UHGV virus genome: UHGV-0069399 | Source of the DNA: a virus | Length of the DNA: 49,013 nucleotides | Reading direction: 5' to 3' (one strand) | Part shown: piece by piece, positions 1 to 49,013 of the stretch | Numbering within the stretch: the stretch's first letter is position 1 | How the letters are laid out: each line of letters begins with the position of its first letter | Made by a program: the position numbers and the translations under genes | Notes under the pieces: model-generated | What the model saw: the letters and a program-made list of their open reading frames with translations, nothing else | Told to the model about the DNA's origin: nothing | The model's database searches: none

Positions 1-49
1 TTTTAGTTACCACCTATACTTTCAGTCTGACATATGGCTGGAGGTTTTT

Positions 50-721
50 ATGTGTGGACGTTTTTCACAGTCAATGACGCGTGAAGACTATCTAGCCCTT
101 CTCGCTGAAGAAGTCGAACGAGACATTCCATATGGCCCTGAACCGATCGGACGTTTCAACGTTGCGCCCGGAACCAAAGTTCTGCTACTGAGCGAACGTG
201 ATGAGAAACTCCATCTTGATCCAGTTATCTGGGGATACGCCCCCGGGTGGTGGGATAAACCACCACTAATTAATGCACGCTCTGAAACTGCGGCCACCAG
301 CAGAATGTTTAAACCACTCTGGCAGTATGGTCGTGCAATTTGCTTTGCTGATGGATGGTATGAATGGAAAAAGGAAGGTGACAAAAAGCAGCCCTACTTC
401 ATTCATCGAGCCGATGGCCAGCCGATATTCATGGCGGCGATCGGCAGAACACCATTCGAACGTGGAGATGAAGCAGAAGGATTCCTGATAGTGACGGCTG
501 CTGCAGACAAAGGGCTGGTAGATATTCACGACAGGCGGCCGCTGGTTCTGTCACCAGAAGCCGCTCGCGAATGGATGAGGCAGGACATTGGAGGGAAAGA
601 AGCTACGGTAATTGCGGCTGACGGTTCCGTGCCGGCTGATAAATTTTCATGGCATGCTGTAATGCGTGCCGTCGGGAATGTTAAGAATCAAGGACCAGAG
701 TTAATAGAAACTATGCGTTGA
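50..721 (+). CDS. yedK: SOS-response-associated peptidase (SRAP, YedK-like abasic-site processing protein)
   Basis: 223-aa ORF starting MCGRF, with Cys2 directly after the initiator Met (the SRAP nucleophile position); size and WGYAPGWW / PLINARSE motifs fit the family; GC typical of the host. Confidence 0.8.
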   Translation: MCGRFSQSMTREDYLALLAEEVERDIPYGPEPIGRFNVAPGTKVLLLSERDEKLHLDPVIWGYAPGWWDKPPLINARSETAATSRMFKPLWQYGRAICFADGWYEWKKEGDKKQPYFIHRADGQPIFMAAIGRTPFERGDEAEGFLIVTAAADKGLVDIHDRRPLVLSPEAAREWMRQDIGGKEATVIAADGSVPADKFSWHAVMRAVGNVKNQGPELIETMR

Positions 722-999
722 CGTACGAAGCGACAGAGAAAAACATCTGCTTTGAGCGAAAAGTGGCAGTTGAAGACAATCATGAACGATCTATGACTCG
801 ATATTTACTTAATTCACTGTTATTCAAAGGGTTAAGTAAAAAAATATTATCTGTCACCTCAGTGCAATGCAATCTAAGGTTTCAAAGAACCCCCCTTTGA
901 GTACACCGTAAGTTTTAAAATGTGAGGTAAGTTGATTTTACATATTTTCTAATGCATTATCATACGTCCCTTAAAATAAATCATATTACTGAGAAAAAA

Positions 1000-2022
1000 A
1001 TGTCCAACATTAATTTATTCGATGATGTAGTGCCTTTAGAAAAACAACATCCAATATATACAATGATGAAAGAAGAACGCTACAAACCGGAGAGAGATGT
1101 AATTAATCAATGGGCAAAAGGATTTCAAGACCGAGACAATAAATTTGCTAAAGAATTTCAAACAAGTTTTGAACCTTGCCTATGGGAATTATATCTTTTT
1201 GCCTATCTGAAAGAATTAGGCTTAAGGAGCGACTTTTCATACGACGCTCCTGACTTCGTCGTCAATGATCCAGATTTTTGCATTGAGGCAACTATTGCAC
1301 TTCCAGCACAAGGAGACCTTGGGGCGCATGGTTTCAGTAAGGAAGATATGCCGAGAGATTTTAATAAATTTAATTCTGAAGCATCTATTCGACTTAGTAA
1401 TAGCTTTATATCAAAGGTTAAAAAATTAAGATCGAGATATTCTCTACTTCCTCAATGTAAAGAAAAACCTTTTGTAATCGCCATAGCTTCATTCGACAGA
1501 CCTTTTGCACACTTTGCAGCAGCTAGGCCCATACTTGCAACATTATATGGCCTATACCATGATGAAGAAGCAACCATTGAATCAGGGTCAAAGAGTATAA
1601 TTTCTTATAACGTCGATGCTGCAGTAAAAAAAGAAAATGTTAATATAGACATGGGGTTATTCTGCACACCTGAATATTCGGATGTAAGTGCTGTGATTTA
1701 TAGTAGTTTAGCTACTTGGGGAAAAGTAAGAGCCCTTGCGGACAACCCTTCTGCTCTAACGATTTATACATCATTTACTCCAAAGGAAAACTCATTATTT
1801 CCTGAAGTTCATCAAGCCTTAAAAAGTGATTATGTAGAACATCTAGCGGATGGGTTATATATTTTACACAACCCATTTGCCAAGCATCCATTGCCTAAAG
1901 AGACACTAAGTCATCCAAGAATAGCGCAAGGTTATATTGAGCCAGATGGATACGTTAATTTTATAGCGCCAGATGATTTTCTTTTATTGCGTTTTTTACA
2001 ATCGTTAAATTTGAAAGAGTAG
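1000..2022 (+). CDS. hypothetical protein, AT-rich islet gene A (~340 aa)
   Basis: Long ORF in markedly AT-rich DNA. ATG at 1000 (MSNINLFDD) preferred over the ORF-track start at 952, which has no RBS. No family recognised by eye. Confidence 0.6.
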   Translation: MSNINLFDDVVPLEKQHPIYTMMKEERYKPERDVINQWAKGFQDRDNKFAKEFQTSFEPCLWELYLFAYLKELGLRSDFSYDAPDFVVNDPDFCIEATIALPAQGDLGAHGFSKEDMPRDFNKFNSEASIRLSNSFISKVKKLRSRYSLLPQCKEKPFVIAIASFDRPFAHFAAARPILATLYGLYHDEEATIESGSKSIISYNVDAAVKKENVNIDMGLFCTPEYSDVSAVIYSSLATWGKVRALADNPSALTIYTSFTPKENSLFPEVHQALKSDYVEHLADGLYILHNPFAKHPLPKETLSHPRIAQGYIEPDGYVNFIAPDDFLLLRFLQSLNLKE

Positions 2023-2256
2023 TAATTATGGTCACATCTAATTACTTTACATAGATACCCACTAGAAAGGGGACTTTTCTTAAAACTCAGCCGTCAAAGA
2101 TTTAGAGTGGTTATCTACTGGTATGCTTCCGAATCTGCCAGTGCGGCTGAGTGGATTTCTAGTACCCTCTAGAAGATTTAGTTGATTAAAACAGGTCATG
2201 TATCATCTTCAGAGTCAACATATCGCCAACTGTCTATCATTCCATTGAGGAAAAGT

Positions 2257-3030
2257 ATGTCATCAGAAAATTTTGTCACCTTCTGGCTCGCTAGAGCCGA
2301 TCTTCCATACTTTCTTGAACCTCATGAATTTTACGTTTCGGAGGCCAAGCGTAGACTTCTATCGCAGTTTGGCGATTTAGAACAAGAAGCAGAAAGGAGG
2401 GAACAACAGTATTTGGAAGCTACCTCAAAATATTTCGATCCTGATAACGATGATCCAATGGCTGCCTACGAGCAAGCCTACCACGTGGGAATTAATTATG
2501 TATGGTCGCTTCTGGAGATGCAAAATACCGTGTTGTTGGCATTAACGGCAGGAATGTACCACCAGTTTGATAAAAAACTAAGAGAACACACCATCAAAGA
2601 ACTAAGTAACTGGTGCAAAAGAGAATTAATTACTCCCATGATCTGGAATATAACTTTCCATCAGCTTATTGATTTACTCGAATGGATTGGCCTCAAAATC
2701 AATGGAACCGGATACGGAGAGAGGATCAAAGCCTGTAACTTGGTAGTAAACGTATACAAGCATGGGGACGGGCCTGCGCATCAAACACTATCATTCAATC
2801 ATCCTGAGTACTATCAACACCCTACCGATGTTCGAGGTACGCAGAACATACATGACCATGATGATTTACATGTATCAGAAGAGCAATTTGTAGAGTTTGC
2901 TGACGCAATAACTGAATTCTGGAAAGCAGTTCCAGAGAATTGCTATTACTCAGATCTCAAAGAAGAACCCAAATGGTTGAGTAAAGTCGTAACAAAATTC
3001 GATAAAAAACAGAAGGGAAATAGGGACTAA
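2257..3030 (+). CDS. hypothetical protein, AT-rich islet gene B (~257 aa)
   Basis: ORF in AT-rich DNA; ATG at 2257 (MSSENFVTF) is preceded by GAGGAAAA at RBS spacing. No family recognised. Confidence 0.6.
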   Translation: MSSENFVTFWLARADLPYFLEPHEFYVSEAKRRLLSQFGDLEQEAERREQQYLEATSKYFDPDNDDPMAAYEQAYHVGINYVWSLLEMQNTVLLALTAGMYHQFDKKLREHTIKELSNWCKRELITPMIWNITFHQLIDLLEWIGLKINGTGYGERIKACNLVVNVYKHGDGPAHQTLSFNHPEYYQHPTDVRGTQNIHDHDDLHVSEEQFVEFADAITEFWKAVPENCYYSDLKEEPKWLSKVVTKFDKKQKGNRD

Positions 3031-3138
3031 TTACCCATCTCAAAACATCAAGTTTGCAGTGCCCTGCTCCCCGTTTATTAGTATGGAAGTTAACAATGTC
3101 TGCTTCTGACACATAACAGCCCTTAAGATGGTAACTCG

Positions 3139-3188
3139 CCGTCATGGGGTGTCGGGGGTCGGAGGTTCAAATCCTCTCGTGCCGACCA
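3139..3188 (+). other. 3' ~50 nt of a tRNA-Pro-like gene (anticodon arm through T-arm, acceptor 3' strand and ACCA); 5' half absent - integration-junction (att core) remnant
   Basis: GGTCGGAGGTTCAAATCCTCTCGTGCCGACCA is a canonical tRNA T-arm plus acceptor 3' strand plus discriminator A plus CCA, resembling enterobacterial tRNA-Pro. The complementary 5' acceptor strand (CGGCACG) is not present upstream, so this is not an intact gene. Confidence 0.6.
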
Positions 3189-3201
3189 AAAATCCTCGAA
3201 G

Positions 3202-3229
3202 AACCAGCCTGTTACGGCTGGTTTTTTTA
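3202..3229 (+). terminator. rho-independent terminator directly after the tRNA fragment
   Basis: AACCAGCC-tgttac-GGCTGGTT hairpin followed by a run of 7 T. Confidence 0.6.
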
Positions 3230-3318
3230 TGCCTGTTTTCTGAACGGGGAAGCAACGGGGAATAATTGGGGAAAAACCCCGACACAAAACATCGACTTTA
3301 CCGTAAAGTTTCAGCTAT

Positions 3319-3708
3319 TCACATCACTGGGCAGTCATCAAACTCCGCGTTCCTGGCATCATTAATGATGTACGTGATAACACCAAATATTGCGTGTGAA
3401 GAATTATAGCCATCACCGTCTTCTGGCAGCACTTCTCTTCTCCCGTTCTCCAGATTTATCAGGTGGGGCTGAGGGTGAGTTCGGTATCGCTTGATCCTGA
3501 ATTCCCCATCTATCGCGCATATCAGCAGCGAGCCATCACAGGCTGAAAGCGACGCGTCCACAACAAGTAGTGCCCCCTGGATTATCCCTTCCCTGAAATG
3601 TGAACACGATGCCCGCATGAAATAAGTCGCTGCGGGCTGGCTGATTAGCTGTTGATCGAGGGAAATCCTTGTTTCAACGTAATCACTGGCAGGTGAAGGG
3701 AAGCCCAT
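3319..3708 (-). CDS. UmuD'-like protein (LexA/S24-fold, begins at the cleavage-site Gly; catalytic Ser apparently replaced)
   Basis: Translation from ATG 3708 (MGFPSPASDYVE...ATYF...LLVVD...IDGEFRIKR) aligns along its length with E. coli UmuD from Gly25 (GFPSPAADYVEQ...), as recalled from memory. GGAGG RBS 8 nt upstream of this ATG; ATG lies 2 nt after the stop of the upstream small ORF. The ORF-track start at 3807 would overlap that ORF by ~97 nt. Confidence 0.7.
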   Translation of the reverse strand: MGFPSPASDYVETRISLDQQLISQPAATYFMRASCSHFREGIIQGALLVVDASLSACDGSLLICAIDGEFRIKRYRTHPQPHLINLENGRREVLPEDGDGYNSSHAIFGVITYIINDARNAEFDDCPVM

Positions 3709-3710
3709 GG

Positions 3711-3953
3711 CTATAGTCCTCCGTTTGGATTGAAAAGCTGAAAGGTACGGTTCTCCCCTTCCTGCGTTGATACATCGCGGAATGATGTCACATACCACTC
3801 GATCCATTCGTTAGCCTGCTTCATCGTCCAGTTCCAGTTAACCTTGCTCAGTTCCTGGACAAACCGCTGTGTGGTGACGGTCTTCCGGCCATTAGGTTCT
3901 TGCTGTATCGAAGCATGCCAGGCCATTTCAATATCGCTGCGTCGTGGCATCAA
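3711..3953 (-). CDS. hypothetical small protein (80 aa), first gene of the LexA-boxed operon; candidate SOS-induced regulator/antirepressor
   Basis: GAGGGG RBS ~7 nt upstream of ATG 3953; LexA box 40 nt upstream; tightly coupled to the downstream UmuD'-like gene. No family recognised. Confidence 0.5.
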   Translation of the reverse strand: MMPRRSDIEMAWHASIQQEPNGRKTVTTQRFVQELSKVNWNWTMKQANEWIEWYVTSFRDVSTQEGENRTFQLFNPNGGL

Positions 3954-3992
3954 TTAACCCCTCTTGAATACCGGATAAAAACACAGTATAAA

Positions 3993-4012
3993 TACTGTAT
4001 ATCCATCCAGTA
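3993..4012. promoter_or_regulatory. LexA box (SOS operator) in the divergent promoter region
   Basis: TACTGTATATCCATCCAGTA matches the enterobacterial consensus TACTG-N10-CAGTA. It lies between the DinI-like gene (+) and the small-ORF/UmuD'-like operon (-). A second, imperfect box (CGG instead of CAG half-site) lies at 3973-3992. Confidence 0.7.
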
Positions 4013-4028
4013 AAGATGACTACAAGAA

Positions 4029-4271
4029 ATGTTCGTGGAACTCGTTTATGACAAAAGGAATTTTGATGGGCTGCCTGGTGCAAAAGATATCATTCTGGGC
4101 GAATTGACCAAGAGGGTTCACCGGATCTTCCCCGATGCTGATGTTCGGGTTAAACCGATGATGACACTGCCGGCGATCAACACTGACGCCAGCAAGCATG
4201 AGAAGGAACAGATAAGCCGTACTGTTCAGGAAATGTTTGAAGAAGCTGATATGTGGCTGGTTTCAGATTAA
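4029..4271 (+). CDS. dinI: DinI-like DNA-damage-inducible protein
   Basis: 80 aa; aligns with E. coli DinI, including the acidic C-terminal EEADMWLVSD motif; consensus LexA box 16 bp upstream. Confidence 0.8.
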   Translation: MFVELVYDKRNFDGLPGAKDIILGELTKRVHRIFPDADVRVKPMMTLPAINTDASKHEKEQISRTVQEMFEEADMWLVSD

Positions 4272-4399
4272 ACACCTTGAACCGTCATATTGCTTAAGTA
4301 CAATCCGCCGTGACTGGCAATCATTCAATACTCGCACTATCGAACGTTCGCCAGTCGGCCGCAATCATGCTCTTGCATACGGCGTGGTTGCGGCAACCG

Positions 4400-5956
4400 T
4401 CAATTTTGCTGGCTACCTTTCAGCGTCTCAATCACATTCTTCAGGGAATTGAGTTCAGACATCTGTTCCTTCATCGCTCTGCCCATATAAACCATAGCGC
4501 ATGCCATATCGGCCATAATGACATTATTATCAAGGGCAAGGGTATCGTCTTTGAGACCAACCTCAATCTGATGGTCAACATATTCGTTACCGGACTCATC
4601 CACACCAACAACGTCCTCAAAAACAGGTCCACCAGGCACTATCTTTACGTACTGCGGATCAACTTTAGTCAGATCCTGGGCAATAAGGCCAAAACGCTGT
4701 GTATCCGACCCCTTATACTTAAACATGGTCGGTAACCACTGCATGACACGGTCGAAACTGTCTTTCCCGTCCCGATATTGGATATCTTCTTTTAGATCGC
4801 GGTCTGATGTCGCATTCTTGGCGAACACGTACGATCCCTGCCAGTTTGACCCGGATTCGTTCCATACGTCAGTAGTGATATCACCAGACTGAGGATTGAA
4901 TCTGAACATCCTGTGATATCTGGCATCGCCCATAAAATGTAAGACGCCATGTGGCCAGCCATTGGCACCATTAGAAATGAGTCCCAGTGACAGACGAGTA
5001 CTCCACCCACCCGATGCAGAAGAACCACCAGAAACGATTGGAGCCCAGCCACCATCATTTCCACCAACAATGGCGGACCAGTAAGGGGTGGTCCATGGAC
5101 CATCAACATCCCCCCAGCCACCCGATCCGCACTGTCCCCAGAAACCACGTGGTGATTGTATAACCCCACCATAACCAGAAAGAAAGTTGAAACGGTATGT
5201 GTTCGCTCCTGCTCCAAAACTATTCGCGATTAGAGCAATGGCATCCAGATAATTACCCGCACCTCGTATCCCGCCAAACTGATAGAACGAATTCCCCATC
5301 CACCCCTGCAGCTGGTTCATCATCCAGCCCAGTTCACCATCAACGTTATTCGACGTCAGTAAAATATCCTTCTTGACGCCAGCAGTGCTTTTGACGCCTG
5401 TACCCGACCCACCCGCCACCGAATTGACGCCACGGGTGCCAAGAACACTACCGAACGTAACATCCTGAGAGTTTCCCAAAGTGAGATTATCGCGGGCCGC
5501 ATTTTTATCAGGCAGATCGGCCAGGGCCTGGCTTTTCAACAAAGCATTATTGATCTGATCAATAATGCTTTTCCATGATGGTCCTGTAAACTCCGTATTG
5601 TCAGGAAGCCTGACAGTAATATTGCCGTTCGCAGAGAATAAAAGTTGCCAGTTCTGTTTGTCGTAATTCAGCCCCCGCAGCGCCTCCGTGTTCTGCACCA
5701 CCATTGCGGCAGTAACCATATTCAGCGCCACACGAGGAACAGCTGACCAGGCCGCGCCAGATTGGGTTGGCCCGGTGTAATTGCTGACCAGCGTCAACGC
5801 TGTACCACTTTCCACGGACTTAACCGGAAGCGTATAGGGAACACCACCGACCGTAACAACAATAAAATCTCCGGCCGCCACCTCAGTGGTAAACGCGGTC
5901 CCGCTGCCAGCGACCGCAGCCGAGTTATTCATCAGGGTTAATGTTCCTGCTGACAT
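4400..5956 (-). CDS. side tail fibre protein with C-terminal intramolecular-chaperone (peptidase S74-like) domain
   Basis: 518 aa; Gly/Ser-rich fibre-like central region; C-terminal SDRDLKEDI...FGLIAQDL...DPQYV block typical of autocleaving tail-fibre chaperone domains; position at the distal end of the tail module. Confidence 0.75.
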   Translation of the reverse strand: MSAGTLTLMNNSAAVAGSGTAFTTEVAAGDFIVVTVGGVPYTLPVKSVESGTALTLVSNYTGPTQSGAAWSAVPRVALNMVTAAMVVQNTEALRGLNYDKQNWQLLFSANGNITVRLPDNTEFTGPSWKSIIDQINNALLKSQALADLPDKNAARDNLTLGNSQDVTFGSVLGTRGVNSVAGGSGTGVKSTAGVKKDILLTSNNVDGELGWMMNQLQGWMGNSFYQFGGIRGAGNYLDAIALIANSFGAGANTYRFNFLSGYGGVIQSPRGFWGQCGSGGWGDVDGPWTTPYWSAIVGGNDGGWAPIVSGGSSASGGWSTRLSLGLISNGANGWPHGVLHFMGDARYHRMFRFNPQSGDITTDVWNESGSNWQGSYVFAKNATSDRDLKEDIQYRDGKDSFDRVMQWLPTMFKYKGSDTQRFGLIAQDLTKVDPQYVKIVPGGPVFEDVVGVDESGNEYVDHQIEVGLKDDTLALDNNVIMADMACAMVYMGRAMKEQMSELNSLKNVIETLKGSQQN

Positions 5957-5980
5957 GGATATCTCCTGAATTAAGATAAT

Positions 5981-6008
5981 AAAAAACCCGCCGGAGCGGG
6001 TTATTTTT
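5981..6008 (-). terminator. rho-independent terminator (bidirectional hairpin) downstream of the Cor-like gene
   Basis: ACCCGC-cgga-GCGGGT hairpin flanked by an A-run on one side and a T-run on the other. Confidence 0.5.
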
Positions 6009-6014
6009 GGTATT

Positions 6015-6254
6015 TCATTGAGGGCAATTCGAACTGGTGAAATTATTTTTATTCACCCATCGCCAGTTAAAGGGATAACCGGCCCTGTACTCAGTCTGAT
6101 TAACAACTTTTTGCACACCGTAAATTTGCACTGACTGGGGCTGTCCACCAAGCACTAACTCAGCCTGACAAACCGGTTTCTGTTTCTCCAGAACAGGTCC
6201 TGAACAGGCTGAAAGCACCAGGCAGACAATAACTGGAATAATTATATTTTTCAT
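6015..6254 (-). CDS. small lipoprotein, Cor-like (putative superinfection-exclusion protein)
   Basis: 79 aa; signal peptide with lipobox LSAC; AT-rich gene between J-associated genes and the side tail fibre, the position of cor in phi80/N15/HK022-type phages. Family call is by size and position, not alignment. Confidence 0.55.
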   Translation of the reverse strand: MKNIIIPVIVCLVLSACSGPVLEKQKPVCQAELVLGGQPQSVQIYGVQKVVNQTEYRAGYPFNWRWVNKNNFTSSNCPQ

Positions 6255-6362
6255 TTCGATACCAGAGTTAATTATTTAAACAAAAAATAACCAATGGCAT
6301 TGAATAATAAAAATAGTTTTAATAGATCAATATTCTAAAATTGATCGTTTAAATCGATCAGT

Positions 6363-7037
6363 TTAATCATATGCAGCTGTGTTTATCGCCGTTATCACAA
6401 TTCCACTATTTGTCGTACCGATTGAAGAGCCGCTTGCTGTTGTTGATGTAAGTCCTTTTATTCTCGTTCCCGCACCTTCATTGAAGCAACCTGTACCCAC
6501 ATCCACAGACTGAATGATTGGCTGTCCACCAGGTGCCGAACCAGCATGAAGGAGAACAGATCCCAGCCCCATCGGATTTATGGCCCATTTGCCTGCCATG
6601 TATGTATCAATGTTAAGCCCACCACTTACAGCACCTGGTGAACCAATAGTTGTAAGGTCGCTTAATACCCGGGACTCATTCGTAAGTACCAGTGTCCCTT
6701 CGGCATCCCATATAGCCACCCCCCAGGCAGGAAGCGTAAGCGGATATATGGCAAAAAAATAGGCCTCAAGGACAAAAGCCGATCCCCTGTAATTAGACGC
6801 ATTAACACTGAACGTATTGCCACTTTTTGAAGCTGATATCTTCGCCGGGGCGCTGGTTCGTGCAAATGCAATCCCTCCCTTCTGACCGTCGATAGTAACA
6901 GACGCCGAAACACTGTTAAAATTCCCCCCAAAAGTTGAGTTTACAGTGACTTTCCGGTAAAGCGTCATTGGTGTGGAATCAGGCGTGATAAAAGGGTTCC
7001 CGTTAGGTAATGAAATCAATGCGCCATATTTAGCCAT
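6363..7037 (-). CDS. hypothetical tail-associated protein (224 aa) downstream of J
   Basis: Tightly packed after the 104-aa ORF and J; Gly/Ser/Thr-rich, fibre-like composition. Confidence 0.6.
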   Translation of the reverse strand: MAKYGALISLPNGNPFITPDSTPMTLYRKVTVNSTFGGNFNSVSASVTIDGQKGGIAFARTSAPAKISASKSGNTFSVNASNYRGSAFVLEAYFFAIYPLTLPAWGVAIWDAEGTLVLTNESRVLSDLTTIGSPGAVSGGLNIDTYMAGKWAINPMGLGSVLLHAGSAPGGQPIIQSVDVGTGCFNEGAGTRIKGLTSTTASGSSIGTTNSGIVITAINTAAYD

Positions 7038-7352
7038 CTACGCAGTCTCCGCAAAAACGATTAACTGCACTTTGACTGCCGGGTAATCATTAATCCCATC
7101 ACTACCTGAAGGCTGTATTGTTATGGTGTTTCCAGATGCAATAATATTTCTTTTATCTGTGTAACTTATTGTCCCTTTATCCTCCAGAGTACCAACCGCA
7201 AAACCGACCTTTAAACCGGGCTCGAGGTTGAACTGGTAGCTTCCCGTTTTCTGACCTAAAGCAAGATCGATGATTCCCACCACGGTTACAGGTTTAATGC
7301 CATAGTTATTCGGGACACCGTTAGCGTCCCATGTCTGAATTCCCCATGTCAT
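7038..7352 (-). CDS. hypothetical tail-associated protein (104 aa) downstream of J
   Basis: Start abuts the J stop; same strand and operon. Confidence 0.6.
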   Translation of the reverse strand: MTWGIQTWDANGVPNNYGIKPVTVVGIIDLALGQKTGSYQFNLEPGLKVGFAVGTLEDKGTISYTDKRNIIASGNTITIQPSGSDGINDYPAVKVQLIVFAETA

Positions 7353-10300
7353 CAGAATACCCCTGTTAATTTGCCAATCTGCACGCGGAGAACGCCATTG
7401 CCATCTTTAACGCTGTAATTCAGATTGGTCATTTTCGTTGCCCCCTCCCCGGCAACAGCCCCATTCATTTCAAACGTTCCGTCTGATTTCATAATGGTGC
7501 CTGTTTGTCCCTGAACATAATTAGCGGAGCGCAGTTCGCCAATTTTTGCCAGAGTGATTTGACTATACTGAATAAAAGCATCGCTGATAAACACCTGACC
7601 ATTAATAGAAGCAAACGGAGAATATTGTGTATCACCGCTGCCACTCATCAGGACGAACTGATTGGCGTTAAAGCCGACACGGGTGACTACCGGCTTACCC
7701 GCTTCGGCCAGCACGGCAATCGACATCCCGGCGTTATACATCACACCGTTTATTCGAACTCCGGTTTTAAGAGTGTAAATTGCAGATGCCCCGGTCGCAT
7801 CAACCACGGCGGTGAGCTTATCTTCCAGCGCGGCAGTCACATCATTGAACTGCGCCTGCACCTGCGTCGACATTTCAGCCATGGCTTTATCGACCTGCGC
7901 AATGGTCGTTTTAACCACCAGAATATCCGCGCGTACCTCGCCGTACTGCGCCCACTGGTGTTCCACGGTTGCATGGTTGGCCAGCGCGTTCTGCAATGCG
8001 GCTTCGAGATTGGTATCAATGTCGCCAGTCAGGCGGTCACCGTCGGCAGATGTCAGGAAGTCATCAGCAATATCGCCCAGGTAGTCGTCAGCATTCGCAT
8101 TAGATTCACCACGAACCCAGTCGGTCCAGTCACTCTGATTACCAATGCGATCAACCAGACGAGCCCGGTACCAGAACTCCTGACCTGCCTTCAAACCCAG
8201 TTGGGTATATGTGTGTTGAGGATACGGAACTCCTGCAAGCAGCAGAGGATTATCCCCATTTCCGTTTGCTGAATACTGCAGTTCGGTCTGGAGAGTATCA
8301 CCTGTATCCGCCGGAAAGGACCAGTCAGCCTGTATGCCCCAGTTGATTGCTGTGGTGCGCAGACCAACCGGCTTGGGAACATCCCCAGTACGTCCAGTGA
8401 GATGAGTCAGCACAGAAGAGGTCCACAAACTGGACGCTCCACCAGAGTTAATGGCGCGGACTCTCACGAGGTAATCGCCTGAGAAAATCCCGGCGATCTC
8501 TATATTGCGCAAGCCTGTTTCGGGAATGTTGATCCACTCATTATCACCACGTTTCCACTGTGCCTGATACGCGACAATATCCGCCTGAGGTTTCCCGTTT
8601 TTATCTACTGGCGCATCCCAACTCGCAACCATGGTTGCAATACGCTGCCCCTGCCGGACCGAGTCGTAACTGCTAATCGCGATATTCGTGGGCTGGCTAA
8701 CCAGGCCTATCGGTAACAGACTAATCGGCGGCGTATCCAGCCGGGCGTTGTTATCAACGGCATCGTACTTAGCCCCGTTGTACTCTGCACCGGTGATACT
8801 GTAGGTGTTCTCTTCATCGTTAAATGTCAGATTGGTTACACGGAAATACTGGAGGCGCAACTGGCCTGCATCGATAACAAAAATGGCATTAGGTTGTGGC
8901 TCAGCGGTAAAGGCAGTAGCCAGTATCAGTTGCTGGCCGTTAACCGCCTGAATGGTTCTGCTCTCAACGGTACCGCCCAGGGTACGAATCATCAGCGTAT
9001 CACCCGCCACCGCACTCGTGCCGCGATCGGTAGTTACTGACTTCAACCCTGCATCGTAATCAGTAATACGTCCACCATAGACACGCCCAGACAGCCGCTC
9101 ATCTGCAAACGCAAATACGGTCCCCGGCACATAAGCGAAGCCATCGAGTCCCGTCTGGACAGTGATAATACGGTCCAGAGAATTGGAGTACACTGCCCAA
9201 CCACCCCGGCGCTGAGCTTCGCTTTCACGTGTGCAGCCAATCGCGGTTAGCTGAGTCTGCTTAAACTTGAACTGCTTAACCAGATCGGGAAACATCACTG
9301 CAGTAGTGCGATCCTGATAGTGGTTATCCGGGTCACTAAAGTTAATCAGCGCTGAGCTATAGCGATTCTTTTCACTGCCGCTGGAATAGGTTGGTTTCCC
9401 GACCACAGAGGCACGGGTGAGGATCTGAAGTTTTGACGTATCCGCAGGCATATCAGAGACAACATTGAACATGTTGTTGCCCCAGAAAGTCATTCCGTTG
9501 AAGCCCGCGGCAATATCTTTAATCACCTGCCAGGCATCAGCCTGGGACTGGATGTAAACGTCAAACATGAAGCGTGGCTCGGTAACGCTTCCGCCTTTCC
9601 CGTCGGGTACCTTCTGGTCGCAGCGCTGGGCGATGCGATAGAGCTCCCACTTATCGAGCATTTCTGGCGTCACGCGGCGCCCAAGACCGAAGCGCGGCTC
9701 AGTCACAACATCGAACCAAATCCACGCCGGGTTATTCGTCCAGCCCCATTTAAACGTCCCGTCCCATGTTCCGCTATAAGTCCGCGCTATTGGATCATAG
9801 TTCGAAGGGATTCGGATGATGCGCCCCTTCGGCATGCAGGAAATCTTAGGGATGTTGTTGAATGACTTTGCGTTAAAGGACACGTACAGCAGCGCTGTGT
9901 GTGGATATCGTAGGCGAGCATCGATCACCTCAGTAATCGCTTGCACCTGCGTTTTGTTCTGCAGCATCTGGCTGGTGCTGTCATCGGTGTCACGCACCAC
10001 TCGAATTTGCCAGCCAGTGCTGGCTTTGGGAAGATTAATACGGTGGGTTAGTTCATAGAGCGAACTGAGCTTCTCTGTGACGGTTTTAGTCATGACTGTC
10101 GAGTAAGCGCCACCGTCCACCGCAAGGTCAATATGGTACTGAACCGTGGTGCCGACAATATCCCCATCGTTTTCCTGCTGCTGTAACCCAGGGATGCCAA
10201 TACGAACCAGCACCGCGTCAATCTGGGTGTTACTCAGTGCGCGGGTCCATGGTGTGGCCTTTGTCAGCGATACGCCAACCGTAGTTTCATTCTCGACTGC

Positions 10301-10561
10301 AGGGAATCCCGGTATTGGTGTCTGTGTCTGTGTGCCAGGCCGGAATTCCCATGACACATTTTCAAAATTCATCGTTCCGTCGGGGTTTCCCAACGGCGTA
10401 CCGTCCAGGAATATCCGGGTCGCATCCAGGCCACCAGCAAACTCACCCTCCCCGAGCGCCAGCAGCATGCGGCAGCGCGCCATTGACTGAGCCGAATCGG
10501 GCTGTTCTACAGGTGTATGCTGCTTCTGGCTGCCACCCTTTGCACCAGTGATCACTTCCAT
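7352..10561 (-). CDS. host-specificity / central tail fibre protein J
   Basis: ~1070 aa; start chosen at ATG 10561 (MEVITGAKGGSQKQHTP...), which aligns with the lambda J N-terminus (MGKGSSKGHTPREAK...); internal FKWGWTNNPAWIWFDVVTEPRFGLG block matches lambda J. ORF-track start at 10708 is probably too long. Confidence 0.9.
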   Translation of the reverse strand: MEVITGAKGGSQKQHTPVEQPDSAQSMARCRMLLALGEGEFAGGLDATRIFLDGTPLGNPDGTMNFENVSWEFRPGTQTQTPIPGFPAVENETTVGVSLTKATPWTRALSNTQIDAVLVRIGIPGLQQQENDGDIVGTTVQYHIDLAVDGGAYSTVMTKTVTEKLSSLYELTHRINLPKASTGWQIRVVRDTDDSTSQMLQNKTQVQAITEVIDARLRYPHTALLYVSFNAKSFNNIPKISCMPKGRIIRIPSNYDPIARTYSGTWDGTFKWGWTNNPAWIWFDVVTEPRFGLGRRVTPEMLDKWELYRIAQRCDQKVPDGKGGSVTEPRFMFDVYIQSQADAWQVIKDIAAGFNGMTFWGNNMFNVVSDMPADTSKLQILTRASVVGKPTYSSGSEKNRYSSALINFSDPDNHYQDRTTAVMFPDLVKQFKFKQTQLTAIGCTRESEAQRRGGWAVYSNSLDRIITVQTGLDGFAYVPGTVFAFADERLSGRVYGGRITDYDAGLKSVTTDRGTSAVAGDTLMIRTLGGTVESRTIQAVNGQQLILATAFTAEPQPNAIFVIDAGQLRLQYFRVTNLTFNDEENTYSITGAEYNGAKYDAVDNNARLDTPPISLLPIGLVSQPTNIAISSYDSVRQGQRIATMVASWDAPVDKNGKPQADIVAYQAQWKRGDNEWINIPETGLRNIEIAGIFSGDYLVRVRAINSGGASSLWTSSVLTHLTGRTGDVPKPVGLRTTAINWGIQADWSFPADTGDTLQTELQYSANGNGDNPLLLAGVPYPQHTYTQLGLKAGQEFWYRARLVDRIGNQSDWTDWVRGESNANADDYLGDIADDFLTSADGDRLTGDIDTNLEAALQNALANHATVEHQWAQYGEVRADILVVKTTIAQVDKAMAEMSTQVQAQFNDVTAALEDKLTAVVDATGASAIYTLKTGVRINGVMYNAGMSIAVLAEAGKPVVTRVGFNANQFVLMSGSGDTQYSPFASINGQVFISDAFIQYSQITLAKIGELRSANYVQGQTGTIMKSDGTFEMNGAVAGEGATKMTNLNYSVKDGNGVLRVQIGKLTGVF

Positions 10562-10616
10562 ATTACATCCATAAAAAAAGCACCCAATTGGGTGCTTGAT
10601 ATTCAGAAAGGAGTTT

Positions 10617-11210
10617 TCAGATGTCTTCTGCGACGATGCCAGCACTGATGATGGCGCCGCCAATCTCGCGCTCACCATAAAGAAGCGCGACCGGGTTACC
10701 CATCGCAAGGGTGTTCACCGAGCCACCGAAGGCATATGAGGGTCTATTGTCAGGATCGTCTCGCCCCTGTAGTCCTTTGGGCTGGGGCGAAAGCATCTGG
10801 TAAATCCCACCAGCCATCATTCCGATACCAGCGGAGACCATACCCGCGCCAATGATACCTGCTGAACCGAACGTCATGCCCGTGACGACGATGCCCGCCA
10901 CAACCATGACAGCACCCAATATTGTCTGGAACAAACCCGCTTTTTTTGCCCCTTCCATCACGGGTGCTATGCGAATATCGGTGCTTCCGGCTAGGTTCTT
11001 AAAATCATCCGCGCCAATGTTGCGCCTGCCGCGAAACACCGCGAACGTCATACCATTCTTTTTGGCGTTCAAAAGATAGCTTTCCAGCCCGTCCAGGTTG
11101 ATACATAACGCCTTCACGGCTTCCGCTGACGTCTGCACCGCCAGTTTATGCACGCGCCCAAATCGCGCACCCAGCGCACCGTACAATCGAATCGTGGTTA
11201 AGCGCGCCAT
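10617..11210 (-). CDS. tail assembly protein I
   Basis: 197 aa; glycine-rich hydrophobic C-terminus typical of lambda gpI; position between K and J. Confidence 0.85.
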   Translation of the reverse strand: MARLTTIRLYGALGARFGRVHKLAVQTSAEAVKALCINLDGLESYLLNAKKNGMTFAVFRGRRNIGADDFKNLAGSTDIRIAPVMEGAKKAGLFQTILGAVMVVAGIVVTGMTFGSAGIIGAGMVSAGIGMMAGGIYQMLSPQPKGLQGRDDPDNRPSYAFGGSVNTLAMGNPVALLYGEREIGGAIISAGIVAEDI

Positions 11211-11929
11211 GGCTGAATCTCCTGCGGCAAATATTTATGACGAACGCAGATCATCATCCTGTCTTTGAAATAACCTCGCGCATACGGCGTGATGCAGGAT
11301 GGTTGCCCGTACAGATGGTGAAGCAGCTCGCCTTCCTCGGTAATGATCCCCGCGTGGTTCCACTTACTGGATTCAACCTGCATGATGACCATACAGCCTG
11401 GCGACGGGTCGCATTCGACAAACCCCTCCCGTTCCCAGTTATCGAAATAGAGGTTGTCAGGGTACTGGCTTTCCCACCACGGGTATTCAACGCGAAAATC
11501 AGTCAGCATTACACCCTGGGTGGCATGCCAGTCCATGATCAGCCCCCAGCAGTCGTGAGAGCCAAGGATGAACGGGCGTCCTATCAGCGGGATAGCGTCC
11601 GGCGTTAACTCAGCATATTCATCGCAGTCCGGCGCGTAGATGCCCCAGACCACACTGGAGTTATTGCACTGCTGGCGGTCCAAATCGGACGGAATAGGCC
11701 GGGCACCGTCGCCTGGGTGGGAGTGTATGACTCTAATAATGGTTCCTGCGTCCTCGGCATTTGCCCAGTGCTCACCATCAATACGGAAATGCTCAGATGG
11801 GTTTTCATGACTGTTCGGTACCGGAATATATCGCTGACGCCTTCCTGACTGGATGACAAAGCCGCAGCACTCGCGTGGCGATTCCTCCATAGCATGCGCC
11901 CGGATAGCGTTCATTATCGTTTTGTTCAT
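11198..11929 (-). CDS. tail assembly protein K (JAB/MPN plus NlpC/P60-like)
   Basis: N-terminus AIRAHAMEESPRECCGFV and HSHP motif align with lambda gpK. Confidence 0.85.
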   Translation of the reverse strand: MNKTIMNAIRAHAMEESPRECCGFVIQSGRRQRYIPVPNSHENPSEHFRIDGEHWANAEDAGTIIRVIHSHPGDGARPIPSDLDRQQCNNSSVVWGIYAPDCDEYAELTPDAIPLIGRPFILGSHDCWGLIMDWHATQGVMLTDFRVEYPWWESQYPDNLYFDNWEREGFVECDPSPGCMVIMQVESSKWNHAGIITEEGELLHHLYGQPSCITPYARGYFKDRMMICVRHKYLPQEIQPWRA

Positions 11930-11941
11930 ATTGAAGTCCGG

Positions 11942-12715
11942 TTATCGGGAGAAGAGAACAGTTGCCGGGAATCCCCCAAAATCGAGGGTGGCAGTATTGG
12001 GTTCAGCCAGGCCCGCACCAAATCGCTTGCGGCAATCGCTCAGGCAACCACCGCACACGTCCAGCGCAGGGTCAGCGACCACATTCCCCCTCGCATCAAA
12101 ATATGCTGTTCCATTGTAGGTGCAGCCGTCACCGCCGCGGTACTGGCCGCGCAGCGCCCACTCGCACAGCGATGTAATTTGACGGGTGGGAATAACCAGG
12201 TTCTGCAGGTCTGCAGGACTACTCAACGCCCACGTCACCTCTTCATCATCTTCAGAGGTTTTAGTGTCCAGCCAGAAGGTCTGCAGGGAGAACATCGTCG
12301 GGTCTGCTGTCGGATTCACCCCGCCCGGGAAGTTCACCGCATCGAGGTAAACAGCGTAGGTGTCGATAATACTCACCTTTGCATTCACCATATCCTTGAA
12401 CTGGAGGCACAACGCAGTGATATGCCCGTCAAGGTTCGATACGCTCAGCTTCGGTTCTGCGGCCTGGTCGGTTGAAAGTGCGAGGTCAGAAATCTGGAAG
12501 GGCCAGAAGTCGAAGGTTTTGCCATCCCAGATGATGGGCTTTGGTCCAAGCTTAGCTTCATCTCCGTTCGCCGCTTCAATCTCGGCGGGCGTATGGGGAA
12601 ACGGACTGTAGTGAAAGCGGTGAATACCGCCGCTGAACTCTGAAGCATCTACTTCAACCAGCCGGACTCTACCGCCCGGCGCCAGCATTGCAGCTGTATC
12701 AATCAGTGCTGTCAT
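11942..12715 (-). CDS. minor tail protein L
   Basis: 257 aa, between M and K; Cys cluster near the C-terminus as in lambda gpL. Confidence 0.85.
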   Translation of the reverse strand: MTALIDTAAMLAPGGRVRLVEVDASEFSGGIHRFHYSPFPHTPAEIEAANGDEAKLGPKPIIWDGKTFDFWPFQISDLALSTDQAAEPKLSVSNLDGHITALCLQFKDMVNAKVSIIDTYAVYLDAVNFPGGVNPTADPTMFSLQTFWLDTKTSEDDEEVTWALSSPADLQNLVIPTRQITSLCEWALRGQYRGGDGCTYNGTAYFDARGNVVADPALDVCGGCLSDCRKRFGAGLAEPNTATLDFGGFPATVLFSR

Positions 12716-12723
12716 GCTCCACC

Positions 12724-13074
12724 TCAGGCATAGACGCCATAGGCGCGCTTAATCGTGAATGTCAGCTCAGCGAATTTGCTGCTGAGTTGGTTTTTACGCA
12801 CCGAATCGGTCACGACGCGATACAGACCCATCTCCTCGCCCGGCGGCGTGATGACGAATGCTTTAACGGTATGTGCCAGAAGGAAGTCACGAACAGTATT
12901 CACTTCTGAGTCAGCGCCCACATGCTTCATCGGTATCTGAATCGCCGTGGAATTAATGCCGTTCTCAGCCACCTGCTCGTAGCCATCACCAAACTGCGCC
13001 GAGCGCACCGTTTGACTGTATTCGACAGCACCCGCGCCGAGTTGCGAGTGCCAGTTGTAGGTATCAACTGCCAT
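12724..13074 (-). CDS. minor tail protein M
   Basis: 116 aa, immediately upstream of L; lambda gpM size and position. Confidence 0.8.
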   Translation of the reverse strand: MAVDTYNWHSQLGAGAVEYSQTVRSAQFGDGYEQVAENGINSTAIQIPMKHVGADSEVNTVRDFLLAHTVKAFVITPPGEEMGLYRVVTDSVRKNQLSSKFAELTFTIKRAYGVYA

Positions 13075-13267
13075 ATATACTCCATAAAAAAAACCCAGCC
13101 TGAGCTGGGTTAAACATTAGGTTATTGATTAAGCTGATGAAAAATTAACCTGAAATAACATCCTTGAAAAAAGAATTAGTTACTTCACACATATAAAATG
13201 ATGAAATATGCGACACTCCGTCAATATTTTTATCCATCATAGCTAACCAATTCACAGGGATAGTTTA

Positions 13268-14881
13268 ATGAATATTGTGCATTATGCAGCCATTGGAGCT
13301 GTAGCTTTCGTAGTTGTTCTAACAATTTTGGTGATAAACATCATTAAATTAAAGTCAGCCAAGGCTGATGCAGCAGAAAAGGCGGCAAAACTTGAGCGTT
13401 ACGCGTCAATCACCAATGCTGAAACAGAAGCTGAACGAATCGTGAATGCAGCTAAGCAAACCGCAGAAGAGTTAATTATTGATTCGCAGAATAACCTTGA
13501 CGAGGCAAAAGCTGAAGCAGCCAACACTATTGCAGCCAGTGAAAAAGATGCAAGATCTATAACACAGCGTGCGGAGGATATTCTATCAGATGCGCGTTTA
13601 GCAGCTAAGCGAATGAACGCAGAGGCGCTGACCGCTGTAGAAACACAAAGAGTCAAGCGTGCAGAAATTGAAAAACAGATTGATGAATTGCGTAAATCCT
13701 ATCGTGAGAAAAAAATCACTTACGATGAGCTGACGGAAGCCCTGTCAATTTATAAAGATGATATGGAATTTGCTGACATGGGGTTCTATGCACCACACTT
13801 CGATTTTGATACCTCGGCTAGTTTTCAGGATGCGATCAAGGCATGTCGCGAACGGCAAAAAAATCTGCTACGTGACAAAACTGAATTTGGCGCAATACAT
13901 TGCCCTACTGAATGGACGGTTGGCGGCTCTAAAAGTGAAGGTCGGAAAATGACCACTCGCGGCATTCAGATGACAGCACGTGCATTCAATGGTGAGTGTG
14001 ATGCAGCTATTGCAAACTGCACATTTAAAAACGTTTATCAAATGGAGCAAAGAATTTATAAAGCCTTTGATGCCTTGAATAAGATGAATGAGGTTAACCA
14101 GATTTACATCAATCGTGCTTTTTTAGATTTGAAGCTGGATGAACTTCGACTTACACATGAATATCGTTTGAAAAAACAAGAAGAACGAGAAGAACAACGT
14201 GAAATCCGCGCTCAGATGGCTGAGGAGAAGCGAGCTCAAGCCGAAATTGATCGTGCACTTCGAGAGGCTGAAGATGAAGAACGCCGCGCCCAAAAAGCGT
14301 TGGATAAAGCCCGAAAAGAAATGGAATCGAAGCTAGCCCAAATGACAGCTGAGCAAGTTGAGAAACACCAAGCGAAGGTATCCGAATTAGAACATGCCTT
14401 AGAAGAGGCATTGTTGAAAGGCCAAAAAGCTCTTTCTATGGCTCAACAAACTAAACGCGGCCACGTGTACGTTATCTCTAATATTGGTTCGTTTGGTGAT
14501 GATGTTTTTAAAATAGGAATGACACGTCGACTTGACCCTCAAGATCGAGTGGATGAACTGGGTAGTGCATCAGTCCCATTCCTGTTCGATGTTCATGCAA
14601 TGATTTTCAGTGAAGATGCACCAACAATGGAAAACATGCTCCACCAGCGTTTCAATGAGCAACGCACTAACCTAGTTAATAAGCGTAAAGAGTTTTTCAA
14701 TGTAAAATTAAGCGATATCAAAGATGCTGTGTTTGAGATCGCAGGTAAAGATGTAGATTTTATCGAAACAGCAACTGCTCAGCATTATTATGAAACAAAG
14801 GCAATTCGTAAGCAGAAAGCGGATATCATTTCAGTTGTTCCTCAAGAGGAAAAACTACCTAAATTTGCGGACGCAATATAA
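13268..14881 (+). CDS. membrane-anchored coiled-coil protein with DUF4041-like core and C-terminal T5orf172 (MUG113, GIY-YIG-like) domain; inserted accessory gene
   Basis: 537 aa on the opposite strand to the flanking tail genes. N-terminal hydrophobic helix (AAIGAVAFVVVLTILVINII), long charged coiled-coil stretches, C-terminal GHVYVISNIGSFGDDVFKIGMTRRLDPQDRVDELG...FNVKLSDIKDAV matching the T5orf172 signature. Own AT-rich promoter region and terminator. Confidence 0.85.
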   Translation: MNIVHYAAIGAVAFVVVLTILVINIIKLKSAKADAAEKAAKLERYASITNAETEAERIVNAAKQTAEELIIDSQNNLDEAKAEAANTIAASEKDARSITQRAEDILSDARLAAKRMNAEALTAVETQRVKRAEIEKQIDELRKSYREKKITYDELTEALSIYKDDMEFADMGFYAPHFDFDTSASFQDAIKACRERQKNLLRDKTEFGAIHCPTEWTVGGSKSEGRKMTTRGIQMTARAFNGECDAAIANCTFKNVYQMEQRIYKAFDALNKMNEVNQIYINRAFLDLKLDELRLTHEYRLKKQEEREEQREIRAQMAEEKRAQAEIDRALREAEDEERRAQKALDKARKEMESKLAQMTAEQVEKHQAKVSELEHALEEALLKGQKALSMAQQTKRGHVYVISNIGSFGDDVFKIGMTRRLDPQDRVDELGSASVPFLFDVHAMIFSEDAPTMENMLHQRFNEQRTNLVNKRKEFFNVKLSDIKDAVFEIAGKDVDFIETATAQHYYETKAIRKQKADIISVVPQEEKLPKFADAI

Positions 14882-14899
14882 CATTTCAATGACAAATTT

Positions 14900-14926
14900 A
14901 AGGGCGGTTTTTAATCGCCCTTTTAT
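14900..14926. terminator. bidirectional rho-independent terminator between the convergent inserted genes
   Basis: AAGGGCG-gtttttaat-CGCCCTT hairpin with T-rich flank. Confidence 0.6.
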
Positions 14927-14941
14927 GTTAAAAGTCATTAG

Positions 14942-15424
14942 TTACATGTTTTTGTAATAGCCGACTTTAGAATCAAAGTCCTGTTTTGCGAGTGGCGTTT
15001 GGCTTGTCACATAAGTCTCCCAGGAGCTGTACGCCTCTACGAGCGCGCGCTTTTCTTCTGCATCCTTAGTACTCGATTTCATTATTTCAAACACTCCAGA
15101 AGCATTCTCTTTGCGTTTGTTTTTTCTGTTAGCGCCGCAAGTCGCTATTGCATCGGCTACAGAATTATTCCACCCAACCAACTGCAGGATCTCCATTCTC
15201 TTTTGAATCACGAACTGATCCGCAGACGCATTCCGTGCCTGAGTCGACAGGTATTCAGCAAACTCCATTTTGTTCATTGGCACTTTGGAGACTGACTCAA
15301 TATTTACGTCACACTTCGAAAGCTCATCATACTTGGCTTGTTTTTGCGCGTTGTTGACTGGACCATTGCCCGCGCACGCAGAAAGAGCCATTGCTAACAC
15401 CACTGTCGTGAAGACCTTTTTCAT
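14942..15424 (-). CDS. lipoprotein (~160 aa), inserted accessory gene between tape measure and gpM
   Basis: Signal peptide plus lipobox LSAC; start chosen at ATG 15424 (MKKVF...) with GGGGA RBS; AT-rich. Confidence 0.75.
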   Translation of the reverse strand: MKKVFTTVVLAMALSACAGNGPVNNAQKQAKYDELSKCDVNIESVSKVPMNKMEFAEYLSTQARNASADQFVIQKRMEILQLVGWNNSVADAIATCGANRKNKRKENASGVFEIMKSSTKDAEEKRALVEAYSSWETYVTSQTPLAKQDFDSKVGYYKNM

Positions 15425-15524
15425 TATCATCCCCTGATTAGTATGGTTTTGACATAATAACCATGGGAGGCATCGGTGTAACCAGGTACGGGTTATATTG
15501 CCATATCAGAATTTACGACGATGC

Positions 15525-18500
15525 CTATTTTGGCTGGAACTGCCTACCAAGGAGGCCATCACTTCGAGTTGCCCTCATAAGGATCTCCGTCACCTTAGTT
15601 TCTATTTCCTTCCCTAACGCCCGCGCTGCTGCGCCTCCGTCTCCAGATGTGTTAGATGTTGCATTGCCCTTATTATCGACATAAATATCAATGTTGACCT
15701 GCGGCTGGGCTCCACCTCCACCCTGCGCCCTTACACCAAGTCTTCCAGCAGAATCCCGTGTCAGCGGCATGATGGCCTCTTCACCTGCCTCAGCAAAAAC
15801 TCCACCTTTGGCGAATTTAGATGCCCCTTGGAAGGTGAAATACTGAGGAGAGTCGTAGACGCCATTCACGTACTTACTGAGGCCCGGAGACTCATAGACT
15901 CCGCCTTTTGCGTTCGGGGTGAATGATGGAACAGCGAATGATTGCCCGCCCCCAGCCGAAGCAACAGAGCCACCACTGATCCACCCCATTGCGGCCTGCA
16001 CTGCATAGGCAACCATGAGGCGGTTCGTCACATCAAGGATCATCTTGAGCATGGATTTGCCGAATTCTTTAACTGATGCTTTGCCAGTGGTCATCAGCTC
16101 AGTCAGCATGTCGCCCAAGCCAGTCAGCGTGGAGCTGGCGACGTTTTTCACAGCATCGTATGTGTTAGTGGCAGCGTCCAGATACTCATTCCATCCGCTT
16201 AAAGCACCAGCCTTCCAATCACCGCGAAGCTTATCCTCTTCGGCGTAGTAGTTACGAAGGGCTGCCAGCTCTTTCTCATAGCCAGCATCTTCTAGCTTTC
16301 CGCCACCATTCAGCCATCCCTGACGAAGCTGCGCTTCTTCGGTCATTCGCTGAGCCATACGACTGCTTAAACCTGACCCGCTACGTAACGCCTCAGACTT
16401 TTCAGCCATCTGCGTTACATACTTATTAGCCTGCTGTGCCAGGCCGTTAATCTTCTGCTGGGCCTCTACTTCTTTGTTCTTCTGATCCACAACCTTCGCG
16501 GCATTCAGAATGGCTTCTCGGCTAGACAGGAGTGACTTCTCCTGCGCGGTCAGTGCGCGGGTTTTGGCAGCCTCGTCCAGTTCCACAAAGCGTGACTGTT
16601 GTTTGCTGAATTCGGTATTTTTGGCGTGAATATCGCCGGTCTGACGCAGGGTTTCGAGGGTTTCCGTTAAGGTCCTTGCCTGCGCCCGGTAGTTCTCCAG
16701 GGTGCGATCGCCAGCATCGAGTGTTGCTTTCGCTTCTTTTGTCTTTTTGGCTGAGTCTTCTGCAAGCTTCGAGACTGCGTTTCTCGACTCGCGGCTCGAG
16801 CCCCCTTCCCCTTTAACGCTGGCACCTCGCGCTTCGGCTTCATAGCTTGCCTGTGCATTAGGCGCAGTGACCCGCTTCCAGAGTTCATCGTAGCGTTTTT
16901 TGTTCGCTGCGATCTCTTTGTCAGCTTCCGCCCCGGCCTTTTTCATAGCCTCAACATCCATGCCGAGGAAGTCGGTTATTGCTCCGCCGCCCGGGATTTT
17001 CTCAGCCCATCCTGCAATGGTCCCAGTAAACTTGGAATCCAGAGAGGTAATGTTGAGGAACAGGTCCTTTATCGAAGCTTCAACCAGGTTGAAAATATCG
17101 ATCACCTGATTTCCCCAGGCGCGGACAGTAATCCCGATATCATCAAAGGAGTCAGATGCTGTTTTCTTCAACCACTGCCAGGACTGCCCAATATTGTCGG
17201 TGGCCCTGTTGGTCTCTTCTGCGCGCTTTGCCATAACGCCAGCAAACAGGTTGATGGCTTCGTTTACCGCCGCCTGCTCCCCCTTCTGCTTACGCAACTG
17301 GATGATGTGCTTCATCATGGCTTCATCAACAAAGCCATACTGCTCATTCAGGCTGGCCAGCCCTTTCACCGGGTCGCTGACAATCTTGCCGAAGTCGGAC
17401 ATCGCCGTTTTGGTGTCACTGCCAGCCTTGCCCATCAGAGTGATGGACGTGGCGATCTGCTTCATCTGGCTGGCGGTATATTTACCAGTGTCATTCAGCG
17501 TAACCAGCGTATCTACGGTGGAACTGATGGATGTATTCGTCTTGCCGGCCACCTCTTCAGCAGCCTCATTGAGCTTCTGCATTGAGGAAAAACCAGCGCC
17601 ACCCATCATGATGACCGATCGCGCCACTTGGTCGAATTGCTCGGATGAACTATATGCCGCAGTAGCCAGCAGACCAACCGTACCGACCAGACCTGCCAGC
17701 GCAATAGTGGTTGGGTTAATCATCCCAGCCATGCTGCGGATGTATTCGCCGACGCCAGTGAGCGCCCCCTGAACCCCGCCAAACTGGTCTTTAATCTGCC
17801 CGCCCTGTTGCAGCAGGATCAGGAAAGGAGACTGCCCACCAGCCAGCTGCGTGGCGATATCGGTGAACTGTGCTGGTAGTGTGCGCATTGCTGCGCTGTA
17901 CTGGCCGACAGATATACCGGCACGACGCGCCGCAGCCTCCTGGCGAGATAGTGCCTCTGGCAGCACGTCAGCCACGCCAGACAGGCGCTCACGCGTCTGG
18001 TTCAGGATTGTATTGAAGTGCTCGAACTGCGCGCCGTTAATACGCCCCGCTTCGAAGTGTGCCACCAACTGCGCATGCTGCTCATCCAGCGAGTTAAACG
18101 CGCGGATAGTCGGGTCGATAGAGCCCAGCAGGTTTTTCAGTGCTGCTGATTGTTTCTCGGCAGCCTGGGTCGCGGCCAGTTCTGCCTGGGCGCGCGCCGC
18201 TGCTTCTCCGGTATCCGTCAGTTTTAACCGGGTCTCGTCCAGGATTTTGTTGTAGTGCTGAAAATCATCAGTATCCAGGAAACCTTTGGTCTGGAAGTTG
18301 CGCAGTGCGGCCTGTTGTTCATCCAGCCGGTTCAGCGCCTTGTTAACTGGATCGATATTCTCCAGCAGCCCCTTCAGCGCGATCTGCTGTTCCTTGATAC
18401 CTTCAGTGCCCTGTTTCGCAGACTCAGCACCAGCACGGAATACGCTATTAAGGTCATCAGCTTTGCCTACGGCACCCGCCGCGGCTTCACCGAGTTTATC

Positions 18501-18572
18501 CAGCTCGTTGCTGGCTGTTTTCAGGTCAGAAACATCGGCCCGTAAAGTAATCGAGGCGATCTGGTCAGTCAT
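15525..18572 (-). CDS. tail tape measure protein
   Basis: 1015 aa, Ala/Gln-rich coiled-coil composition, position between G/T and M. Confidence 0.9.
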   Translation of the reverse strand: MTDQIASITLRADVSDLKTASNELDKLGEAAAGAVGKADDLNSVFRAGAESAKQGTEGIKEQQIALKGLLENIDPVNKALNRLDEQQAALRNFQTKGFLDTDDFQHYNKILDETRLKLTDTGEAAARAQAELAATQAAEKQSAALKNLLGSIDPTIRAFNSLDEQHAQLVAHFEAGRINGAQFEHFNTILNQTRERLSGVADVLPEALSRQEAAARRAGISVGQYSAAMRTLPAQFTDIATQLAGGQSPFLILLQQGGQIKDQFGGVQGALTGVGEYIRSMAGMINPTTIALAGLVGTVGLLATAAYSSSEQFDQVARSVIMMGGAGFSSMQKLNEAAEEVAGKTNTSISSTVDTLVTLNDTGKYTASQMKQIATSITLMGKAGSDTKTAMSDFGKIVSDPVKGLASLNEQYGFVDEAMMKHIIQLRKQKGEQAAVNEAINLFAGVMAKRAEETNRATDNIGQSWQWLKKTASDSFDDIGITVRAWGNQVIDIFNLVEASIKDLFLNITSLDSKFTGTIAGWAEKIPGGGAITDFLGMDVEAMKKAGAEADKEIAANKKRYDELWKRVTAPNAQASYEAEARGASVKGEGGSSRESRNAVSKLAEDSAKKTKEAKATLDAGDRTLENYRAQARTLTETLETLRQTGDIHAKNTEFSKQQSRFVELDEAAKTRALTAQEKSLLSSREAILNAAKVVDQKNKEVEAQQKINGLAQQANKYVTQMAEKSEALRSGSGLSSRMAQRMTEEAQLRQGWLNGGGKLEDAGYEKELAALRNYYAEEDKLRGDWKAGALSGWNEYLDAATNTYDAVKNVASSTLTGLGDMLTELMTTGKASVKEFGKSMLKMILDVTNRLMVAYAVQAAMGWISGGSVASAGGGQSFAVPSFTPNAKGGVYESPGLSKYVNGVYDSPQYFTFQGASKFAKGGVFAEAGEEAIMPLTRDSAGRLGVRAQGGGGAQPQVNIDIYVDNKGNATSNTSGDGGAAARALGKEIETKVTEILMRATRSDGLLGRQFQPK

Positions 18573-18887
18573 TATTTCGTCTCCTTATGCATTACCTTGA
18601 GAGCCTCGCTTTCCATAATCTGAAGGTCAGCCATGCAGGCCGCCGCATCCTCAACCCCGTGTAACTTAAACATCCAGGGGAGAACATTGTAATCAAGGCC
18701 GGTCGCCCCGCTCGCACCAACGCGCCATTGAGTCGCCAGTACAGAGAAGATGGTGAAGGCTTTCCATACCGACGGCAGGATCCCCACCTCTTCCTCCACG
18801 TCCTCAGGCATCAAACCAAAAGCGCTCAACTCCGCGAGAGTCGGTCCCGGCGTGTACAACGCTGCGGCGACCTGCCTCAGTTTTTTT
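18572..18887 (-). CDS. tail assembly chaperone T-frame extension (G-T fusion by -1 programmed frameshift)
   Basis: G-frame reads CGC GAA AAA AAC TGA; slipping -1 on the A-run (18881-18887) continues as KKLRQVAAALYTPGPTLAEL into this ORF; arrangement is identical in logic to lambda G/G-T. Confidence 0.7.
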
Positions 18888-19215
18888 CGCGGATACCCAT
18901 CAGTTCTTTGGTGTAGGCCAGACCGATGCTGTCGAAAGCGCGAGGATAGTTCTTCAGGAGGACAATTACGTTATCGCGAGTGAACTCGTCAGGCAGGGCC
19001 CAGCCTTCGACGATTTCCATCAAGTAATCGGCCTGCGGTTCGACGGGGGCTTTTTTACCTTCAGCTGATTTCTGCAACTTCTCATCCATTACGCGCAGCT
19101 CTTCGAGCGTCTTATGGCGGGAAGTGAAGGTCAGTTTGCCGTCTTCAGCGCCGGCGCGCGGGATGCTGGCGGTTACGGAAAAGGTAGGATTCGGGATCAG
19201 AGAGAATTTGGTCAT
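18877..19215 (-). CDS. tail assembly chaperone G
   Basis: 112 aa directly upstream of the tape measure gene; ends at the slippery site. Confidence 0.8.
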   Translation of the reverse strand: MTKFSLIPNPTFSVTASIPRAGAEDGKLTFTSRHKTLEELRVMDEKLQKSAEGKKAPVEPQADYLMEIVEGWALPDEFTRDNVIVLLKNYPRAFDSIGLAYTKELMGIREKN

Positions 19216-19256
19216 GAAGTTATCTCAGAATGGCCCGGCGAACCGGGCATAATTGG

Positions 19257-20189
19257 TTAGCTGATAGTGACAACGCACGCAGCCGATGTGATGGTTTTGC
19301 CTGCGGCGTCGGTGACTTCGCAGGTGTAAGAGCCAGCATCACCGGATGCCACAGACGGGATGTTGAACGTCGAGGCCGTTTTGCCCGGAATGGCTGTGCC
19401 ACCCTTCTTCCACACGTAGGTGTAAGGTGCTGAACCGCCCTGCATGACCACAGCCAGGTCCAGAGCTGAGCCAGTAGCAACAGATTTTGTTGGGGACAGG
19501 TCAGTCAGGAATGCCAGCGGCACAGCGGAGGAATCAGCGATCGGGTAAATCTGCATATCCGATTCGAAGTTCATGCGCGCTTCGTTACTTTCCACGGCAT
19601 TGATTTCGGTACGTGGTACCTTCTGGAAGGACACTTTGGCAGAGTAGTAGCGATCAGCTTTACCGCGTGGGTTATGGAACCATACCGCCGTAGTATCGCT
19701 CGACTCGTCGAGTTCAATCAGGCGTTTGTAGATAGCCAACTGCGGGTCATGAGCGAAAGTGTAGACCTGCACCACAGCGTTTTTAAACGTCGGGATAGTA
19801 CGGGCCTTATCATCCTCCAGGAACTGGATGCTGATAGTCTGCTGGTCACCACCTTCGGTAGATAAGGTCATGACCTGAGGCATGGTGATCCACGAATCGA
19901 TTTTACGAAGCGTACCCGCACCGGTACCTGCCGGAAATTTCGTGGTATCGGTGGTATCGAACGCTTCCAGCACGATTTTAGTACCGGTGACTGATTTGAC
20001 GCGCACCACCATGTTGTCGAGCTTCAGCCAGCCAGAGCTGACCTGGACGACATCACCCGCGAGGATGCCAGCCGCAGAGGCAACGGTCAGTTCGCATTCC
20101 GTTGCATTGGATGCCGCAGTGAAGACAATCGGCGCAAGATAGGCCTTGGCCACGTTTACACGCGACCCGTTAGGGATTGCGAATGCCAT
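19257..20189 (-). CDS. major tail tube protein with C-terminal Ig-like (Big_2-type) domain
   Basis: 310 aa; C-terminal KSVATGSALDLAVVMQGGSAPYTYVWKKGGTAIPGKTASTFNIPSVASGDAGSYTCEVTDAAG is an Ig-like decoration domain as on lambda gpV. Confidence 0.85.
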   Translation of the reverse strand: MAFAIPNGSRVNVAKAYLAPIVFTAASNATECELTVASAAGILAGDVVQVSSGWLKLDNMVVRVKSVTGTKIVLEAFDTTDTTKFPAGTGAGTLRKIDSWITMPQVMTLSTEGGDQQTISIQFLEDDKARTIPTFKNAVVQVYTFAHDPQLAIYKRLIELDESSDTTAVWFHNPRGKADRYYSAKVSFQKVPRTEINAVESNEARMNFESDMQIYPIADSSAVPLAFLTDLSPTKSVATGSALDLAVVMQGGSAPYTYVWKKGGTAIPGKTASTFNIPSVASGDAGSYTCEVTDAAGKTITSAACVVTIS

Positions 20190-20204
20190 AGCATTCTCCT
20201 GAAT

Positions 20205-20666
20205 TTAAGTAATAAAAAACCCACCAGATAGTGGGCAGTAATCAGCGCGGTACTGCATGCTGACGGGGATGGAGTAGGTGATGGAGCCGCTGCTGCCGTT
20301 TGGTGCAGAGGTCGGACGGTCCTGTATTGGTGAACGAATCTGTGGCGGTCCGTTGATGTAAGTCGTGAGGTCACCATCCACCAGCGGTAGCCCTTCGGGG
20401 AAAGCGTCAGCGATGGACTGAGCCAGTCCTCTGGCCTGAGTCACGCCGCTACCCGCCGGAGCGATAATGTTGAGCTGGAGAATGCCCTGATAGGTTCGCA
20501 GTTGGCCTTCCATATCTTGCCCAACTGTTTGAGCCGGCAAGATGTAAACGCGCCCGTACGGCGCATTATTCGGAGGGGTGAACGCGATATTAGGCCAGGC
20601 GACAGGCAGACCGAGCGATGAGCAGATAACCGCGACACGGCTTTCCAGCAGGTCAGCGATCCGCAT
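20205..20666 (-). CDS. tail terminator-like protein (gpU-position)
   Basis: Position immediately upstream of the major tail gene; start chosen at the internal ATG to avoid overlap with the preceding gene. Confidence 0.6.
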   Translation of the reverse strand: MRIADLLESRVAVICSSLGLPVAWPNIAFTPPNNAPYGRVYILPAQTVGQDMEGQLRTYQGILQLNIIAPAGSGVTQARGLAQSIADAFPEGLPLVDGDLTTYINGPPQIRSPIQDRPTSAPNGSSGSITYSIPVSMQYRADYCPLSGGFFIT

Positions 20667-20673
20667 TGACTGT

Positions 20674-21273
20674 TCACCGACCATTGCGCACCTCGCTCAT
20701 AGCCTCACGGAACAGCTGCGCGGCATCCAGCGCAGTTATGCCAACCATGCCGCCAGGCGCCTGTCCAGAATGCCCATTCTCCAGGGCTATGGCATAAGGC
20801 AGGTTATTGGTGAAGTAAATCGAATTAACCTGCCCTACTCTGAACACCTCCAGGACCTCCATTCCACGTGAGTTAGAACCCTGCCCGGACGCATCTGGCG
20901 TCTCGTTCGATTCGGTTGGCTGACTATCAAATCCCACGTACCAGTTATTTTTGAAACGGCCTCCAACATACCCATCAGGCTTTTTGATATCCATCGAGTC
21001 ATTAACACGCAGCCCGCGCTTAAGTCGCCCTGACTTTGTGAGGTTGTCCGGGTCATCACGCAAAGCCGCGTTATGTTCCCGAACCGCAGTGTTGTAAGAG
21101 GTTGCCGTCTGGTTCACCTGCCAGATATCCGGCTGCCCGACGGGCGACATATCCACCAGCCGTCCGAGTATTTTGATACCTGTCCGGCGCACCACCTGGT
21201 CTATGTCCTCCTTTGAGCCATCGACGAACAGCTGAATAGCAGCCAGGAACGGCTGATTAGCAGTGTCAGCCAT
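20674..21273 (-). CDS. HK97 gp10-family tail-completion/head-tail joining protein
   Basis: 199 aa; C-terminal YAIALENGHS block typical of the HK97 gp10 family; position. Confidence 0.65.
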   Translation of the reverse strand: MADTANQPFLAAIQLFVDGSKEDIDQVVRRTGIKILGRLVDMSPVGQPDIWQVNQTATSYNTAVREHNAALRDDPDNLTKSGRLKRGLRVNDSMDIKKPDGYVGGRFKNNWYVGFDSQPTESNETPDASGQGSNSRGMEVLEVFRVGQVNSIYFTNNLPYAIALENGHSGQAPGGMVGITALDAAQLFREAMSEVRNGR

Positions 21274-21275
21274 AG

Positions 21276-21629
21276 TTACGCCCTCAGTTGGATGTTGTAG
21301 GAGATCAGTACATCAGCAGGCTTGACCGCATTCGGCTGCACCACGCGCCATTTCTTGCCGTCGATTTCGATGCGGTCATCGATACGCACTTCCGTTTCGA
21401 ACGTGGCTGCCAGTTTTTTATCGCCCGTGGCGATCAGGGAACCGTCGATTTCTCGGGATGAGTATTCGGTGATAACGCCGGTGACGGTTGCTGTTACTGC
21501 AGGTGTTGTGACTTCCTTGCCGAACTGATCTCGAATGGCGCTTCCGCCGCGGGTTAGTTGGTATGCCTTCCCGTTCTCGGTCAGCAGCCGGGTTGCGGTC
21601 GCGCGCATGCGCAGATAGCTAATTGCCAT
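21276..21629 (-). CDS. head-tail adaptor / head closure protein
   Basis: 117 aa from the internal ATG (MAISYLRMRATA...), which abuts the stop of the upstream connector gene; position. Confidence 0.6.
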   Translation of the reverse strand: MAISYLRMRATATRLLTENGKAYQLTRGGSAIRDQFGKEVTTPAVTATVTGVITEYSSREIDGSLIATGDKKLAATFETEVRIDDRIEIDGKKWRVVQPNAVKPADVLISYNIQLRA

Positions 21630-21630
21630 A

Positions 21631-22113
21631 TCAGCCCCTTTCGATACGGATCTGATTGCCGCCGACCACCAGCCCGCGCAGCGAGGAATAGAACCAAGGG
21701 AATGACGGCGCCGCCTTGTTGGTGCCCACTTCATACTGAACAGTCACAGCACCCTCGACACGTTCCATCGTCACCGCACCACCACCGGCAACCGAAGGCA
21801 TTAAGTCAATCTCCTGCGACTCGATAGCCATGCGGCACTGCGCGTCAACCAACCGCTGTGGGATAGCATCATCCGGCAGGTCAACACCATCGAAGCGAAC
21901 GCCAGAGCGAGGCCAAGATAGCGGCTGTGAAGCAACGCTGCGCTGCCCGCGCCATGACTTACCTTCCAGATAATCCATCGCCTGCATCAGCATCTGGTCG
22001 CACTCAGCATCATCGGTAGGTACGGTATATCCGCGCCCCGCTGCGAACGCACGCAGGTCAATAACGCCAGCGTAGGTGTTAAAGTCTGGCGAATGAGGAT
22101 CGGCCACCAGCAT
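21631..22113 (-). CDS. head-tail connector protein (gp6-like)
   Basis: 160 aa between capsid and adaptor genes; position-based. Confidence 0.6.
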   Translation of the reverse strand: MLVADPHSPDFNTYAGVIDLRAFAAGRGYTVPTDDAECDQMLMQAMDYLEGKSWRGQRSVASQPLSWPRSGVRFDGVDLPDDAIPQRLVDAQCRMAIESQEIDLMPSVAGGGAVTMERVEGAVTVQYEVGTNKAAPSFPWFYSSLRGLVVGGNQIRIERG

Positions 22114-22115
22114 GG

Positions 22116-22337
22116 TTATTCCTCCAGACGCCAGTCCAGCGCCAACCAGTTATCCACTTCGGCAGGGTGAACCTCAGCACTCAGCGGACCGTTGGGAAAC
22201 TCTGGAATATCACGCACCATGACAACCAACTCAATACCAGGCTGTTCCTGCTGGGCAGGCGCATGTTCAGCGCCGTTCTGCGCAGCAAGCTTTTCAGCCT
22301 CACGCAGCGCGCGCTGCTCTTTGGTCAATCCGGCCAT
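22116..22337 (-). CDS. hypothetical head-module protein (73 aa)
   Basis: Small ORF tightly packed between the capsid and connector genes. Confidence 0.5.
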   Translation of the reverse strand: MAGLTKEQRALREAEKLAAQNGAEHAPAQQEQPGIELVVMVRDIPEFPNGPLSAEVHPAEVDNWLALDWRLEE

Positions 22338-22376
22338 TGGGCCTCCTGAATAACAAAGGGGCCAAAGCCCCTGCGG

Positions 22377-23513
22377 TTAGCCCATGATGATGGCGGAATG
22401 CTCTTCCTGAACAGATGCAACGCCCCACGCCACACCGACTTCGTAACGCACCTGACGGTACTGACGGTACAGAGCGATCTGGAAGGTGATGCCAGAGACA
22501 GGATCGGTTACGTTCATCACATCGTCAGCGGTATCACCGCCTTTTGGCATGGCAGGAGTACGGCAAGCCAGCAAAAATGCGTTACGGTCAAAGGCAACGT
22601 TTGGCGCGAACTCGCTCAGCACAGTGACAGTTGCCTGGTCCGCCAGATCCTGACGCAGGCCCGGTGCGCCAATGGTGATGCTCGATGAGGTTGCAGCAAC
22701 GACCATGTACTGGTTGTCATCACCGTCGAACTTCACCGCTGTGCCTACAGCGATCCCACCAGTACCAGCAGAGATAGCAACAATGATGTCTCCCTCTTTC
22801 TTCGCGCCGTTGACCTTGTAGCCAGCCGCAGTGCTTTTCGCGGTACGCTTGATGTTGGCGGATTCATGCAGGTTAAAGCCCATCACTCGACCGATGATGC
22901 CTTCGCGCAGCAACTGATCGGTACCGGCTTCGTTTGCTTTGAACAGTACGGACTGCTTACCACGAATGGATGCCATCGCTTCGCCACCCAGTACCATGCG
23001 CAGGTCAGTAGTTGGTGCGCCGTTATCCACCAAAATCTGGCGGGCCAGCGCAGCATCGGATAGATCGTCTTTTACGCTGAACGGGGTATTTTTCGGCGTT
23101 CCGACGGCGCGGGAAGATTTGTAGGCCAGCGCCGCCAGGTCAGCATCCATTTCGTTGCTCAGTGCGCGGAAGGCCTGAGAGAACTGGTCAGCCAGGACAA
23201 TGTCATAGGTACCTGATGGCCCGATAGCAAGCTGTTCTTCACCATTCCATTTGACTGGGGCCATTTTAGATTTGGTGATTTTGACGTCCACGGTACCGAT
23301 GTTCTGATCGCCGTCGTTTGGCGCGGTTGCCGCCGGGGTGATATCAACGGTGGAGGTTTTCGGTGCAACGGGCGCGGTCACGGTCTGGTCTTTAGCTGCG
23401 GCATCGGCCTTAGCGTTACGGGCAACCGCCGGGATAAAGCCCACCTGCTCGCGGGATACGCGATTAAGCGCGGTGAAGATGGTTGGGATGAGGCCAGTAA
23501 GAGTATTGGACAT
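22377..23513 (-). CDS. major capsid protein
   Basis: 378 aa downstream of the scaffold gene and upstream of the connector genes; composition typical of coat proteins. Confidence 0.8.
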   Translation of the reverse strand: MSNTLTGLIPTIFTALNRVSREQVGFIPAVARNAKADAAAKDQTVTAPVAPKTSTVDITPAATAPNDGDQNIGTVDVKITKSKMAPVKWNGEEQLAIGPSGTYDIVLADQFSQAFRALSNEMDADLAALAYKSSRAVGTPKNTPFSVKDDLSDAALARQILVDNGAPTTDLRMVLGGEAMASIRGKQSVLFKANEAGTDQLLREGIIGRVMGFNLHESANIKRTAKSTAAGYKVNGAKKEGDIIVAISAGTGGIAVGTAVKFDGDDNQYMVVAATSSSITIGAPGLRQDLADQATVTVLSEFAPNVAFDRNAFLLACRTPAMPKGGDTADDVMNVTDPVSGITFQIALYRQYRQVRYEVGVAWGVASVQEEHSAIIMG

Positions 23514-23529
23514 TCAAGTTTCCTTTCGA

Positions 23530-24282
23530 TTAATCAACGATGCTCGTGCCACCGCCAATGACCGTTTGTTGTTCAACTGGCGGTAAGGCGTCGAAAGCAG
23601 CGCGTTTCATGGTTTTCTGCCCGGCCTGATGCTGCGACTGGTGAGAGCCACCGCCGCTGTTGCCGGACGATTTGAGGATGTAGTCTTTCTGCGGATGCAA
23701 CTCGACCAGCGATTCCAGCGCTTCATCGAAGCTGGCCAGTTCGCCAGGCTTGGTGCGGGAGAACACCTTGTTGCCCTGCCCGTCGTAGGCCACGACCTTG
23801 CCGTCTTCGATTTTGAAGTTCTGCCCGAAGTGAGAACGCACGAACTCAGCCGGGATCGCCATCTTCTCGGAGATGAACTTCGAACCGCCGAAGCGGCTGC
23901 AGATCATCTCGTTGTAGAGTTGGGTTTCCAGTTTCTGGTTCTTGCCGTTCGCTTCGTCCAGTTGCTGCTGGAAGACCTTGGTGATCTCAGCCTTCACCTG
24001 GTCAACGGCGCCAGCATCGATCAGTTTCTTCTGGTCGATTTTGGTCACCATCTCCAGGGCTTCGAGCGCCTTGGTCGGGTCGGTGATGCCAGCGAATTTC
24101 GCGAGACCGGCTTCCGCTGTTTCCTTCGCCTCACGGTGAGTTTTGGCTTCACTATTCAGGGAGGTAATTTTGGTCATCGCTGCGACCGCGTCGAACGGAA
24201 TCTCTTTGCCGTCGTCATGGACGTACACAGGCATACCGTTTTCAACGACCACATTTCCGTTAACATCGAGTTTGAGTTTCAT
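23530..24282 (-). CDS. scaffolding protein
   Basis: Highly charged, helical (KE-rich) protein between the head-morphogenesis and capsid genes; start chosen at MKLKLDVNG with GGAG RBS. Confidence 0.65.
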   Translation of the reverse strand: MKLKLDVNGNVVVENGMPVYVHDDGKEIPFDAVAAMTKITSLNSEAKTHREAKETAEAGLAKFAGITDPTKALEALEMVTKIDQKKLIDAGAVDQVKAEITKVFQQQLDEANGKNQKLETQLYNEMICSRFGGSKFISEKMAIPAEFVRSHFGQNFKIEDGKVVAYDGQGNKVFSRTKPGELASFDEALESLVELHPQKDYILKSSGNSGGGSHQSQHQAGQKTMKRAAFDALPPVEQQTVIGGGTSIVD

Positions 24283-24406
24283 TGTTTTGCTCCAGCCTTC
24301 CGGCCATTGGTAGTGGGTCATCCGACCCGGTCACCGCGTCGCATCCGCTCAGCGGCAGGCATAAAAAAGGCCACCCGAAGGCAGCCTGATGTTGATTAGG
24401 TTTACG

Positions 24407-25510
24407 TTACTCGAATGCCGACGCATCCACACGGCGCAGTTCCTCCAGGGTCATGAACTCCCCTGCATCGTTGAACAATTCCGGCACAGTGATTTTACCG
24501 TCACGCAGCATCTGCGCACGGGTGACGCCCAGCACCTGCTCCTGTCGCGCGTACGGCTGCCGGGTAAGCCAGTCGGCATAGCTGGTATGCGCTGGTACCT
24601 GCCCGTCCATTGACGCGCGAGTGGCGTTGCTCAGCTCGCCAGAGGGTATCTGCAATTCCTCCCACGATTTGGTGATCAGGATTTCGCCGGAGCGGCAGCA
24701 GAAGTGGATTTTGCCGGGGCCGCGCAGATACGGGATTGCATGGCCCAGCGGCCTGCCGTCAAGAGTGTAGAGCTTGCGGTCTCGAATGATGCACCACTGA
24801 CTGGTATGCGTATCCAGCGTGGATGACCATTGCTTAGCCTTGACGATATCGCTGTTGGCCTGGGCGAACTCCTGGCGCGCCGTTGCGGCCATATGATTCA
24901 CCGCGGTGCGGGTCACCACTGCCAGGTCACGGCGAGAAGTGTTAATAATTCCGTTCTGGCGGTTAAGTTGCGGCGTGCCGGCGACGCGCTTCACGATCTG
25001 CTCGACGGTTTCACCCTGAAGAAATCCGGAACGCACGGCATTGGTGATTTTATCCAGCCGGTCGGCTTCAAGCTTCTGTCCCCACTCTTTTAGCAATCGC
25101 CCCTGAAACGGCTGCGCTGCTGCAGCGGCGTAGACCTGCTCTGATGCGATGCTCTGCAGCGGAACGTGCTTCAGGATCTGCTTAGGAATGATGCTGCTGA
25201 ACAGGTCAATCTGATACCCGGTCTCATACTCAACGTAGCGCGTCAGCTCGCGAGCCAGCGCCTCGTTAACTGGCCCATAGGCCTGCTGGTTCAGGTCACG
25301 CACACCAGTCAGCAGAGAAGCCAGGCGGCGGGCGCTGTAGGTATCCGCCCGCTTGCCGTCCAGCAGCACTAACAGTTTCGCGGCTAGTTCTGCATCCAGT
25401 TTGTTCAGCAGCGCCACCATGCGTCGGGCGACGCTTGTGCCGTAGCGCGTCACATACAGGCCGTGAGCAATGGTCTCGTCCTGCAGGCGGTCATTGACGG
25501 AGCGCACCAT
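24407..25510 (-). CDS. head morphogenesis protein (SPP1 gp7 / Mu F-like minor capsid protein)
   Basis: 367 aa immediately downstream of the portal gene; size and position fit the family. Confidence 0.75.
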   Translation of the reverse strand: MVRSVNDRLQDETIAHGLYVTRYGTSVARRMVALLNKLDAELAAKLLVLLDGKRADTYSARRLASLLTGVRDLNQQAYGPVNEALARELTRYVEYETGYQIDLFSSIIPKQILKHVPLQSIASEQVYAAAAAQPFQGRLLKEWGQKLEADRLDKITNAVRSGFLQGETVEQIVKRVAGTPQLNRQNGIINTSRRDLAVVTRTAVNHMAATARQEFAQANSDIVKAKQWSSTLDTHTSQWCIIRDRKLYTLDGRPLGHAIPYLRGPGKIHFCCRSGEILITKSWEELQIPSGELSNATRASMDGQVPAHTSYADWLTRQPYARQEQVLGVTRAQMLRDGKITVPELFNDAGEFMTLEELRRVDASAFE

Positions 25511-25511
25511 G

Positions 25512-26915
25512 TCACACCTCGTCCGGTGGTGGTTCGGTCAGCGAAGATGACTCTGTCAATAGCTCGCTCAGCACCAAATCGGGATCCGCATCAGCATCAA
25601 TAAGGTTGAGCTTCTGCAGGGCTTTAATCGCATCGATACGGCGGAGGTCACCACCCTGACGCAGTGACTGAATAGCCAGCGCAGCAGGCGGGTTGAACTC
25701 TTTCGACTCTACATCCAGTTCAGTGCGGACATCGACGTTGCCACCCTCCTTCTCGCCGATGTACTCAGCCATGATTTGCAGGATGTTGTCGATCGCATCT
25801 TCCAGGCTGGTTGCCATGGTGTAGAGCGGCGACTGTTCCTGCATTTTCTCTTCCGAGGTCTGGTCTACGGACTTGGTTGAAGTGTTGTCGGTGCGCAGCA
25901 GCTTTGCGCCCGCCTGGCGCATCTGCTCTACCAGGTCGGTTAGGGACTCTTTACCAGCACTGATCGAAGTACCTGTGTGTTCGACGTATTCAAGCCCCTG
26001 TTTCTGTCGATCGGAGAATTGAGTTGCAGACGAAGAACCGATAACCAACTCTTGCCCCTCCTCCAGTCCGAATACTGTTAGTAGCGGCACCCGCGCGACG
26101 TGCAGGATGTTGTCCTGCTCACTCTGGCTCTGCCAATGCTTGATGTTCAGCAGCGCCATGTTCAGCAGCGGCGGAGAAGCGCACATAAACCCGGTGCGCT
26201 TGGTGTAGAGCGTTACCAAGGTGATATCCCTGCGAGAGGTTTGCCATTCGTCGTGTAACGCCCAGGTGGCCTGCCCTTCTGCACCGGTAGACTTCCGGTA
26301 AATCTGCACCATGCCCGGCGTCAGGAGGCGGATCTGTTCGACTTTCGTCTGCCCGAAGTCATCGCCATCCTCGACAATCACCTCTTTGATGCGCAGCTCG
26401 GTCAATACGACCTTGCCGCCGGTCATCTTAGATTTCCAGCCGATCAGCTGTCGGGGATTCAGCATCGTTACGTACGGTCGTGCGCCAGTGGCTTTCTCAT
26501 CCGCCTTGGTCTTCACTTGCTCGGCGTCCACCCGGGGGTAGTCCACCAGCGCATGGGAAAGCCCATACTGCATCGCCAGGCTGAAGAACGACTGCGCCCA
26601 TACATCCAGGCGGGTGCCTTCAAGGTCCACGTCTTTTGCGAACTCGCGCAGCTGATCTGGGACGTTCTCGCCCAATTGGATGGGTTCAGCAAATACGCGC
26701 CCAACATTCTGGTTGATCGTCTCTTCGTAGGCAGGGAGAAGCGTGGCCACTGCCAGGCGCTTTTTGTAATCCTCTTTATCTTCCTTCGGCCAGCGCGGCA
26801 GATAGGCCTCACCCAGCTGACGCATGTACAGCGTGCCGCCCATCAGGGCGTCGTTAATGTCCCACGCCTGCACCATGTTCCCATAGTCCAGATTGGGTGT
26901 TGAAATATCAGGCAT
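25512..26915 (-). CDS. portal protein
   Basis: ~470 aa directly downstream of the large terminase gene; acidic C-terminal tail. Start is uncertain (ORF-track start 27062 overlaps terL; ATG 26915 chosen). Confidence 0.8.
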   Translation of the reverse strand: MPDISTPNLDYGNMVQAWDINDALMGGTLYMRQLGEAYLPRWPKEDKEDYKKRLAVATLLPAYEETINQNVGRVFAEPIQLGENVPDQLREFAKDVDLEGTRLDVWAQSFFSLAMQYGLSHALVDYPRVDAEQVKTKADEKATGARPYVTMLNPRQLIGWKSKMTGGKVVLTELRIKEVIVEDGDDFGQTKVEQIRLLTPGMVQIYRKSTGAEGQATWALHDEWQTSRRDITLVTLYTKRTGFMCASPPLLNMALLNIKHWQSQSEQDNILHVARVPLLTVFGLEEGQELVIGSSSATQFSDRQKQGLEYVEHTGTSISAGKESLTDLVEQMRQAGAKLLRTDNTSTKSVDQTSEEKMQEQSPLYTMATSLEDAIDNILQIMAEYIGEKEGGNVDVRTELDVESKEFNPPAALAIQSLRQGGDLRRIDAIKALQKLNLIDADADPDLVLSELLTESSSLTEPPPDEV

Positions 26916-26919
26916 GGAG

Positions 26920-28491
26920 TTAAATCCGTAGGTTAGTGACTTTGCCGACTTTCTTCGGCGGTGAATGTAATACGGCGTAGCGCGTACCATCCCAGTCGTG
27001 GTCTTCTTGCTGGGTGTCAACGTCATCAGGGTTCTTGCTGTCGCGAACGAGTACCGGCACACGGCTTATCCAGCCCCGGCAGTAATCAAACACGTAAAAT
27101 GCTGGCTTCTCAGGCATGCCTGACTCCAGCTTCTTGCCCTCAATGACGGCCTCGAGCATGTCAGCAAATAATGCTGCGCCGTTCACGCGCGATCCGGGTT
27201 TCTTATTGGATGGCACCCATTTAACGCCCTGCGATTCCATCTTCTGGGCAATGGATAGCTCATCATCGCCGGTGTTGTATATAGCCCCATCAGCCGGGCC
27301 GGAACTAACCTGCTTGCAGATGCCCGGCATTATGTTCAGTTGTCCCTGCGTCACGCCGTTGAGCTTTATCTCATCCGGCTCAGCAAGTTCTATTCCCTTA
27401 AGACGTTTATCAACCCATGCCACGCCTTTTGCGACGTTCGTCGAGGACATATTCAGACCTTTGTTCAGCTCATCAGGCGGGCAGCCGTACCACTCACCTA
27501 TCAGAATCAGCGACCCGGCAGGTGGGCAGAACTGGCGACCGTCCGACAGCTCTGCGGCGGTGCCGTCAGTACGCGCCCACCATAGATTAGAGAAGGGTTT
27601 CGATTCGCCCCAGTCATGGGAGCGGTCGACGGTCCAGCTATCCGGTATCCGGAACGGTTTGATAACGTGTAGTGACGCATTCCACAGGTGGTCAAAGCGT
27701 CCGCCGCTGGTGACGTCCCAAGAGCCCTCTACCCACGCTTTACGCCGGTTAGGGTCTTTGATAGCCATCAACGTCGCTATGTATTGCGGATCGAGATACG
27801 GGTTCTCTTTAAATGAGCCGTGAATCGCAACGCGGGTAAGCGTTACATCCTCTTCCCGCTCCGTCTGCGGGTTAAACACCTTCTGCGTTTCGCGAATGAT
27901 GGTGCCGCGCGGTGCTGGCTCAATGAAGCGCTTCTTCACCCAGGTATGGCCGATGCCAAACGGGTTCGTCGTGCTGAACGTTTCCAGGGGAATAGGCTTC
28001 AGCATGCTACCGTCAGGCAGCGGATAGTTTTCTGGCCGGAACGACGAGCGACGGCATGAGAACATCATTTCGTAGAACTCGGCAGACTGCTGTTTTGTAA
28101 GTTCGTTAAAGCCGATAAACGGGAACTCCTGTCCGTGATAGTCCCAGTAGTCGCTCTCTTCTTTCCCGAAGCGGAAAAGCAGCTCCTCTCCGGTCGGCCA
28201 AACCCATCGCAATTCACTGGCGGATGCAAGATATCGAGCCCCGTCGTTAAACAGGCGATACATACGTTTTGACTGGGTAATGATGTCGGTGAGGTTTTTA
28301 TACTCGGTATCGAAAATGACACCTCGCCAGAACGAGCCATAGCCCAGGCCAACCAGTCGACGAAAGCGCGCCAACTGCGCAGCAGTCTTACCAGGTCCGC
28401 GCGTCCCCTCGTAGAGGATTTCGTTACATGGGCAACTCAGGGAGAGCGATTGCGACCCCGGCAAAGGTTTCCAGACGGCTTTATAATTCAT
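26920..28491 (-). CDS. terminase large subunit
   Basis: 523 aa; N-terminal Walker A motif GTRGPGKT; C-terminal nuclease-like region; position. Confidence 0.9.
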   Translation of the reverse strand: MNYKAVWKPLPGSQSLSLSCPCNEILYEGTRGPGKTAAQLARFRRLVGLGYGSFWRGVIFDTEYKNLTDIITQSKRMYRLFNDGARYLASASELRWVWPTGEELLFRFGKEESDYWDYHGQEFPFIGFNELTKQQSAEFYEMMFSCRRSSFRPENYPLPDGSMLKPIPLETFSTTNPFGIGHTWVKKRFIEPAPRGTIIRETQKVFNPQTEREEDVTLTRVAIHGSFKENPYLDPQYIATLMAIKDPNRRKAWVEGSWDVTSGGRFDHLWNASLHVIKPFRIPDSWTVDRSHDWGESKPFSNLWWARTDGTAAELSDGRQFCPPAGSLILIGEWYGCPPDELNKGLNMSSTNVAKGVAWVDKRLKGIELAEPDEIKLNGVTQGQLNIMPGICKQVSSGPADGAIYNTGDDELSIAQKMESQGVKWVPSNKKPGSRVNGAALFADMLEAVIEGKKLESGMPEKPAFYVFDYCRGWISRVPVLVRDSKNPDDVDTQQEDHDWDGTRYAVLHSPPKKVGKVTNLRI

Positions 28492-29063
28492 CCACCAAGA
28501 ACCTCGCTCTGCTGTTTCTGTGCTGCTGCTTCCCAGCTATCCACATTGTCGCTGGTCGGTACCAGAATAACGTTGTGGGTCGCCACGACTTTCTGTTCGA
28601 CCTGCTCTTTGAAGGCCTGCACCTTGATGTGCTTGCCGAGCAGTTCAAGGTTCTTGACCTTATCCGGCCACTTAATCTTCTTGAGCAGTGCGGCGGTGTT
28701 TCCCTCGGCGGACATCTCGACGACATCCAGCCCGGATAATGTCGTCCTCCAGACCTTCGGCCACTGTGACACTGGCCTGAGTTCACCGGTCGAGGTCAGG
28801 ATGTCCAGCACGTCCATCTGGTCTATCTCAACGAGACGATTCAGGACGTATGTCGCATTTATGCCAACCAGATCATTGCGTTGCGCTTTAAGTTCGGCAA
28901 TTCTGGCCTGGATGTCAGGTTTTGACAGGTTTTCGGACGCAGTGCGGTTAGCTGTCTTTGCGCTGTACCCCGCCCGAATAGCCGCTTGCGTGGCGTTTAA
29001 ATCGATGAGGTACTCGCGACAGAACATCTCTTGTTTGTCGGTAAGTGCCATGTTTACCTTCAA
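28488..29063 (-). CDS. terminase small subunit (Terminase_2-type)
   Basis: N-terminus LTDKQEMFCREYLIDLNATQAAIRAGYS is the characteristic small-terminase DNA-binding motif; overlaps the terL start. Confidence 0.85.
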   Translation of the reverse strand: MKVNMALTDKQEMFCREYLIDLNATQAAIRAGYSAKTANRTASENLSKPDIQARIAELKAQRNDLVGINATYVLNRLVEIDQMDVLDILTSTGELRPVSQWPKVWRTTLSGLDVVEMSAEGNTAALLKKIKWPDKVKNLELLGKHIKVQAFKEQVEQKVVATHNVILVPTSDNVDSWEAAAQKQQSEVLGG

Positions 29064-29073
29064 GGAGCAGGAT

Positions 29074-29265
29074 ATGAGTAATTATAAAATTGGTGACAAA
29101 GTGAAACTTAAATCCGGCGGACCGGTTATGACTGTTCATGACACCAATGTGCAAGTCCCAAAATATCGGGGAAACTTACGGTGCCAATGGTTTGCAGGAA
29201 AGAAACTTGAAGAAGGTTATTTCCCGGATGACTCACTTGAGGAAGTCGGGGATGACGAACAATAA
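29074..29265 (+). CDS. DUF2158/YodC-like small protein (63 aa)
   Basis: AGGAGCAGG RBS then ATG at 29074; MSNYKIGDKVKLKSGGPVMTV motif typical of the YodC-like small-protein family; opposite strand to the structural operon. Confidence 0.65.
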   Translation: MSNYKIGDKVKLKSGGPVMTVHDTNVQVPKYRGNLRCQWFAGKKLEEGYFPDDSLEEVGDDEQ

Positions 29266-29524
29266 GGATCAAACCATCCTCTGGATGCTTGAACATCTCA
29301 AAAAAGACGGATGTCTATATCAAGATGATGTAGTCGATCATTTGGTTAAAACTAAAAATGAAGACCTTTTAGTTGAGAATGCCGACGGAAATTTAGCTTT
29401 GAGTCGTCAGATTCTTACTTTGTTTATGAAACATACAGCAGACGATGTTGTTTGGGTTAAGCCGCAGCGTTATTGGCGCTATCGTGTCGCTGAGGATGAA
29501 CCTGGTCGTGAGGCCCGTGGGTAA
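29252..29524 (+). CDS. hypothetical protein (90 aa), coupled to the YodC-like gene
   Basis: ATG overlaps the stop of the upstream gene; followed by a terminator. Confidence 0.55.
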   Translation: MTNNKDQTILWMLEHLKKDGCLYQDDVVDHLVKTKNEDLLVENADGNLALSRQILTLFMKHTADDVVWVKPQRYWRYRVAEDEPGREARG

Positions 29525-29528
29525 ATTA

Positions 29529-29553
29529 AAGGGCGATCATTCGCCCTTTTCTT
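29529..29553 (+). terminator. rho-independent terminator of the plus-strand two-gene unit
   Basis: AAGGGCGA-tcat-TCGCCCTT hairpin followed by TTCTT. Confidence 0.6.
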
Positions 29554-29749
29554 CGACACTCTCTTCCAATGGCGTGAACTGCACGCGCTTTACATCGGCC
29601 GGAGCAAAATACAGCCACTGGCCCGTTTCCGTCGCCAGCGGCACAAAACCGTTAACCAACTCAGGCTGACGTCTCGACATCTTACCAGTGAAGGTTTCGC
29701 CTGTTTAGGTAGTGAAGAGATGTGGTAGATGTAGGACATTGAGCGCCTC

Positions 29750-29797
29750 TTTATCCGCTGGTAGGGATATCTAGTTTATTATCCGCTGTAGGGGATA
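29750..29797. repeat. direct repeat pair TTATCCGCTG(G)TAGGG(G)ATA, ~28 bp apart
   Basis: Two near-identical ~19-bp copies (29750-29769 and 29778-29797) in a non-coding stretch between the bidirectional terminator and the packaging-gene side. Confidence 0.6.
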
Positions 29798-29827
29798 ATG
29801 AAAAACTCACGTTCAATCATGCAATGT

Positions 29828-29852
29828 AAAAAACCCCGGCAGAGCGGGGTTT
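29828..29852 (-). terminator. rho-independent terminator downstream of the 164-aa accessory gene
   Basis: CCCCG-gcagag-CGGGG hairpin flanked by an A-run and a T-run. Confidence 0.6.
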
Positions 29853-29869
29853 GAAAGTGCCATTAAGAA

Positions 29870-30364
29870 TTAGAGTTCTCTTTTGAAAATACGCGCAGAG
29901 GCTACTTTATCTGTGCCGTTCATTCCATACGGATGTTGCGTATGGTACTTACGAAGCAGTAAATCGCATACCTCTTGATGTCTTGAGAGAAGAATTTTGT
30001 CAACATCACCCTGGTTTTTTGCATCAGGGAATACGTCTAGGTTGACCAAAAACAAAAAGTCATCTTCACCATGCGGGGTGTGAGCCACATACAGATATCC
30101 TTCATCTGCGATTTTAATTGCTGTAAAGCCTGTAACCGATGAAGGCTCAATATATTTATCAATTTCGCCTGGAGGAAGTAAACCTAGAGCATCACGAACC
30201 AATGTGGTGCAGAAAGCCACATCATTAGGATCGTCAAAGTTAACAGCTCGCGTCGCTTGGTTTTTACCAAATGTCTGAAGAATCTTTTCTTCACTATAAC
30301 CTTCTTGGTCCAAATATCTAATCCACTGATATAGGTGCGCCCAAGGATTTCTTTTCCAGCCCAT
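29870..30364 (-). CDS. hypothetical protein (164 aa), accessory gene between lysis and packaging modules
   Basis: ORF with an AT-rich upstream region and its own terminator; no family recognised. Confidence 0.65.
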   Translation of the reverse strand: MGWKRNPWAHLYQWIRYLDQEGYSEEKILQTFGKNQATRAVNFDDPNDVAFCTTLVRDALGLLPPGEIDKYIEPSSVTGFTAIKIADEGYLYVAHTPHGEDDFLFLVNLDVFPDAKNQGDVDKILLSRHQEVCDLLLRKYHTQHPYGMNGTDKVASARIFKREL

Positions 30365-30801
30365 TTCACTCTCCTTTTACCAAAGAAATCCAATAGTACC
30401 GTATATATGTTAGTTCTGTGAAATCTGTAAAATTTAATTAAGACACTGTTCTTTGACGTAGTCCTGCAGATACCCAACCTGCTTCGTCACTGTGACGATT
30501 TGCCCTCTGAGGGTGAAATAATCCTGTTCGACGGCTCAATAAGTTGGGTCGTTACCATCATCCTTACCGATGATGTTGTCTGTTTCACTCACTCAGTAGT
30601 TAGTATGGTTCTGCATTGTCCCTTCACTAATGTCGTGCTGCGATATAATTTCACGGAGGGACATCACTCCGGCACAGCACGCCGTCCCGATGGCCTCCCA
30701 GTCCGGCTTGCTCATGCTTCTTTCCTATTAAAGTAATCCCATTGATGACCTATGGTAAGACGGAAGTAAACCTGTCATCTATGCTACCGAGGAAATTCTC
30801 G

Positions 30802-30990
30802 ATGGACGAAACAATTACTGAAAATGCTATTAAGCAAGCATATAGCGTTACCATCATGCAGCTTTTTAATGTCTATCTAAATTCAGCAAACGATCCCAAC
30901 GCATCAGCAAGATTTCAGGAAGGGCTTCGTCTTGCGATACAAGTCCGAGATGCCTGTATGCAAATCGCCTCCCAAAACCATGCGCCATGA
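30802..30990 (+). CDS. hypothetical small protein (62 aa)
   Basis: GAGGA RBS 8 nt upstream of ATG 30802 (MDETITEN...); convergent with the minus-strand small genes. Weak call. Confidence 0.3.
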   Translation: MDETITENAIKQAYSVTIMQLFNVYLNSANDPNASARFQEGLRLAIQVRDACMQIASQNHAP

Positions 30991-31077
30991 ATTTATTAGC
31001 GGCTATTCACAAACTGCCATTACGATGGGGCTACCCATGGTGATGGCAATAAAAAACCGCCCGAAGGCGGCTTGTTA

Positions 31078-31407
31078 TCAATTACTTAATAACTTTTCGA
31101 TATTGGATGGGATCGGAGCTCCAGGCTCTGCTTTCAGCTTGCTTAGTCTTATGATAATAGCCTGCTTCTCCGCCTCACTCGCTGCTTGGTAATAGGGTTT
31201 TATCCCTTTAATGATATCGTCAACTGTAGCAGTAGAACCAACGCCAGCGCCTGGCTCGTTTTTATTCAAAGCGCTGTAAATAATTTCCTCAATAGCCTGA
31301 TTCATAGTTATTACCCAAAATGAGTGGCGACATACCACAACCTGTATATCGATGTAATACTCGTTGCCCTGTTCAAACTGCTCATGCTGGGGTTTAAGGA
31401 TGCCCAC
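31078..31407 (-). CDS. hypothetical protein (75-109 aa depending on start)
   Basis: ORF immediately downstream of the 72-aa gene (GTG start directly after its stop, or ATG at 31305). Confidence 0.45.
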   Translation of the reverse strand: MGILKPQHEQFEQGNEYYIDIQVVVCRHSFWVITMNQAIEEIIYSALNKNEPGAGVGSTATVDDIIKGIKPYYQAASEAEKQAIIIRLSKLKAEPGAPIPSNIEKLLSN

Positions 31408-31413
31408 GCTTTC

Positions 31414-31632
31414 CTACGCAGTATCGCCGTCAGCCGGTGAGGCAGCTTCAACCACAACCACGTGTGACATCTGGCTTTGCGCAGTTTTTTGCGCAGCTGG
31501 CTTTTTGATATAGCGCCGCGCAGATGTGTAATTCAGTCCCTGCTCTTCGCACCAATCTTTCGGGGAAATACCTGATTTGGCATGGTCGGACAGGAACCGT
31601 TGCTGAAGCTCGCCCCAGTCCGGTTTTGCCAT
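31414..31632 (-). CDS. small DNA-binding-type protein (72 aa) resembling a small-terminase N-terminal HTH domain
   Basis: MAKPDWGELQQRFLSDHAKSGISPKDWCEEQGLNYTSARRY resembles the N-terminal DNA-binding domain of P22/Sf6-type small terminases; too short to be a complete terminase subunit. Confidence 0.5.
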   Translation of the reverse strand: MAKPDWGELQQRFLSDHAKSGISPKDWCEEQGLNYTSARRYIKKPAAQKTAQSQMSHVVVVEAASPADGDTA

Positions 31633-31988
31633 GATTATTCACCAAGTGATCAATATCTATTATCGTAAGGAGGAATAACGTGTATTTTACAAAGTTTGTA
31701 TTTTTATGCTCAGAGCGTAACCATGATCATCGAAGAAGCTAGAGGCTTTTTATTTCAACAAGGTATGCTGGAAGAATGTGTTAAACATCCTATTTATATA
31801 ATTAACGGAAGTACGGATAAGCAGGATGACCCAGTGGTTTTATCTGAATATCTAATCATGATAAATAGCAACGGGGACACCATTGCTGGGCGTTCACCAA
31901 ATAGTCAATGGAGCATGTACCCCATCGCTATTAAAGACACGCACCCTAATATAACAAGTCATCTGCACGCTATAACTATCCCATAATT

Positions 31989-32549
31989 TTATTGGGCGGC
32001 ATTCGCGTTGACTTGTCTCAGCATTTCAATTTCCCGGATGCCCGCTAGCTGGTTATTCGCCTTCTCAATGGTAGCCAGCAGCGGATTAATCCATAGAACA
32101 GCCTGACAGTACGTTATTGAGCTGGCGGCAGCGGTGCTATCACCGGCTGCGTCAGCGTTCCCGGTATCGGGTTGCATTGCGCTGGCACGTAAACGGTACG
32201 CGTATTTGAGCAGCCCACCAGCAACATCAGCAGGCACAGGCAGATCACAGTTTTTTTCACGTCGTAGAATCTCCCGGTATTTGATGACTGTTCTCTCTGT
32301 GCCGGCATCTATCAGCGAATTCATGCGGCTGGCGTTCTCTGCTACTTGGTTAAACCGGTTGAAGTTGAAAGCCTGTGTAGTTATTACCGTCGCCTGTAAT
32401 GCGTTATCGCTGCGCAGTACCCGGTTGTCATTCTCGAACGCGGTCAGCGCCGCATTGCTGCGTACCAGCAGAACACAGAGCACCGCAATGATGGTTACGA
32501 CGACCACCAGCAGAATCGCGACAATCGTAATTTTGCTGGTTTTCATCAA
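31989..32549 (-). CDS. i-spanin (Rz-like)
   Basis: 186 aa; N-terminal transmembrane segment then coiled-coil periplasmic domain; directly downstream of the endolysin gene; contains the embedded Rz1 frame. Confidence 0.8.
32114..32260 (-). CDS. o-spanin (Rz1-like lipoprotein) embedded in the +1 frame of Rz
   Basis: GTG start at 32260 with GGGAGA RBS; lipobox LVGC; proline-rich mature region ([23 protein letters not shown]); wholly inside the Rz gene. Confidence 0.65.
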   Translation of the reverse strand: MKKTVICLCLLMLLVGCSNTRTVYVPAQCNPIPGTLTQPVIAPLPPAQ

Positions 32550-33118
32550 AATACCCCCGGAACTGATACCGGAATGCCTGGGTTAAGCGGCCCGAGCCCA
32601 TCACCAAGAACCTGCGGTTTTTCTGCCCACAGGCAAACTTCACGCTCAATCTCACGCCGGGTGATTAAACCCTTCCACTGTTTGCCACCGGCATATGTCC
32701 AGCGCCGTAATTGTTCGCAAGCCCCTTTTGTGTCGCCCAGGTTGATTTTGCGTAGCAGCGTGGAGGTTTTGAAGTTGCCAGCACCGACGTTGTACGCGAA
32801 TGAGTAAAGTGCACCCCGCATTGTTGCCGGGATCGGAACCTTGATGTAGGGGTCAATCTGACGTGCGATGGTATTCAGATCTTTTGTGAGCAGAATGGCA
32901 CACTCTGTCTCGGTGTACGTCTTCCCGATTTTGACGTCGCTGCCAGTGTGCCCGTAGCATACCGTCCAAACCCCAACTACATCCCGATAAGGCTGATAGC
33001 GCACACCTTCAAGGCCATCATTACCCGTTGGACCAATAATCAACGCCGCTGCGATAGCAATAGCGCCAGCGGGTATAGCTGCAATAACGCTATTCTTCAG
33101 CTTTGGTGGCATAGCCAT
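32546..33118 (-). CDS. SAR endolysin (T4-type lysozyme, GH24) with N-terminal signal-anchor-release domain
   Basis: Hydrophobic Gly/Ala-rich N-terminus ([22 protein letters not shown]) followed by a lysozyme catalytic region ([23 protein letters not shown]); overlaps the holin stop. Confidence 0.85.
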
Positions 33119-33368
33119 TGCGCCGATCCTCCCGTTCTTTCCAGCGGAAATACCAGTTCACTGCACAGGTAATAACTGTGCATGCGATACCGACAATAAT
33201 TGCCCAGTCGCTCAGGCTTAACCCTGCAATTCTGTCGGCCAACATCCAGGACACCTCTTTTGCTGTTTTAGCTGTTTCGGCATATGCCTTCGCTGATACA
33301 CCGCAGCCGGTCAGCGTGGTTCCTGTTCCATATGAAAGTCTGCTGTAAATGGTGCTCATTCTGGTCAT
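33090..33368 (-). CDS. holin (pinholin-like, phage 21 S-type, dual-start MTRM)
   Basis: GGAGGTGAGG RBS upstream of ATG 33368; two transmembrane segments; C-terminal [13 protein letters not shown] resembles the S21 pinholin tail; pairs with the SAR endolysin. Confidence 0.75.
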
Positions 33369-33479
33369 AGCCTCACCTCCGATTTTTCGGATGGCGCTGT
33401 GTGTGATGAAAGGGTCAGGCTTCACGGGCTGGATTTATCAACAAAGCACGTAGTAATTGATTCCCGTGAGCCTGAAATG

Positions 33480-33503
33480 AAAAAGGCCGCCATTTGGCAG
33501 CCT
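33480..33503 (-). terminator. possible terminator (tR'-like) between the lipoprotein gene and the lysis cassette
   Basis: 8-bp stem with one mismatch (AGGCTGCC / GGCGGCCT) and a short T-run on the minus strand. Confidence 0.35.
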
Positions 33504-33748
33504 CGAAAAAAAATAAGATTGTTTAAATCGACATATTAAGTGGATTACCAAAAACCTCTGACATAGCGATAAGACAAATGATGTCGCTATAAGTAACATG
33601 TCATATACCAACGACTGATTTTCCTTTCAGCCTCCTAACAGAGGTATCCGTGCAATGCGCTATCTGAATAGCTCATCACGTACGATACAGCAACATTCTT
33701 CTGTATTAAAATCTATGAAATGAGCAACTGATAATAGTGGTTCAAATA

Positions 33749-33994
33749 CTATCGGCATGAAGCGCTGGTACTGCATTGTAGTGTATCAGTAGGCACCCAT
33801 TTACCATTGCTACATACGAATTTCTTCACTCCAGGAAAACCACCTGAAGTTGCACACGTATAGCATTTCTCTTGCCCATTTACACATGCAGATTGTATTT
33901 GGTTGGGTGATTTATCAATTGTGGAAGAGTTTGTGCTGCATGCTGATAGAAAAAACGCTGATAAAACAGTGGAGTAAAAAATTATCTTATGCAT
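33749..33994 (-). CDS. Cys-rich small lipoprotein (81 aa), gene between Q and the lysis cassette
   Basis: Signal peptide with lipobox LSAC; six further Cys in the mature part; embedded in ~700 bp of AT-rich DNA. Confidence 0.7.
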   Translation of the reverse strand: MHKIIFYSTVLSAFFLSACSTNSSTIDKSPNQIQSACVNGQEKCYTCATSGGFPGVKKFVCSNGKWVPTDTLQCSTSASCR

Positions 33995-34199
33995 TTTTTA
34001 TACCTTCATAAGATTATTAATATTATATATTTATCATTATAGGCGCCTTTAAAAATCCTTCCAACCGACATTCAGAATGCTTTTTCTTACTCTCCAGAAA
34101 CGCAAAAACCCAAGGCGTCAACCTCAGGCTTGAAAACTCATTTACTGCCAGTGCATACAACAATGGCACAATATCAGATTTACACGAAATATATCCATT

Positions 34200-34889
34200 T
34201 CAGTTCGGTTTTGCAAGACTTACATCCAAATTTGTCGCCTTTTGTTGTGAACGTGATCGCGAAACAGAAAGGAGCGCCTGATTATCAAGGTGCACGAATT
34301 CTTGTTTCATCGCCAGCCAGTGCGGGAGGTAGGTTTCAGTCCAAGTTGGCTTTGATACCCCTACCAGTTGCGCCAGCTGCTGGTACTCGTATGTGCTGCG
34401 CCCTGCTAGTTCTGCTTTCACATCCTGAGCAGCAAGCCAAATTAACGCCTTCAACCGTTCGATGGTTTTACCAGCTATCTTTCGAGACCCCATCTGCGAC
34501 TTGAATTCAGCCCACGCCCACTGAGTAATCAACACCTGACTCTCCCAGCTTACGTTCTCGCTGTAGTTCCACAGTAGCCAGGCCTTCTGGGGTTCTTCAA
34601 GTGACATCAGCGCCCGGCGCCACGATGCGGTGTAGAATTCTACCGGCTGCACCAGGGGAATATGTGAACCCTTGGCATGCGACTGTTTGCCCGGTATTGG
34701 TGGGTTATCCAGCGTAATCATTTTCCCGGTCACTTCATCATACACACGGAGCTTCTTACGTTTAAACGTTCCCGTATCAAACTGGGCGTTCTCAAGCCAC
34801 GCCATCAACTGCCCTTTCGTCGCACCACTTAAATCGGCGGTGGCCACCATCAGCTGCTGGCGCACGTATTCGAGAAATTGAGTGTTCAT
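34200..34889 (-). CDS. putative late-gene antiterminator (Q-like)
   Basis: 229 aa at the Q position (after the nin-like region, before the late promoter and lysis genes). Call is positional; the sequence is not lambda Q-like. Confidence 0.5.
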   Translation of the reverse strand: MNTQFLEYVRQQLMVATADLSGATKGQLMAWLENAQFDTGTFKRKKLRVYDEVTGKMITLDNPPIPGKQSHAKGSHIPLVQPVEFYTASWRRALMSLEEPQKAWLLWNYSENVSWESQVLITQWAWAEFKSQMGSRKIAGKTIERLKALIWLAAQDVKAELAGRSTYEYQQLAQLVGVSKPTWTETYLPHWLAMKQEFVHLDNQALLSVSRSRSQQKATNLDVSLAKPN

Positions 34890-35019
34890 ACAGTACCGCC
34901 TATGGTTTTAATGTAGTTCTTCAGTATTCGGTAGTCCGTCAGCACAGAGCCGGGGAAATGGTATAAGCGCAATCGCTGCCAGCGAACGCGGAGGTGATCG
35001 GCAAGGTAGGTTTCGAATG

Positions 35020-35661
35020 TCACACTGCCTCCTGTTTTCTTGGGCCGACATACTCGCCATATAAAGGCGCTCTACCTCGTGCCTTCGTGTGCCGATGAGT
35101 TACCTTTGGTGAAAACAATGCATCTTCCACACTCATTCCTTGCTTCAGGCGTAGCTTGATTGTGTTACCAGCTACAGAAACCCTAGGGTCCCTTGACCAT
35201 TCGGTAGCTGTTTTTGTTTCTCCAGAGAACGTAATTCCGGTTCGCCCTTTTTTGGTATGTTCTGGAATGTGAACCCGAGATCGCATGACATTGCATGCAC
35301 GACAAAGAACCCTCAGATTTGACTCGTCATTGTTGTCCACAACCTCATCAATGTGATCGATATGCACCGTCTTCCATGTGACAGTCTTTCCGCATTTCTC
35401 ACACGGAGGTAGCGCCTCGCCATGTCGGTCATAGATAACCTTCCGATGCTCATAAACGAACCCATTCGCCATTACCAACGGATGATCTGGCATCTTGAGC
35501 ATCTGGTAACCCTTACCATTCCTCTGTCTGGTCTTTCCCTTTCCAACTTTTGTAAGTTCGTAGGTTCCGTAGCGCATCATCCTGAAGTAATGCATTTGAC
35601 AGATGCCCTTTCCCGGGTAGTGCTTGCATTCACGATCACAACCTTCAACTTTGCATTTCAT
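35020..35661 (-). CDS. HNH endonuclease
   Basis: N-terminal Cys cluster (CDRECKHYPGKGICQMH) and HNH core HIDHIDEVVDNNDESNLRVLCRACN. Confidence 0.8.
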   Translation of the reverse strand: MKCKVEGCDRECKHYPGKGICQMHYFRMMRYGTYELTKVGKGKTRQRNGKGYQMLKMPDHPLVMANGFVYEHRKVIYDRHGEALPPCEKCGKTVTWKTVHIDHIDEVVDNNDESNLRVLCRACNVMRSRVHIPEHTKKGRTGITFSGETKTATEWSRDPRVSVAGNTIKLRLKQGMSVEDALFSPKVTHRHTKARGRAPLYGEYVGPRKQEAV

Positions 35662-35672
35662 GCAGCACTCTC

Positions 35673-36305
35673 CTAGGCTTTTTGACGACGCTTACTCAGC
35701 GCATTCGCTCTGCGGGAAAAAATTGACTTCATTCTCTTCAGGTAGTGGATGTCGAACCGGCGCGGCTCGTTGTCGGATTCAAGGCGCTCGACACGTTCCA
35801 GGCCAATGCGTTCAATCAGGCGAATGCGATACTCAACGGTATTTCCGCTTAATTGGCGGTTGCACCGTGTACAGGCTGAATGAACGTTAAAGACGTTGAA
35901 TTTGAGATGTGACGCAGCACCGCGCGAACGGTAATGACTGGCATCGATGGCACTACCAGTCAGATAGTTGCTTTTGCCAATGAGCGGATTGCCGCAACTG
36001 ACACGGTCTTTCCCCTCATCACGAATCCTGATGTACCGATTGAAAGCGGACTGAGCCTCTTTATCCCACTGGGATTTAGTCTTCAATGACTCGCGCACCC
36101 TCTGGCGACGTTGGCGTTCTTTTTTCTCGGCTGCGCGCTTTTTGGCAGACTCCTTGCGTTGTGCCGCCTCCCTGACCTTTCTGGTCTGCTCTTTTCCAAC
36201 CGCGCTAGCGCACTCATAACCGCAGACAGTCTGCGTATCGCGAACAGGATGGAACCACTGGCGGCATTCTTTGTTGGCGCACTTCCGGCGCGGTAACTTA
36301 GCCAT
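35673..36305 (-). CDS. ninG: NinG/Rap-family recombination endonuclease
   Basis: From ATG 36305, MAKLPRRKCANKECRQWFHP... aligns with lambda NinG ([20 protein letters not shown]...). Confidence 0.8.
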   Translation of the reverse strand: MAKLPRRKCANKECRQWFHPVRDTQTVCGYECASAVGKEQTRKVREAAQRKESAKKRAAEKKERQRRQRVRESLKTKSQWDKEAQSAFNRYIRIRDEGKDRVSCGNPLIGKSNYLTGSAIDASHYRSRGAASHLKFNVFNVHSACTRCNRQLSGNTVEYRIRLIERIGLERVERLESDNEPRRFDIHYLKRMKSIFSRRANALSKRRQKA

Positions 36306-36307
36306 AA

Positions 36308-36514
36308 TCACCCCCAGACCTTTTGCCGAAAGGTTCTTGGTGTACGCGCCGGATGCTCGCATTCAGGTAATTTTGCGCTAACAGTCCAGGTGATATTGTC
36401 GCGATTCAGGCTGCGTTCTACCGTGGCGCCGCGGCGTCGGTAACAGGCAATAAGTTCGTCGGCCTGCTCGGTTGTGCATTCGTGATGGTGGAACCAGGAA
36501 AATTTCATCGCCAT
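36308..36514 (-). CDS. hypothetical nin-region protein (68 aa)
   Basis: ATG overlaps the upstream stop (TGATG coupling); His/Cys-containing small protein. Confidence 0.5.
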   Translation of the reverse strand: MAMKFSWFHHHECTTEQADELIACYRRRGATVERSLNRDNITWTVSAKLPECEHPARTPRTFRQKVWG

Positions 36515-37116
36515 CACCCCGCAAAACTCATAAGCTGCGCAGCGGCGTTTTCCGCTTCTCGCTGAGTCTTGAATGCCCGGGACAATACCCAGCGCCACAG
36601 AACATCGAGCGCGGCTTTGTAAAGTTGCTGGAACTCGGTTTCGTCCATGTTGGCGAAAGCTATGCTGCGGGGGTGTTTACGAAGAGTTCCGTCAGGTAGT
36701 TGAATTGCGTCGTAGTGGCCGGCCTCGACAATTACCCAGGCACGGTACGCGTCAAAGGATTTACACAGGCTGATCCCATTGGTAACTCGGCGACTGGCTA
36801 CCTGCTCCAGATACTGCTCGGCAGCATCCAGCAGTGCGCCTTCGTTTCCACCAAATGCCGCGAGGAATTTAGCATAACCATTTACGAGCTTACGCTCATT
36901 GCTGGATATCGCCCCTCCAGTAGGTTCCCAGTATTCAAACCCGAGATTCAGGAGCGCAAAAAAACGGCGATGGAATGCGGGATTCCTCACCTGGCGAAAT
37001 TCGGCTACCAGCACGGCACCGAGTTTGATTTTTGATTGCAGAATATCGCTGGTCTCCGGCGTCGCGGGGATCAGGATTCCTGATGACTGCTTGATGAGTT
37101 GTAGTTCGTGCGCCAT
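36514..37116 (-). CDS. nin-region protein (possibly DUF1367-like)
   Basis: 200 aa, coupled into the nin-like operon; family assignment uncertain. Confidence 0.55.
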   Translation of the reverse strand: MAHELQLIKQSSGILIPATPETSDILQSKIKLGAVLVAEFRQVRNPAFHRRFFALLNLGFEYWEPTGGAISSNERKLVNGYAKFLAAFGGNEGALLDAAEQYLEQVASRRVTNGISLCKSFDAYRAWVIVEAGHYDAIQLPDGTLRKHPRSIAFANMDETEFQQLYKAALDVLWRWVLSRAFKTQREAENAAAQLMSFAG

Positions 37117-37198
37117 GGTATTCCCCGTGGCGCATAATTGTCAGGTTACTGGTTGTTCAGGCCAGTGACAGAATTATGATTGGGTACGTAGCATTAAG

Positions 37199-37420
37199 TC
37201 AATTTTTAGAAGTCATCTCCCTTACAACTTCCATGATGGTTTCTTTGGACCAGTACAATTCATCTCTGGATAATTTTCTGTTAGTTACAGAACCGGCCTT
37301 GGCTGAAAGGATGTAGCGTTCATCCGCTGCAAGTCCGAAAGACAAAAGCTCCCGACCTTTCCCATCGGTTATGATCACCCGTAAATTATCAGCAAGATCT
37401 GATTGGGCTATATCTGCCAC
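37199..37420 (-). CDS. hypothetical protein (73 aa)
   Basis: Small ORF downstream of the DinI-like gene, same strand. Confidence 0.45.
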   Translation of the reverse strand: MADIAQSDLADNLRVIITDGKGRELLSFGLAADERYILSAKAGSVTNRKLSRDELYWSKETIMEVVREMTSKN

Positions 37421-37529
37421 TTAATCCCCCTGAGCGACATACAGACGCGATTAAAGAATGTCGGCAGCAGCATCAAAGGGATACACATTTTGGTATTCTG
37501 ATAAATGCGCGCCAGCCTTAAGCGCAATT

Positions 37530-37763
37530 CTAATAAAACCAGTCGTCAGCGCTTTCCCAGGTATCCTGGAGGATTGATTCAATTTTCTTTTTATCGTCCT
37601 TGTCACCGCCAAAAACACTTAACCCATCCGACCCGGCACGGCGGATTGTGAGCCTGCAATTGTCATAGTGATCATTCAGGCGCTTAAGCAATTCTTTCTC
37701 CAGTGCAGGAACCGCGCCTTTAGGAAGTTCTTTCATACGATCAATGGTTAATTCAACTTTCAT
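37530..37763 (-). CDS. dinI: DinI-like protein (second copy)
   Basis: From ATG 37763, MKVELTIDRMKELPKGAVPALEKELLKRL...SDGLSVFGGDKDDKKKIESILQDTWESADDWFY aligns with E. coli DinI; GGAGG RBS; LexA box just upstream. Confidence 0.8.
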   Translation of the reverse strand: MKVELTIDRMKELPKGAVPALEKELLKRLNDHYDNCRLTIRRAGSDGLSVFGGDKDDKKKIESILQDTWESADDWFY

Positions 37764-37781
37764 AATGGCCTCCAATGCATA

Positions 37782-37801
37782 TACTGTGTTTTTATACAGT
37801 A
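37782..37801. promoter_or_regulatory. LexA box upstream of the second DinI-like gene
   Basis: TACTGTGTTTTTATACAGTA is a perfect CTGT-N8-ACAG palindrome matching the SOS-box consensus. Confidence 0.75.
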
Positions 37802-37861
37802 TACCTATGAGAGGAAATGATCAACGTTTTAAGAGCACAAATTGTTAATTTCCTGTCAGGA

Positions 37862-37891
37862 ATAAAAAAAGAAAACCCGCCGTAGCGGGTT
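37862..37891 (-). terminator. rho-independent terminator downstream of the 86-aa gene
   Basis: AACCCGC-cgta-GCGGGTT hairpin with a long T-run on the minus strand. Confidence 0.6.
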
Positions 37892-38070
37892 GAATTCGTG
37901 ATGGTTTATAAAGATGTAATTTCTTTCTACTGACAAATCTATGGCTACCCATTTACCCTCAAACGTGAATACAGCATACGCGCCGACATACTGATTATCT
38001 CTTTGTGGATCGGGATATGATCAACCTTCTGCCAGAACGTAAAACTTGATGCCGCTGACAAATAAACAGC

Positions 38071-38331
38071 TCATTGTTTCTTCTCGTTCTGGGCTGCCAT
38101 ATCCAGATAGCGCGGGTCGGATGCTCTCGGTAATGTCAGACTTTGCTCGCGATAGTAGCGCACACGCTCCATGAAGTATTCGCGGAGATGCTCTGGCTGA
38201 TCACGGGCTTCCTGTTCAGCGATAACCGGCATGTTCAGGCGCTCTTTGTCCGCTACTCCGGATGCTGCAAAGTCAACGTTAACCTTGTCCTGCTCTTCTT
38301 TCGGCTTGGCTGCAATGTTATGGTTGGACAT
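38071..38331 (-). CDS. hypothetical protein (86 aa)
   Basis: ORF with terminator downstream; acidic; no family recognised. Confidence 0.5.
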   Translation of the reverse strand: MSNHNIAAKPKEEQDKVNVDFAASGVADKERLNMPVIAEQEARDQPEHLREYFMERVRYYREQSLTLPRASDPRYLDMAAQNEKKQ

Positions 38332-38421
38332 GGTAATCTCACCGGTTAGCTGAGGGAACGATTCTCCTCAACTTGATCATTCAATCTGATTTGTAATCTT
38401 CCGAAATTTGAAATAACATCT

Positions 38422-38826
38422 TTACTTTAATTTATATATTAAACAATCCACAATATCCAAACCATTAACCATACTATTTGAAAGTCGAACTTTGCTATTT
38501 TCAATAGAGAATGCTCCTTTCATCATTTTATAAATAAAAGCAGACTCTCCTTTAGCTTCGATTGCTTCAAGTGGTATGGAATGGTATTTATTTGATCTAT
38601 TATCTCTATTGATTTGACTTATAAGGCTATAAACGAATGTAGGCCCTTTCTCCTCAAGATCACTTATTACCAAAATATATTTCCAAGAAAACATTTCCCC
38701 ATAAAAAAACCACATGGCAGCGGATAAAGCTACTCCTTTCTTCTCTAACTCTTTCATTAGAAATTGGCCAGAATTTTCCATAGAGGTCGTCATTGAGTGA
38801 CCTATTACCAGTGACTTCTTACCCAT
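38422..38826 (-). CDS. hypothetical protein (134 aa), downstream partner of the HEPN-like gene; possible degenerate minimal nucleotidyltransferase
   Basis: Very AT-rich; start overlaps the HEPN-like gene's 3' end by ~22 nt; contains a G-E-x11-S-D-L-E stretch loosely resembling the MNT G[SG]-x9-13-DxD motif. Confidence 0.6.
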   Translation of the reverse strand: MGKKSLVIGHSMTTSMENSGQFLMKELEKKGVALSAAMWFFYGEMFSWKYILVISDLEEKGPTFVYSLISQINRDNRSNKYHSIPLEAIEAKGESAFIYKMMKGAFSIENSKVRLSNSMVNGLDIVDCLIYKLK

Positions 38827-39227
38827 TGCAAAACTCCAGATTGATTATTCTCAGCTGCTTCGATGAGCTGCTCCGCCATAGCCCGACTGATAGTAGTTTC
38901 GTAGCGGAGTTGTTCACTCCAATCCTTCATAACAGTCCAAAATATTTCAAACTGCCCATCCTGGGCAGCTAATTGTCTATGTGATAGTTGTAGGCTCGCC
39001 ACCTGCATGAGCTTTGTTAGATCATGAACATGTGAGTCCATGGCTAACTTCTTGTCAGGAAATTGAAATGCCGTCACATTTTTTGCTATACATGCTTTAA
39101 GAGCGCACTCAACTGCGTATCCGCAGAGGTAGTATGCACCATGATATAATCCATTCTGTAACAGACATTTTGCTTCCGTTAACCTTATACCAGTTAAAAC
39201 TTCTAGGTCAGATTTATTCATTTGCAA
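38805..39227 (-). CDS. HEPN-like domain protein (140 aa)
   Basis: GAYYLCGYAVECALKACIAK ... HDLTKL ... RYETT pattern resembles HEPN-superfamily helices; AT-rich; first gene of an overlapping pair. Confidence 0.6.
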   Translation of the reverse strand: MQMNKSDLEVLTGIRLTEAKCLLQNGLYHGAYYLCGYAVECALKACIAKNVTAFQFPDKKLAMDSHVHDLTKLMQVASLQLSHRQLAAQDGQFEIFWTVMKDWSEQLRYETTISRAMAEQLIEAAENNQSGVLQWVRSHW

Positions 39228-39339
39228 ATATTCTAATTTTCTTTCATAGGCACATGGTACTCATTGAGTGTAATTCTTTCCAACAAATTATCAGATATAT
39301 ACGATAAAAGGTCGCTTGATCAATTTTCGGAGCTAGGAG

Positions 39340-39792
39340 CTAAATGATGTGAAGGCGCGGCTCCCCGTTTTTCGGCTCAGGCCACTGACGCTGCTTATTC
39401 ACCGCCAACTTTTCTACCATCGCCTGGTTAATCTGCTCGTCACTGATACCGGCACGACGTTGCGCATCCCATAACAGGAATTGCATGTCAGCCCATTCGC
39501 TAAGGTCGCCTGGTTCAGCAGCAGCCTCGAGTGCTTCTTTGGAAAGGTGCTTCAGCGGACCAACTGGACCGACATCGCCGAAAGTAGCCAGTGACCACGC
39601 TGCATGTTCACGGCGTACTTGTTCGCGGGCCATCGACTCCAGAACCCCATTAAACACCTTCACAGCATCAGCCATTGCGTAGCCGAGATTGCCGCCGTCG
39701 CTTTGTGCTGCTGCTTTGCTGAGTATTTCTCTTATCTGGTGCAGGCGATTGAGTGATACAGGACCGTTCGCCGGGTGGTTGTTAGTGGTCAT
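39340..39792 (-). CDS. MazG-like/DUF550-type nucleotide pyrophosphohydrolase (putative)
   Basis: Start chosen at MTTNNHP; HLSKEALEAAAEPGDLSEWADMQFLLWDAQRRAGIS resembles prophage dATP/dGTP pyrophosphohydrolase-like proteins. Moderate confidence. Confidence 0.5.
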   Translation of the reverse strand: MTTNNHPANGPVSLNRLHQIREILSKAAAQSDGGNLGYAMADAVKVFNGVLESMAREQVRREHAAWSLATFGDVGPVGPLKHLSKEALEAAAEPGDLSEWADMQFLLWDAQRRAGISDEQINQAMVEKLAVNKQRQWPEPKNGEPRLHII

Positions 39793-40100
39793 ACTGATGC
39801 TCTCCCGTAAAATGCCAGAACCCGCTTCATCGCCGGACTTGTACGGCATACTGAAGTAACCATGTTTTTTCTCATGTTCGATTTGATCTGCTTGATATTC
39901 AGTTCCCCGCCTAGTTGCAGCGAATAGACCGGGTGATGTGGCTCCCCAGCGCGAATAACTACTGCCCTACGTACCAGGTGAAGCAGCAGGTTGTGTGCTT
40001 TCTTGCAGTCGCATCCCAGCAGGTTCTGAACCTGACGCGGGGTTATGGTCTGGTTAACCCGAAGGAAATCGACAATTGCCCACAGTGATTTGCTTGCCAT
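39789..40100 (-). CDS. hypothetical small protein (103 aa), probably DNA-binding
   Basis: Basic small ORF between the DnaC-like and MazG-like genes, same operon. Confidence 0.45.
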   Translation of the reverse strand: MASKSLWAIVDFLRVNQTITPRQVQNLLGCDCKKAHNLLLHLVRRAVVIRAGEPHHPVYSLQLGGELNIKQIKSNMRKNMVTSVCRTSPAMKRVLAFYGRASV

Positions 40101-40118
40101 AGTGATTTTCCCTCGCGG

Positions 40119-40868
40119 TTATTTAACGATCCGGAGATGGCTAACGTTCTTGCGATAGCTGCCCCAGTCAAAGTTCACCCACATCCCGCCATCCATCTGG
40201 AGGCGATCGATAACCCGCGCACCCAACGCGCCGAGAAGTTCGTCGTGGTTCAGATTCGTCAGAACGCCAACCGGGCGCATTGATGACAGCCGACGGTCAA
40301 TAACCTGATTCAGAATGACTTTCTCCCCGTTGCTACCGCGCTGAATACCGACTTCATCCAGCACCAGCAGATCGACTTTGCAGAGGTCATCCAAAAGTGA
40401 AGCCTCGGATTGACCACCGTCGTAGCACTCGCGAACGCGCAGCATCAGATCAGGGATTGTCACCACCAACACAGATTGCCCACCGGACAGGAGATGATTC
40501 CCGATTGCCGCTGCCAGATGGTTTTTCCCGGTACCAGGACCGCCACTGAATACAAAACTCGCAAAGCCGGCTCCAAAGTTCTGCGCGTAGCTCTTTGCCA
40601 TGGTATAGGCCTTGCGCTGTTGCTCCCCGGACACTTCGTAGTTGGCGAACGTGCAGCTGCGGTGCAGGCTTTGAATTCCTGAGCGGCCGAAGATTTTCTC
40701 TGTGCGCGCTTTCTGATTCAGCTTGTCCAACTCTTCGCAATGTTTCAGGCCTTCTTCCCGCTGCCACGCCAGCAGCTCTGCTGCGCTGGTGAACTTCGGC
40801 TGAACGCCTGGCGGAATGAGTTTTTTCAGGCGCTCAAGAGCGCTGCCGGAATTAACAATGTTTTTCAC
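40119..40868 (-). CDS. DnaC-like replicative helicase loader (AAA+ ATPase)
   Basis: Near-collinear with E. coli DnaC: LLAWQREEG, Walker A FSGGPGTGKNHLAAAIGN, Walker B DLLVLDEVG, NQVIDRR. Confidence 0.9.
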   Translation of the reverse strand: MKNIVNSGSALERLKKLIPPGVQPKFTSAAELLAWQREEGLKHCEELDKLNQKARTEKIFGRSGIQSLHRSCTFANYEVSGEQQRKAYTMAKSYAQNFGAGFASFVFSGGPGTGKNHLAAAIGNHLLSGGQSVLVVTIPDLMLRVRECYDGGQSEASLLDDLCKVDLLVLDEVGIQRGSNGEKVILNQVIDRRLSSMRPVGVLTNLNHDELLGALGARVIDRLQMDGGMWVNFDWGSYRKNVSHLRIVK

Positions 40869-40870
40869 CG

Positions 40871-41782
40871 TTACCCCCTGAATCCGGTTGGGATGGTTTT
40901 ATCTGGCTCGGAAATGCGGTTCACATCCCTCCCCGTTTTGCGGTCGTTGAGAGCGAACTTCGGTTTGAACAGTCCCTGGTATCCGTTGGCGATACTGGTG
41001 TTGATCACATCAACCGGGTCATGCCCTTCGTCCAGGCAAGCCTTGAGCAACTTGAAAGCTTTGGTGACCGTCATTTCGGTCTTGATGGCTTTGCCAGACT
41101 GTTGGCGGTAGGCAACCCACTCATTCCAGGACACAGAATCAAGCCACTCAGGAACGGGAATCGTCAACGGGTCAAACTTACCCCTCCCCTTTGGGGGATT
41201 AGAGGGGGTTAGATCTGTATTTATATTTGTATTTGGAAGAATGTCTTTGGTGTTCCCTGTTTTCAGGGATACCTCTCCCTGTTTTTGGGGATGGTTATCC
41301 CCGTTTTCAGGGATGGTTGAATGGGTAAAATTGCTATCCCTGAATTCGGGGATGGTAATTACCCATGTAACAACTTCAGCAGCAGGAAACACCGCTGGAC
41401 ACTTCATGCAATTTGGCTTGGTATACGCCCATTTATCCAGGCTGGTATTAATCCCTATGTATCTGGTTTGCCCAATGCGGCGCAGGATGATGATGTTCCG
41501 ATAGGCAAGGCTCAACACGGCCTCAGAGACGTGCTTCACCTTCAGCGTCGTTTTATCTGCAATGAGGCTATTGGCGATGCGGTCAGAACTCTTAGACCAG
41601 CCATAGGTCAGACGAACGATAGCATTCAGCACCCGAAACTCACGCCCGGATAGTTCGACGATACACAGGGCATCCTGAATCTGGTTGGCCAGGCGCAAAT
41701 AGCCTTTCTCCAGATCAGCCATGCTGCTCTCCTGTTTCCCCTGCTGTGTGGGGAATTTGAATATTTCAGCGGTATTTGACAT
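40871..41782 (-). CDS. replication initiator, lambda O-like N-terminal domain
   Basis: From MSNTAEIFKFPTQQ: ADLEKGYLRLANQ...ELSGREFRVLNAIVRLTYGWSKSSDRIANSLIADKT matches the lambda O N-terminal domain; iteron array lies inside the gene. Confidence 0.85.
   Translation of the reverse strand: MSNTAEIFKFPTQQGKQESSMADLEKGYLRLANQIQDALCIVELSGREFRVLNAIVRLTYGWSKSSDRIANSLIADKTTLKVKHVSEAVLSLAYRNIIILRRIGQTRYIGINTSLDKWAYTKPNCMKCPAVFPAAEVVTWVITIPEFRDSNFTHSTIPENGDNHPQKQGEVSLKTGNTKDILPNTNINTDLTPSNPPKGRGKFDPLTIPVPEWLDSVSWNEWVAYRQQSGKAIKTEMTVTKAFKLLKACLDEGHDPVDVINTSIANGYQGLFKPKFALNDRKTGRDVNRISEPDKTIPTGFRG
41254..41355. repeat. iteron array (putative replication origin) inside the O-like gene
   Basis: Four ~18-bp repeats each with an internal palindrome (TCCCTGTTTTCAGGGATA, TCCCTGTTTTTGGGGATGG, TCCCCGTTTTCAGGGATGG, TCCCTGAATTCGGGGATGG) followed by an AT-rich stretch at 41214-41245. 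Confidence 0.75.
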
Positions 41783-41866
41783 ACTGTTCCCCGCAATCAC
41801 TTTCCGTTTTTGCACCTGAAGGCCGTTGGTGTTCGAGCACCGCGGCTTTCGCCATTTTTAAACCCG

Positions 41867-42406
41867 TCATACAACCCCCAGCATCAACTGCACCATCTCC
41901 ATCAGCGGACCGGTTAAGCCAGGGTCAACGCGGTACATCTCCACGATCCCCTCGCTCAGCTCTTTCAGCTTCTGATGACGCGGCGCATCCATTGCGACAG
42001 CTATCTTCGCTTCGCTGGTTTCCTTCTCCATACGTGCCAGGCGAGCCATGATGTTGTCTTCTGGCAGCAGGCGGTTGCGGTATTCAATCGGCAGAACTGC
42101 GAGGATTGCGGGAGTCAGCTGGCGAACGTTCTCGCGGTACCGCTCGCTGTTGAAATGGTTATCGAGGAAGCGGAAAAGCTTCTGGCGCTTTCGGCAGAGA
42201 TCATCAGGGAAAGTGATGTCGTCACCACCCTGCGCCTGGTACTCTTCGATGATCAGAGCAGTAACTACGTCCTGACCATCAGCACCAGCCCAGGAGCGAA
42301 CCGCATCACGAATATCTTCGTGGCTCGGCCCCCTGCGTGCTTGAGCGCGATTTATCATTACCCCTTGAGTAATATCGCTATCATTCTGATAAGTAAGTGT
42401 CTGCAT
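41867..42406 (-). CDS. YdaT-like protein (cII-position regulator)
   Basis: 179 aa between the cro-like and O-like genes; LIIEEYQAQGG and LTPAILAVLPIEYRNRLL resemble Rac YdaT as recalled. Confidence 0.55.
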   Translation of the reverse strand: MQTLTYQNDSDITQGVMINRAQARRGPSHEDIRDAVRSWAGADGQDVVTALIIEEYQAQGGDDITFPDDLCRKRQKLFRFLDNHFNSERYRENVRQLTPAILAVLPIEYRNRLLPEDNIMARLARMEKETSEAKIAVAMDAPRHQKLKELSEGIVEMYRVDPGLTGPLMEMVQLMLGVV

Positions 42407-42417
42407 GATTAAGCCTC

Positions 42418-42636
42418 CTAACGTGGCAAACCATCTGTTGGGTTTGGGTAAATATCACTACGGACCTCATGCGGAGTGATTTTCCAATCGAGTAAACGGC
42501 AAATTGGAAGCACGCGGTGCGCAGGAACCTCGTGGTTTAACCAAAGGCTGACCGCTTGAGACGTAGTGCCAAGATTTTTCGCTATTTCTGTTTGCGTCAT
42601 AACCGCACAAACACGTTGTTTAATGGAATTTGTCAT
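42418..42636 (-). CDS. Cro/YdaS-like HTH regulator
   Basis: 72 aa from ATG 42636 with GAGGG RBS; HTH QTEIAKNLGTTSQAVSLWL; divergent from the repressor gene. Confidence 0.75.
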   Translation of the reverse strand: MTNSIKQRVCAVMTQTEIAKNLGTTSQAVSLWLNHEVPAHRVLPICRLLDWKITPHEVRSDIYPNPTDGLPR

Positions 42637-42663
42637 ATGCAACCCTCGGATATTGAAATTCAA

Positions 42664-42742
42664 GATTACAACATGAAAAAAATATTTTCAATCCTGAATG
42701 AAAATAATCTTTGCAATGCGGAATGAAAGGCTACCTTGTAGA
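42664..42742. promoter_or_regulatory. divergent promoter/operator region of the immunity switch
   Basis: AT-rich intergenic region with palindromic elements (TTGAAATTCAA; TATTTTCA-N8-TGAAAATA) between the cro-like and repressor genes. Confidence 0.55.
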
Positions 42743-43162
42743 ATGGAAGACATGAAAAAAGCACCCAACGAAGCGTTTGCCTACCGACTTCAGCTCGTCA
42801 GAGATGAGTTCGGTTGGAACATGTCAGATATAGCCCGGAGAGCGATGGTTACTCCCCAGGCAGTGCAGCAATGGGCCAAAGGAGAGTCAGCTCCAAGAGG
42901 TGAGCGCTTAAAGCGTCTCGCTGCAGCTGCTGGAAAGCCCGAACATTGGTTTTTCATGCCACCAAATACCGAAGGTGAAGATGCTGGGGTGCATGAGCCA
43001 CCGCGGCAACTGGATGAAAAAGAAATCGCACTGCTTACGTTGTTCAATCAAATGCCAGAAGCTGAAAAGCTACGTTTGATAGTGCATGCCAAGGCTACCT
43101 TGAGAGAGCTTGATCTCCTCAAAGATGATGTGTCTAGCATCATTCAAAGTATTCAGAAGTAA
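42743..43162 (+). CDS. prophage repressor, HTH (XRE/RacR-like), without a LexA-type S24 autocleavage domain
   Basis: HTH (WNMSDIARRAMVTPQAVQQWAKGES) in a ~140-aa protein; no peptidase domain; divergent from the cro-like gene. Start uncertain (ORF-track 42698). Confidence 0.75.
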   Translation: MEDMKKAPNEAFAYRLQLVRDEFGWNMSDIARRAMVTPQAVQQWAKGESAPRGERLKRLAAAAGKPEHWFFMPPNTEGEDAGVHEPPRQLDEKEIALLTLFNQMPEAEKLRLIVHAKATLRELDLLKDDVSSIIQSIQK

Positions 43163-43180
43163 AATCCCCCCTTCTTTTTA

Positions 43181-43208
43181 ATGCAATCAGTCAGTTGATT
43201 GCATTTTC
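43181..43208 (+). terminator. perfect palindrome ATGCAATCA-gtcagt-TGATTGCAT + TTTT (terminator of the repressor gene or an operator)
   Basis: 9-bp perfect inverted repeat just after the repressor stop, followed by a short T-run. Confidence 0.4.
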
Positions 43209-43355
43209 ACGCCATCAATTGAAATTATTATTTTCATTTCGCTTGCATATTGCAATTTTCATTTGTATTGTTACTGACATCGACAACAAGCGCATCGTTG
43301 TCAGGTTCAAGAAACGTTCCGCCAGCCTGGCGACAAGGGCAAAGAGGGGATTGAG

Positions 43356-43556
43356 ATGCAAAACAACCACACAATACCAAACAGCGGCCGCGCAGTTGCA
43401 ATGCGTAACCAGCGCACCGGCGCAGCATGGCTGGTCTCTTTTGATTACCGCGAAAGCATGTACTGGCACGAACCGCAGGGCAACCTGCGCCACATCCGCC
43501 GCCCGTATGCTTCCCGCACCATTGAACCGAATCTGGTTCTGGCTGGTACGCACTGA
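43356..43556 (+). CDS. hypothetical early protein (66 aa)
   Basis: GAGGGGA RBS then ATG; first gene of the rightward early operon. Confidence 0.5.
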   Translation: MQNNHTIPNSGRAVAMRNQRTGAAWLVSFDYRESMYWHEPQGNLRHIRRPYASRTIEPNLVLAGTH

Positions 43557-43753
43557 TGAACACTCTTTTCGCGTTAGTGCTGACCATTGGCATGACCAAC
43601 GGTGATTATCAGGATGTTGTACTGGGTGTTTATGGCGACCAGCAGCAATGTGAGCAGGCAGCTGTTGAGCAGCAGGTTTCAGGTAGCTGCTACCCAGTTG
43701 AAAGGATCATCAGTAGTGAAGAATTACCTGCTCAGGCAGACGTTAAGTTCTGA
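43556..43753 (+). CDS. hypothetical early protein (65 aa) with hydrophobic N-terminus
   Basis: ATG overlaps the upstream stop; N-terminal hydrophobic segment. Confidence 0.4.
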   Translation: MNTLFALVLTIGMTNGDYQDVVLGVYGDQQQCEQAAVEQQVSGSCYPVERIISSEELPAQADVKF

Positions 43754-43757
43754 GGAA

Positions 43758-43922
43758 ATGATGATGCAGACCAAATGCGGTTATTGCAACAAGCCGGTTA
43801 AACCGGAAGAAGTAATCAAAAGCACCCTTCTCTATCGCAACGGCTCACAGCTGGCACGCAAAGAGAAAGAGTATTGTTCCAAACGTTGCGCTTCGCACGA
43901 CCAGATGGCTCACGAAGGCTAA
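43758..43922 (+). CDS. small zinc-ribbon protein (54 aa; possibly YdaE-like)
   Basis: GAGGA RBS then a triple ATG; CGYCNK...CSKRC four-Cys motif. Confidence 0.5.
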   Translation: MMMQTKCGYCNKPVKPEEVIKSTLLYRNGSQLARKEKEYCSKRCASHDQMAHEG

Positions 43923-44061
43923 CGTAAAACCCGCGCAAGGCGGGATCTACGTCCGGTGCCACCGACCAAAGTTACACCGGAAACAACATCAAAACCAAAG
44001 TTAACCCAATGGGCGCTATCAATGGTCCGGGGATTCTAACACCCAAAAATGAGGATCTCAC

Positions 44062-46992
44062 ATGGAATTTCCATATGTAGTTAAAGCCACACAAAAGTCG
44101 GGAAAGCCTGATGCTTTTGTCTGGTTCACTGCAAAAACTGAGGCTCGCGCCAACCTGATGCTGGACGTTGCTCTGGAAGACGCTGGCATCGAAACCGGCC
44201 GTGGTAAGGACTACGCCAAGCCTATCCGCACTGACTTCCCAGTTGTTGATGACCTTCCGGAAGAAGGTGAAGTTGATTTCACCTGGTGTGATCGTTACGA
44301 ACTGCAGGACGACGGGCGCATCTGGCTGCCAAAGGCCGCTGGCGACGTTGTCACCACTATCCCTGCCGATGTAAAAAATACCGATGAAGTAGCGACATCT
44401 GACGAGAATGTATCGTTAGAAAACCGCACTCCAGCAGTCCGTTTTGCCTTCCATCTGATGAGCGATAAATACCAGACTCACGTCACTAAAGAGCAGCAGC
44501 TGGCTGCCAGCGAAATGTCACTGGACGAAAGCAATACCTATCTCCAGAACTTGCTGCAGGTTAAAAATGATGTTCCTGAAATTGGCGAACTCAGTCTGAA
44601 TGCTGAGTGGAAAATGATTCAGGCGATTAAAGACATCTTCGAACAGGGTGAAGAGCATGAACCTGAAGTGATCGCTGCTTTCATGTCTGACTGGGTGAAC
44701 GCAGAAGCAGGTGATCGCAATCAACTGGTTGAAGACTGGCGCAGTGGAAAGTTTCCTCTGCTCAAAACTGAAACCACCAGCGTTGGTGATGAAGTCGGTC
44801 CCGAAGAACAATCTCAGCAGCCAGAGCAGCCGAACCTGATCGTCGTAGCCACCCTGCCATTCCGTCAGCGCGTACTGGCTCAGTTCATCGGTAATGGTGA
44901 ATATCTCTATCACGTCGATGCCGCGCAGAAAAAAGAGATTGTCCGCCTTGAGATGGACACTGATGACACGTACATCCAGAACCTGCTGCTGGCTGCTGAG
45001 AATGTGGAGGCATTCAAAAAAGCCATTGAGCACGATATTCATAAAGTCGTGAATGCCGTTAAGAAAGTCTTCCCTGTCGACGGTAAGAAACCGGAGCTGG
45101 CAACAGTTATCCAGTTCCTGACGGTGTGGTTCAAAACTGAATACATCGATCGCGGCCTGCTGGTCAAGGAATGGCAGAAAGGCAATCGTGTAACAACCAT
45201 TAATCGCACACCTTCAGGTGCGAACGCCGGCGGCGGCATTGTCTCTGACCGAAAATTCCCGCAAACCATTCTCGGTCTGGAGCATGAGATTGCTCTGGCG
45301 TTACGTGCCCGTGACCGCGAATTTGATATTTACAACGTCCCTCTGGATATAGAACTACAGGCAAACTCCATCATGAATAAGATGGACGATCCCGAATGGC
45401 TGGCGACTCGAGAGAGATTCGTTTCAATTCCTGGTGGCCTGGACTACTCACGTGCCTGCATCATCGCAACAGTAAAAACCACACCAGAGGGGCTTTATGC
45501 TGATCCTGTAAAACACCAAGAATATTTGAATAGAGTACTTACGGAAACCGACCACGCCAACCCAGATCCATTGCTCGTTGATATAGCCTGCGGTCGTTCG
45601 TCTATGCCTGTACCTATGAAACAGGAAAAAGTAACGGCCGAAGAGGTAAACAAAATTCTTGCAGCTTCCCGCGGAGAATATGTCGAGGGGATTAGTGACC
45701 CTACAGACCCGAAATGGATCACAGAAGACCTCGCATTAACCGCCCAACAAATAGATGACCGTTCACCACTTAATAAGGAAACCACCAGCAATGTGCAGAT
45801 GGAAGAAACTGTCAGTGATGAAGAGCAGTCAGGCGAAAGCAGTCTGGAAACTGGTGAAGAGTCACATACCGGCCAGCAAGCCGATGTAAACCAGAATGCG
45901 GATTCTGTCGCCCAAAATAGCGATTTTGTAAACCAAACCGAACCGGTTGCGGCACAAATCAAGCCAGAATCTCATTCTGACGAACCGGCTGTTGTGTACC
46001 CTGCTTACTTTGAGCCAGGCCGCTATGAAGGATTGTCGAACGAGGTTTATCACGCAGCGAACGGTATCAGCTCAACCCAGGTGAAAGACGCACGTGTCAG
46101 CCTGATGTTCTATCACGGCCGTCACGTGACCAAGACTATCCGTCGCGAAAGCAGCGAGGCGCTGACGTTAGGTAGCCTGGCGCACACCCTGGCCCTGGAG
46201 CCCGAAAAGCTCCACGAAGAGTTTGCGGTATTCCCAGGTATTCCGGCTGAGGCGTTTACCACCACCGACTCCATGAAGGCGTTCATTCGAGAATTTAACG
46301 CGGATAAGCCAAAGGCCGAGCAACTGAAGCTCACCGGTAAGAAAGAAGAACTTCAGGCGGCGATACGCGCGGTCAGCCCGGAGGCCATTTTCGCTGATGA
46401 ATTTGAGCAGCAATGGCGTGATAGCGTTGATGGGAAAACCATCCTGTCCAGAGAACAACTGACGCTGGCCACGGCAATTCAGCAAGCCCTACTGAATCAT
46501 GAATCAGCCGGGAAACTGCTGCGCCATCCTTCCCGTTCAGTGGAAACCAGTTATTTCGGGATGGACGACGAAACCGGTCTGGAAGTCCGTGTGCGCCCTG
46601 ACCTTGAGGTTGAAATCAACGGCGTTCGTATCGGTGTTGACCTGAAGACGATCAGCATGGGACGCGTTAAGCAAGACGGTTTGCGCGCCAAACTGCACCG
46701 GGAAATCATCGACCGCGACTACCACCTCAGCGCTGGCATGTATTGCTCCGTTGCCGACTTTGATCAGTTCTTCTGGATCTTCGTCAACAAAGACGAGGGC
46801 TACCACTGGGTGGCGGTAATTGAGGCATCGGAAGATTTGCTCGACCTCGGGCTGCTGGAGTATCAGCGCACCATGCGTGCACTCGCAAATGCGTATGACA
46901 CCGATTGCTGGTCTGCACCGATAACCGAAGACTACACCGACGAACTGAACGACTTCGACCTGCGCTGCCTTGAAGCGCTGCGTCTGGCTTAA
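44062..46992 (+). CDS. recE: RecE-like exonuclease VIII (C-terminal PD-(D/E)xK exonuclease) with long acidic N-terminal region
   Basis: 976 aa; acidic low-complexity middle; C-terminal ~300 aa are nuclease-like; position directly upstream of the RecT-like gene as in Rac. Confidence 0.7.
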   Translation: MEFPYVVKATQKSGKPDAFVWFTAKTEARANLMLDVALEDAGIETGRGKDYAKPIRTDFPVVDDLPEEGEVDFTWCDRYELQDDGRIWLPKAAGDVVTTIPADVKNTDEVATSDENVSLENRTPAVRFAFHLMSDKYQTHVTKEQQLAASEMSLDESNTYLQNLLQVKNDVPEIGELSLNAEWKMIQAIKDIFEQGEEHEPEVIAAFMSDWVNAEAGDRNQLVEDWRSGKFPLLKTETTSVGDEVGPEEQSQQPEQPNLIVVATLPFRQRVLAQFIGNGEYLYHVDAAQKKEIVRLEMDTDDTYIQNLLLAAENVEAFKKAIEHDIHKVVNAVKKVFPVDGKKPELATVIQFLTVWFKTEYIDRGLLVKEWQKGNRVTTINRTPSGANAGGGIVSDRKFPQTILGLEHEIALALRARDREFDIYNVPLDIELQANSIMNKMDDPEWLATRERFVSIPGGLDYSRACIIATVKTTPEGLYADPVKHQEYLNRVLTETDHANPDPLLVDIACGRSSMPVPMKQEKVTAEEVNKILAASRGEYVEGISDPTDPKWITEDLALTAQQIDDRSPLNKETTSNVQMEETVSDEEQSGESSLETGEESHTGQQADVNQNADSVAQNSDFVNQTEPVAAQIKPESHSDEPAVVYPAYFEPGRYEGLSNEVYHAANGISSTQVKDARVSLMFYHGRHVTKTIRRESSEALTLGSLAHTLALEPEKLHEEFAVFPGIPAEAFTTTDSMKAFIREFNADKPKAEQLKLTGKKEELQAAIRAVSPEAIFADEFEQQWRDSVDGKTILSREQLTLATAIQQALLNHESAGKLLRHPSRSVETSYFGMDDETGLEVRVRPDLEVEINGVRIGVDLKTISMGRVKQDGLRAKLHREIIDRDYHLSAGMYCSVADFDQFFWIFVNKDEGYHWVAVIEASEDLLDLGLLEYQRTMRALANAYDTDCWSAPITEDYTDELNDFDLRCLEALRLA

Positions 46993-47006
46993 TGGAGGAT
47001 TTGACC

Positions 47007-48047
47007 ATGCAAAATACCAACATCATTACGACCGAGCAGGCACCAAACACCATTTCCGCCAGCAACGCTGTGTTCAACGTGCAGGCACTCGGCCAGCTTA
47101 CCTCTTTTGCTGAATTGATGGCGCAGTCTGTCGTCACCGTCCCCAAACACCTTGCGGGGAAACCCGCCGACTGTATGGCTATCGTCATGCAGGCTATGCA
47201 GTGGGGAATGAACCCATATGCAGTTGCCCAGAAAACACACCTGGTCAACGGTGTGCTGGGTTACGAAGCGCAGCTGGTTAACGCAGTGATCTCCAGTTCC
47301 AGCGCCATTATTGGCCGCTTCCATTACGAGTACGGCGGTGACTGGGAGAAGATCGCCGGGAAAAAAGACGGTCGTGATGAATTAGGTCTGTTTATCCGGG
47401 TTGGCGCCGTACTGCGCGGAGAAGAAGAAATTACCTGGGGCGAGCCAATCTACCTGGCAGATATCACCATACGTAACTCGCCACTGTGGAAAACAGCGCC
47501 GAAGCAGCAGATCGCTTATCTGGCAGTGAAGTACTGGGCTCGCCTGTACTGCCCAGAAGTCATCCTCGGCGTCTACAGTCCAGATGAAGTTGAGCCACGC
47601 ACTGAGAAAGAGATTAACCCGGCGCCGCAACGCGTTAGCCTGGCCGATATTTCAGGTGACACCGTCACAACCACGCAAAGCGCACAGGAATCGTCGGTAA
47701 ATATCGACTCTCTTGCCGATGATTTCCGCGAACGAATCGATGCCGCTCAGGATGTTGATAGTGCAAAAGCACTGCGCGCTGATATCGAAAGCGCGAAGGC
47801 CACACTCGGATCAGCCCTGTTCACCGAGCTGAAGAATAAGGCAGTGAAACGCTATTACCTGGTTGATTCACGTAACAAGGTTGAGGCCGCGATCAACTCC
47901 CTGCCGTCTCCGGACGAACCGGATGCAGCTGAACGGTTTGGGGAAGTTGAGCGAGTTCTTGCAACTGCGAAACGTCATCTGGGCGACGAGCTGCACGATC
48001 AGTTCAGCATCACCCTGGCGGATATGAAACCGGAATACGTTGGCTAA
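47007..48047 (+). CDS. recT: RecT-like single-strand annealing recombinase
   Basis: GGAGGA RBS before ATG 47007; coupled to recE (TAATG overlap at the ORF-track start 46992); C-terminal coiled-coil extension. Family call is positional plus general resemblance. Confidence 0.65.
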   Translation: MQNTNIITTEQAPNTISASNAVFNVQALGQLTSFAELMAQSVVTVPKHLAGKPADCMAIVMQAMQWGMNPYAVAQKTHLVNGVLGYEAQLVNAVISSSSAIIGRFHYEYGGDWEKIAGKKDGRDELGLFIRVGAVLRGEEEITWGEPIYLADITIRNSPLWKTAPKQQIAYLAVKYWARLYCPEVILGVYSPDEVEPRTEKEINPAPQRVSLADISGDTVTTTQSAQESSVNIDSLADDFRERIDAAQDVDSAKALRADIESAKATLGSALFTELKNKAVKRYYLVDSRNKVEAAINSLPSPDEPDAAERFGEVERVLATAKRHLGDELHDQFSITLADMKPEYVG

Positions 48048-48086
48048 CTGGGTTGGGAGGGTTCGCCCTCCCACTGAGGAGATGTA

Positions 48087-48329
48087 ATGCGACTAATTAA
48101 CCGTGCAAATCAGCAATCCCCGTTAGCGCGTCAGGCATGCGACATAGCACTGGCCACTCATGCAGAACGTTACGGCGACTATGGCCGCAGCAAGATGAAG
48201 GAAACGTACACGGTGAGAGTTGAAGGTGTGAAGGTCTGGGTGGAAGTGGTGAACCGTAAGGCTAGCTACGTGGCCACAGCAATGACAGGTATGCGTCGTT
48301 TGCGCGCGCTGCCGGGTCAGGTTTCTTGA
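48087..48329 (+). CDS. hypothetical protein (80 aa)
   Basis: ORF with GGAG RBS between recT and xis. Confidence 0.5.
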   Translation: MRLINRANQQSPLARQACDIALATHAERYGDYGRSKMKETYTVRVEGVKVWVEVVNRKASYVATAMTGMRRLRALPGQVS

Positions 48330-48374
48330 TATTACTTTTGGAAATGGCCCAGTTCGGGCCATTGGAGAAAAACG

Positions 48375-48575
48375 ATGGATGATATTTTGCTGACGTCAGA
48401 CCTGACCAGTCGATACAAAATCTCACGTAAAACCCTTTGGTCATGGCAAAGCACAGACACGATGCCGCGGGGTTTTGCGAAGCCGTTCCCCGCCCCGGAC
48501 TTCCCCGGTAACCCTAACCGCTGGAAGTCGGAGTCAGTCAAAGAGTGGGAAGGTGTGAAACAGCCAATTAACTGA
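48375..48575 (+). CDS. xis: excisionase / AlpA-family small DNA-binding protein
   Basis: 66 aa; ISRKTLWSW...MPRGFAKP resembles AlpA/Xis-type winged-helix proteins; adjacent to the integrase. Confidence 0.7.
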
Positions 48576-49013
48576 ACGGCTCACCGATGATGTTTTCAAG
48601 ATGGCTCTGCCAAACGTGGAGCCAGTGTTTTTGATCATCGATGTAGTCATGCAGGTTATAGTGCGCCATCACGCCAACCATTTGGTGACCAAGTAACTTT
48701 TCAATCACATGCGGCGGACAGCCAAGTTCTGAAAGATTTGTTGCGATTGTTCTTCTCATATCATGGAGAGACCAGGGCTCCATGCCGGATTCTGACCAAA
48801 TATACCTGGCGTAGTTCGAAGCAACTGGCGGATGAACCGGGACGTCTTTAATTTCCCCATCCAATAAGCGCTGTGAAGTGACTAAATGCTTTGTGTTGAT
48901 CTTCTCAAGATGATTTTTTACCAGTCCCACCGCAGCATCAGAAAGAGCCCTTCTCATGTGCACTCGCGTTTTGTAACTTCCAGCAGGAACTATCCATTCA
49001 TTTTCATCCAGCT
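48568..49013 (-). CDS. int: tyrosine integrase, P4-type (C-terminal catalytic part; gene continues beyond the window edge)
   Basis: HDMRRTIAT ... LLGH ... AHYNLHDY box II and catalytic Tyr region; the reading frame stays open to position 49013, where upstream residues read ...[13 protein letters not shown] like the P4-family VPL region. Confidence 0.85.

Follow-up and report, generated by a model that had tools for sequence, protein, structure and literature searches.

In phages lambda and 21 the gene for Rz1 lies fully embedded within that for Rz, which is the default arrangement for these phages. The signal-anchor-release (SAR) mechanism of R21, the endolysin of phage 21, has been solved (PDB 3hde/3hdf). 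In phage HP1 the holin, Hol, has been identified by experiment as a pinholin with a SAR endolysin as its partner (PMC7312051), and what has been described of P1 and N4 indicates that SAR endolysins work with canonical holins too. Nearer relatives of the locus described here include phage Mulock, whose holin is listed as a class II holin accompanied by a SAR endolysin (PMC6856289), and phage HK225, whose spanins have been catalogued as an embedded two-component family, o-spanin included (PMC6139136).

Here we describe a lysis module in a viral genome sequence (UHGV-0069399) of 49,013 nucleotides, the whole of which is referred to below as the window. Judged by its sequence, the module very probably belongs to the late operon of a temperate phage or prophage from Enterobacteriaceae, lambdoid and similar to HK225, in which it would form a complete and functional lysis cassette. 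Lysis modules of this type are already known, being catalogued in phage HK225 and in hundreds of enterobacterial prophages.

Layout and surroundings of the cassette

The cassette contains four genes, for holin, endolysin, Rz and Rz1, all of which are on the minus strand and which together span from position 33368 (the first ATG of the holin) to position 31989 (the Rz stop). The four open reading frames are intact and tightly coupled, with overlaps of 29 nt between holin and endolysin and 1 nt between endolysin and Rz, and with Rz1 fully embedded; the ribosome-binding sites, as read from the sequence, are also intact. A sequence-only reading made before this analysis had described the region as a pinholin-type holin, SAR endolysin and Rz/Rz1 cassette, and its gene elements, coordinates and signals were borne out, with the term "pinholin" itself following by inference. 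The strand, minus for all four genes, had been left unstated in it. The same reading called the architecture known but non-default, which is correct for the type of holin and endolysin but not for the embedding of Rz1, since that is the default in lambda and 21.

Upstream of the cassette is the gene for the late-gene antiterminator Q (34200..34889, minus strand; PF06323, 2e-100; PHROG 304). The gap between Q and the holin (33483..34064, minus strand) contains a promoter-like site at 34064–34036 and a terminator-like hairpin at 33504–33483, which are candidates, by consensus scan only, for pR' and tR'. There are no tRNAs within the window, whereas the equivalent gap in Mulock and BTP1 does contain them. 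The terminase genes terS and terL lie downstream. The terS open reading frame at 28488..29063 encodes a complete Terminase_2 domain (positions 1–139 of 141), while a 72-residue open reading frame just downstream of the cassette (31414..31632) corresponds to the N-terminal part of another terS type, one usually found after the same cassette in related phages (17 loci). PHROG matches suggested a single terS split by a 2.3-kb insertion. This was ruled out because the first frame is complete and the second belongs to the other terS type, so that the 72-residue frame is either a remnant of mosaicism or a small protein in its own right. Low-GC cargo is found on both flanks of the cassette, and the small flanking open reading frames had no match in PADLOC, NCBIfam or Pfam.

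Holin gene and membrane segments

The holin/antiholin gene (33090..33368, minus strand) encodes a 92-residue protein that open reading frame, Pfam and PHROG evidence place in class II, the HP1/P21-S superfamily. It is preceded by a Shine-Dalgarno sequence, GGAGGT (33375..33380, minus strand, read from the sequence), 6 nt 5' of the first methionine. As the sequence-only reading had noted, the protein starts MTRM, a dual start in which M1 (33368–33366) and M4 (33359–33357) are separated by Arg3; of 56 homologues, 53 keep the pattern M-x-[KR]-M, and on the basis of this motif both starts are predicted to be used. When the dual start was searched for RNA structure of the sdi kind, the result was a weak hairpin that partly covers the Shine-Dalgarno sequence and is not significant (z = −1.36). 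We also considered the upstream GTG at 33425, which would give a holin of 111 residues, and ruled it out as the Shine-Dalgarno sequence falls inside the extension and M1 is the conserved N-terminus of the family.

The best Pfam match of the holin is PF16080, the HP1 family (44.3 bits, cutoff 28.8, 1.7e-11; residues 41–79), followed by PF04971, the P21 S family (31.6 bits, cutoff 26, 1.6e-7), and both are pinholin families that have been studied by experiment. Both matches are confined to residues 38–80, and the N-terminal half matches neither the S21 nor the HP1 profile. The holin also matches PHROG 20 (holin, 2.9e-21), and BLASTP aligns it with S21, the holin of phage 21, at 42% identity over 38 residues (E = 2e-4), an alignment that takes in N-x-Y-F...REDRR. 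The PF04971 and S21 matches together confirm the phage-21-like C-terminal tail that had been proposed. An identical (100%) holin is present in at least 55 IMG/VR contigs.

Hydropathy (KD, given as scale values) was applied by hand to the membrane and SAR segments. In the holin it picks out a strong hydrophobic segment and a marginal one, where a canonical holin would have had three transmembrane domains (TMDs). The sole clearly hydrophobic span is TMD2 at residues 55–74 (33147..33206, minus strand), which was assigned from hydropathy, alignment and AlphaFold; it contains 20 uncharged residues with a KD of 1.9–2.05, has a pLDDT of about 80–88, and includes T67 and N71, which are invariant, S21 included. 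The marginal segment is an uncharged, Gly/Thr/Ser-rich run at residues 11–26 (33291..33338, minus strand), whose counterpart in the alignments with S21 and the BTP1 holin is the N-terminal half of their TMD1. This run is 16 residues long in 53 of 56 homologues and is 65% Gly/Ala/Ser/Thr with a KD of 0.28, as compared to 22 residues and a KD of 0.64 for TMD1 of S21. The run and the residues R10 and K27 are nearly invariant among homologues. At the position of TMD1 the alignments also place a charged, helix-prone insertion at residues 25–49 (33222..33296, minus strand), which amounts to 25 residues relative to the 67-residue BTP1 holin and about 18 relative to S21, and which in the 92-residue variants specifically includes a three-residue TAK duplication. 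The AlphaFold model of the holin (mean pLDDT 59.7, which is insufficient for fold searching) has a low-confidence helix at residues 26–49 and no helix over residues 1–25, where the pLDDT is about 40.

Endolysin, spanins and alternative readings

The endolysin gene (32546..33118, minus strand), the start of which provides the 29 nt overlap with the 3' end of the holin gene, encodes a 190-residue GH24 muramidase of the R21 type. It matches PF00959 (4.4e-46), the R21 structure 3hde (3.2e-87, about 80% identity, with the alignment starting at residue 3) and the RrrD structure 4zpu (1.7e-86). The residues E37-x8-D46-x5-T52 align with E35, D44 and T50 of R21 with their spacing kept. Hydropathy and the R21 alignment place the SAR segment at residues 9–33 (33020..33094, minus strand). 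This is a stretch of 25 uncharged, Ala/Ile/Gly-rich residues (54% Gly/Ala/Ser/Thr, KD 2.5) that is preceded by K6 and K8 and is colinear, residue for residue, with the SAR domain of 3hde, which has 24 residues and a KD of 2.3. The signal-anchor-release N-terminus claimed earlier for this protein is therefore supported both by its hydrophobicity and by its alignment with R21. There are no cysteines in residues 1–33, as read from the sequence, so the regulation of the enzyme is predicted to be of the R21 type rather than the P1 Lyz type.

The endolysin ends in a conserved, Pro/Gly-rich tail of 24 residues (32549..32620, minus strand; tail motif EKPxxLxDGxGPLxPGxPxxVPGVF), identified by comparison with phage records. 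The tail is absent from R21, RrrD, Mulock and BTP1, and the remaining matches to phage records all end at residue 167. Two other explanations for the tail were ruled out. It is not part of the Rz module, as it is found with two different and unrelated Rz families, nor is it read-through junk, as synonymous changes outnumber nonsynonymous changes within it (9:5, 10:6 and 14:4). An R21-type sub-clade with a conserved C-terminal tail under purifying selection is of possible interest to lysis specialists.

The i-spanin Rz (31989..32546, minus strand; 185 residues) matches PHROG 214, Rz-like spanin, at 2.1e-52 and was compared with 24 related loci; the base that its ATG shares with the endolysin TGA accounts for the overlap between the two genes. 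It has an N-terminal TMD at residues 6–28 (32463–32531, KD 3.6) and a periplasmic domain containing Cys100 and Cys146. The o-spanin Rz1 (32114..32260, minus strand; 48 residues) is translated from a GTG and lies wholly inside Rz in the +1 frame, with its start offset by 286 nt (1 mod 3) and its end 125 nt before the Rz stop. Its lipobox, LVGC (L14-V15-G16-C17, at 32210–32221), marks the end of a 16-residue signal predicted to be cleaved before the cysteine and is followed by Ser at +2. The mature protein has 32 residues, of which 7 (22%) are Pro and one is an internal Cys. The ATG at 32308 was ruled out as the start of Rz1: it has no Shine-Dalgarno sequence, as opposed to the GGGAG located 9 nt 5' of the GTG at 32260, and 8 related loci offer no possible start ahead of the GTG. 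Neither spanin has a match to Pfam Phage_lysis.

An embedded frame could arise by chance without being a gene, and a frame of the length of Rz1 is not in itself unusual here, as out-of-frame frames of at least 48 residues appeared in 679 of 5000 shuffles of the Rz codon order (13.6%); the match of Rz1 to the Pfam LysC/Rz1-like family is also weak and below cutoff. What such shuffles do not reproduce is the lipoprotein signal, which was found in an out-of-frame frame of at least 48 residues in 0 of the 5000. Rz1 also matches PHROG 456, Rz-like spanin, at 1.6e-7, and the HK225 o-spanin is among those catalogued (PMC6139136). Of the 24 related loci, which come from other genera, 20 carry the same Rz1; these 20 cover at least 8 genera, show the same +1 embedding and conserve the sequence VK[KR]P[VA]ICLFLL..LVGCS[NT], followed after a further stretch of 12 letters and three free positions by PLPPA. 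The chance reading is effectively refuted, and the GTG-initiated, Pro-rich Rz1 with its LVGC lipobox in the +1 frame of Rz, as first read from the sequence, stands. That the cassette as a whole might be a decaying, non-functional remnant in a cryptic prophage is suggested by the mosaic neighborhood, with its 72-residue 5' fragment of a different terS just downstream, and by the low-GC cargo on both sides. Against this none of the four frames is truncated and all are colinear with their counterparts in HK225, a plaque-forming phage, the endolysin has more synonymous than nonsynonymous changes, the ribosome-binding sites are undamaged and Rz1 has stayed intact despite the constraint of double coding. 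We consider decay very improbable and a functional cassette the better reading.

Whether the holin is a pinholin of the S21 kind is less clear. Homology over its C-terminal half and its constant pairing with SAR endolysins suggest that it is. An endolysin with a hydrophobic N-terminal segment lies next to the holin-family gene in all 82 loci (79 of 79 in IMG/VR and 3 of 3 distant loci, from Pectobacterium, Brenneria and Symbiopectobacterium), although most of these holins are near-identical and the independent samples are fewer than the loci. At least three types of endolysin occupy this position: R21-like, P1 Lyz-like and a 182-residue type. As SAR endolysins work with the canonical holins of P1 and N4, pairing alone is no proof of pinholes. 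The holin could instead have a single TMD, with a 54-residue N-terminal region that never spans the bilayer and is either N-out from the start or lies along the surface of the membrane; in that case translocation of the N-terminal tail might be what the dual start controls, or the holes might be larger. Such a reading fits the single strong hydrophobic span, the charged 25-residue insertion exactly at the TMD1 position of BTP1 and S21 and the AlphaFold model, in which an N-terminal transmembrane helix is missing. The HP1 holin, too, has a single TMD according to most predictors and is reported to have an unusual topology (PMC7312051). However, the TMD1 of S21, reportedly established as a SAR TMD in experiments by Park and colleagues in 2006, is by these scales also only slightly hydrophobic, the near-invariant Gly/Thr-rich run with R10 and K27 is what would be expected of a functional membrane-active segment, the Mulock homologue was put in class II by phage-biology curators (PMC6856289), and the holin is found exclusively with SAR endolysins. 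We regard the single-TMD reading as unlikely. For the holin in the window, a pinholin model with two TMDs, the first of the SAR type, is not demonstrated, because the N-terminal half falls outside the Pfam matches, the uncharged run is short, weakly hydrophobic and followed by the charged insertion, and AlphaFold predicts no N-terminal helix.

A further and rather doubtful suggestion is that the 89–92-residue holins of HK225, mEp237 and Mulock are a structurally distinct class II pinholin derivative in which a SAR-type TMD1 is split by the conserved, charged, helical 25-residue insertion, so that insertion of the N-terminal regulatory domain as a transmembrane helix may have been lost; separately, the Pro/Gly tail of the endolysin may have a new role in regulation or targeting. 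If this were true of the holins, a different topological switch would set the timing of lysis, for example translocation of the N-terminal tail gated by the dual-start Arg. The subfamily is very common in enterobacteria and its conserved insertion falls within the segment by which triggering of the S21 pinholin is controlled, which may interest lysis specialists.

Proposed lysis model and comparison with known phages

For the timing of lysis, the size of the holes, the dynamics of topology and the role of the antiholin, we infer the following from related families. Late transcription antiterminated by Q would produce the four lysis proteins. The SAR endolysin would be exported by Sec and its weakly hydrophobic N-terminal segment would keep the enzyme tethered to the inner membrane and inactive. 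Meanwhile the small holin would build up in the inner membrane, with the M1 form, which carries the extra charge of Arg3, possibly acting as antiholin and the M4 form as effector. At a programmed time the holin would oligomerize through its single strong transmembrane helix and depolarize the membrane. Depolarization would release the SAR segment of the endolysin, which would refold as in R21 and degrade the peptidoglycan. [quoted passage not shown]

The chief value of the cassette is as an internal control, in that a reading of the sequence alone correctly recovered the four-gene module, its reading frames on the minus strand, the GTG-initiated nested gene and the protein classes. Biologically it adds nothing beyond phages 21, HP1 and HK225. 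The HP1 pair (PMC7312051) is an experimentally studied case of a non-lytic, depolarizing small holin with a SAR endolysin, and PF16080 is also the top Pfam family of the holin in the window; the 78-residue HP1 Hol, unlike that holin, has no dual start, and an N-in/C-out activated topology has been reported for it. The class II holins of P22-like Salmonella phages (BTP1 S, PS34 gp13 and SPN9CC) are 49% identical to the holin overall and 64–67% over TMD2 and the tail, and share with it the MxRM dual start, the motif S-Y-x-x-G-x-L-T and an R21-like partner endolysin family. BTP1-type holins are 67 residues long with a contiguous TMD1 of 18 residues, within which the holin in the window has its 25 extra residues.

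Phage 21 resembles the window in its endolysin, as R21 shares about 80% identity and its SAR domain is colinear, although it ends without the 24-residue tail. The holins of the two share a dual start, M-x-x-M, in which a basic residue separates the methionines, the polar TMD2 residues (T51 and N55 in S21, T67 and N71 in the window) and the tail NxYF..REDRR, and Rz1 is embedded in both phages. However, the overall identity between S21 (71 residues) and the holin in the window (92 residues) is only 26%, the latter lacks the YWFLQWL half of the S21 TMD1 and has the insertion of about 18 residues at the TMD1 position, and the Rz and Rz1 of phage 21 belong to a different sequence family from those in the window (PHROG 214/456).

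The closest relative is HK225 (NC_019717), in which gp67 (holin), gp68 (endolysin), gp69 (Rz-like spanin) and an unannotated embedded Rz1 have the same gene order, lengths and overlaps, and 92% of the region aligns at 86% nucleotide identity. Its holin matches at 87 of 92 residues (95%), its endolysin is 88% identical with an identical 24-residue tail, and its Rz and Rz1 are of one family with those in the window. The differences are in the C-terminus of Rz, which diverges and is 7 residues longer in the window, in the cargo between Q and the holin, and in the downstream packaging module, which in the window is HK639-like.

Layout of the cassette and the embedded Rz1

The interval 31989–33368 runs exactly from the first ATG of the holin to the Rz stop codon and holds four tightly packed genes, all on the minus strand, and Pfam or PHROG profile searches gave family assignments for all four. 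The holin (33368–33090, 92 aa) has a GGAGGT Shine-Dalgarno sequence 6 nt before M1, the endolysin gene (33118–32546, 190 aa) begins 29 nt before the holin gene ends, Rz (32546–31989, 185 aa; PHROG 214, 2.1e-52) shares one base of its ATG with the endolysin TGA, and Rz1 (32260–32114, 48 aa; PHROG 456, 1.6e-7) begins with GTG. The cassette lies downstream of the Q antiterminator (34889–34200, minus strand; PF06323, 2e-100) and upstream of terS (29063–28488, minus strand; Terminase_2) and terL (28491–26920, minus strand), which is the normal lambdoid late-operon position.

Rz1 had been read from the sequence alone as starting at a GTG and lying wholly within Rz in the +1 frame, and both points hold. 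It starts 286 nt past the Rz start, ends 125 nt short of the Rz stop, and has GGGAG 9 nt upstream of its GTG. When the codon order of Rz was shuffled 5000 times as a chance test for a nested gene, 679 shuffles produced an out-of-frame ORF of 48 codons or more, and none of the 5000 produced one with a lipoprotein signal. Scanning the Rz query against one genome per species gave 24 loci (Kluyvera, Citrobacter, Enterobacter, Trabulsiella, Scandinavium, Pseudocitrobacter, Phytobacter and others), 20 of which have the same embedded +1-frame Rz1 with a conserved pattern, VK[KR]P[VA]...PLPPA. An in-frame ATG lies upstream at 32308, but is disfavoured as the Rz1 start relative to the GTG at 32260 because the corresponding GTG is the first available start codon in 8 of those 20 loci.

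The holin, the endolysin and their pairing

The holin matches PF16080 (HP1 holin family, 1.7e-11), PF04971 (P21 holin S, 1.6e-7) and PHROG 20; the Pfam matches are confined to residues 38–80, and the HP1 family is the best of them, ahead of P21 S. The sequence-only reading had proposed a dual start (MTRM) and a phage-21-like C-terminal tail. The former is conserved as M-x-[KR]-M in 53 of 56 full-length homologues, and the latter is borne out by BLASTP against S21, the phage 21 holin (reference 100% identical to Escherichia phage 21, OL657228), with 42% identity over residues 50–84 in an alignment that takes in N-x-Y-F and REDRR. Two residues, T67 and N71, do not vary in the holin family or in S21. 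The holin is nevertheless no orthologue of S21, with just 26% identity overall. Among characterised-type relatives the nearest are the class II holins of P22-like Salmonella phages such as BTP1 (67 aa, 49% identity). Compared with these, the holin carries a conserved charged insertion of 25 residues (25–49) placed exactly inside TMD1. The 92-aa holins differ from the commoner 89-aa variants by a 9-nt tandem duplication (33258–33275, minus strand; residues 32–37), giving TAK-TAK inside the insertion (ETAKTAKE versus ETAKE).

Searching with the Kyte-Doolittle (KD) and Hessa scales gave a single clear TMD at residues 55–74 (KD approximately 2.0). A candidate N-terminal TMD, rich in Gly and Thr, consists of 16 uncharged residues with KD 0.28, against 22 residues and KD 0.64 for the experimentally established signal-anchor-release (SAR) TMD1 of S21. 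An AlphaFold model built on the 56-sequence alignment places helices at residues 26–49 and 52–88 (mean pLDDT 59.7), with a non-helical N-terminus of low confidence. With one clear TMD and a marginal N-terminal run, the protein clearly lacks the three TMDs of a canonical holin, a layout that would have contradicted the sequence-only reading. A comparable ambiguity between one TMD and two is reported for HP1 Hol, in which most predictors find one (PMC7312051), and the Mulock homologue was classed as class II by its annotators (PMC6856289).

The endolysin matches PF00959 (4.4e-46) and PHROG 7, and a search of solved structures returned phage 21 R21 (3hde, E = 3.2e-87) and RrrD of E. coli (4zpu), each approximately 80% identical over residues 3–166 with the SAR domain included in the alignment. 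The proposed SAR N-terminus was found at residues 9–33, which are 25 uncharged residues with 54% Gly/Ala/Ser/Thr and KD 2.5, against 24 residues and KD 2.3 in R21. The endolysin thus has the hydrophobic N-terminus whose absence would have told against the sequence-only reading. K6 and K8 lie upstream of this segment, and the E-x8-D-x5-T spacing is preserved at E37, D46 and T52. R21 is regulated by refolding and P1 Lyz through a disulfide; inspection found no Cys in the SAR segment, suggesting by analogy that regulation should be of the R21 rather than the P1 Lyz type.

Crystallised R21 and RrrD lack a conserved 24-residue Pro/Gly-rich tail (32549–32620, minus strand; EKPxxLxDGxGPLxPGxPxxVPGVF) that ends the window endolysin. 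Within the phage collection the tail is present in HK225 only, and all other close homologues stop at residue 167. Across the tail, synonymous and nonsynonymous codon changes stand at 9:5 and 10:6 against two Kluyvera homologues and 14:4 between these two, with 59:28 and 61:25 in the catalytic core; these codon counts indicate that the tail is real coding sequence under purifying selection. Tail-bearing endolysins lie upstream of two unrelated Rz families, and the tail therefore belongs to the endolysin.

Because pinholins do not let a soluble endolysin through, the partner genes of the holin family were examined. In all 79 IMG/VR loci with this holin, the gene after it encodes an endolysin whose N-terminal segment is hydrophobic (190-aa R21-like in 16, a 182-aa type in 63); many of these loci have near-identical holins and are not independent samples. 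Three distant holins (60–65% identity; Pectobacterium, Brenneria, Symbiopectobacterium) precede SAR endolysins of the P1 Lyz-like or the 182-aa type, and the Mulock partner is an R21-like SAR endolysin. No soluble partner was found among the 79 loci, the three distant loci and Mulock. This exclusive pairing, as read from gene content, agrees with a pinholin but falls short of proof because P1 and N4 are reported to pair SAR endolysins with other holins.

Sequences flanking the cassette

The gap between Q and the holin (33369–34199) contains a 35–38% GC island with an ORF for an 81-aa Cys-rich putative lipoprotein (MHKIIFYSTVLSAFFLSAC...; 33749–33994, minus strand; lipobox LSAC, mature part with seven Cys). 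It lies between a promoter-like site (34064–34036) and a terminator-like hairpin (33504–33483), both consensus matches only. The ORF had no Pfam, PHROG or PADLOC match and no tblastn match in 50,697 phage records, and is missing from approximately 110 related loci. The gap of E. coli prophages is conserved at its ends alone, with a different hypothetical gene in the middle. The ORF resembles a moron occupying a cargo slot. Three distantly related loci, L107 (1924–2382), L108 (1620–2281) and L109 (972–1534; a pyocin S-type gene lies downstream), have other cargo directly upstream of the holin, comprising an AcrIF11-like ADP-ribosyltransferase, a HicAB toxin-antitoxin pair and a HigB-like toxin pair, which fits the Q–holin gap being a general cargo site.

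On the other side, a 72-aa ORF (31414–31632, minus strand) matches the PHROG 51 small terminase over the first 54 positions of that family only, and the complete terS lies 2.35 kb beyond it. In 17 related loci a homologue of this 72-aa N-terminal domain comes after the lysis genes. The ORF is therefore probably a 5′ fragment left by a displaced terS, at the mosaic boundary with an HK639-like packaging module. The low-GC (40–47%) sequence between cassette and terS (29064–31413 and 31696–31986) may be accessory or defence cargo. Its ORFs of 164 aa (29870–30364, minus), 109 aa (31078–31407, minus; PHROG 18074, annotated unknown function), 128 aa (29138–29524, plus) and 96 aa (31696–31986, plus) had no match in Pfam, NCBIfam or PADLOC.

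Comparison with known lysis systems

The cassette is confirmed and its pinholin/SAR-endolysin reading is supported, and it is already known and ordinary. Aligned over 92% of the query, the whole cassette is 86% identical in nucleotides to that of Enterobacteria phage HK225, whose genes have equal lengths and overlap in the same way, and E. coli prophages match at 86–88%. The holin is 100% identical in at least 55 viral contigs, and a 95%-identical cluster, named as a Citrobacter freundii holin, has 561 member sequences. That the locus represents a distinct topological-switch variant of pinholin together with a new endolysin tail element seems unlikely, and would be of moderate interest if true. 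In a spanin census the HK225/ZF40/mEp237 spanins already form a two-component family of the embedded class (PMC6139136). The architecture had also been called non-default. Rz1 of lambda is likewise fully embedded in Rz in the +1 frame, so that element is the default, and the sole “non-lambda” option here is the pairing of a class II holin with a SAR endolysin.

Follow-up and report, generated by a model that had tools for sequence, protein, structure and literature searches.

Lambdoid phages carry morons (the concept of Hendrix and Juhala), i.e. extra genes between conserved neighbours, and the segment from the Q/pR'-tR' module to the lysis genes is a site of such cargo, including stx in Stx phages. 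Bor/Iss of phage lambda is a moron-encoded outer-membrane lipoprotein expressed from the prophage. Phages also encode exclusion lipoproteins, whose genes usually adjoin the receptor-binding genes rather than lying in the Q-S slot. In two described cases these proteins bind the periplasmic side of an outer-membrane receptor, FhuA for Llp of T5 and LptDE for Rtp45 (PMC9586334, PMC12685063). The locus analysed here lies between Q and the holin gene and is very probably a moron encoding an outer-membrane lipoprotein. The kind of element is known; what is new is a protein without known relatives.

The locus belongs to UHGV virus genome UHGV-0069399, of which a stretch of 49,013 nucleotides (the window) was analysed. 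Its structural genes are 82% identical to those of coliphage HK639 and identities of 83-91% link its early region to E. coli prophages; by genome comparison, the phage is a lambdoid temperate siphophage of Escherichia-like Enterobacteriaceae. The genes and signals bordering the locus, in the order of late transcription, are as follows.

34200..34889, minus strand: late antiterminator Q, 229 aa (PF06323, E 2e-100; phrog_304, E 3e-101)
34188..34216, minus strand: candidate late promoter pR', TTGCAA-17-TATATT (consensus scan)
34096..34131, minus strand: tR'-like intrinsic terminator, 11-bp hairpin plus T-run (terminator scan)
33505..34091, minus strand: moron insert, 587 bp (delimited by GC drop and breaks in flank homology)
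33090..33368, minus strand: class II holin, 92 aa (P21/HP1-type holin families)
32546..33118, minus strand: SAR-type lysozyme with N-terminal hydrophobic SAR-like segment, downstream of the holin
31989..32549, minus strand: Rz, after the lysozyme in the lysis cassette
32114..32260, minus strand: Rz1 lipoprotein of the lysis cassette, embedded in Rz

Q is of the phage-82 type (family PF06323), its DNA is ~90% identical to Q genes of E. coli prophages, and it forms the upstream border of the slot. The candidate pR' straddles the Q stop codon, with its -35 hexamer in the last Q codons and its -10 hexamer just beyond. The tR'-like terminator follows ~80 nt downstream as the last conserved element before the insert and is 80-94% conserved in HK225, mEp237 and E. 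coli prophages. We infer that TTGCAA-17-TATATT together with this hairpin and T-run constitutes the pR'/tR' pair expected of a Q module. On the other side, the holin has an MTRM dual start in an ORF open back to a GTG at 33425, is annotated with the same length of 92 aa in HK225 and mEp237, and is 93-95% identical at the DNA level to the holins of these phages and of E. coli prophages.

Between Q and the holin is a gap of 830 bp in which GC content dips to 31-41%. GC content is 35.4% in the insert itself, 50.3% window-wide and ~52% in the flanks; the insert begins 5 nt past the tR'-like terminator, and its far end is a second hairpin and T-run before the holin leader, which spans 114 nt from that terminator to the holin. 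The only sizeable late-strand ORF in the gap runs from 33994 to 33749. An earlier sequence-only reading had described AT-rich cargo at this place with an 81-aa lipoprotein gene, followed by a terminator-like hairpin. The cargo and the gene are confirmed (587 bp at 35% GC, minus strand). The hairpin is present at 33504-33483 (9 bp, 6 of them GC, then TTTTT), but it lies ~245 nt past the lipoprotein stop codon rather than directly after it. The insert contains or is closed by the following elements.

34036..34064, minus strand: candidate sigma-70-like promoter of the insert, TTGGAA-17-TATAAT, 10/12 (consensus scan)
33749..33994, minus strand: prolipoprotein ORF, 81 aa, MHKIIFYSTVLSAFFLSACSTNSSTIDKSPNQIQSACVNGQEKCYTCATSGGFPGVKKFVCSNGKWVPTDTLQCSTSASCR
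33505..33748, minus strand: 3' untranslated segment, 244 nt, between the ORF stop and the terminator
33474..33504, minus strand: second intrinsic terminator, which marks the 3' junction: GGCTGCC-AAAT-GGCGGCC followed by TTTTT (terminator scan)

The promoter candidate is the best-scoring of six sites in 33000-35000, where 2.8 +/- 1.6 were expected, and lies 32 nt after the tR'-like T-run. Promoter-like hexamers are frequent in AT-rich DNA, which is often H-NS-silenced. The spacer of the candidate contains a partial palindrome, TTTAAAGGCGCCTATAA, and a second TATAAT occurs 8 nt further downstream. An SD sequence, GAAGG, was read at 34007-34003, 8 nt before the ATG. An inverted repeat at the ribosome-binding site and start codon was considered as a riboregulator and discarded, its fold being no better than those of shuffles (z = -0.5). 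The 3' segment contains an SD-like AGGAGG and the hairpin TGACAT..ATAGCGA..TCGCTAT..ATGTCA, and its fold (z = -2.2 versus shuffles) is suggestive at most. A 57-codon TTG ORF at 33611-33438 is probably spurious, as it crosses the terminator into the leader common to other phages. Rfam gave no family from 33000 to 34900, a range that takes in the slot and the genes on either side of it.

The borders of the insert were defined by comparison with other phages and prophages. In DNA searches, 34092-34200 matched E. coli prophage Q modules at 94.5%, and 33430-33503 matched the region upstream of the holin in HK225, mEp237, Gifsy-2 and Klebsiella phages. The sequence between them (33505-34091) matched none of 50,697 phage records, 72,556 plasmids and 5,426 E. 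coli genomes, not even when blastn was run with 11-mer words, and the insert is confined to the window phage, one further locus (IMG/VR L003) and one 627-bp ENA contig. Pairwise BLAST alignments placed the upstream junction at 34092-34078 and the downstream junction at 33502 (HK225) or 33488-33485 (others). Four relatives carry other genes in the same slot.

HK225 (gp66): 136-aa gene, opposite strand
mEp237 (gp56): 213-aa gene
E. coli prophage L005: 171-aa gene
E. coli prophage L006: 165-aa gene, opposite strand

These genes are mutually unrelated and sit on the same Q and/or holin flanks. None of the four has a Pfam family or a signal peptide, and their products look cytoplasmic, so that position in the slot is no predictor of function. 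Since the same flanks carry four other, unrelated cargo genes, the Q/tR'-to-holin junction is, on these alignments, a defined swap site in this lambdoid group and not the seat of a conserved lysis accessory. This bears out the interpretation of the sequence-only reading as late-region cargo, for which flanks conserved to ~34092 and again from 33502/33488 and the four alternative cargos speak, and it answers the conserved lysis accessory that had been named there as the refuting alternative: the gene is absent from phages sharing its flanks.

The same comparison bears on the idea of a late-function lysis helper, expressed from pR' alone under the control of Q, which would tune lysis, for instance through buffering of the SAR endolysin or the spanins or through protection against lysis from without. 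The gene is the first of the late transcript, directly before the pinholin/SAR-endolysin cassette, and its predicted product would act in the same compartment as the lysis proteins. Phages with the same Q and with 93-95% identical holin/endolysin DNA nevertheless carry unrelated genes instead, and the lysis set of the window (pinholin, SAR endolysin, Rz and Rz1) is complete without the lipoprotein gene; such a helper is highly unlikely. Nor is the protein a good o-spanin (Rz1-like) candidate: its gene is upstream of the holin, it is not Pro-rich and has no partner, and a separate Rz1 exists at 32260-32114.

As in other lambdoid morons, an extra gene lies between conserved neighbours, here one missing from the HK225, mEp237 and E. 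coli prophage genomes that share both flanks, and its composition deviates (35.4% versus 50.3% GC in the window). It also has a promoter-like site of its own with a 10/12 match and a hairpin/T-run, the latter supported as a terminator by stem variation among relatives, as candidate signals for expression from the repressed prophage. Like other Q-slot cargo (stx, HK225 gp66, mEp237 gp56), it is downstream of tR' and would hence also be under Q control. What sets it apart is the cargo protein, which has no relative among the moron products described so far.

The stem variation emerged from an alignment of the regions upstream of the holin in the window, HK225, mEp237, L005 and L006. Wherever the cargo lies on the same strand, a GC-rich stem of its own closes it and is joined to a shared T-run, CTTTTT(C/T)ATTTCAGGC.

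Window and HK225: stem GGCTGCC/GGCGGCC
mEp237: stem GCCCCG/CGGGGC
L005: stem AGCCCCGG/CTGGGGCT
L006 (cargo on the opposite strand): no stem before the shared T-run

With the terminator retained in three other phages, different stems precede one T-tract, a compensatory type of support, which speaks for a functional need to keep a terminator ahead of the lysis genes. The purpose would likely be to keep cargo transcription in the lysogen out of the holin. Beyond this gene, the Q/tR'-to-holin junction matters as a swap site at which a hairpin brought by same-strand cargo, joined to a shared T-run, insulates the lysis genes.

L003 is the one real second occurrence of the insert and is 98% identical to the window from the pR' -10 hexamer through the insert to the holin start. 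It is a different mosaic: its NinG and Rz are other than those of the window, the HNH gene is missing and the Q C-terminus has diverged, so the insert evidently travels with the holin module. Its version of the candidate pR' (TTGCAG-17-TATATT) keeps both hexamers and the 17-nt spacing, while the sequence between the hexamers and around -35 has diverged along with the Q C-terminus. A T->C substitution in the tR'-like stem replaces a G-U pair by G-C. In the promoter candidate of the insert, the -35 hexamer is TTGGAC and the second -10 acquires an upstream TG. Within the ORF, the window and L003 differ by two synonymous changes and one non-synonymous change (P54S), and a variant with two amino acid changes (I26F and P54S), from the 627-bp ENA contig, is found in the cluster of the protein. 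The reading frame is intact in all three sources; the copies differ at ~2% of DNA positions, which is too low for a test of purifying selection.

The 81-aa protein shows every sequence feature of an outer-membrane lipoprotein. Its N-terminus reads MHKIIFYSTVLSAFFLSAC|STNSS.... The predicted signal peptide comprises aa 1-18 and ends in the lipobox L-S-A-C, with Cys19 as the lipidation candidate; in the arrangement MHK-IIFYSTVLSAFF-LSA-C19, K3 supplies the positive charge and the h-region is uncharged. The lipobox and signal check proposed in the sequence-only reading accordingly came out positive with the PROSITE-type rule for signal peptidase II substrates (PS51257-type: an N-terminal positive residue, an uncharged hydrophobic stretch, [LVI][ASTVI][GAS]C and the Cys at 15-35). 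Ser occupies position +2, where no Lol-avoidance Asp is present, and a Ser there fits the outer-membrane sorting rule of Enterobacteria. The six Cys that had been counted in the mature part are indeed there, at 37, 44, 47, 61, 74 and 80, in addition to Cys19. An S/T/N-rich tether (aa 20-36) leads to a 45-aa domain that holds all six, including a CxxC motif. AF2 models computed from the single sequence reached pLDDT 56 (full length) and 69 (residues 36-81), and both contain a three-stranded antiparallel sheet (42-47, 55-62 and 65-74).

When the insert was shuffled, 2.5% of the randomised sequences contained an ATG ORF of 81 codons or more; this rate leaves the well-placed signal peptide, the SD, the promoter-like site and the terminator out of account. 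This frequency, the moderate confidence of the AF2 models, the failure to find homologues and the existence of copies too similar to show selection would all suit an inert passenger or non-gene, in which a chance or decaying frame sits in hitch-hiking AT-rich DNA that is silenced in the lysogen. Against such a passenger stand the textbook SPII signal with a Cys at position 19, the SD 8 nt upstream, the near-consensus promoter in front and the terminator behind, as well as the frame kept intact in three sources with two of the three window-L003 ORF substitutions synonymous. Given the 2.5% rate in combination with the well-placed signal peptide, SD, promoter-like site and terminator, we take the lipoprotein gene to be real, and regard an inert passenger as distinctly unlikely.

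Family and database searches placed the protein nowhere. Pfam, PHROGs, NCBIfam and PADLOC gave no family and nothing above noise; the best Pfam match was DUF6006 with E 0.05, below its cut-off, and DUF4969, the name on public record DAZ53678.1, was absent from hmmscan at both E <= 0.1 and E <= 10. From 5.8 billion clusters, a word-indexed search retrieved nothing but the protein's own cluster, with one variant in it. An exhaustive HMMER scan of 1.84 billion representatives yielded no relatives beyond near-identical copies and two giant repeat proteins (P0003 and P0004), which were rejected as artefacts because their scores were sums over 8-14 near-identical repeats and their Cys were not aligned. 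No match was found in JGI metagenomes. In GTDB, a lipoprotein of Spirabiliibacterium (Pasteurellaceae) matched over no more than the signal peptide and the initial residues (CST-SSIDK), a case of signal-peptide similarity. All searched collections together hold three near-identical copies. On these searches, the protein is an orphan and very rare in public data.

Comparison with proteins of known function was equally negative. For Cor (phrog_1119), no PHROG match appeared at E <= 0.1 save unrelated signal-peptide matches, and BLASTP against the Cor of the window itself gave an alignment limited to the signal peptide. Neither in sequence nor in fold did the protein resemble the solved Llp and Rtp45 structures, and there was no match to the Pfam family of Bor/Iss. 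The toxin analogy drawn in the sequence-only reading found no support, since the protein is predicted to be membrane-anchored and matches no toxin family.

One lead came from a phmmer search of the mature protein against PDB, in which complement factor H and the CCP-like HpARI were listed first, with whole-sequence E-values of 2e-4 to 8e-4 and a CCP-like local motif, Y-x-C-x3-G-x2-G-x5-C-x-N-G-x-W-x7-C. Three shuffles that preserved the Cys positions gave no factor H or HpARI matches. The whole-sequence scores were summed over several modules, however, and the best single-module E-values in these matches were 1.5-2.4; therefore a dedicated CCP profile was built from 25 genuine modules recovered from PDB alignments, and 40,000 shuffles were scored with it. 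The protein scored 4.0 bits, a value equalled by 401 of 20,000 free shuffles (2.0%) and by 919 of 20,000 Cys-fixed shuffles (4.6%). A CCP module has ~60 residues, four Cys (paired C1-C3 and C2-C4) and a conserved Trp. The N-terminal half of such a module is absent from the protein, whose sole Cys at the C1 position is the putatively lipidated Cys19. With a profile P of ~0.02-0.05, no match of the 81-aa protein to Pfam Sushi and fold searches without support, membership in the CCP/sushi family was rejected. That the 45-residue six-Cys domain might be a degenerate, bacterially adapted sushi-like module, exposed on the lysogen or set free when it lyses, is extremely improbable; if it were one, it could act against host complement or some other receptor of the host and would be a phage-borne mimic of a vertebrate immune regulator.

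This likeness, weak and at motif level, is one of several points that could be read in favour of a host-interaction or fitness factor of the lysogen, serving serum/complement survival, adhesion or envelope stress in the manner of Bor/Iss and expressed from its own promoter. The promoter candidate and the terminator that insulates the lysis genes are consistent with such a factor; the slot is the site of Stx and other conversion genes in lambdoid phages, and the source record is annotated as a human-associated MAG virus. The locus also resembles lambda Bor/Iss as a predicted moron-encoded outer-membrane lipoprotein adjoining a lambdoid lysis cassette, although the 97-aa Bor is encoded beyond Rz, on the opposite strand, and belongs to a defined Pfam family. 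The protein matches neither Bor (Pfam) nor any virulence family, the CCP likeness failed the profile test, and the extreme rarity of the gene, with its three near-identical copies, argues against a broadly selected virulence trait. A role of this kind is unlikely.

A small, compact and basic domain, presumably stabilised by disulfides and tethered in the periplasm, would be typical of inhibitors, raising the prospect of a periplasmic inhibitor or immunity protein against lysozyme, a bacteriocin or a T6SS effector, as in MliC/PliC-type or immunity lipoproteins. Searches of Pfam and NCBIfam showed no similarity to MliC/PliC, Ivy or immunity families, and no cognate toxin gene adjoins the ORF. 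We give this possibility little credence.

The best explanation overall, which we favour tentatively, is a moron-encoded envelope-level conversion factor akin to the exclusion lipoproteins. The element is very probably a horizontally acquired, AT-rich, self-contained unit, inserted at a recombination-prone junction exactly between the tR' terminator and the lysis leader, and composed of a promoter-like site, an SD, one gene, a 3' UTR and an intrinsic terminator. Transcription in the lysogen would start at a low level from the unit's own promoter and end at the terminator before the holin, so that this second terminator would shield the lysis genes from transcription started at the moron promoter. 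Upon induction, strong pR' transcription by Q-modified RNA polymerase would pass through both terminators. The product would leave the cytoplasm through Sec and receive its lipid at Cys19, with Lgt/Lsp/Lol processing and DsbA oxidation presumed, to give a tethered beta-rich domain of 6.6 kDa. It may then bind the periplasmic face of an outer-membrane protein, as Llp, Cor and Rtp45 do, and competing phages, or progeny meeting cell debris, would be denied that receptor.

The exclusion role is favoured because Llp, Cor (phi80/N15/HK022 type) and Rtp45, all of them phage-encoded, share with this protein a precursor of ~77-81 aa, an SPII signal and outer-membrane sorting (PMC9586334, PMC12685063). 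In all of them a lipid anchor and a short tether carry a Cys-containing mature domain of ~6-6.6 kDa, and the known proteins act in the periplasm. In contrast to the six Cys found here, they have two or three; the present gene lies away from the receptor-binding genes, while a Cor gene is found elsewhere in the same genome; and no sequence or fold similarity is detectable. The window Cor, which also gives a precedent for an exclusion lipoprotein in this very genome, maps as follows.

6015-6254: Cor exclusion protein, 79 aa (phrog_1119, E 4e-26), adjoining the tail fibre genes

Against an exclusion role, the Cor next to the tail genes already covers blocking of the phage's own receptor. Because of this existing Cor, the missing similarity and the atypical gene position, an envelope-level exclusion mechanism specifically, judged by analogy, is possible rather than probable. 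If the protein were such an exclusion factor, it would represent a new sequence family among the few phage lipoproteins that put receptors of the outer membrane out of action from within the periplasm, and its target could reveal another phage receptor. Otherwise, it would be one more orphan moron product, with no direct hint of toxicity or virulence.

Besides the 81-aa protein, the window encodes three other lipoproteins, namely Rz1, Cor and one of 162 aa, whose gene is located inside a low-GC island among the tail genes. Several other low-GC islands are present in the window, suggesting that the phage is rich in morons.

In alignments upstream of the holin gene, the same-strand cargo genes of the Q-holin slot each end in a GC-rich stem that differs from phage to phage (33474-33504 in the window, and its counterparts in HK225, mEp237 and the E. 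coli prophage L005). All of these stems are fused to one common T-run, CTTTTT(C/T)ATTTCAGGC, located where the conserved holin leader begins. In a second E. coli prophage (L006), where the cargo lies on the opposite strand, the stem upstream of the holin is absent. From this alignment, the stem and T-run look like a maintained terminator insulating the lysis genes in this lambdoid phage group, and the same terminator site looks as if it also serves as a recombination joint.

At the other side of the slot, we compared the window with L003, the IMG/VR locus carrying a 98% identical insert in a differently mosaic phage. The two are 98% identical from the -10 element of the candidate late promoter pR' onwards but diverge over the ~40 nt that end Q and in the surroundings of the -35 element (34195-34236), and this comparison therefore places a recombination breakpoint inside the putative late promoter. 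In spite of the divergence, the two hexamers are preserved, as is the distance between them. Between the 81-aa lipoprotein gene and the terminator lies the following stretch:

33505-33748, minus strand: 244 nt from the lipoprotein stop codon to the terminator

This stretch contains an SD-like AGGAGG that lacks a suitably spaced start codon, and a nested hairpin (TGACAT/ATAGCGA...TCGCTAT/ATGTCA); a hydrophobic 57-codon ORF starting with TTG runs on from it through the terminator. Its fold z-score is -2.2, and an Rfam search with it returned no match.

With a possible bearing on the source of the insert, the phage lipoprotein resembles one Pasteurellaceae protein at its N-terminus:

6004-6582 of L004 (Spirabiliibacterium falconis, NZ_JABMIJ010000011.1): lipoprotein, 192 aa

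The two N-termini have 'AFFLSACST-SS-IDK' in common, with no likeness after it. Because the GC content of the insert is low, this likeness might be a hint of a donor with low GC; convergence of signal peptides is an equally possible explanation.

Further features are located elsewhere in the window:

50-721: gene for SRAP (SOS-response associated peptidase), at one window end
952-2022 and 2182-3030: two low-GC genes (36-40% GC), after the SRAP gene
3319-3807: UmuD-like gene, after these two genes
6015-6254, minus strand: 79-aa lipoprotein, Cor superinfection-exclusion protein (phrog_1119, E 4e-26)
13268-15430: low-GC island (38-45%) inserted within the tail gene cluster
31696-31986, plus strand: AT-rich ORF, 96 aa, opposite strand, directly downstream of Rz
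35020-35661, minus strand: HNH endonuclease gene, 213 aa, between NinG and Q

No integrase or tRNA gene was seen. The ORF downstream of Rz occupies the position corresponding to that of bor in lambda; its product is not a lipoprotein, and no family was found for it in Pfam, PHROGs or PADLOC. The 79-aa lipoprotein, encoded in a 38%-GC patch flanked by a tail fibre gene and a phi80 gp23-like gene, is clearly assigned to Cor by its family match, which suggests that this phage uses FhuA. The island within the tail genes encodes, on the opposite strand, a 537-aa protein with DUF4041 and T5orf172/MUG113 (GIY-YIG-like) domains, adjoined by a 162-aa lipoprotein of a function-unannotated family (phrog_8179); together the two may form a moron that serves defence or exclusion. 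L003 lacks the HNH gene at the corresponding site, as do the E. coli prophages that share this Q, which makes a mobile, homing-type insertion probable.

What the first reader, a model, noticed from the sequence alone, without database searches (positions are those of the whole stretch)
38340..39330. AT-rich overlapping two-gene pair: HEPN-like protein plus unknown partner
Inside the nin-like region, a ~1-kb patch much more AT-rich than its surroundings holds two genes whose ends overlap by ~22 nt. The upstream 140-aa protein has HEPN-like helices (GAYYLCGYAVECALKA...HDLTKL...RYE). The downstream 134-aa protein is unrecognised but carries a G-E-x11-S-D-L-E stretch that could be a degenerate minimal-nucleotidyltransferase motif. 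The gene order (HEPN first) is the reverse of the common MNT-HEPN arrangement. A foreign-composition, overlapping pair with a putative RNase-fold component is a strong candidate toxin-antitoxin or abortive-infection module, possibly a new variant.
Basis: partly seen in the sequence, partly recalled or inferred. Interest (0 to 1): 0.75.

Follow-up and report, generated by a model that had tools for sequence, protein, structure and literature searches.

The report
HEPN plus pseudo-nucleotidyltransferase gene pair
A small AT-rich insert in this prophage carries an uncharacterised, translationally coupled two-gene cassette, a HEPN (RNase-fold) protein plus a faster-evolving partner, that recurs from archaea to E. 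coli O26/O103 prophages and looks like a toxin-antitoxin or phage-defence module, though no function has been tested.

Summary
On the minus strand, a 138-aa HEPN gene (38805-39221) and a 134-aa partner gene (38422-38826) overlap by 22 nt. They sit in a 37% GC patch of a 50% GC lambdoid prophage, between the replication genes and the nin/Q genes.

The upstream protein is a genuine HEPN of the PF05168 type. It lacks the Rx4-6H motif but has an invariant H66 and R106-Y107.

The partner belongs to a family with no Pfam, NCBIfam or PADLOC model. Its confident AlphaFold model resembles minimal nucleotidyltransferases (MNTs) best, but only weakly.

The pair is not a nin-region function. The same cassette, with the same 22-nt overlap and an internal GGAG ribosome-binding site, occurs in about 120 distinct loci across bacterial phyla and archaea, mostly outside phages. 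It is also in 190 of 5,426 complete E. coli genomes.

Three patterns point to a HEPN toxin or effector held by a non-catalytic, MNT-like antitoxin:
- The partner evolves faster than the HEPN.
- The partner has the stronger ribosome-binding site.
- Decayed copies lose the HEPN about five times more often than the partner.

Function is inferred, not shown. I call it a new variant of a known kind, with moderate-to-good interest.

The parts
38805..39221 (-). HEPN gene, 138 aa from the ATG at 39221. The ORF list extends it to a TTG at 39227 (140 aa). Invariant residues: R13, E38, K42, F54-P55, H66, W95, W101, R106-Y107, G129. No Rx4-6H motif.
   Evidence: PF05168, 27.8 bits against cutoff 22; phrog_5737, 190 bits; conservation; pLDDT 96.3; top PDB folds are all HEPN.
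38422..38826 (-). Partner gene, 134 aa, from a family with no model in any library searched. The alpha/beta model runs H14-29, E34-42, E47-54, H62-75, E89-92, H97-102, E113-120, E123-133. Invariant residues: V7, G20, L27, W39, G61, Y66, R114, G122, D127.
   Evidence: no Pfam, PADLOC or NCBIfam hit; phrog_5760, 187 bits; family size; conservation; pLDDT 89.4; weak nucleotidyltransferase-fold matches.
38805..38826 (-). The 22-nt overlap ATGGGTAAGAAGTCACTGGTAA. The partner ATG is built from the last base of Q132 plus the W133 codon of HEPN. HEPN W138 plus its stop (TGG TAA) doubles as partner L6-V7 (CTG GTA).
   Evidence: The same 22-nt register holds in 60 of the 62 first-round loci and in 32 distinct junction sequences.
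38834..38837 (-). GGAG Shine-Dalgarno for the partner, 7 nt before its ATG. It is encoded by the invariant G129-V130 codons of HEPN.
   Evidence: GG invariant, R-R-T next, in 32 of 32 junctions; duplex with the anti-SD: -5.9 kcal/mol against +0.2 for the HEPN start.
39222..39339 (-). AT-rich spacer, 118 nt, between the dATP/dGTP pyrophosphohydrolase stop and the HEPN ATG. No consensus sigma-70 promoter and no Shine-Dalgarno for HEPN.
38332..38421 (-). AT-rich 90-nt spacer between the partner stop and the HolE-like theta gene. No terminator found.

Best explanation
This is a self-contained, horizontally mobile two-gene cassette of the toxin-antitoxin / abortive-infection type. It has been inserted as an accessory gene block (a 'moron') between the replication and nin genes of a lambdoid prophage.

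**Proposed parts (all inferred)**
- The 138-aa HEPN protein is the harmful effector, most likely an RNase. It would use the non-canonical H66 plus R106(-Y107) site that Anantharaman et al. 2013 proposed for AF0298-type PF05168 HEPNs, because it lacks Rx4-6H.
- The 134-aa partner is a non-catalytic protein, probably derived from the minimal-nucleotidyltransferase fold. It would hold the HEPN inactive by direct binding. It would not act by AMPylation, as MntA does in type VII systems.

**Proposed expression (signals shown in sequence; behaviour inferred)**
- The two genes are translated as a coupled unit. Ribosomes finishing HEPN pass a GGAG embedded in its invariant Gly-Val codons and start the partner 22 nt before the HEPN stop.
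- HEPN itself has almost no ribosome-binding site. The design therefore favours partner at or above HEPN levels.

**Proposed trigger (inferred)**
- Anything that lowers or displaces the partner would free the HEPN and arrest the cell. Candidates are host shut-off, a phage protein, or loss of the cassette.

**Shown here:** the anatomy, the conservation, the folds, the decay asymmetry and the translation signals.
**Inferred:** RNase activity, toxicity, neutralisation by binding, and any phage phenotype.
For: 1. **HEPN identity.**

2. **Non-canonical site.** H66, R106 and Y107 are invariant while no Rx4-6H is present. This matches the alternative-site description in PMC3710099.

3. **Conserved architecture.**
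- The same HEPN-then-partner order with a 22-nt overlap appears in Betaproteobacteria, Acinetobacter, Klebsiella prophages, an archaeon, Bacteroidota and Acidobacteria.
- It appears in 43 of 44 IMG/VR loci.
- A 33-nt junction signature retrieves 91 stretches from 100,044 species genomes, of which 5 are chance matches.

4. **No third gene.** Neighbours are heterogeneous, and a few are defence genes: JetA, PtuA, PsyrA, ShosA, AriA, TIR.

5. **Co-divergence with a faster partner.** Spearman 0.86. The partner is the less conserved protein in 93% of 561 pairs.

6. **Decay asymmetry.** Among 122 distinct complete loci: 106 have both genes intact, 11 have a broken HEPN with an intact partner, 2 show the reverse, and 3 have both broken. 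The two genes are of near-equal length, so 11 against 2 gives a two-sided binomial p of about 0.02 (my arithmetic). L134 is a further likely case.

7. **Ribosome-binding sites.** The partner site is stronger than the HEPN site in 29 of 30 protein-selected loci (median -5.9 against -0.3 kcal/mol; Wilcoxon p 3e-6).

8. **Partner fold.** The nearest solved folds are MNTs of HEPN-MNT pairs, but no catalytic motif is present. In the window's clade D88 is A and E126 is V.

9. **Purifying selection** acts on both genes.

10. **Defence company.** The same prophage carries homologues of two validated defence systems, PD-T7-5 and PD-Lambda-1.

11. **Precedent.** HepS on Gifsy-1 is a HEPN defence at the equivalent prophage position (PMC13043305).
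Against: - No experiment and no complex model exist. Toxicity, RNase activity and binding are all inferred.
- Two genomes keep an intact HEPN with a broken partner: L014 has a GAA to TAA change at partner codon 20, and L079 has a stop after 53 codons. HEPN alone is therefore not always lethal, or it is silent there.
- The decay asymmetry rests on 13 informative loci. Many are metagenome-assembled genomes, where assembly errors occur.
- No promoter was detected upstream, in the window or in two relatives. The cassette may be expressed only from the phage early-right operon, which would not suit a defence acting in lysogens.
- Association with defence genes is occasional and was not quantified against a baseline.
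- PF05168-type HEPNs without Rx4-6H have no demonstrated RNase activity that I could find.
Confidence: 0.55

Rival explanations
1. Sensor-effector abortive-infection pair without autoimmunity. The HEPN is inactive by default, as in HepS or Tha. The fast-evolving partner is the phage sensor or activator, not an antitoxin.
For: - Two natural partner-null loci have an intact HEPN.
- The partner evolves faster, as expected of a component in an arms race.
- HepS, a prophage HEPN at the equivalent position, is non-toxic until a tail-tip protein triggers it (PMC13043305).
- Two other defence homologues sit on the same prophage.
Against: - Decay is asymmetric: HEPN is lost with the partner kept 11 times, against 2 for the reverse. 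A harmless, default-off effector does not predict this.
- The translation design favours an excess of partner over HEPN.
- Many copies sit among housekeeping genes rather than in defence islands.
Confidence: 0.2
2. A two-subunit nucleotidyltransferase enzyme. The partner is the catalytic MNT-fold subunit and the HEPN is its substrate- or nucleotide-binding subunit, as in kanamycin nucleotidyltransferase or HI0073/HI0074. It would modify a small molecule, an RNA or a protein. This includes a type VII-like reading in which the partner nucleotidylates HEPN Y107.
For: - The top structural matches of the partner are MNTs.
- PF05168 HEPNs are the classical MNT partners (PMC3710099).
- G61 is invariant, and D88 (69% D), E126 (76% E) and D127 (invariant) could form an unconventional acidic site outside the gammaproteobacterial clade.
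- Y107 is invariant next to R106.
Against: - There is no hG[GS] or [DE]h[DE]h motif.
- None of 121 members matches any Pfam model of the fold at E<=1.
- hhalign to a canonical MNT gives 0.4%.
- The window's own clade has A88 and V126, yet it is under strong purifying selection.
- E126 and D127 are adjacent on a beta-strand, so they should point to opposite faces (inference).
Confidence: 0.1
3. A phage-benefit function expressed only during lytic growth from the early-right operon. Examples would be a regulated host-shutoff RNase or a counter-defence factor, rather than a host-protective or addictive module.
For: - No promoter was detected upstream of the pair in the window or in relatives.
- In L009 the HEPN start overlaps the preceding phage ORF.
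- The neighbours are phage-benefit genes: HolE-like theta, DinI and a dATP/dGTP pyrophosphohydrolase.
Against: - Most copies are not in phages at all. They lie between housekeeping genes in bacteria and archaea.
- Only 1 of 50,697 sequenced phage records and 44 of 2.9 million IMG/VR contigs carry it.
- The consensus promoter scan is insensitive, so failing to find a promoter is weak evidence.
Confidence: 0.1
4. A conserved nin-region housekeeping function, or chance ORFs in AT-rich filler DNA.
For: Position inside the nin-like region only.
Against: - The cassette is found in more than 100 non-phage loci across phyla.
- The flanks vary even among lambdoid prophages.
- dN/dS is 0.06-0.10.
- Both fold models are confident.
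- The HEPN search returned 2,619 hits at E<=0.001. The partner search returned 260 representatives at 50% clustering.
Confidence: 0.02

Closest known systems
HEPN-MNT toxin-antitoxin pairs: type VII HepT/MntA (Shewanella SO_3166/SO_3165; Aphanizomenon HEPN-MNT, PDB 7ae2/5yep), and the classical PF05168 HEPN + PF01909 MNT pairs of archaea and thermophiles
   Same: - Two small adjacent genes, one of them a HEPN protein.
- The partner's nearest solved folds are the MNT subunits of exactly these pairs.
- Wide, patchy distribution typical of mobile toxin-antitoxin modules.
   Different: - The gene order is reversed, with HEPN first.
- The HEPN is PF05168-type without Rx4-6H, not DUF86/HepT.
- The partner has no detectable sequence similarity to any MNT model and lacks the GS...DxD catalytic motif, so AMPylation-type neutralisation is unlikely.
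- A fixed 22-nt overlap carries an internal Shine-Dalgarno.
RnlA-RnlB / LsoA-LsoB (HEPN-containing RNase toxin followed by its antitoxin; anti-T4 abortive infection)
   Same: - Toxin-first order.
- HEPN-fold effector.
- The antitoxin is inferred to act by direct binding.
- Carried on mobile elements. (From my own knowledge and PMC3710099.)
   Different: - No sequence relationship was detected for either protein.
- RnlA is a large multidomain protein with a canonical HEPN motif.
- The partner here has an MNT-like alpha/beta fold.
HepS (Gifsy-1) and Tha (S. aureus prophages): prophage-encoded HEPN abortive-infection proteins
   Same: - A HEPN effector carried as an accessory gene of a temperate siphovirus.
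- HepS lies between the replication genes and the late regulatory region, like this pair (PMC13043305; PMC11087260).
   Different: - Both are solo proteins with a canonical Rx4-6H and no partner gene.
- They are triggered by tail proteins.
- The present HEPN always travels with its partner and is mostly non-phage.
PADLOC candidate PDC-M28 (untested; predicted by 'guilt-by-embedding' in BREX, DISARM and type I RM loci)
   Same: PDC-M28A is also a 138-position HEPN profile. It is the only PADLOC model that the HEPN hits (35.5 bits, E 2.9e-9).
   Different: - PDC-M28 is a three-family cassette (bioRxiv 10.1101/2024.01.29.577857, supplementary file 8).
- The match is weak compared with the roughly 200 bits that members score within their own family.
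- The partner hits no PADLOC model at all.
Non-catalytic nucleotidyltransferase-fold binding proteins (e.g. RsfS/iojap)
   Different: No sequence relationship, an unrelated biological role, and a weak structural match.

Membership tests
HEPN superfamily, PF05168 ('HEPN-T') branch | Match to the Pfam HEPN model above its gathering score | tested here: met
   27.8 bits against a cutoff of 22, residues 16-127. Many family members carry precomputed PF05168.
HEPN superfamily, PF05168 ('HEPN-T') branch | All-alpha HEPN fold resembling solved HEPN structures | tested here: met
   AlphaFold pLDDT 96.3. The nine best Foldseek PDB hits are all HEPN proteins (1wol, 4nqf x2, 2q00 x2, 1ufb, 2hsb, 1o3u, sacsin 3o10), with probability 0.75-1.0 and TM 0.43-0.59. 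E-values are only 0.07-1.6.
HEPN superfamily, PF05168 ('HEPN-T') branch | Rx4-6H catalytic motif | tested here: not met
   R106 is followed by Y-E-T-T-I-S-R, and no H is conserved downstream. H66, N-terminal to R106, is invariant. This is the alternative arrangement described for AF0298-type HEPN-T (PMC3710099).
Minimal nucleotidyltransferase (MNT; PF01909 and related) | Sequence or profile match to a nucleotidyltransferase family | tested here: not met
   None of 121 family members hits any such Pfam model at E<=1. A profile search of PDB sequences finds no nucleotidyltransferase. hhalign against a canonical MNT from L100 gives 0.4% probability, though the template was a single sequence.
Minimal nucleotidyltransferase (MNT; PF01909 and related) | Pol-beta-like nucleotidyltransferase fold | tested here: inconclusive
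Minimal nucleotidyltransferase (MNT; PF01909 and related) | hG[GS] ... [DE]h[DE]h catalytic motif plus a third carboxylate | tested here: not met
The only invariant Gly before a helix is G61-P62. D88 is D in 84 of 121 members and A in the window. E126 is E in 92 of 121 and V in the window. Only D127 is invariant.
[quoted passage not shown] | DUF86-type HepT with Rx4HxY, a catalytically active MntA, and mntA-hepT gene order | tested here: not met
   No DUF86 hit, no MntA motif, and the order is HEPN first.
Toxin-antitoxin module (generic, proteic) | Two small co-directional, overlapping or coupled genes moving together as an autonomous cassette | tested here: met
   The 22-nt overlap with an internal Shine-Dalgarno is conserved across phyla. 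Neighbours vary and there is no third gene.
Toxin-antitoxin module (generic, proteic) | Putative toxin more conserved than the antitoxin; the antitoxin is rarely lost alone | tested here: met
   The partner is less conserved in 93% of pairs. HEPN-only loss occurs 11 times against 2 for partner-only loss.
Toxin-antitoxin module (generic, proteic) | Growth inhibition by the toxin and rescue by the antitoxin | not testable with these tools
   Needs expression experiments.
PADLOC PDC-M28 candidate system | All three component families present | tested here: not met
   Only a weak hit to PDC-M28A (35.5 bits). There is no hit to any other PADLOC model for the partner or for three distant partners.
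Solo HEPN abortive-infection proteins (HepS, Tha) | A single self-sufficient HEPN gene with no conserved partner | tested here: not met
   The partner gene is intact next to an intact HEPN in 106 of 122 distinct complete loci.

The most novel reading that the evidence does not exclude
This is a previously unrecognised, ancient family of HEPN-based conflict modules. A minimal nucleotidyltransferase has been converted into a non-catalytic protein inhibitor or sensor of a HEPN RNase that uses an alternative H...R-Y active site. The two genes are locked together by a 22-nt overlap conserved from methanogen-related archaea to enterobacterial prophages. In prophages, including those of E. coli O26/O103 STEC and Klebsiella, the module would act as an abortive-infection defence triggered when a competing phage removes or binds the partner.
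Probability: 0.3. Interest if true: 0.75.

Novelty: new variant of a known kind. Interest (0 to 1): 0.6.

Why it matters
**If the model is right:**
- It adds a new branch to the HEPN toxin-antitoxin and defence repertoire, with an enzyme-derived but non-catalytic antitoxin. That would show how type VII (modifying) systems can turn into binding-type systems.
- It gives a first handle on whether PF05168 HEPNs without Rx4-6H are real nucleases. That question has been open since the 2013 survey of the superfamily.

**Practical points:**
- The cassette is present in 3.5% of complete E. coli genomes. The records listed are O26, O103 and other bovine and human isolates. It also occurs in Klebsiella and Citrobacter prophages.
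- In those records it is annotated only as 'HEPN domain-containing protein | hypothetical protein'.
- The partner family has no Pfam, NCBIfam or PADLOC model, so current defence and toxin-antitoxin finders miss it.
- The invariant 33-nt junction signature is a cheap and specific detector for the family.

Tried and rejected
I rejected G-E...S-D-L-E as a degenerate MNT motif. The residues are not conserved. In a canonical MNT the DxD opens strand beta-2, whereas here D56-E58 follow a strand.

2. **An alternative mapping.** G61-P62 as the GS motif and D88 as the first Asp gives at most two partially conserved positions, and D88 is absent from the window's clade.

3. **Sequence-level links of the partner.** None found with Pfam, NCBIfam, PADLOC, a PDB profile search or hhalign.

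4. **PDC-M28 membership.** Rejected, because it is a three-gene cassette and only a weak A-subunit hit exists.

5. **AFDB50 fold search.** The library was unavailable.

6. **Promoter and terminator scans.** Nothing above shuffled expectation in the window or in two relatives.

7. **Flanking inverted repeat.** The 12-nt repeat (38400-38411 / 39320-39331) is at chance level for a region of this size and composition (my estimate: about 1-2 expected).

8. **RNA components.** Rfam and tRNA scans found nothing.

9. **Literature.** Searches for PDC-M28, the RefSeq accessions, the PHROG ids, and HEPN with lambdoid prophages found no description of this pair.

10. **Coverage-based intactness.** My first tally, based on HMM coverage, over-called broken partners in divergent members. 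One script had a regex off by one. An ORF-based tally replaced both.

11. **A complex model.** This could not be built, because the structure tool takes single chains only and returns no coordinates.
Full report
**1.

The two genes lie on the minus strand.
- The upstream ORF is listed as 38805..39227, 140 aa from TTG. All 118 aligned relatives start two codons later at M-N, so the gene is 38805..39221, 138 aa.
- The downstream ORF is 38422..38826, 134 aa.
- They overlap by exactly 22 nt.

The finding interval has 36.7% GC. The window mean is 50.3% (sd 5.4 points for windows of this size). The partner gene alone is 32.8%.

The setting is the early-right arm of a lambdoid prophage. In order: cI-like repressor, YdaT, replication O, DnaC-like P, dATP/dGTP pyrophosphohydrolase, the pair, HolE-like theta subunit, DinI, DUF1367, NinG, HNH, Q, holin, lysozyme.

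Both genes are under strong purifying selection against close relatives. dN/dS is 0.06-0.07 for the HEPN gene and 0.08-0.10 for the partner, at dS 0.24-0.41.

**2. The upstream protein is a HEPN of the PF05168 branch**

- It passes Pfam's threshold, 27.8 bits against 22.
- It folds with pLDDT 96.3.
- Its nine best Foldseek matches in the PDB are all HEPN proteins: ST0689, 4nqf, 2q00, TT1696, AF0298, TM0613 and sacsin.
- The family is highly conserved, with 45-54% identity between phyla. Invariant residues are R13, E38, K42, F54-P55, H66, W95, W101, R106-Y107 and G129.
- There is no Rx4-6H motif. A conserved Arg with a second conserved His N-terminal to it is what Anantharaman et al. described for AF0298-type HEPN-T proteins. 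They suggested it might be an alternative RNase site (PMC3710099). Activity of such a site is a hypothesis, not a fact.

**3. The partner is a new family with, at best, a remnant nucleotidyltransferase fold**

- It has no Pfam, NCBIfam or PADLOC match. Its only match is an unannotated PHROG.
- A word-indexed search found only 11 enterobacterial relatives. An exhaustive phmmer search found 260 representatives at 50% clustering. A profile of eight partners taken from next to distant HEPN genes found 279.
- With 121 sequences the AlphaFold model is confident (pLDDT 89.4) except for residues 1-8. Its order of elements is alpha, beta-hairpin, alpha, beta, alpha, beta-hairpin.
- Foldseek's best hit is the MNT chain of a HEPN-MNT complex, 7ae2_B, at E 0.057 and TM 0.35.
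- These scores are weak. KH-like folds (RimP, RbfA, BolA, uS3) are close behind. I treat the nucleotidyltransferase ancestry as likely, not established.

No catalytic set is present:
- None of the 121 members hits a nucleotidyltransferase Pfam model.
- hhalign to a canonical MNT found in L100 gives 0.4%.
- The family's conserved polar residues are G61-P62, Y66, R114, N121-G122, D127 and Y131-R132. D88 and E126 are conserved only outside the gammaproteobacterial clade. The window has A88 and V126.

**4. The pair is an ancient, autonomous cassette, not a nin function**

- I looked up where seven distant HEPN homologues are encoded. Every one had a 126-154-aa partner gene starting exactly 22 nt before the HEPN stop. 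The hosts were a betaproteobacterium, Acinetobacter, Klebsiella prophages, Methanomethylovorans, Catalinimonas, Thermoanaerobaculia and an unnamed assembled genome (L018).
- Of 44 IMG/VR loci, one was cut off by the end of its locus and 42 showed the same 22-nt register.

The junction is a piece of dual coding:
- The invariant Gly129-Val130 codons spell GGAG, 7 nt before the partner ATG.
- That ATG is made from the W133 codon.
- W138 plus the stop codon doubles as partner Leu6-Val7.

The junction also works as a search key. A 33-nt degenerate signature of it, with about 2 chance matches expected by my estimate, retrieved 91 stretches from 100,044 species-representative genomes. Five are chance hits, such as ribosomal protein S14 and a ferredoxin. 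The rest encode the pair or a divergent sister branch.

The hosts span Acidobacteria, Nitrospirae, Ignavibacteria and Chlorobi, Planctomycetes, Bacillaceae, alpha-, gamma- and deltaproteobacteria, cyanobacteria, Chloroflexi, Chlamydiae, Armatimonadetes, and ANME-2 and Methanosarcinales archaea.

Neighbouring genes are heterogeneous and mostly housekeeping. No third gene recurs. Defence genes appear occasionally: JetA, PtuA, PsyrA, ShosA, AriA and a TIR effector.

Prevalence by collection:
- Isolated phages: 1 of 50,697 records.
- Plasmids: 1 of 72,556 records.
- Complete E. coli genomes: a 58%-identical version is in 190 of 5,426, always once, on the chromosome. In the example I read, it sits in a lambdoid prophage between an antirepressor-like gene and ybcN/ninE. 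It is annotated 'HEPN domain-containing protein | hypothetical protein'.

**5. Which protein does what**

Four independent patterns point the same way.

(a) The two proteins co-diverge (Spearman 0.86), and the partner is the less conserved in 93% of 561 comparisons.

(b) Decayed copies are asymmetric. Among 122 distinct, complete loci:

| State | Loci |
|---|---|
| Both genes intact | 106 |
| HEPN broken, partner intact | 11 |
| HEPN intact, partner broken | 2 |
| Both broken | 3 |

The genes are of near-equal length and the search key straddles both. The 11:2 split is therefore unlikely under neutral decay (binomial p about 0.02, my arithmetic). It is what a toxin and its antidote would show.

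(c) The partner's ribosome-binding site is much stronger than the HEPN's. Medians are -5.9 against -0.3 kcal/mol, the partner is stronger in 29 of 30 loci chosen by protein similarity, and Wilcoxon p is 3e-6. The window's HEPN start has none.

(d) The fixed overlap implies translational coupling and hence a stoichiometric complex.

Two counter-examples exist, so HEPN alone is not universally lethal. L014 has a nonsense codon at partner position 20 with an identical, intact HEPN. L079 is the other.

**6. Most likely mechanism**

The HEPN is a latent RNase-type effector. The partner is a non-catalytic, MNT-derived protein that keeps it off by binding. Depletion or displacement of the partner releases growth arrest.

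Neutralisation by AMPylation, as in type VII HepT/MntA, is unlikely because the catalytic residues are missing.

When the cassette is expressed in this prophage is unknown. No promoter stands out upstream, so it may ride on the early-right transcript.

The same prophage carries homologues of two experimentally validated defence systems, PD-T7-5 and PD-Lambda-1. The solo HEPN defence HepS occupies the equivalent slot in Gifsy-1 (PMC13043305). A role in phage-phage competition is therefore plausible but unproven.

**7. Comparison with known systems**

- It works most like a HEPN-MNT or RnlAB-type toxin-antitoxin or abortive-infection pair.
- It is not a member of type VII HepT/MntA. The HEPN branch is wrong, there is no MntA motif, and the order is reversed.
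- It is not the untested three-gene PADLOC candidate PDC-M28. Only a 35-bit hit to its HEPN component exists.
- It is not one of the solo HEPN defences.
- I found no paper describing this pair.

**8. Verdict**

This is a real, conserved, unannotated two-gene module. I rate it a new variant of a known kind.

Interest is moderate to good. Many candidate toxin-antitoxin and defence pairs await testing, but this one has several points in its favour:
- unusually deep conservation;
- a distinctive overlapping-gene architecture that doubles as a search key;
- natural-genetics evidence for which protein is the toxin and which the antidote;
- a probable pseudo-enzyme antitoxin;
- presence in clinically relevant prophages.

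Noticed in passing
window 952-2022 (+): A 356-aa ORF in the most AT-rich part of the window (about 650-1400, GC 0.35). It is a strong homologue of the validated defence protein PD-T7-5 (339.9 bits) and also hits PD-T7-1. It has no Pfam domain. The neighbouring ORF 2182-3030 (+), 282 aa, has no hit at all.
   Followed up: partly
window 13268-14881 (+): A 537-aa ORF on the opposite strand inside the tail-gene block. It is a full-length homologue of the validated defence protein PD-Lambda-1 (666.9 bits; Pfam DUF4041 plus T5orf172/MUG113). It is a second defence gene block in the same prophage.
   Followed up: partly
window 37530-38331 and 39340-39849 (-): The pair is flanked by three host-mimicking accessory genes: a HolE-like DNA polymerase III theta subunit (38071-38331), DinI (37530-37775) and a dATP/dGTP pyrophosphohydrolase (39340-39849). 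A YdaT-domain protein sits at the cII position (41867-42406).
   Followed up: no
L095, L120, L132, L151; also L131, L134, L135: A divergent sister branch, mostly Deltaproteobacteria MAGs. It keeps the same 33-nt junction signature, but the downstream protein is 148-164 aa and my partner HMM does not recognise it. It still ends in an ...NG-hh-E/D... strand. In L131 and L134 only the last 22-40 codons of the HEPN frame remain open while the partner ORF is intact. L135 shows the same HEPN remnant, with a 112-codon partner reading frame.
   Followed up: partly
L014:2893-3357 vs L015:1180-1644: The Catalinimonas alkaloidigena isolate genome carries a GAA to TAA nonsense change at partner codon 20, with an unchanged HEPN. 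A near-identical metagenome contig has the intact partner. This is a natural partner-null strain that could be tested directly.
   Followed up: yes
L155 (E. coli E2865, NZ_AP018808.1 622372-623168): The E. coli version of the pair (WP_001038620.1 and WP_000520500.1) is more than 99% identical in 190 of 5,426 complete E. coli genomes, always a single chromosomal copy. The records listed are O26, O103 and other bovine and human isolates. In E2865 it lies in a DLP12-like prophage next to ybcN-ninE-rusA-quuD.
   Followed up: partly
window 38400-38411 and 39320-39331: A 12-nt inverted repeat (TCCGAAATTTGA / TCAATTTTCGGA, 11 of 12 complementary) brackets the cassette almost exactly. By my estimate this is at chance level for an AT-rich 1.2-kb region, so I did not treat it as an insertion scar.
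   Followed up: partly
L016:515-3489: In a Thermoanaerobaculia contig the pair sits between a Hypoth_Ymh-domain gene and a BrnT toxin gene, that is, in a small cluster of toxin-antitoxin-like genes.
   Followed up: no
window 44062-48047 (+) and 50-721 (+): A RecE-like exonuclease VIII fused to a PDDEXK domain (976 aa), followed by RecT. An SRAP-family gene lies at the other end of the window. No tRNA gene and no Rfam match anywhere in the window.
   Followed up: no

What the first reader, a model, noticed from the sequence alone, without database searches (positions are those of the whole stretch)
41214..41355. Iteron origin inside the O-like gene
Four ~18-bp repeats, each containing a TCCCTG...CAGGGA-type palindrome, are followed by an AT-rich segment, all within the coding sequence of the O-like initiator. 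This mirrors lambda ori and supports a functional replication module that uses a DnaC-type loader instead of lambda P.
Basis: seen in the sequence. Interest (0 to 1): 0.25.

Follow-up and report, generated by a model that had tools for sequence, protein, structure and literature searches.

The report
Lambda-type replication origin inside O gene
The four repeats are real and are very probably the replication origin of a Gifsy-like prophage, built like the phage lambda origin inside its initiator gene but paired with a DnaC-type helicase loader; this is an ordinary, well-understood design.

Summary
Four 16-bp sites TCCCYGNNTTYRGGGA lie at 41254-41352, where 0.01 is expected by chance. They flank a 35-bp stretch of 23% G+C at 41209-41243. 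Everything sits in the linker of a Phage_rep_O gene (40871-41782, minus strand), and a DnaC homologue (40119-40868) follows it.

The repeat is a DNA feature, not a peptide feature. The three origin-proximal sites are read in three different codon phases. Among 15 orthologues, synonymous-codon identity is 0.97-1.00 across the origin against 0.5-0.7 elsewhere. The lattice (39, 22, 22 bp) recurs in 94 of 102 related loci, which carry 4 to 7 sites. The region aligns site-for-site with ori-lambda.

The closest named relatives are Gifsy-1, Gifsy-2 and SPN3UB, so this is a new member of a known kind.

One extra result: the last 20 residues of this O protein match the C-terminal tail of host DnaT, and the tail type tracks the loader gene that follows. 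A GFRG tail precedes a DnaC-like gene in 84 loci. A lambda-O-like tail precedes a P-like gene in 2 loci. The two are never mixed. One natural chimera switches tail and loader together.

No function was tested experimentally.

The parts
40871..41782 (-). O-like replication initiator gene (303 aa; start ATG 41782 by homology with lambda O and with the RefSeq annotation of a 96.5%-identical E. coli copy). It has an N-terminal iteron-binding domain, a linker that carries the origin, and a C-terminal domain.
   Evidence: Pfam Phage_rep_O over aa 32-129 of the 314-aa ORF. TIGR01610 and PHROG 678. 35% identity to lambda O over the N-domain only. 75% identity to Gifsy-1 O. Annotated start taken.
41254..41269 (-). 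Iteron 1, next to the AT-rich block: TCCCTGAAAACAGGGA on the coding strand, codon phase 0, encodes VSLKTGN.
   Evidence: Strict match in 81 of 81 non-redundant related origins.
41276..41291 (-). Iteron 2: TCCCCAAAAACAGGGA, codon phase 2, encodes HPQKQGE.
   Evidence: Strict match in 79 of 81.
41298..41313 (-). Iteron 3: TCCCTGAAAACGGGGA, codon phase 1, encodes IPENGD.
   Evidence: Strict match in 80 of 81.
41337..41352 (-). Iteron 4, distal, 39 bp from iteron 3: TCCCCGAATTCAGGGA, codon phase 1, encodes IPEFRD.
   Evidence: Strict match in 76 of 81. Relatives carry up to three more sites upstream on the same 22-bp lattice.
41193..41253 (-). Nearly invariant 61-bp block directly after iteron 1: ACACCAAAGACATTCTTCCAAATACAAATATAAATACAGATCTAACCCCCTCTAATCCCCC.
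   Evidence: Synonymous-codon identity is 0.97-1.00 here against 0.5-0.7 elsewhere in the gene. Column conservation across 15 genera-spanning copies. The first ~35 nt align with the lambda iteron-4 / AT-rich junction.
41209..41243 (-). AT-rich core, the presumed DNA-unwinding element: 23% G+C, 49% A on the coding strand. It contains a conserved AGATCT.
41185..41208 (-). G+C-rich element on the far side of the AT-rich block, with nested dyad symmetry: CCCCCTCTAATCCCCCAAAGGGGA. It occupies the position of the 28-bp palindrome that, from my own recollection of the lambda literature, lies to the right of the lambda AT-rich region. Its role is unknown.
   Evidence: Sequence. The part up to ...TAATCCCCC is conserved.
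40874..41191 (-). O C-terminal domain (aa 198-303). It is predicted as a three-helix bundle followed by a flexible tail.
   Evidence: AlphaFold2 with a 49-sequence alignment: helices 19-32, 39-54 and 59-68, pLDDT about 85. 1443 representatives in an exhaustive HMMER search. The domain occurs behind Phage_rep_O, DUF1376 and HTH_36/DnaD_N N-domains.
40874..40933 (-). C-terminal tail GRDVNRISEPDKTIPTGFRG, which matches the last 20 residues of E. coli DnaT ([20 protein letters not shown]). Proposed docking peptide specific for the loader.
   Evidence: Covariation with the loader gene.
40119..40868 (-). DnaC-type helicase loader gene (249 aa), 2 nt after the O stop codon.
   Evidence: 48% identity over the full length to E. 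coli DnaC. PDB 6qel, 1.8e-73. NCBIfam NF009043 437.6 bits (cut-off 389); the DnaC equivalog model scores 307 bits (cut-off 357). Pfam IstB_IS21. Walker A GPGTGKN and Walker B LLVLDE are visible.
41867..42406 (-). YdaT-family gene upstream of O, in the position that cII occupies in lambda.
   Evidence: Pfam PF06254, 6.8e-26.
42418..42663 (-). YdaS/Cro-like HTH gene, the first gene of the rightward operon that reads through O. The real start is probably ATG 42636.
   Evidence: Pfam PF15943 1.1e-10 and P22_Cro 4.7e-4. Sequence.
42698..43162 (+). Divergent cI-like HTH repressor gene. The 42637-42697 gap should hold the pR-like promoter whose transcripts cross the origin; this is inferred.
   Evidence: Pfam HTH_3, 1.2e-10. 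The consensus scan found no promoter in the gap at its thresholds.

Best explanation
This is the vegetative replication origin of a Gifsy-like lambdoid prophage. It is embedded in the linker-coding part of the prophage's own initiator gene.

Proposed mechanism:
1. Shown only by homology: dimers of the O N-terminal domain bind the four dyad-symmetric iterons (consensus A-TCCCYG-AAAA-CRGGGA-T), three of them on a 22-bp lattice and one 39 bp further out.
2. Inferred from lambda: the resulting O-some, on A-tract-bent DNA, destabilises the adjacent 35-bp AT-rich block at 41209-41243.
3. Inferred here from covariation: the O C-terminal domain then recruits host DnaB through the phage DnaC-type loader, not through a lambda P protein. 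Its last ~20 residues, which match the DnaT tail, act as the loader-specific contact.
4. Inferred from gene order: transcription from the cro-side promoter crosses the origin, as in lambda.
For: Chance is excluded: 4 sites against 0.01 expected.

The repeat is a DNA-level feature:
- The three proximal iterons are read in phases 0, 2 and 1 and give unrelated peptides.
- Among 15 orthologues, synonymous-codon identity is 0.97-1.00 over aa 158-197 against 0.5-0.7 elsewhere. Amino-acid identity there (0.76-0.90) is lower than in the N-domain.
- The 61-bp post-iteron block is nearly invariant across Salmonella, Citrobacter, Leclercia, Kluyvera, Enterobacter, Yokenella and Pseudescherichia.

Conservation:
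- The final spacings are 39, 22, 22 in 94 of 102 loci, which carry 4-7 sites.
- Slots 1-4 are strict matches in 76-81 of 81 non-redundant origins.
- More distant O genes keep the design with other iteron sequences, for example TTCCCGAAAACGGGAA every 21 bp in L022.

Homology to ori-lambda: the four iterons align one-to-one, and the iteron-4 / AT-rich junction is largely identical (lambda annotation).

Context: Phage_rep_O initiator, a DnaC homologue immediately downstream, and the least stable DNA inside any coding sequence of the neighbourhood.

Loader pairing:
- GFRG tail followed by a DnaC-like gene in 84 loci.
- Lambda-O-like tail followed by a P-like gene in 2 loci.
- No mixed case.
- The O of L015 is 80% identical to the window's over aa 1-278. 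It then switches to a lambda-O-like tail (11 of 17 identical to lambda O 281-297) and is followed by a protein 46% identical to lambda P.

Literature: lambdoid origins lie in the middle of O as iterons plus an AT-rich tract, with 4 or 6 iterons (PMC7466680). The O C-terminal region binds P, and the last five residues of lambda O are essential (PMC6022878).
Against: - No experiment was done: O binding, unwinding and autonomous replication are all untested for this element. I found no paper in the held library that describes the Gifsy-type origin.
- Eleven related loci have the GFRG tail but no loader gene next to O (junction shown). So the phage DnaC copy may be dispensable, or those prophages may be defective.
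- The tail/loader covariation rests on few independent events. It could partly reflect hitch-hiking of the 3' end of O with the adjacent gene.
- The simple promoter scan found no pR-like promoter.
Confidence: 0.85

Rival explanations
1. The repeats reflect a repeated peptide motif in the O linker (a protein-level repeat), and the DNA symmetry is incidental.
For: Iterons 3 and 4 are in the same phase and both encode IPExxD.
Against: Iterons 1, 2 and 3 are in three different phases and encode VSLKTGN, HPQKQGE and IPENGD. The DNA is more conserved than the protein in this region, with synonymous identity near 1.0 and amino-acid identity of 0.76-0.90. The 22-bp period is not a multiple of 3.
Confidence: 0.02
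2. The palindromes act as RNA hairpins in the O mRNA, as an antisense terminator, or as DNA cruciforms, and are not protein-binding iterons.
For: Each site can fold as a hairpin. The consensus scan flags a terminator-like hairpin plus T-run on the plus strand at 41264-41281, formed by two neighbouring sites.
Against: At the variable arm pair (positions 5 and 12), the non-pairing combination C..A is the commonest (186 of 403) and the Watson-Crick C..G is the rarest (10 of 403). This is the opposite of what stem selection predicts. No Rfam family matches. The number of terminator-like hits is no higher than in shuffles. The invariant AT-rich block next to the sites is not explained.
Confidence: 0.03
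3. The array is a genuine O-binding array, but in this element it is a relic or a regulatory site (autoregulation, or copy-control handcuffing) and not an active origin. The prophage may be defective, or may start replication elsewhere.
For: Activity is untested. Some close relatives lack the loader gene. Iterons of plasmids also act in negative control (general knowledge; discussed in PMC6118388).
Against: The O and dnaC-like ORFs are intact. The origin block is under strong purifying selection across genera, which would be unexpected for a relic. The same module is found in Gifsy-1, Gifsy-2 and SPN3UB, which I know as viable phages; this viability rests on my own knowledge and was not checked here. 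The pattern search found no second iteron cluster in the window.
Confidence: 0.1

Closest known systems
ori-lambda within gene O of phage lambda (and of 434 and the Stx phages)
   Same: - The origin sits in the linker-coding middle of a Phage_rep_O gene.
- Four dyad-symmetric iterons with a central A-tract are followed, in the direction of O transcription, by an A-rich, AT-rich block.
- The iterons align one-to-one and the iteron-4 / AT junction is largely identical.
- Iteron number varies among relatives, 4-7 here against 4 and 6 in lambda and the Stx phages (PMC7466680).
   Different: - The iteron core is 16 bp (TCCCYG-AAAA-CRGGGA) against 17 bp in lambda (TCCCTC-AAAAC-GAGGGA).
- The lattice is a strict 22 bp with one 39-bp step, against 20, 24 and 23 bp in lambda.
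- The O N-domain is only 35% identical, and the C-domain has no detectable similarity to that of lambda O.
- The element to the right of the AT block is different.
- The loader is DnaC-type, not P.
Replication modules of Salmonella phages Gifsy-1, Gifsy-2, SPN3UB and FSL SP-016
   Same: Same module: O is 75% identical, the DnaC-like protein is about 86% identical, and the iteron type, AT block and gene order are the same.
   Different: - These phages carry six iterons (3+3) and a 22-residue longer linker; the window has four (3+1).
- Upstream, the window carries YdaS/YdaT-family regulators. At the nucleotide level the match to Gifsy-1 does not extend past the iterons. The Gifsy-1 genes are annotated as Cro and CII analogues, and I did not compare those proteins with the window's.
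E. coli dnaT-dnaC operon (primosomal protein DnaT plus the loader DnaC)
   Same: - Same gene order: a protein ending in ...RDVNxxSEPDxxIPxGFRG, followed within 2-3 nt by a DnaC-family gene.
- The tails match in about 13 of the last 18 residues.
- The loader proteins are 48% identical.
   Different: - The DnaT N-terminal domain is absent; an iteron-binding O domain takes its place.
- Similarity of the helical bundle to DnaT 84-153 is only suggestive and the fold search does not confirm it.
- DnaT acts at abandoned forks through PriA/PriB and not at a sequence-specific origin (PMC13377028).
DopC/DopE (domesticated lambda O/P-like pair; PMC5509034)
   Same: An O-type N-terminal domain is fused to a DnaT C-terminal motif.
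   Different: DopC is reported to lack iterons and is paired with a P-like protein (PMC5509034). Here iterons are present and the partner is DnaC-like.

Membership tests
Lambda-type origin inside an O-type initiator gene | Array of at least 3-4 directly repeated, internally dyad-symmetric sites of about 16-19 bp (iterons) | tested here: met
   Four sites against 0.01 expected by chance.
Lambda-type origin inside an O-type initiator gene | Located within the initiator gene, in the segment between the N- and C-terminal domains | tested here: met
   The sites fall in codons 144-177 of 303. The Pfam N-domain ends about 20 codons before them and the predicted C-domain starts at about aa 198.
Lambda-type origin inside an O-type initiator gene | AT-rich, easily melted block directly downstream of the iterons in the direction of O transcription | tested here: met
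   41209-41243, 23% G+C, among the 0.5% least stable stretches of the window.
Lambda-type origin inside an O-type initiator gene | Initiator carries the Phage_rep_O N-terminal DNA-binding domain | tested here: met
   PF04492 98.3 bits (cut-off 28.7). TIGR01610 93.1 bits (cut-off 45.5).
Lambda-type origin inside an O-type initiator gene | DNA-level constraint and conservation of the sites in relatives, independent of coding | tested here: met
Lambda-type origin inside an O-type initiator gene | Initiator binds the iterons; the AT block unwinds; the fragment supports replication | not testable with these tools
   Needs EMSA or footprinting, KMnO4 probing and a replication assay.
Lambda O-P module in the strict sense | Helicase loader is a lambda P homologue encoded directly after O | tested here: not met
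   The next gene is DnaC-type. tblastn with lambda P finds a P-like gene next to O only in L015 and L022, not in the window.
DnaC/IstB AAA+ helicase loaders | Full-length similarity to DnaC, including the N-terminal DnaB-binding segment and Walker A/B motifs | tested here: met
   aa 6-243 match DnaC 3-241 (PDB 6qel, 1.8e-73), and the N-terminal fragment 6kza also matches. GPGTGKN and LLVLDE are visible.
DnaC/IstB AAA+ helicase loaders | Reaches the NCBIfam equivalog cut-off for DnaC itself | tested here: not met
   NF005931 scores 307 bits against a cut-off of 357. The protein does pass the sister subfamily NF009043, 437.6 against 389. It is therefore a phage-type paralogue, not the host orthologue.
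DnaT (primosomal protein) | Conserved C-terminal peptide ...RDVNxxSEPDxxIPPGFRG | tested here: met
   hhalign probability 94%, E = 9e-8 for a single pairwise comparison. PDB 2ru8, 6aep and 9zbt match with E of about 0.006-0.02 using the profile.
DnaT (primosomal protein) | Three-helix-bundle ssDNA-binding C-terminal domain homologous to DnaT 84-153 | tested here: inconclusive
DnaT (primosomal protein) | DnaT N-terminal oligomerisation domain | tested here: not met
   The N-terminus is a Phage_rep_O domain. The NCBIfam DnaT model matches only residues 279-303. This protein is not a DnaT.

The most novel reading that the evidence does not exclude
The conserved C-terminal peptide shared by this O protein and host DnaT (...RDVNxxSEPDxxIPxGFRG) may be the element that docks the DnaC (or DnaC-DnaB) complex. 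If so, phage initiators of several DNA-binding classes (O-type, DUF1376/YdaU-type, HTH_36-type) and the host restart primosome would recruit the loader through the same short tail. Swapping the tail for a lambda-O-type tail would re-target the same initiator to a P-type loader, as in the natural chimera L015. This would give a concrete, testable answer to how DnaT hands over to DnaB/DnaC, a step that PMC13377028 states is still unknown and tentatively assigns to the DnaT N-domain.
Probability: 0.3. Interest if true: 0.55.

Novelty: new member of a known kind. Interest (0 to 1): 0.25.

Why it matters
For the finding as stated, it matters little. It locates the origin of one more lambdoid prophage and confirms that the textbook design, with the origin inside the initiator gene, extends to the Gifsy-type module that uses a DnaC-type loader. 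That is useful for annotation: the 61-bp block and the iteron lattice are good markers for this origin type across Enterobacteriaceae. It is also useful for building replicons.

The by-product has more potential. A short DnaT-like tail on the initiator tracks the type of helicase loader, and a natural tail-plus-loader swap exists. Together these offer a simple genetic handle on how initiators, and perhaps DnaT, recruit DnaC-DnaB.

Tried and rejected
- Single-sequence AlphaFold2 of the whole O protein gave pLDDT 34 and was unusable.
- The word-indexed protein search with the C-domain returned only 15 close fragments. The exhaustive search was needed to get diversity.
- The promoter scan found nothing convincing in the gap between the repressor and cro-like genes, and only a weak plus-strand hit inside the iterons, no better than in shuffles.
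- Rfam at gathering thresholds found no family anywhere in the window.
- There are no DnaA-box-like 9-mers (at most 1 mismatch) in 40000-43300 and only one GATC in the origin, so DnaA or SeqA involvement is not suggested.
- I wondered whether the residue before GFRG (P, as in host DnaT) marks loci that lack a phage loader. I dropped this: P also occurs in 12 loci that have a DnaC-like gene.
- The plasmid collection holds only two 42-45 kb Salmonella records with the whole module. These are probably circular phage genomes and are not evidence of plasmid maintenance.
- Literature searches for a description of the Gifsy-type origin, or of a DnaT-like tail on phage initiators, found nothing in the held library. 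Weigel and Seitz 2006 is not held.

Full report
OBSERVATION

A search for TCCCYGNNTTYRGGGA finds sites at 41254-41269, 41276-41291, 41298-41313 and 41337-41352 and nowhere else in the 49 kb window. Dinucleotide-preserving shuffles give a mean of 0.01. The repeat finder reports the same family with start-to-start spacings of 22, 22 and 39 bp.

On the coding (minus) strand the sites read, distal to proximal:
- TCCCCGAATTCAGGGA
- TCCCTGAAAACGGGGA
- TCCCCAAAAACAGGGA
- TCCCTGAAAACAGGGA

Directly after the last site comes a 35-bp stretch of 23% G+C and 49% A (41209-41243). It is among the 0.5% least stable 40-bp stretches of the window. Within 39000-43500 only the stretches at about 39208-39270 and 42648-42673 are equally unstable, and I read both as lying between genes.

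All of this lies inside ORF 40871-41782 on the minus strand.

THE HOST GENE AND ITS NEIGHBOURS

The ORF is an O-type initiator. It matches Pfam Phage_rep_O at 3.8e-28 over the N-terminal third, TIGR01610 at 1.1e-26, and PHROG 678 'replication initiation O-like' over the full length. It is 35% identical to lambda O over the N-terminal 170 residues only.

Two nucleotides after its stop codon begins a 249-aa DnaC homologue:
- 48% identical to E. coli DnaC over the full length.
- PDB 6qel at 1.8e-73, with the N-terminal DnaB-binding fragment 6kza also matched.
- Above the cut-off of NCBIfam subfamily NF009043, but below the cut-off of the DnaC equivalog model.

It is therefore a phage-type paralogue of DnaC.

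Upstream lie a YdaT-family gene, a YdaS/Cro-like gene and a divergent HTH repressor gene. Downstream lie a Ren-like gene and a dATP/dGTP pyrophosphohydrolase gene. The rest of the window looks like a lambdoid prophage, with recE and recT on the other side of the repressor gene.

THE REPEAT IS A DNA FEATURE, NOT A PEPTIDE FEATURE

1. Reading frame. The 22-bp period is not a multiple of three. The three proximal sites are read in phases 0, 2 and 1 and encode VSLKTGN, HPQKQGE and IPENGD.
2. Synonymous sites. In a codon alignment of 15 orthologues from several genera, identity of synonymous codons is 0.97-1.00 for residues 158-197, against 0.5-0.7 elsewhere in the gene. Amino-acid identity in the same stretch (0.76-0.90) is lower than in the N-domain, where it is about 1.0.
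3. The flanking block. The 61 bp after the last iteron, ACACCAAAGACATTCTTCCAAATACAAATATAAATACAGATCTAACCCCCTCTAATCCCCC, are almost invariant, while the flanking codons show ordinary third-position change.
4. Arm pairing. At the one variable arm pair of the palindrome, the non-pairing combination C..A is the commonest (186 of 403 sites) and C..G the rarest (10 of 403). This argues against selection for an RNA or cruciform stem and fits two degenerate half-sites read by a protein dimer.

RELATIVES

The closest deposited phages are Gifsy-1, Gifsy-2, SPN3UB and FSL SP-016. They match at about 80% nucleotide identity from the dnaC-like gene through the iterons, and Gifsy-1 O is 75% identical at the protein level. 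These phages carry six iterons (3+3) where the window has four (3+1).

Scans of one genome per species and of IMG/VR added 98 loci.
- In 94 of 102 loci, counting the window, the last three spacings are 39, 22, 22.
- Strict iteron counts are 4 (39 loci), 5 (17), 6 (37) and 7 (4).
- In 81 non-redundant origins, the four slots present in the window are strict matches in 81, 79, 80 and 76 cases.
- The short and long forms differ by a 66-bp (3 x 22) indel, as expected from unequal exchange between repeats.
- More distant O genes keep the architecture with other site sequences. L022, whose O is 37% identical, has TTCCCGAAAACGGGAA every 21 bp.

Only 4 of 5426 complete E. coli genomes carry this O gene. 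The best matches are in a Citrobacter genome and in IMG/VR contigs.

COMPARISON WITH ORI-LAMBDA

The annotated lambda origin aligns collinearly with the window. The four iterons correspond one-to-one, with 19 extra bases between the window's sites 4 and 3. The stretch from the last iteron into the AT-rich block is largely identical.

Differences:
- The core is 16 bp against 17 bp in lambda.
- The inner arm base differs: TCCCYG/CRGGGA here against TCCCTC/GAGGGA in lambda.
- The lattice differs.
- To the right of the AT block there is a G+C-rich element with nested symmetry. From my own recollection of the lambda literature, lambda has a 28-bp palindrome at that position.

The literature held here describes the lambdoid origin exactly in these terms: iterons plus an AT-rich tract in the middle of O, four iterons in lambda and six in Stx phages, and O binding as dimers (PMC7466680, PMC6022878).

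MECHANISM

- By homology, O dimers bind the iterons and the O-some destabilises the AT-rich block.
- By gene order, transcription from the cro side crosses the origin.
- The helicase is delivered by the DnaC-type loader and not by P.

THE C-TERMINUS OF O AND THE LOADER

The C-terminal domain of O (aa 198-303) has no Pfam model, yet it has 1443 representatives in an exhaustive search. It occurs behind Phage_rep_O, DUF1376 and HTH_36/DnaD_N N-domains. With a 49-sequence alignment it is predicted as a three-helix bundle followed by a flexible tail.

The last 20 residues, GRDVNRISEPDKTIPTGFRG, match the last 20 of E. coli DnaT, [20 protein letters not shown]. The gene pair O-dnaC mirrors the host dnaT-dnaC operon. 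A wider profile aligns collinearly with DnaT 80-179, but fold searches did not retrieve DnaT. Homology beyond the tail is therefore unproven.

Across the 102 loci:
- A GFRG tail is followed by a DnaC-like gene in 84.
- A GFRG tail is followed by no loader gene in 11.
- A GFRG tail is cut off by a contig end in 1.
- A lambda-O-like tail is followed by a P-like gene in 2.
- The O gene is frameshifted or truncated in 4.
- There is no mixed case.

The informative case is L015 (Citrobacter sp. FP75). Its O is 80% identical to the window's over residues 1-278, with the same four iterons. It then switches to ...KPDLDFNNTDWAYEV, which is 11 of 17 identical to lambda O 281-297. The next gene encodes a protein 46% identical to lambda P.

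In lambda, the C-terminal region of O is the P-binding part and the last five residues are essential (PMC6022878). I therefore infer that the extreme tail is the loader-matching element. This rests on few independent events, and hitch-hiking with the neighbouring gene is an alternative.

DnaT's C-terminal domain filaments on ssDNA, and how DnaT recruits DnaB/DnaC is stated to be unknown (PMC13377028). Removing DnaT residues 154-179 only modestly weakens ssDNA binding (PMC4132743).

RIVALS

- A peptide repeat is excluded by the frame analysis.
- RNA, terminator or cruciform roles are disfavoured by the arm statistics, by the absence of an Rfam match and by the unexplained AT block.
- A relic or purely regulatory array cannot be excluded without experiments. 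It is unlikely given intact genes and strong cross-genus constraint.

VERDICT

This is a new member of a known kind, a Gifsy-type lambdoid origin, and not a new system. Interest is low for the origin itself. The tail/loader covariation is a modestly interesting by-product. No binding or replication function has been shown.

Noticed in passing
L003 3640-4090 (E. coli PSJ-22); also L026-L030, L047, L052, L060, L065, L086: Eleven close relatives have an intact O gene with iterons and the GFRG tail but no DnaC-like (or P-like) gene after it. In L003, homology to the window stops exactly at the O stop codon and a DUF977 gene follows. Either these prophages rely on host DnaC or they are replication-defective.
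   Followed up: partly
L015 2501-4086 (Citrobacter sp. FP75): A natural chimera. Its O is 80% identical to the window's over aa 1-278, with the same four iterons. It then carries a lambda-O-like tail and is followed by a lambda-P-like loader gene (46% identical to lambda P).
   Followed up: yes
window 40874-41191 (O C-terminal domain): This domain has no Pfam model, yet it has 1443 representatives at E of 1e-3 or better. It is attached to at least three different N-terminal DNA-binding domains (Phage_rep_O; DUF1376, the domain I recall in Rac YdaU; HTH_36/DnaD_N). It looks like a shuffled loader-recruiting module.
   Followed up: partly
window 38422-39227, minus strand: A HEPN-domain ORF (38805-39227, Pfam 2.9e-6) overlaps by 22 nt a 134-aa ORF with no family match (38422-38826). 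The pair lies a little downstream of the replication genes, beyond the Ren-like and pyrophosphohydrolase genes. It may be a toxin-antitoxin or defence moron.
   Followed up: no
window 41212-41217: AGATCT, which contains the only GATC of the origin, sits inside the AT-rich block. It is conserved in almost all relatives (one locus has ATATCT). Its significance is unknown; a Dam site is one possibility.
   Followed up: no
window 41185-41208: A G+C-rich element with nested dyad symmetry (CCCCCTCTAATCCCCCAAAGGGGA on the coding strand) lies on the far side of the AT-rich block. Part of it resembles a shortened iteron (TCCCCC-AAA-GGGGA). The segment up to TAATCCCCC is conserved at the DNA level.
   Followed up: partly
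window 42418-43162 and 44062-48047: The immunity region is Rac-like: YdaS and YdaT family genes, with RecE-family and RecT genes on the other side of the repressor gene. The replication genes are Gifsy-like. This is ordinary lambdoid mosaicism, with a junction near the start of O. mEp237 matches 41751-42313 at 89%.
   Followed up: partly
plasmid records OX345036.1 and OX345446.1 (hits H19, H20): Two 42-45 kb Salmonella records filed as plasmids carry the whole O-dnaC module at 79% identity. They are probably circular Gifsy-like phage genomes and not true plasmids.
   Followed up: no
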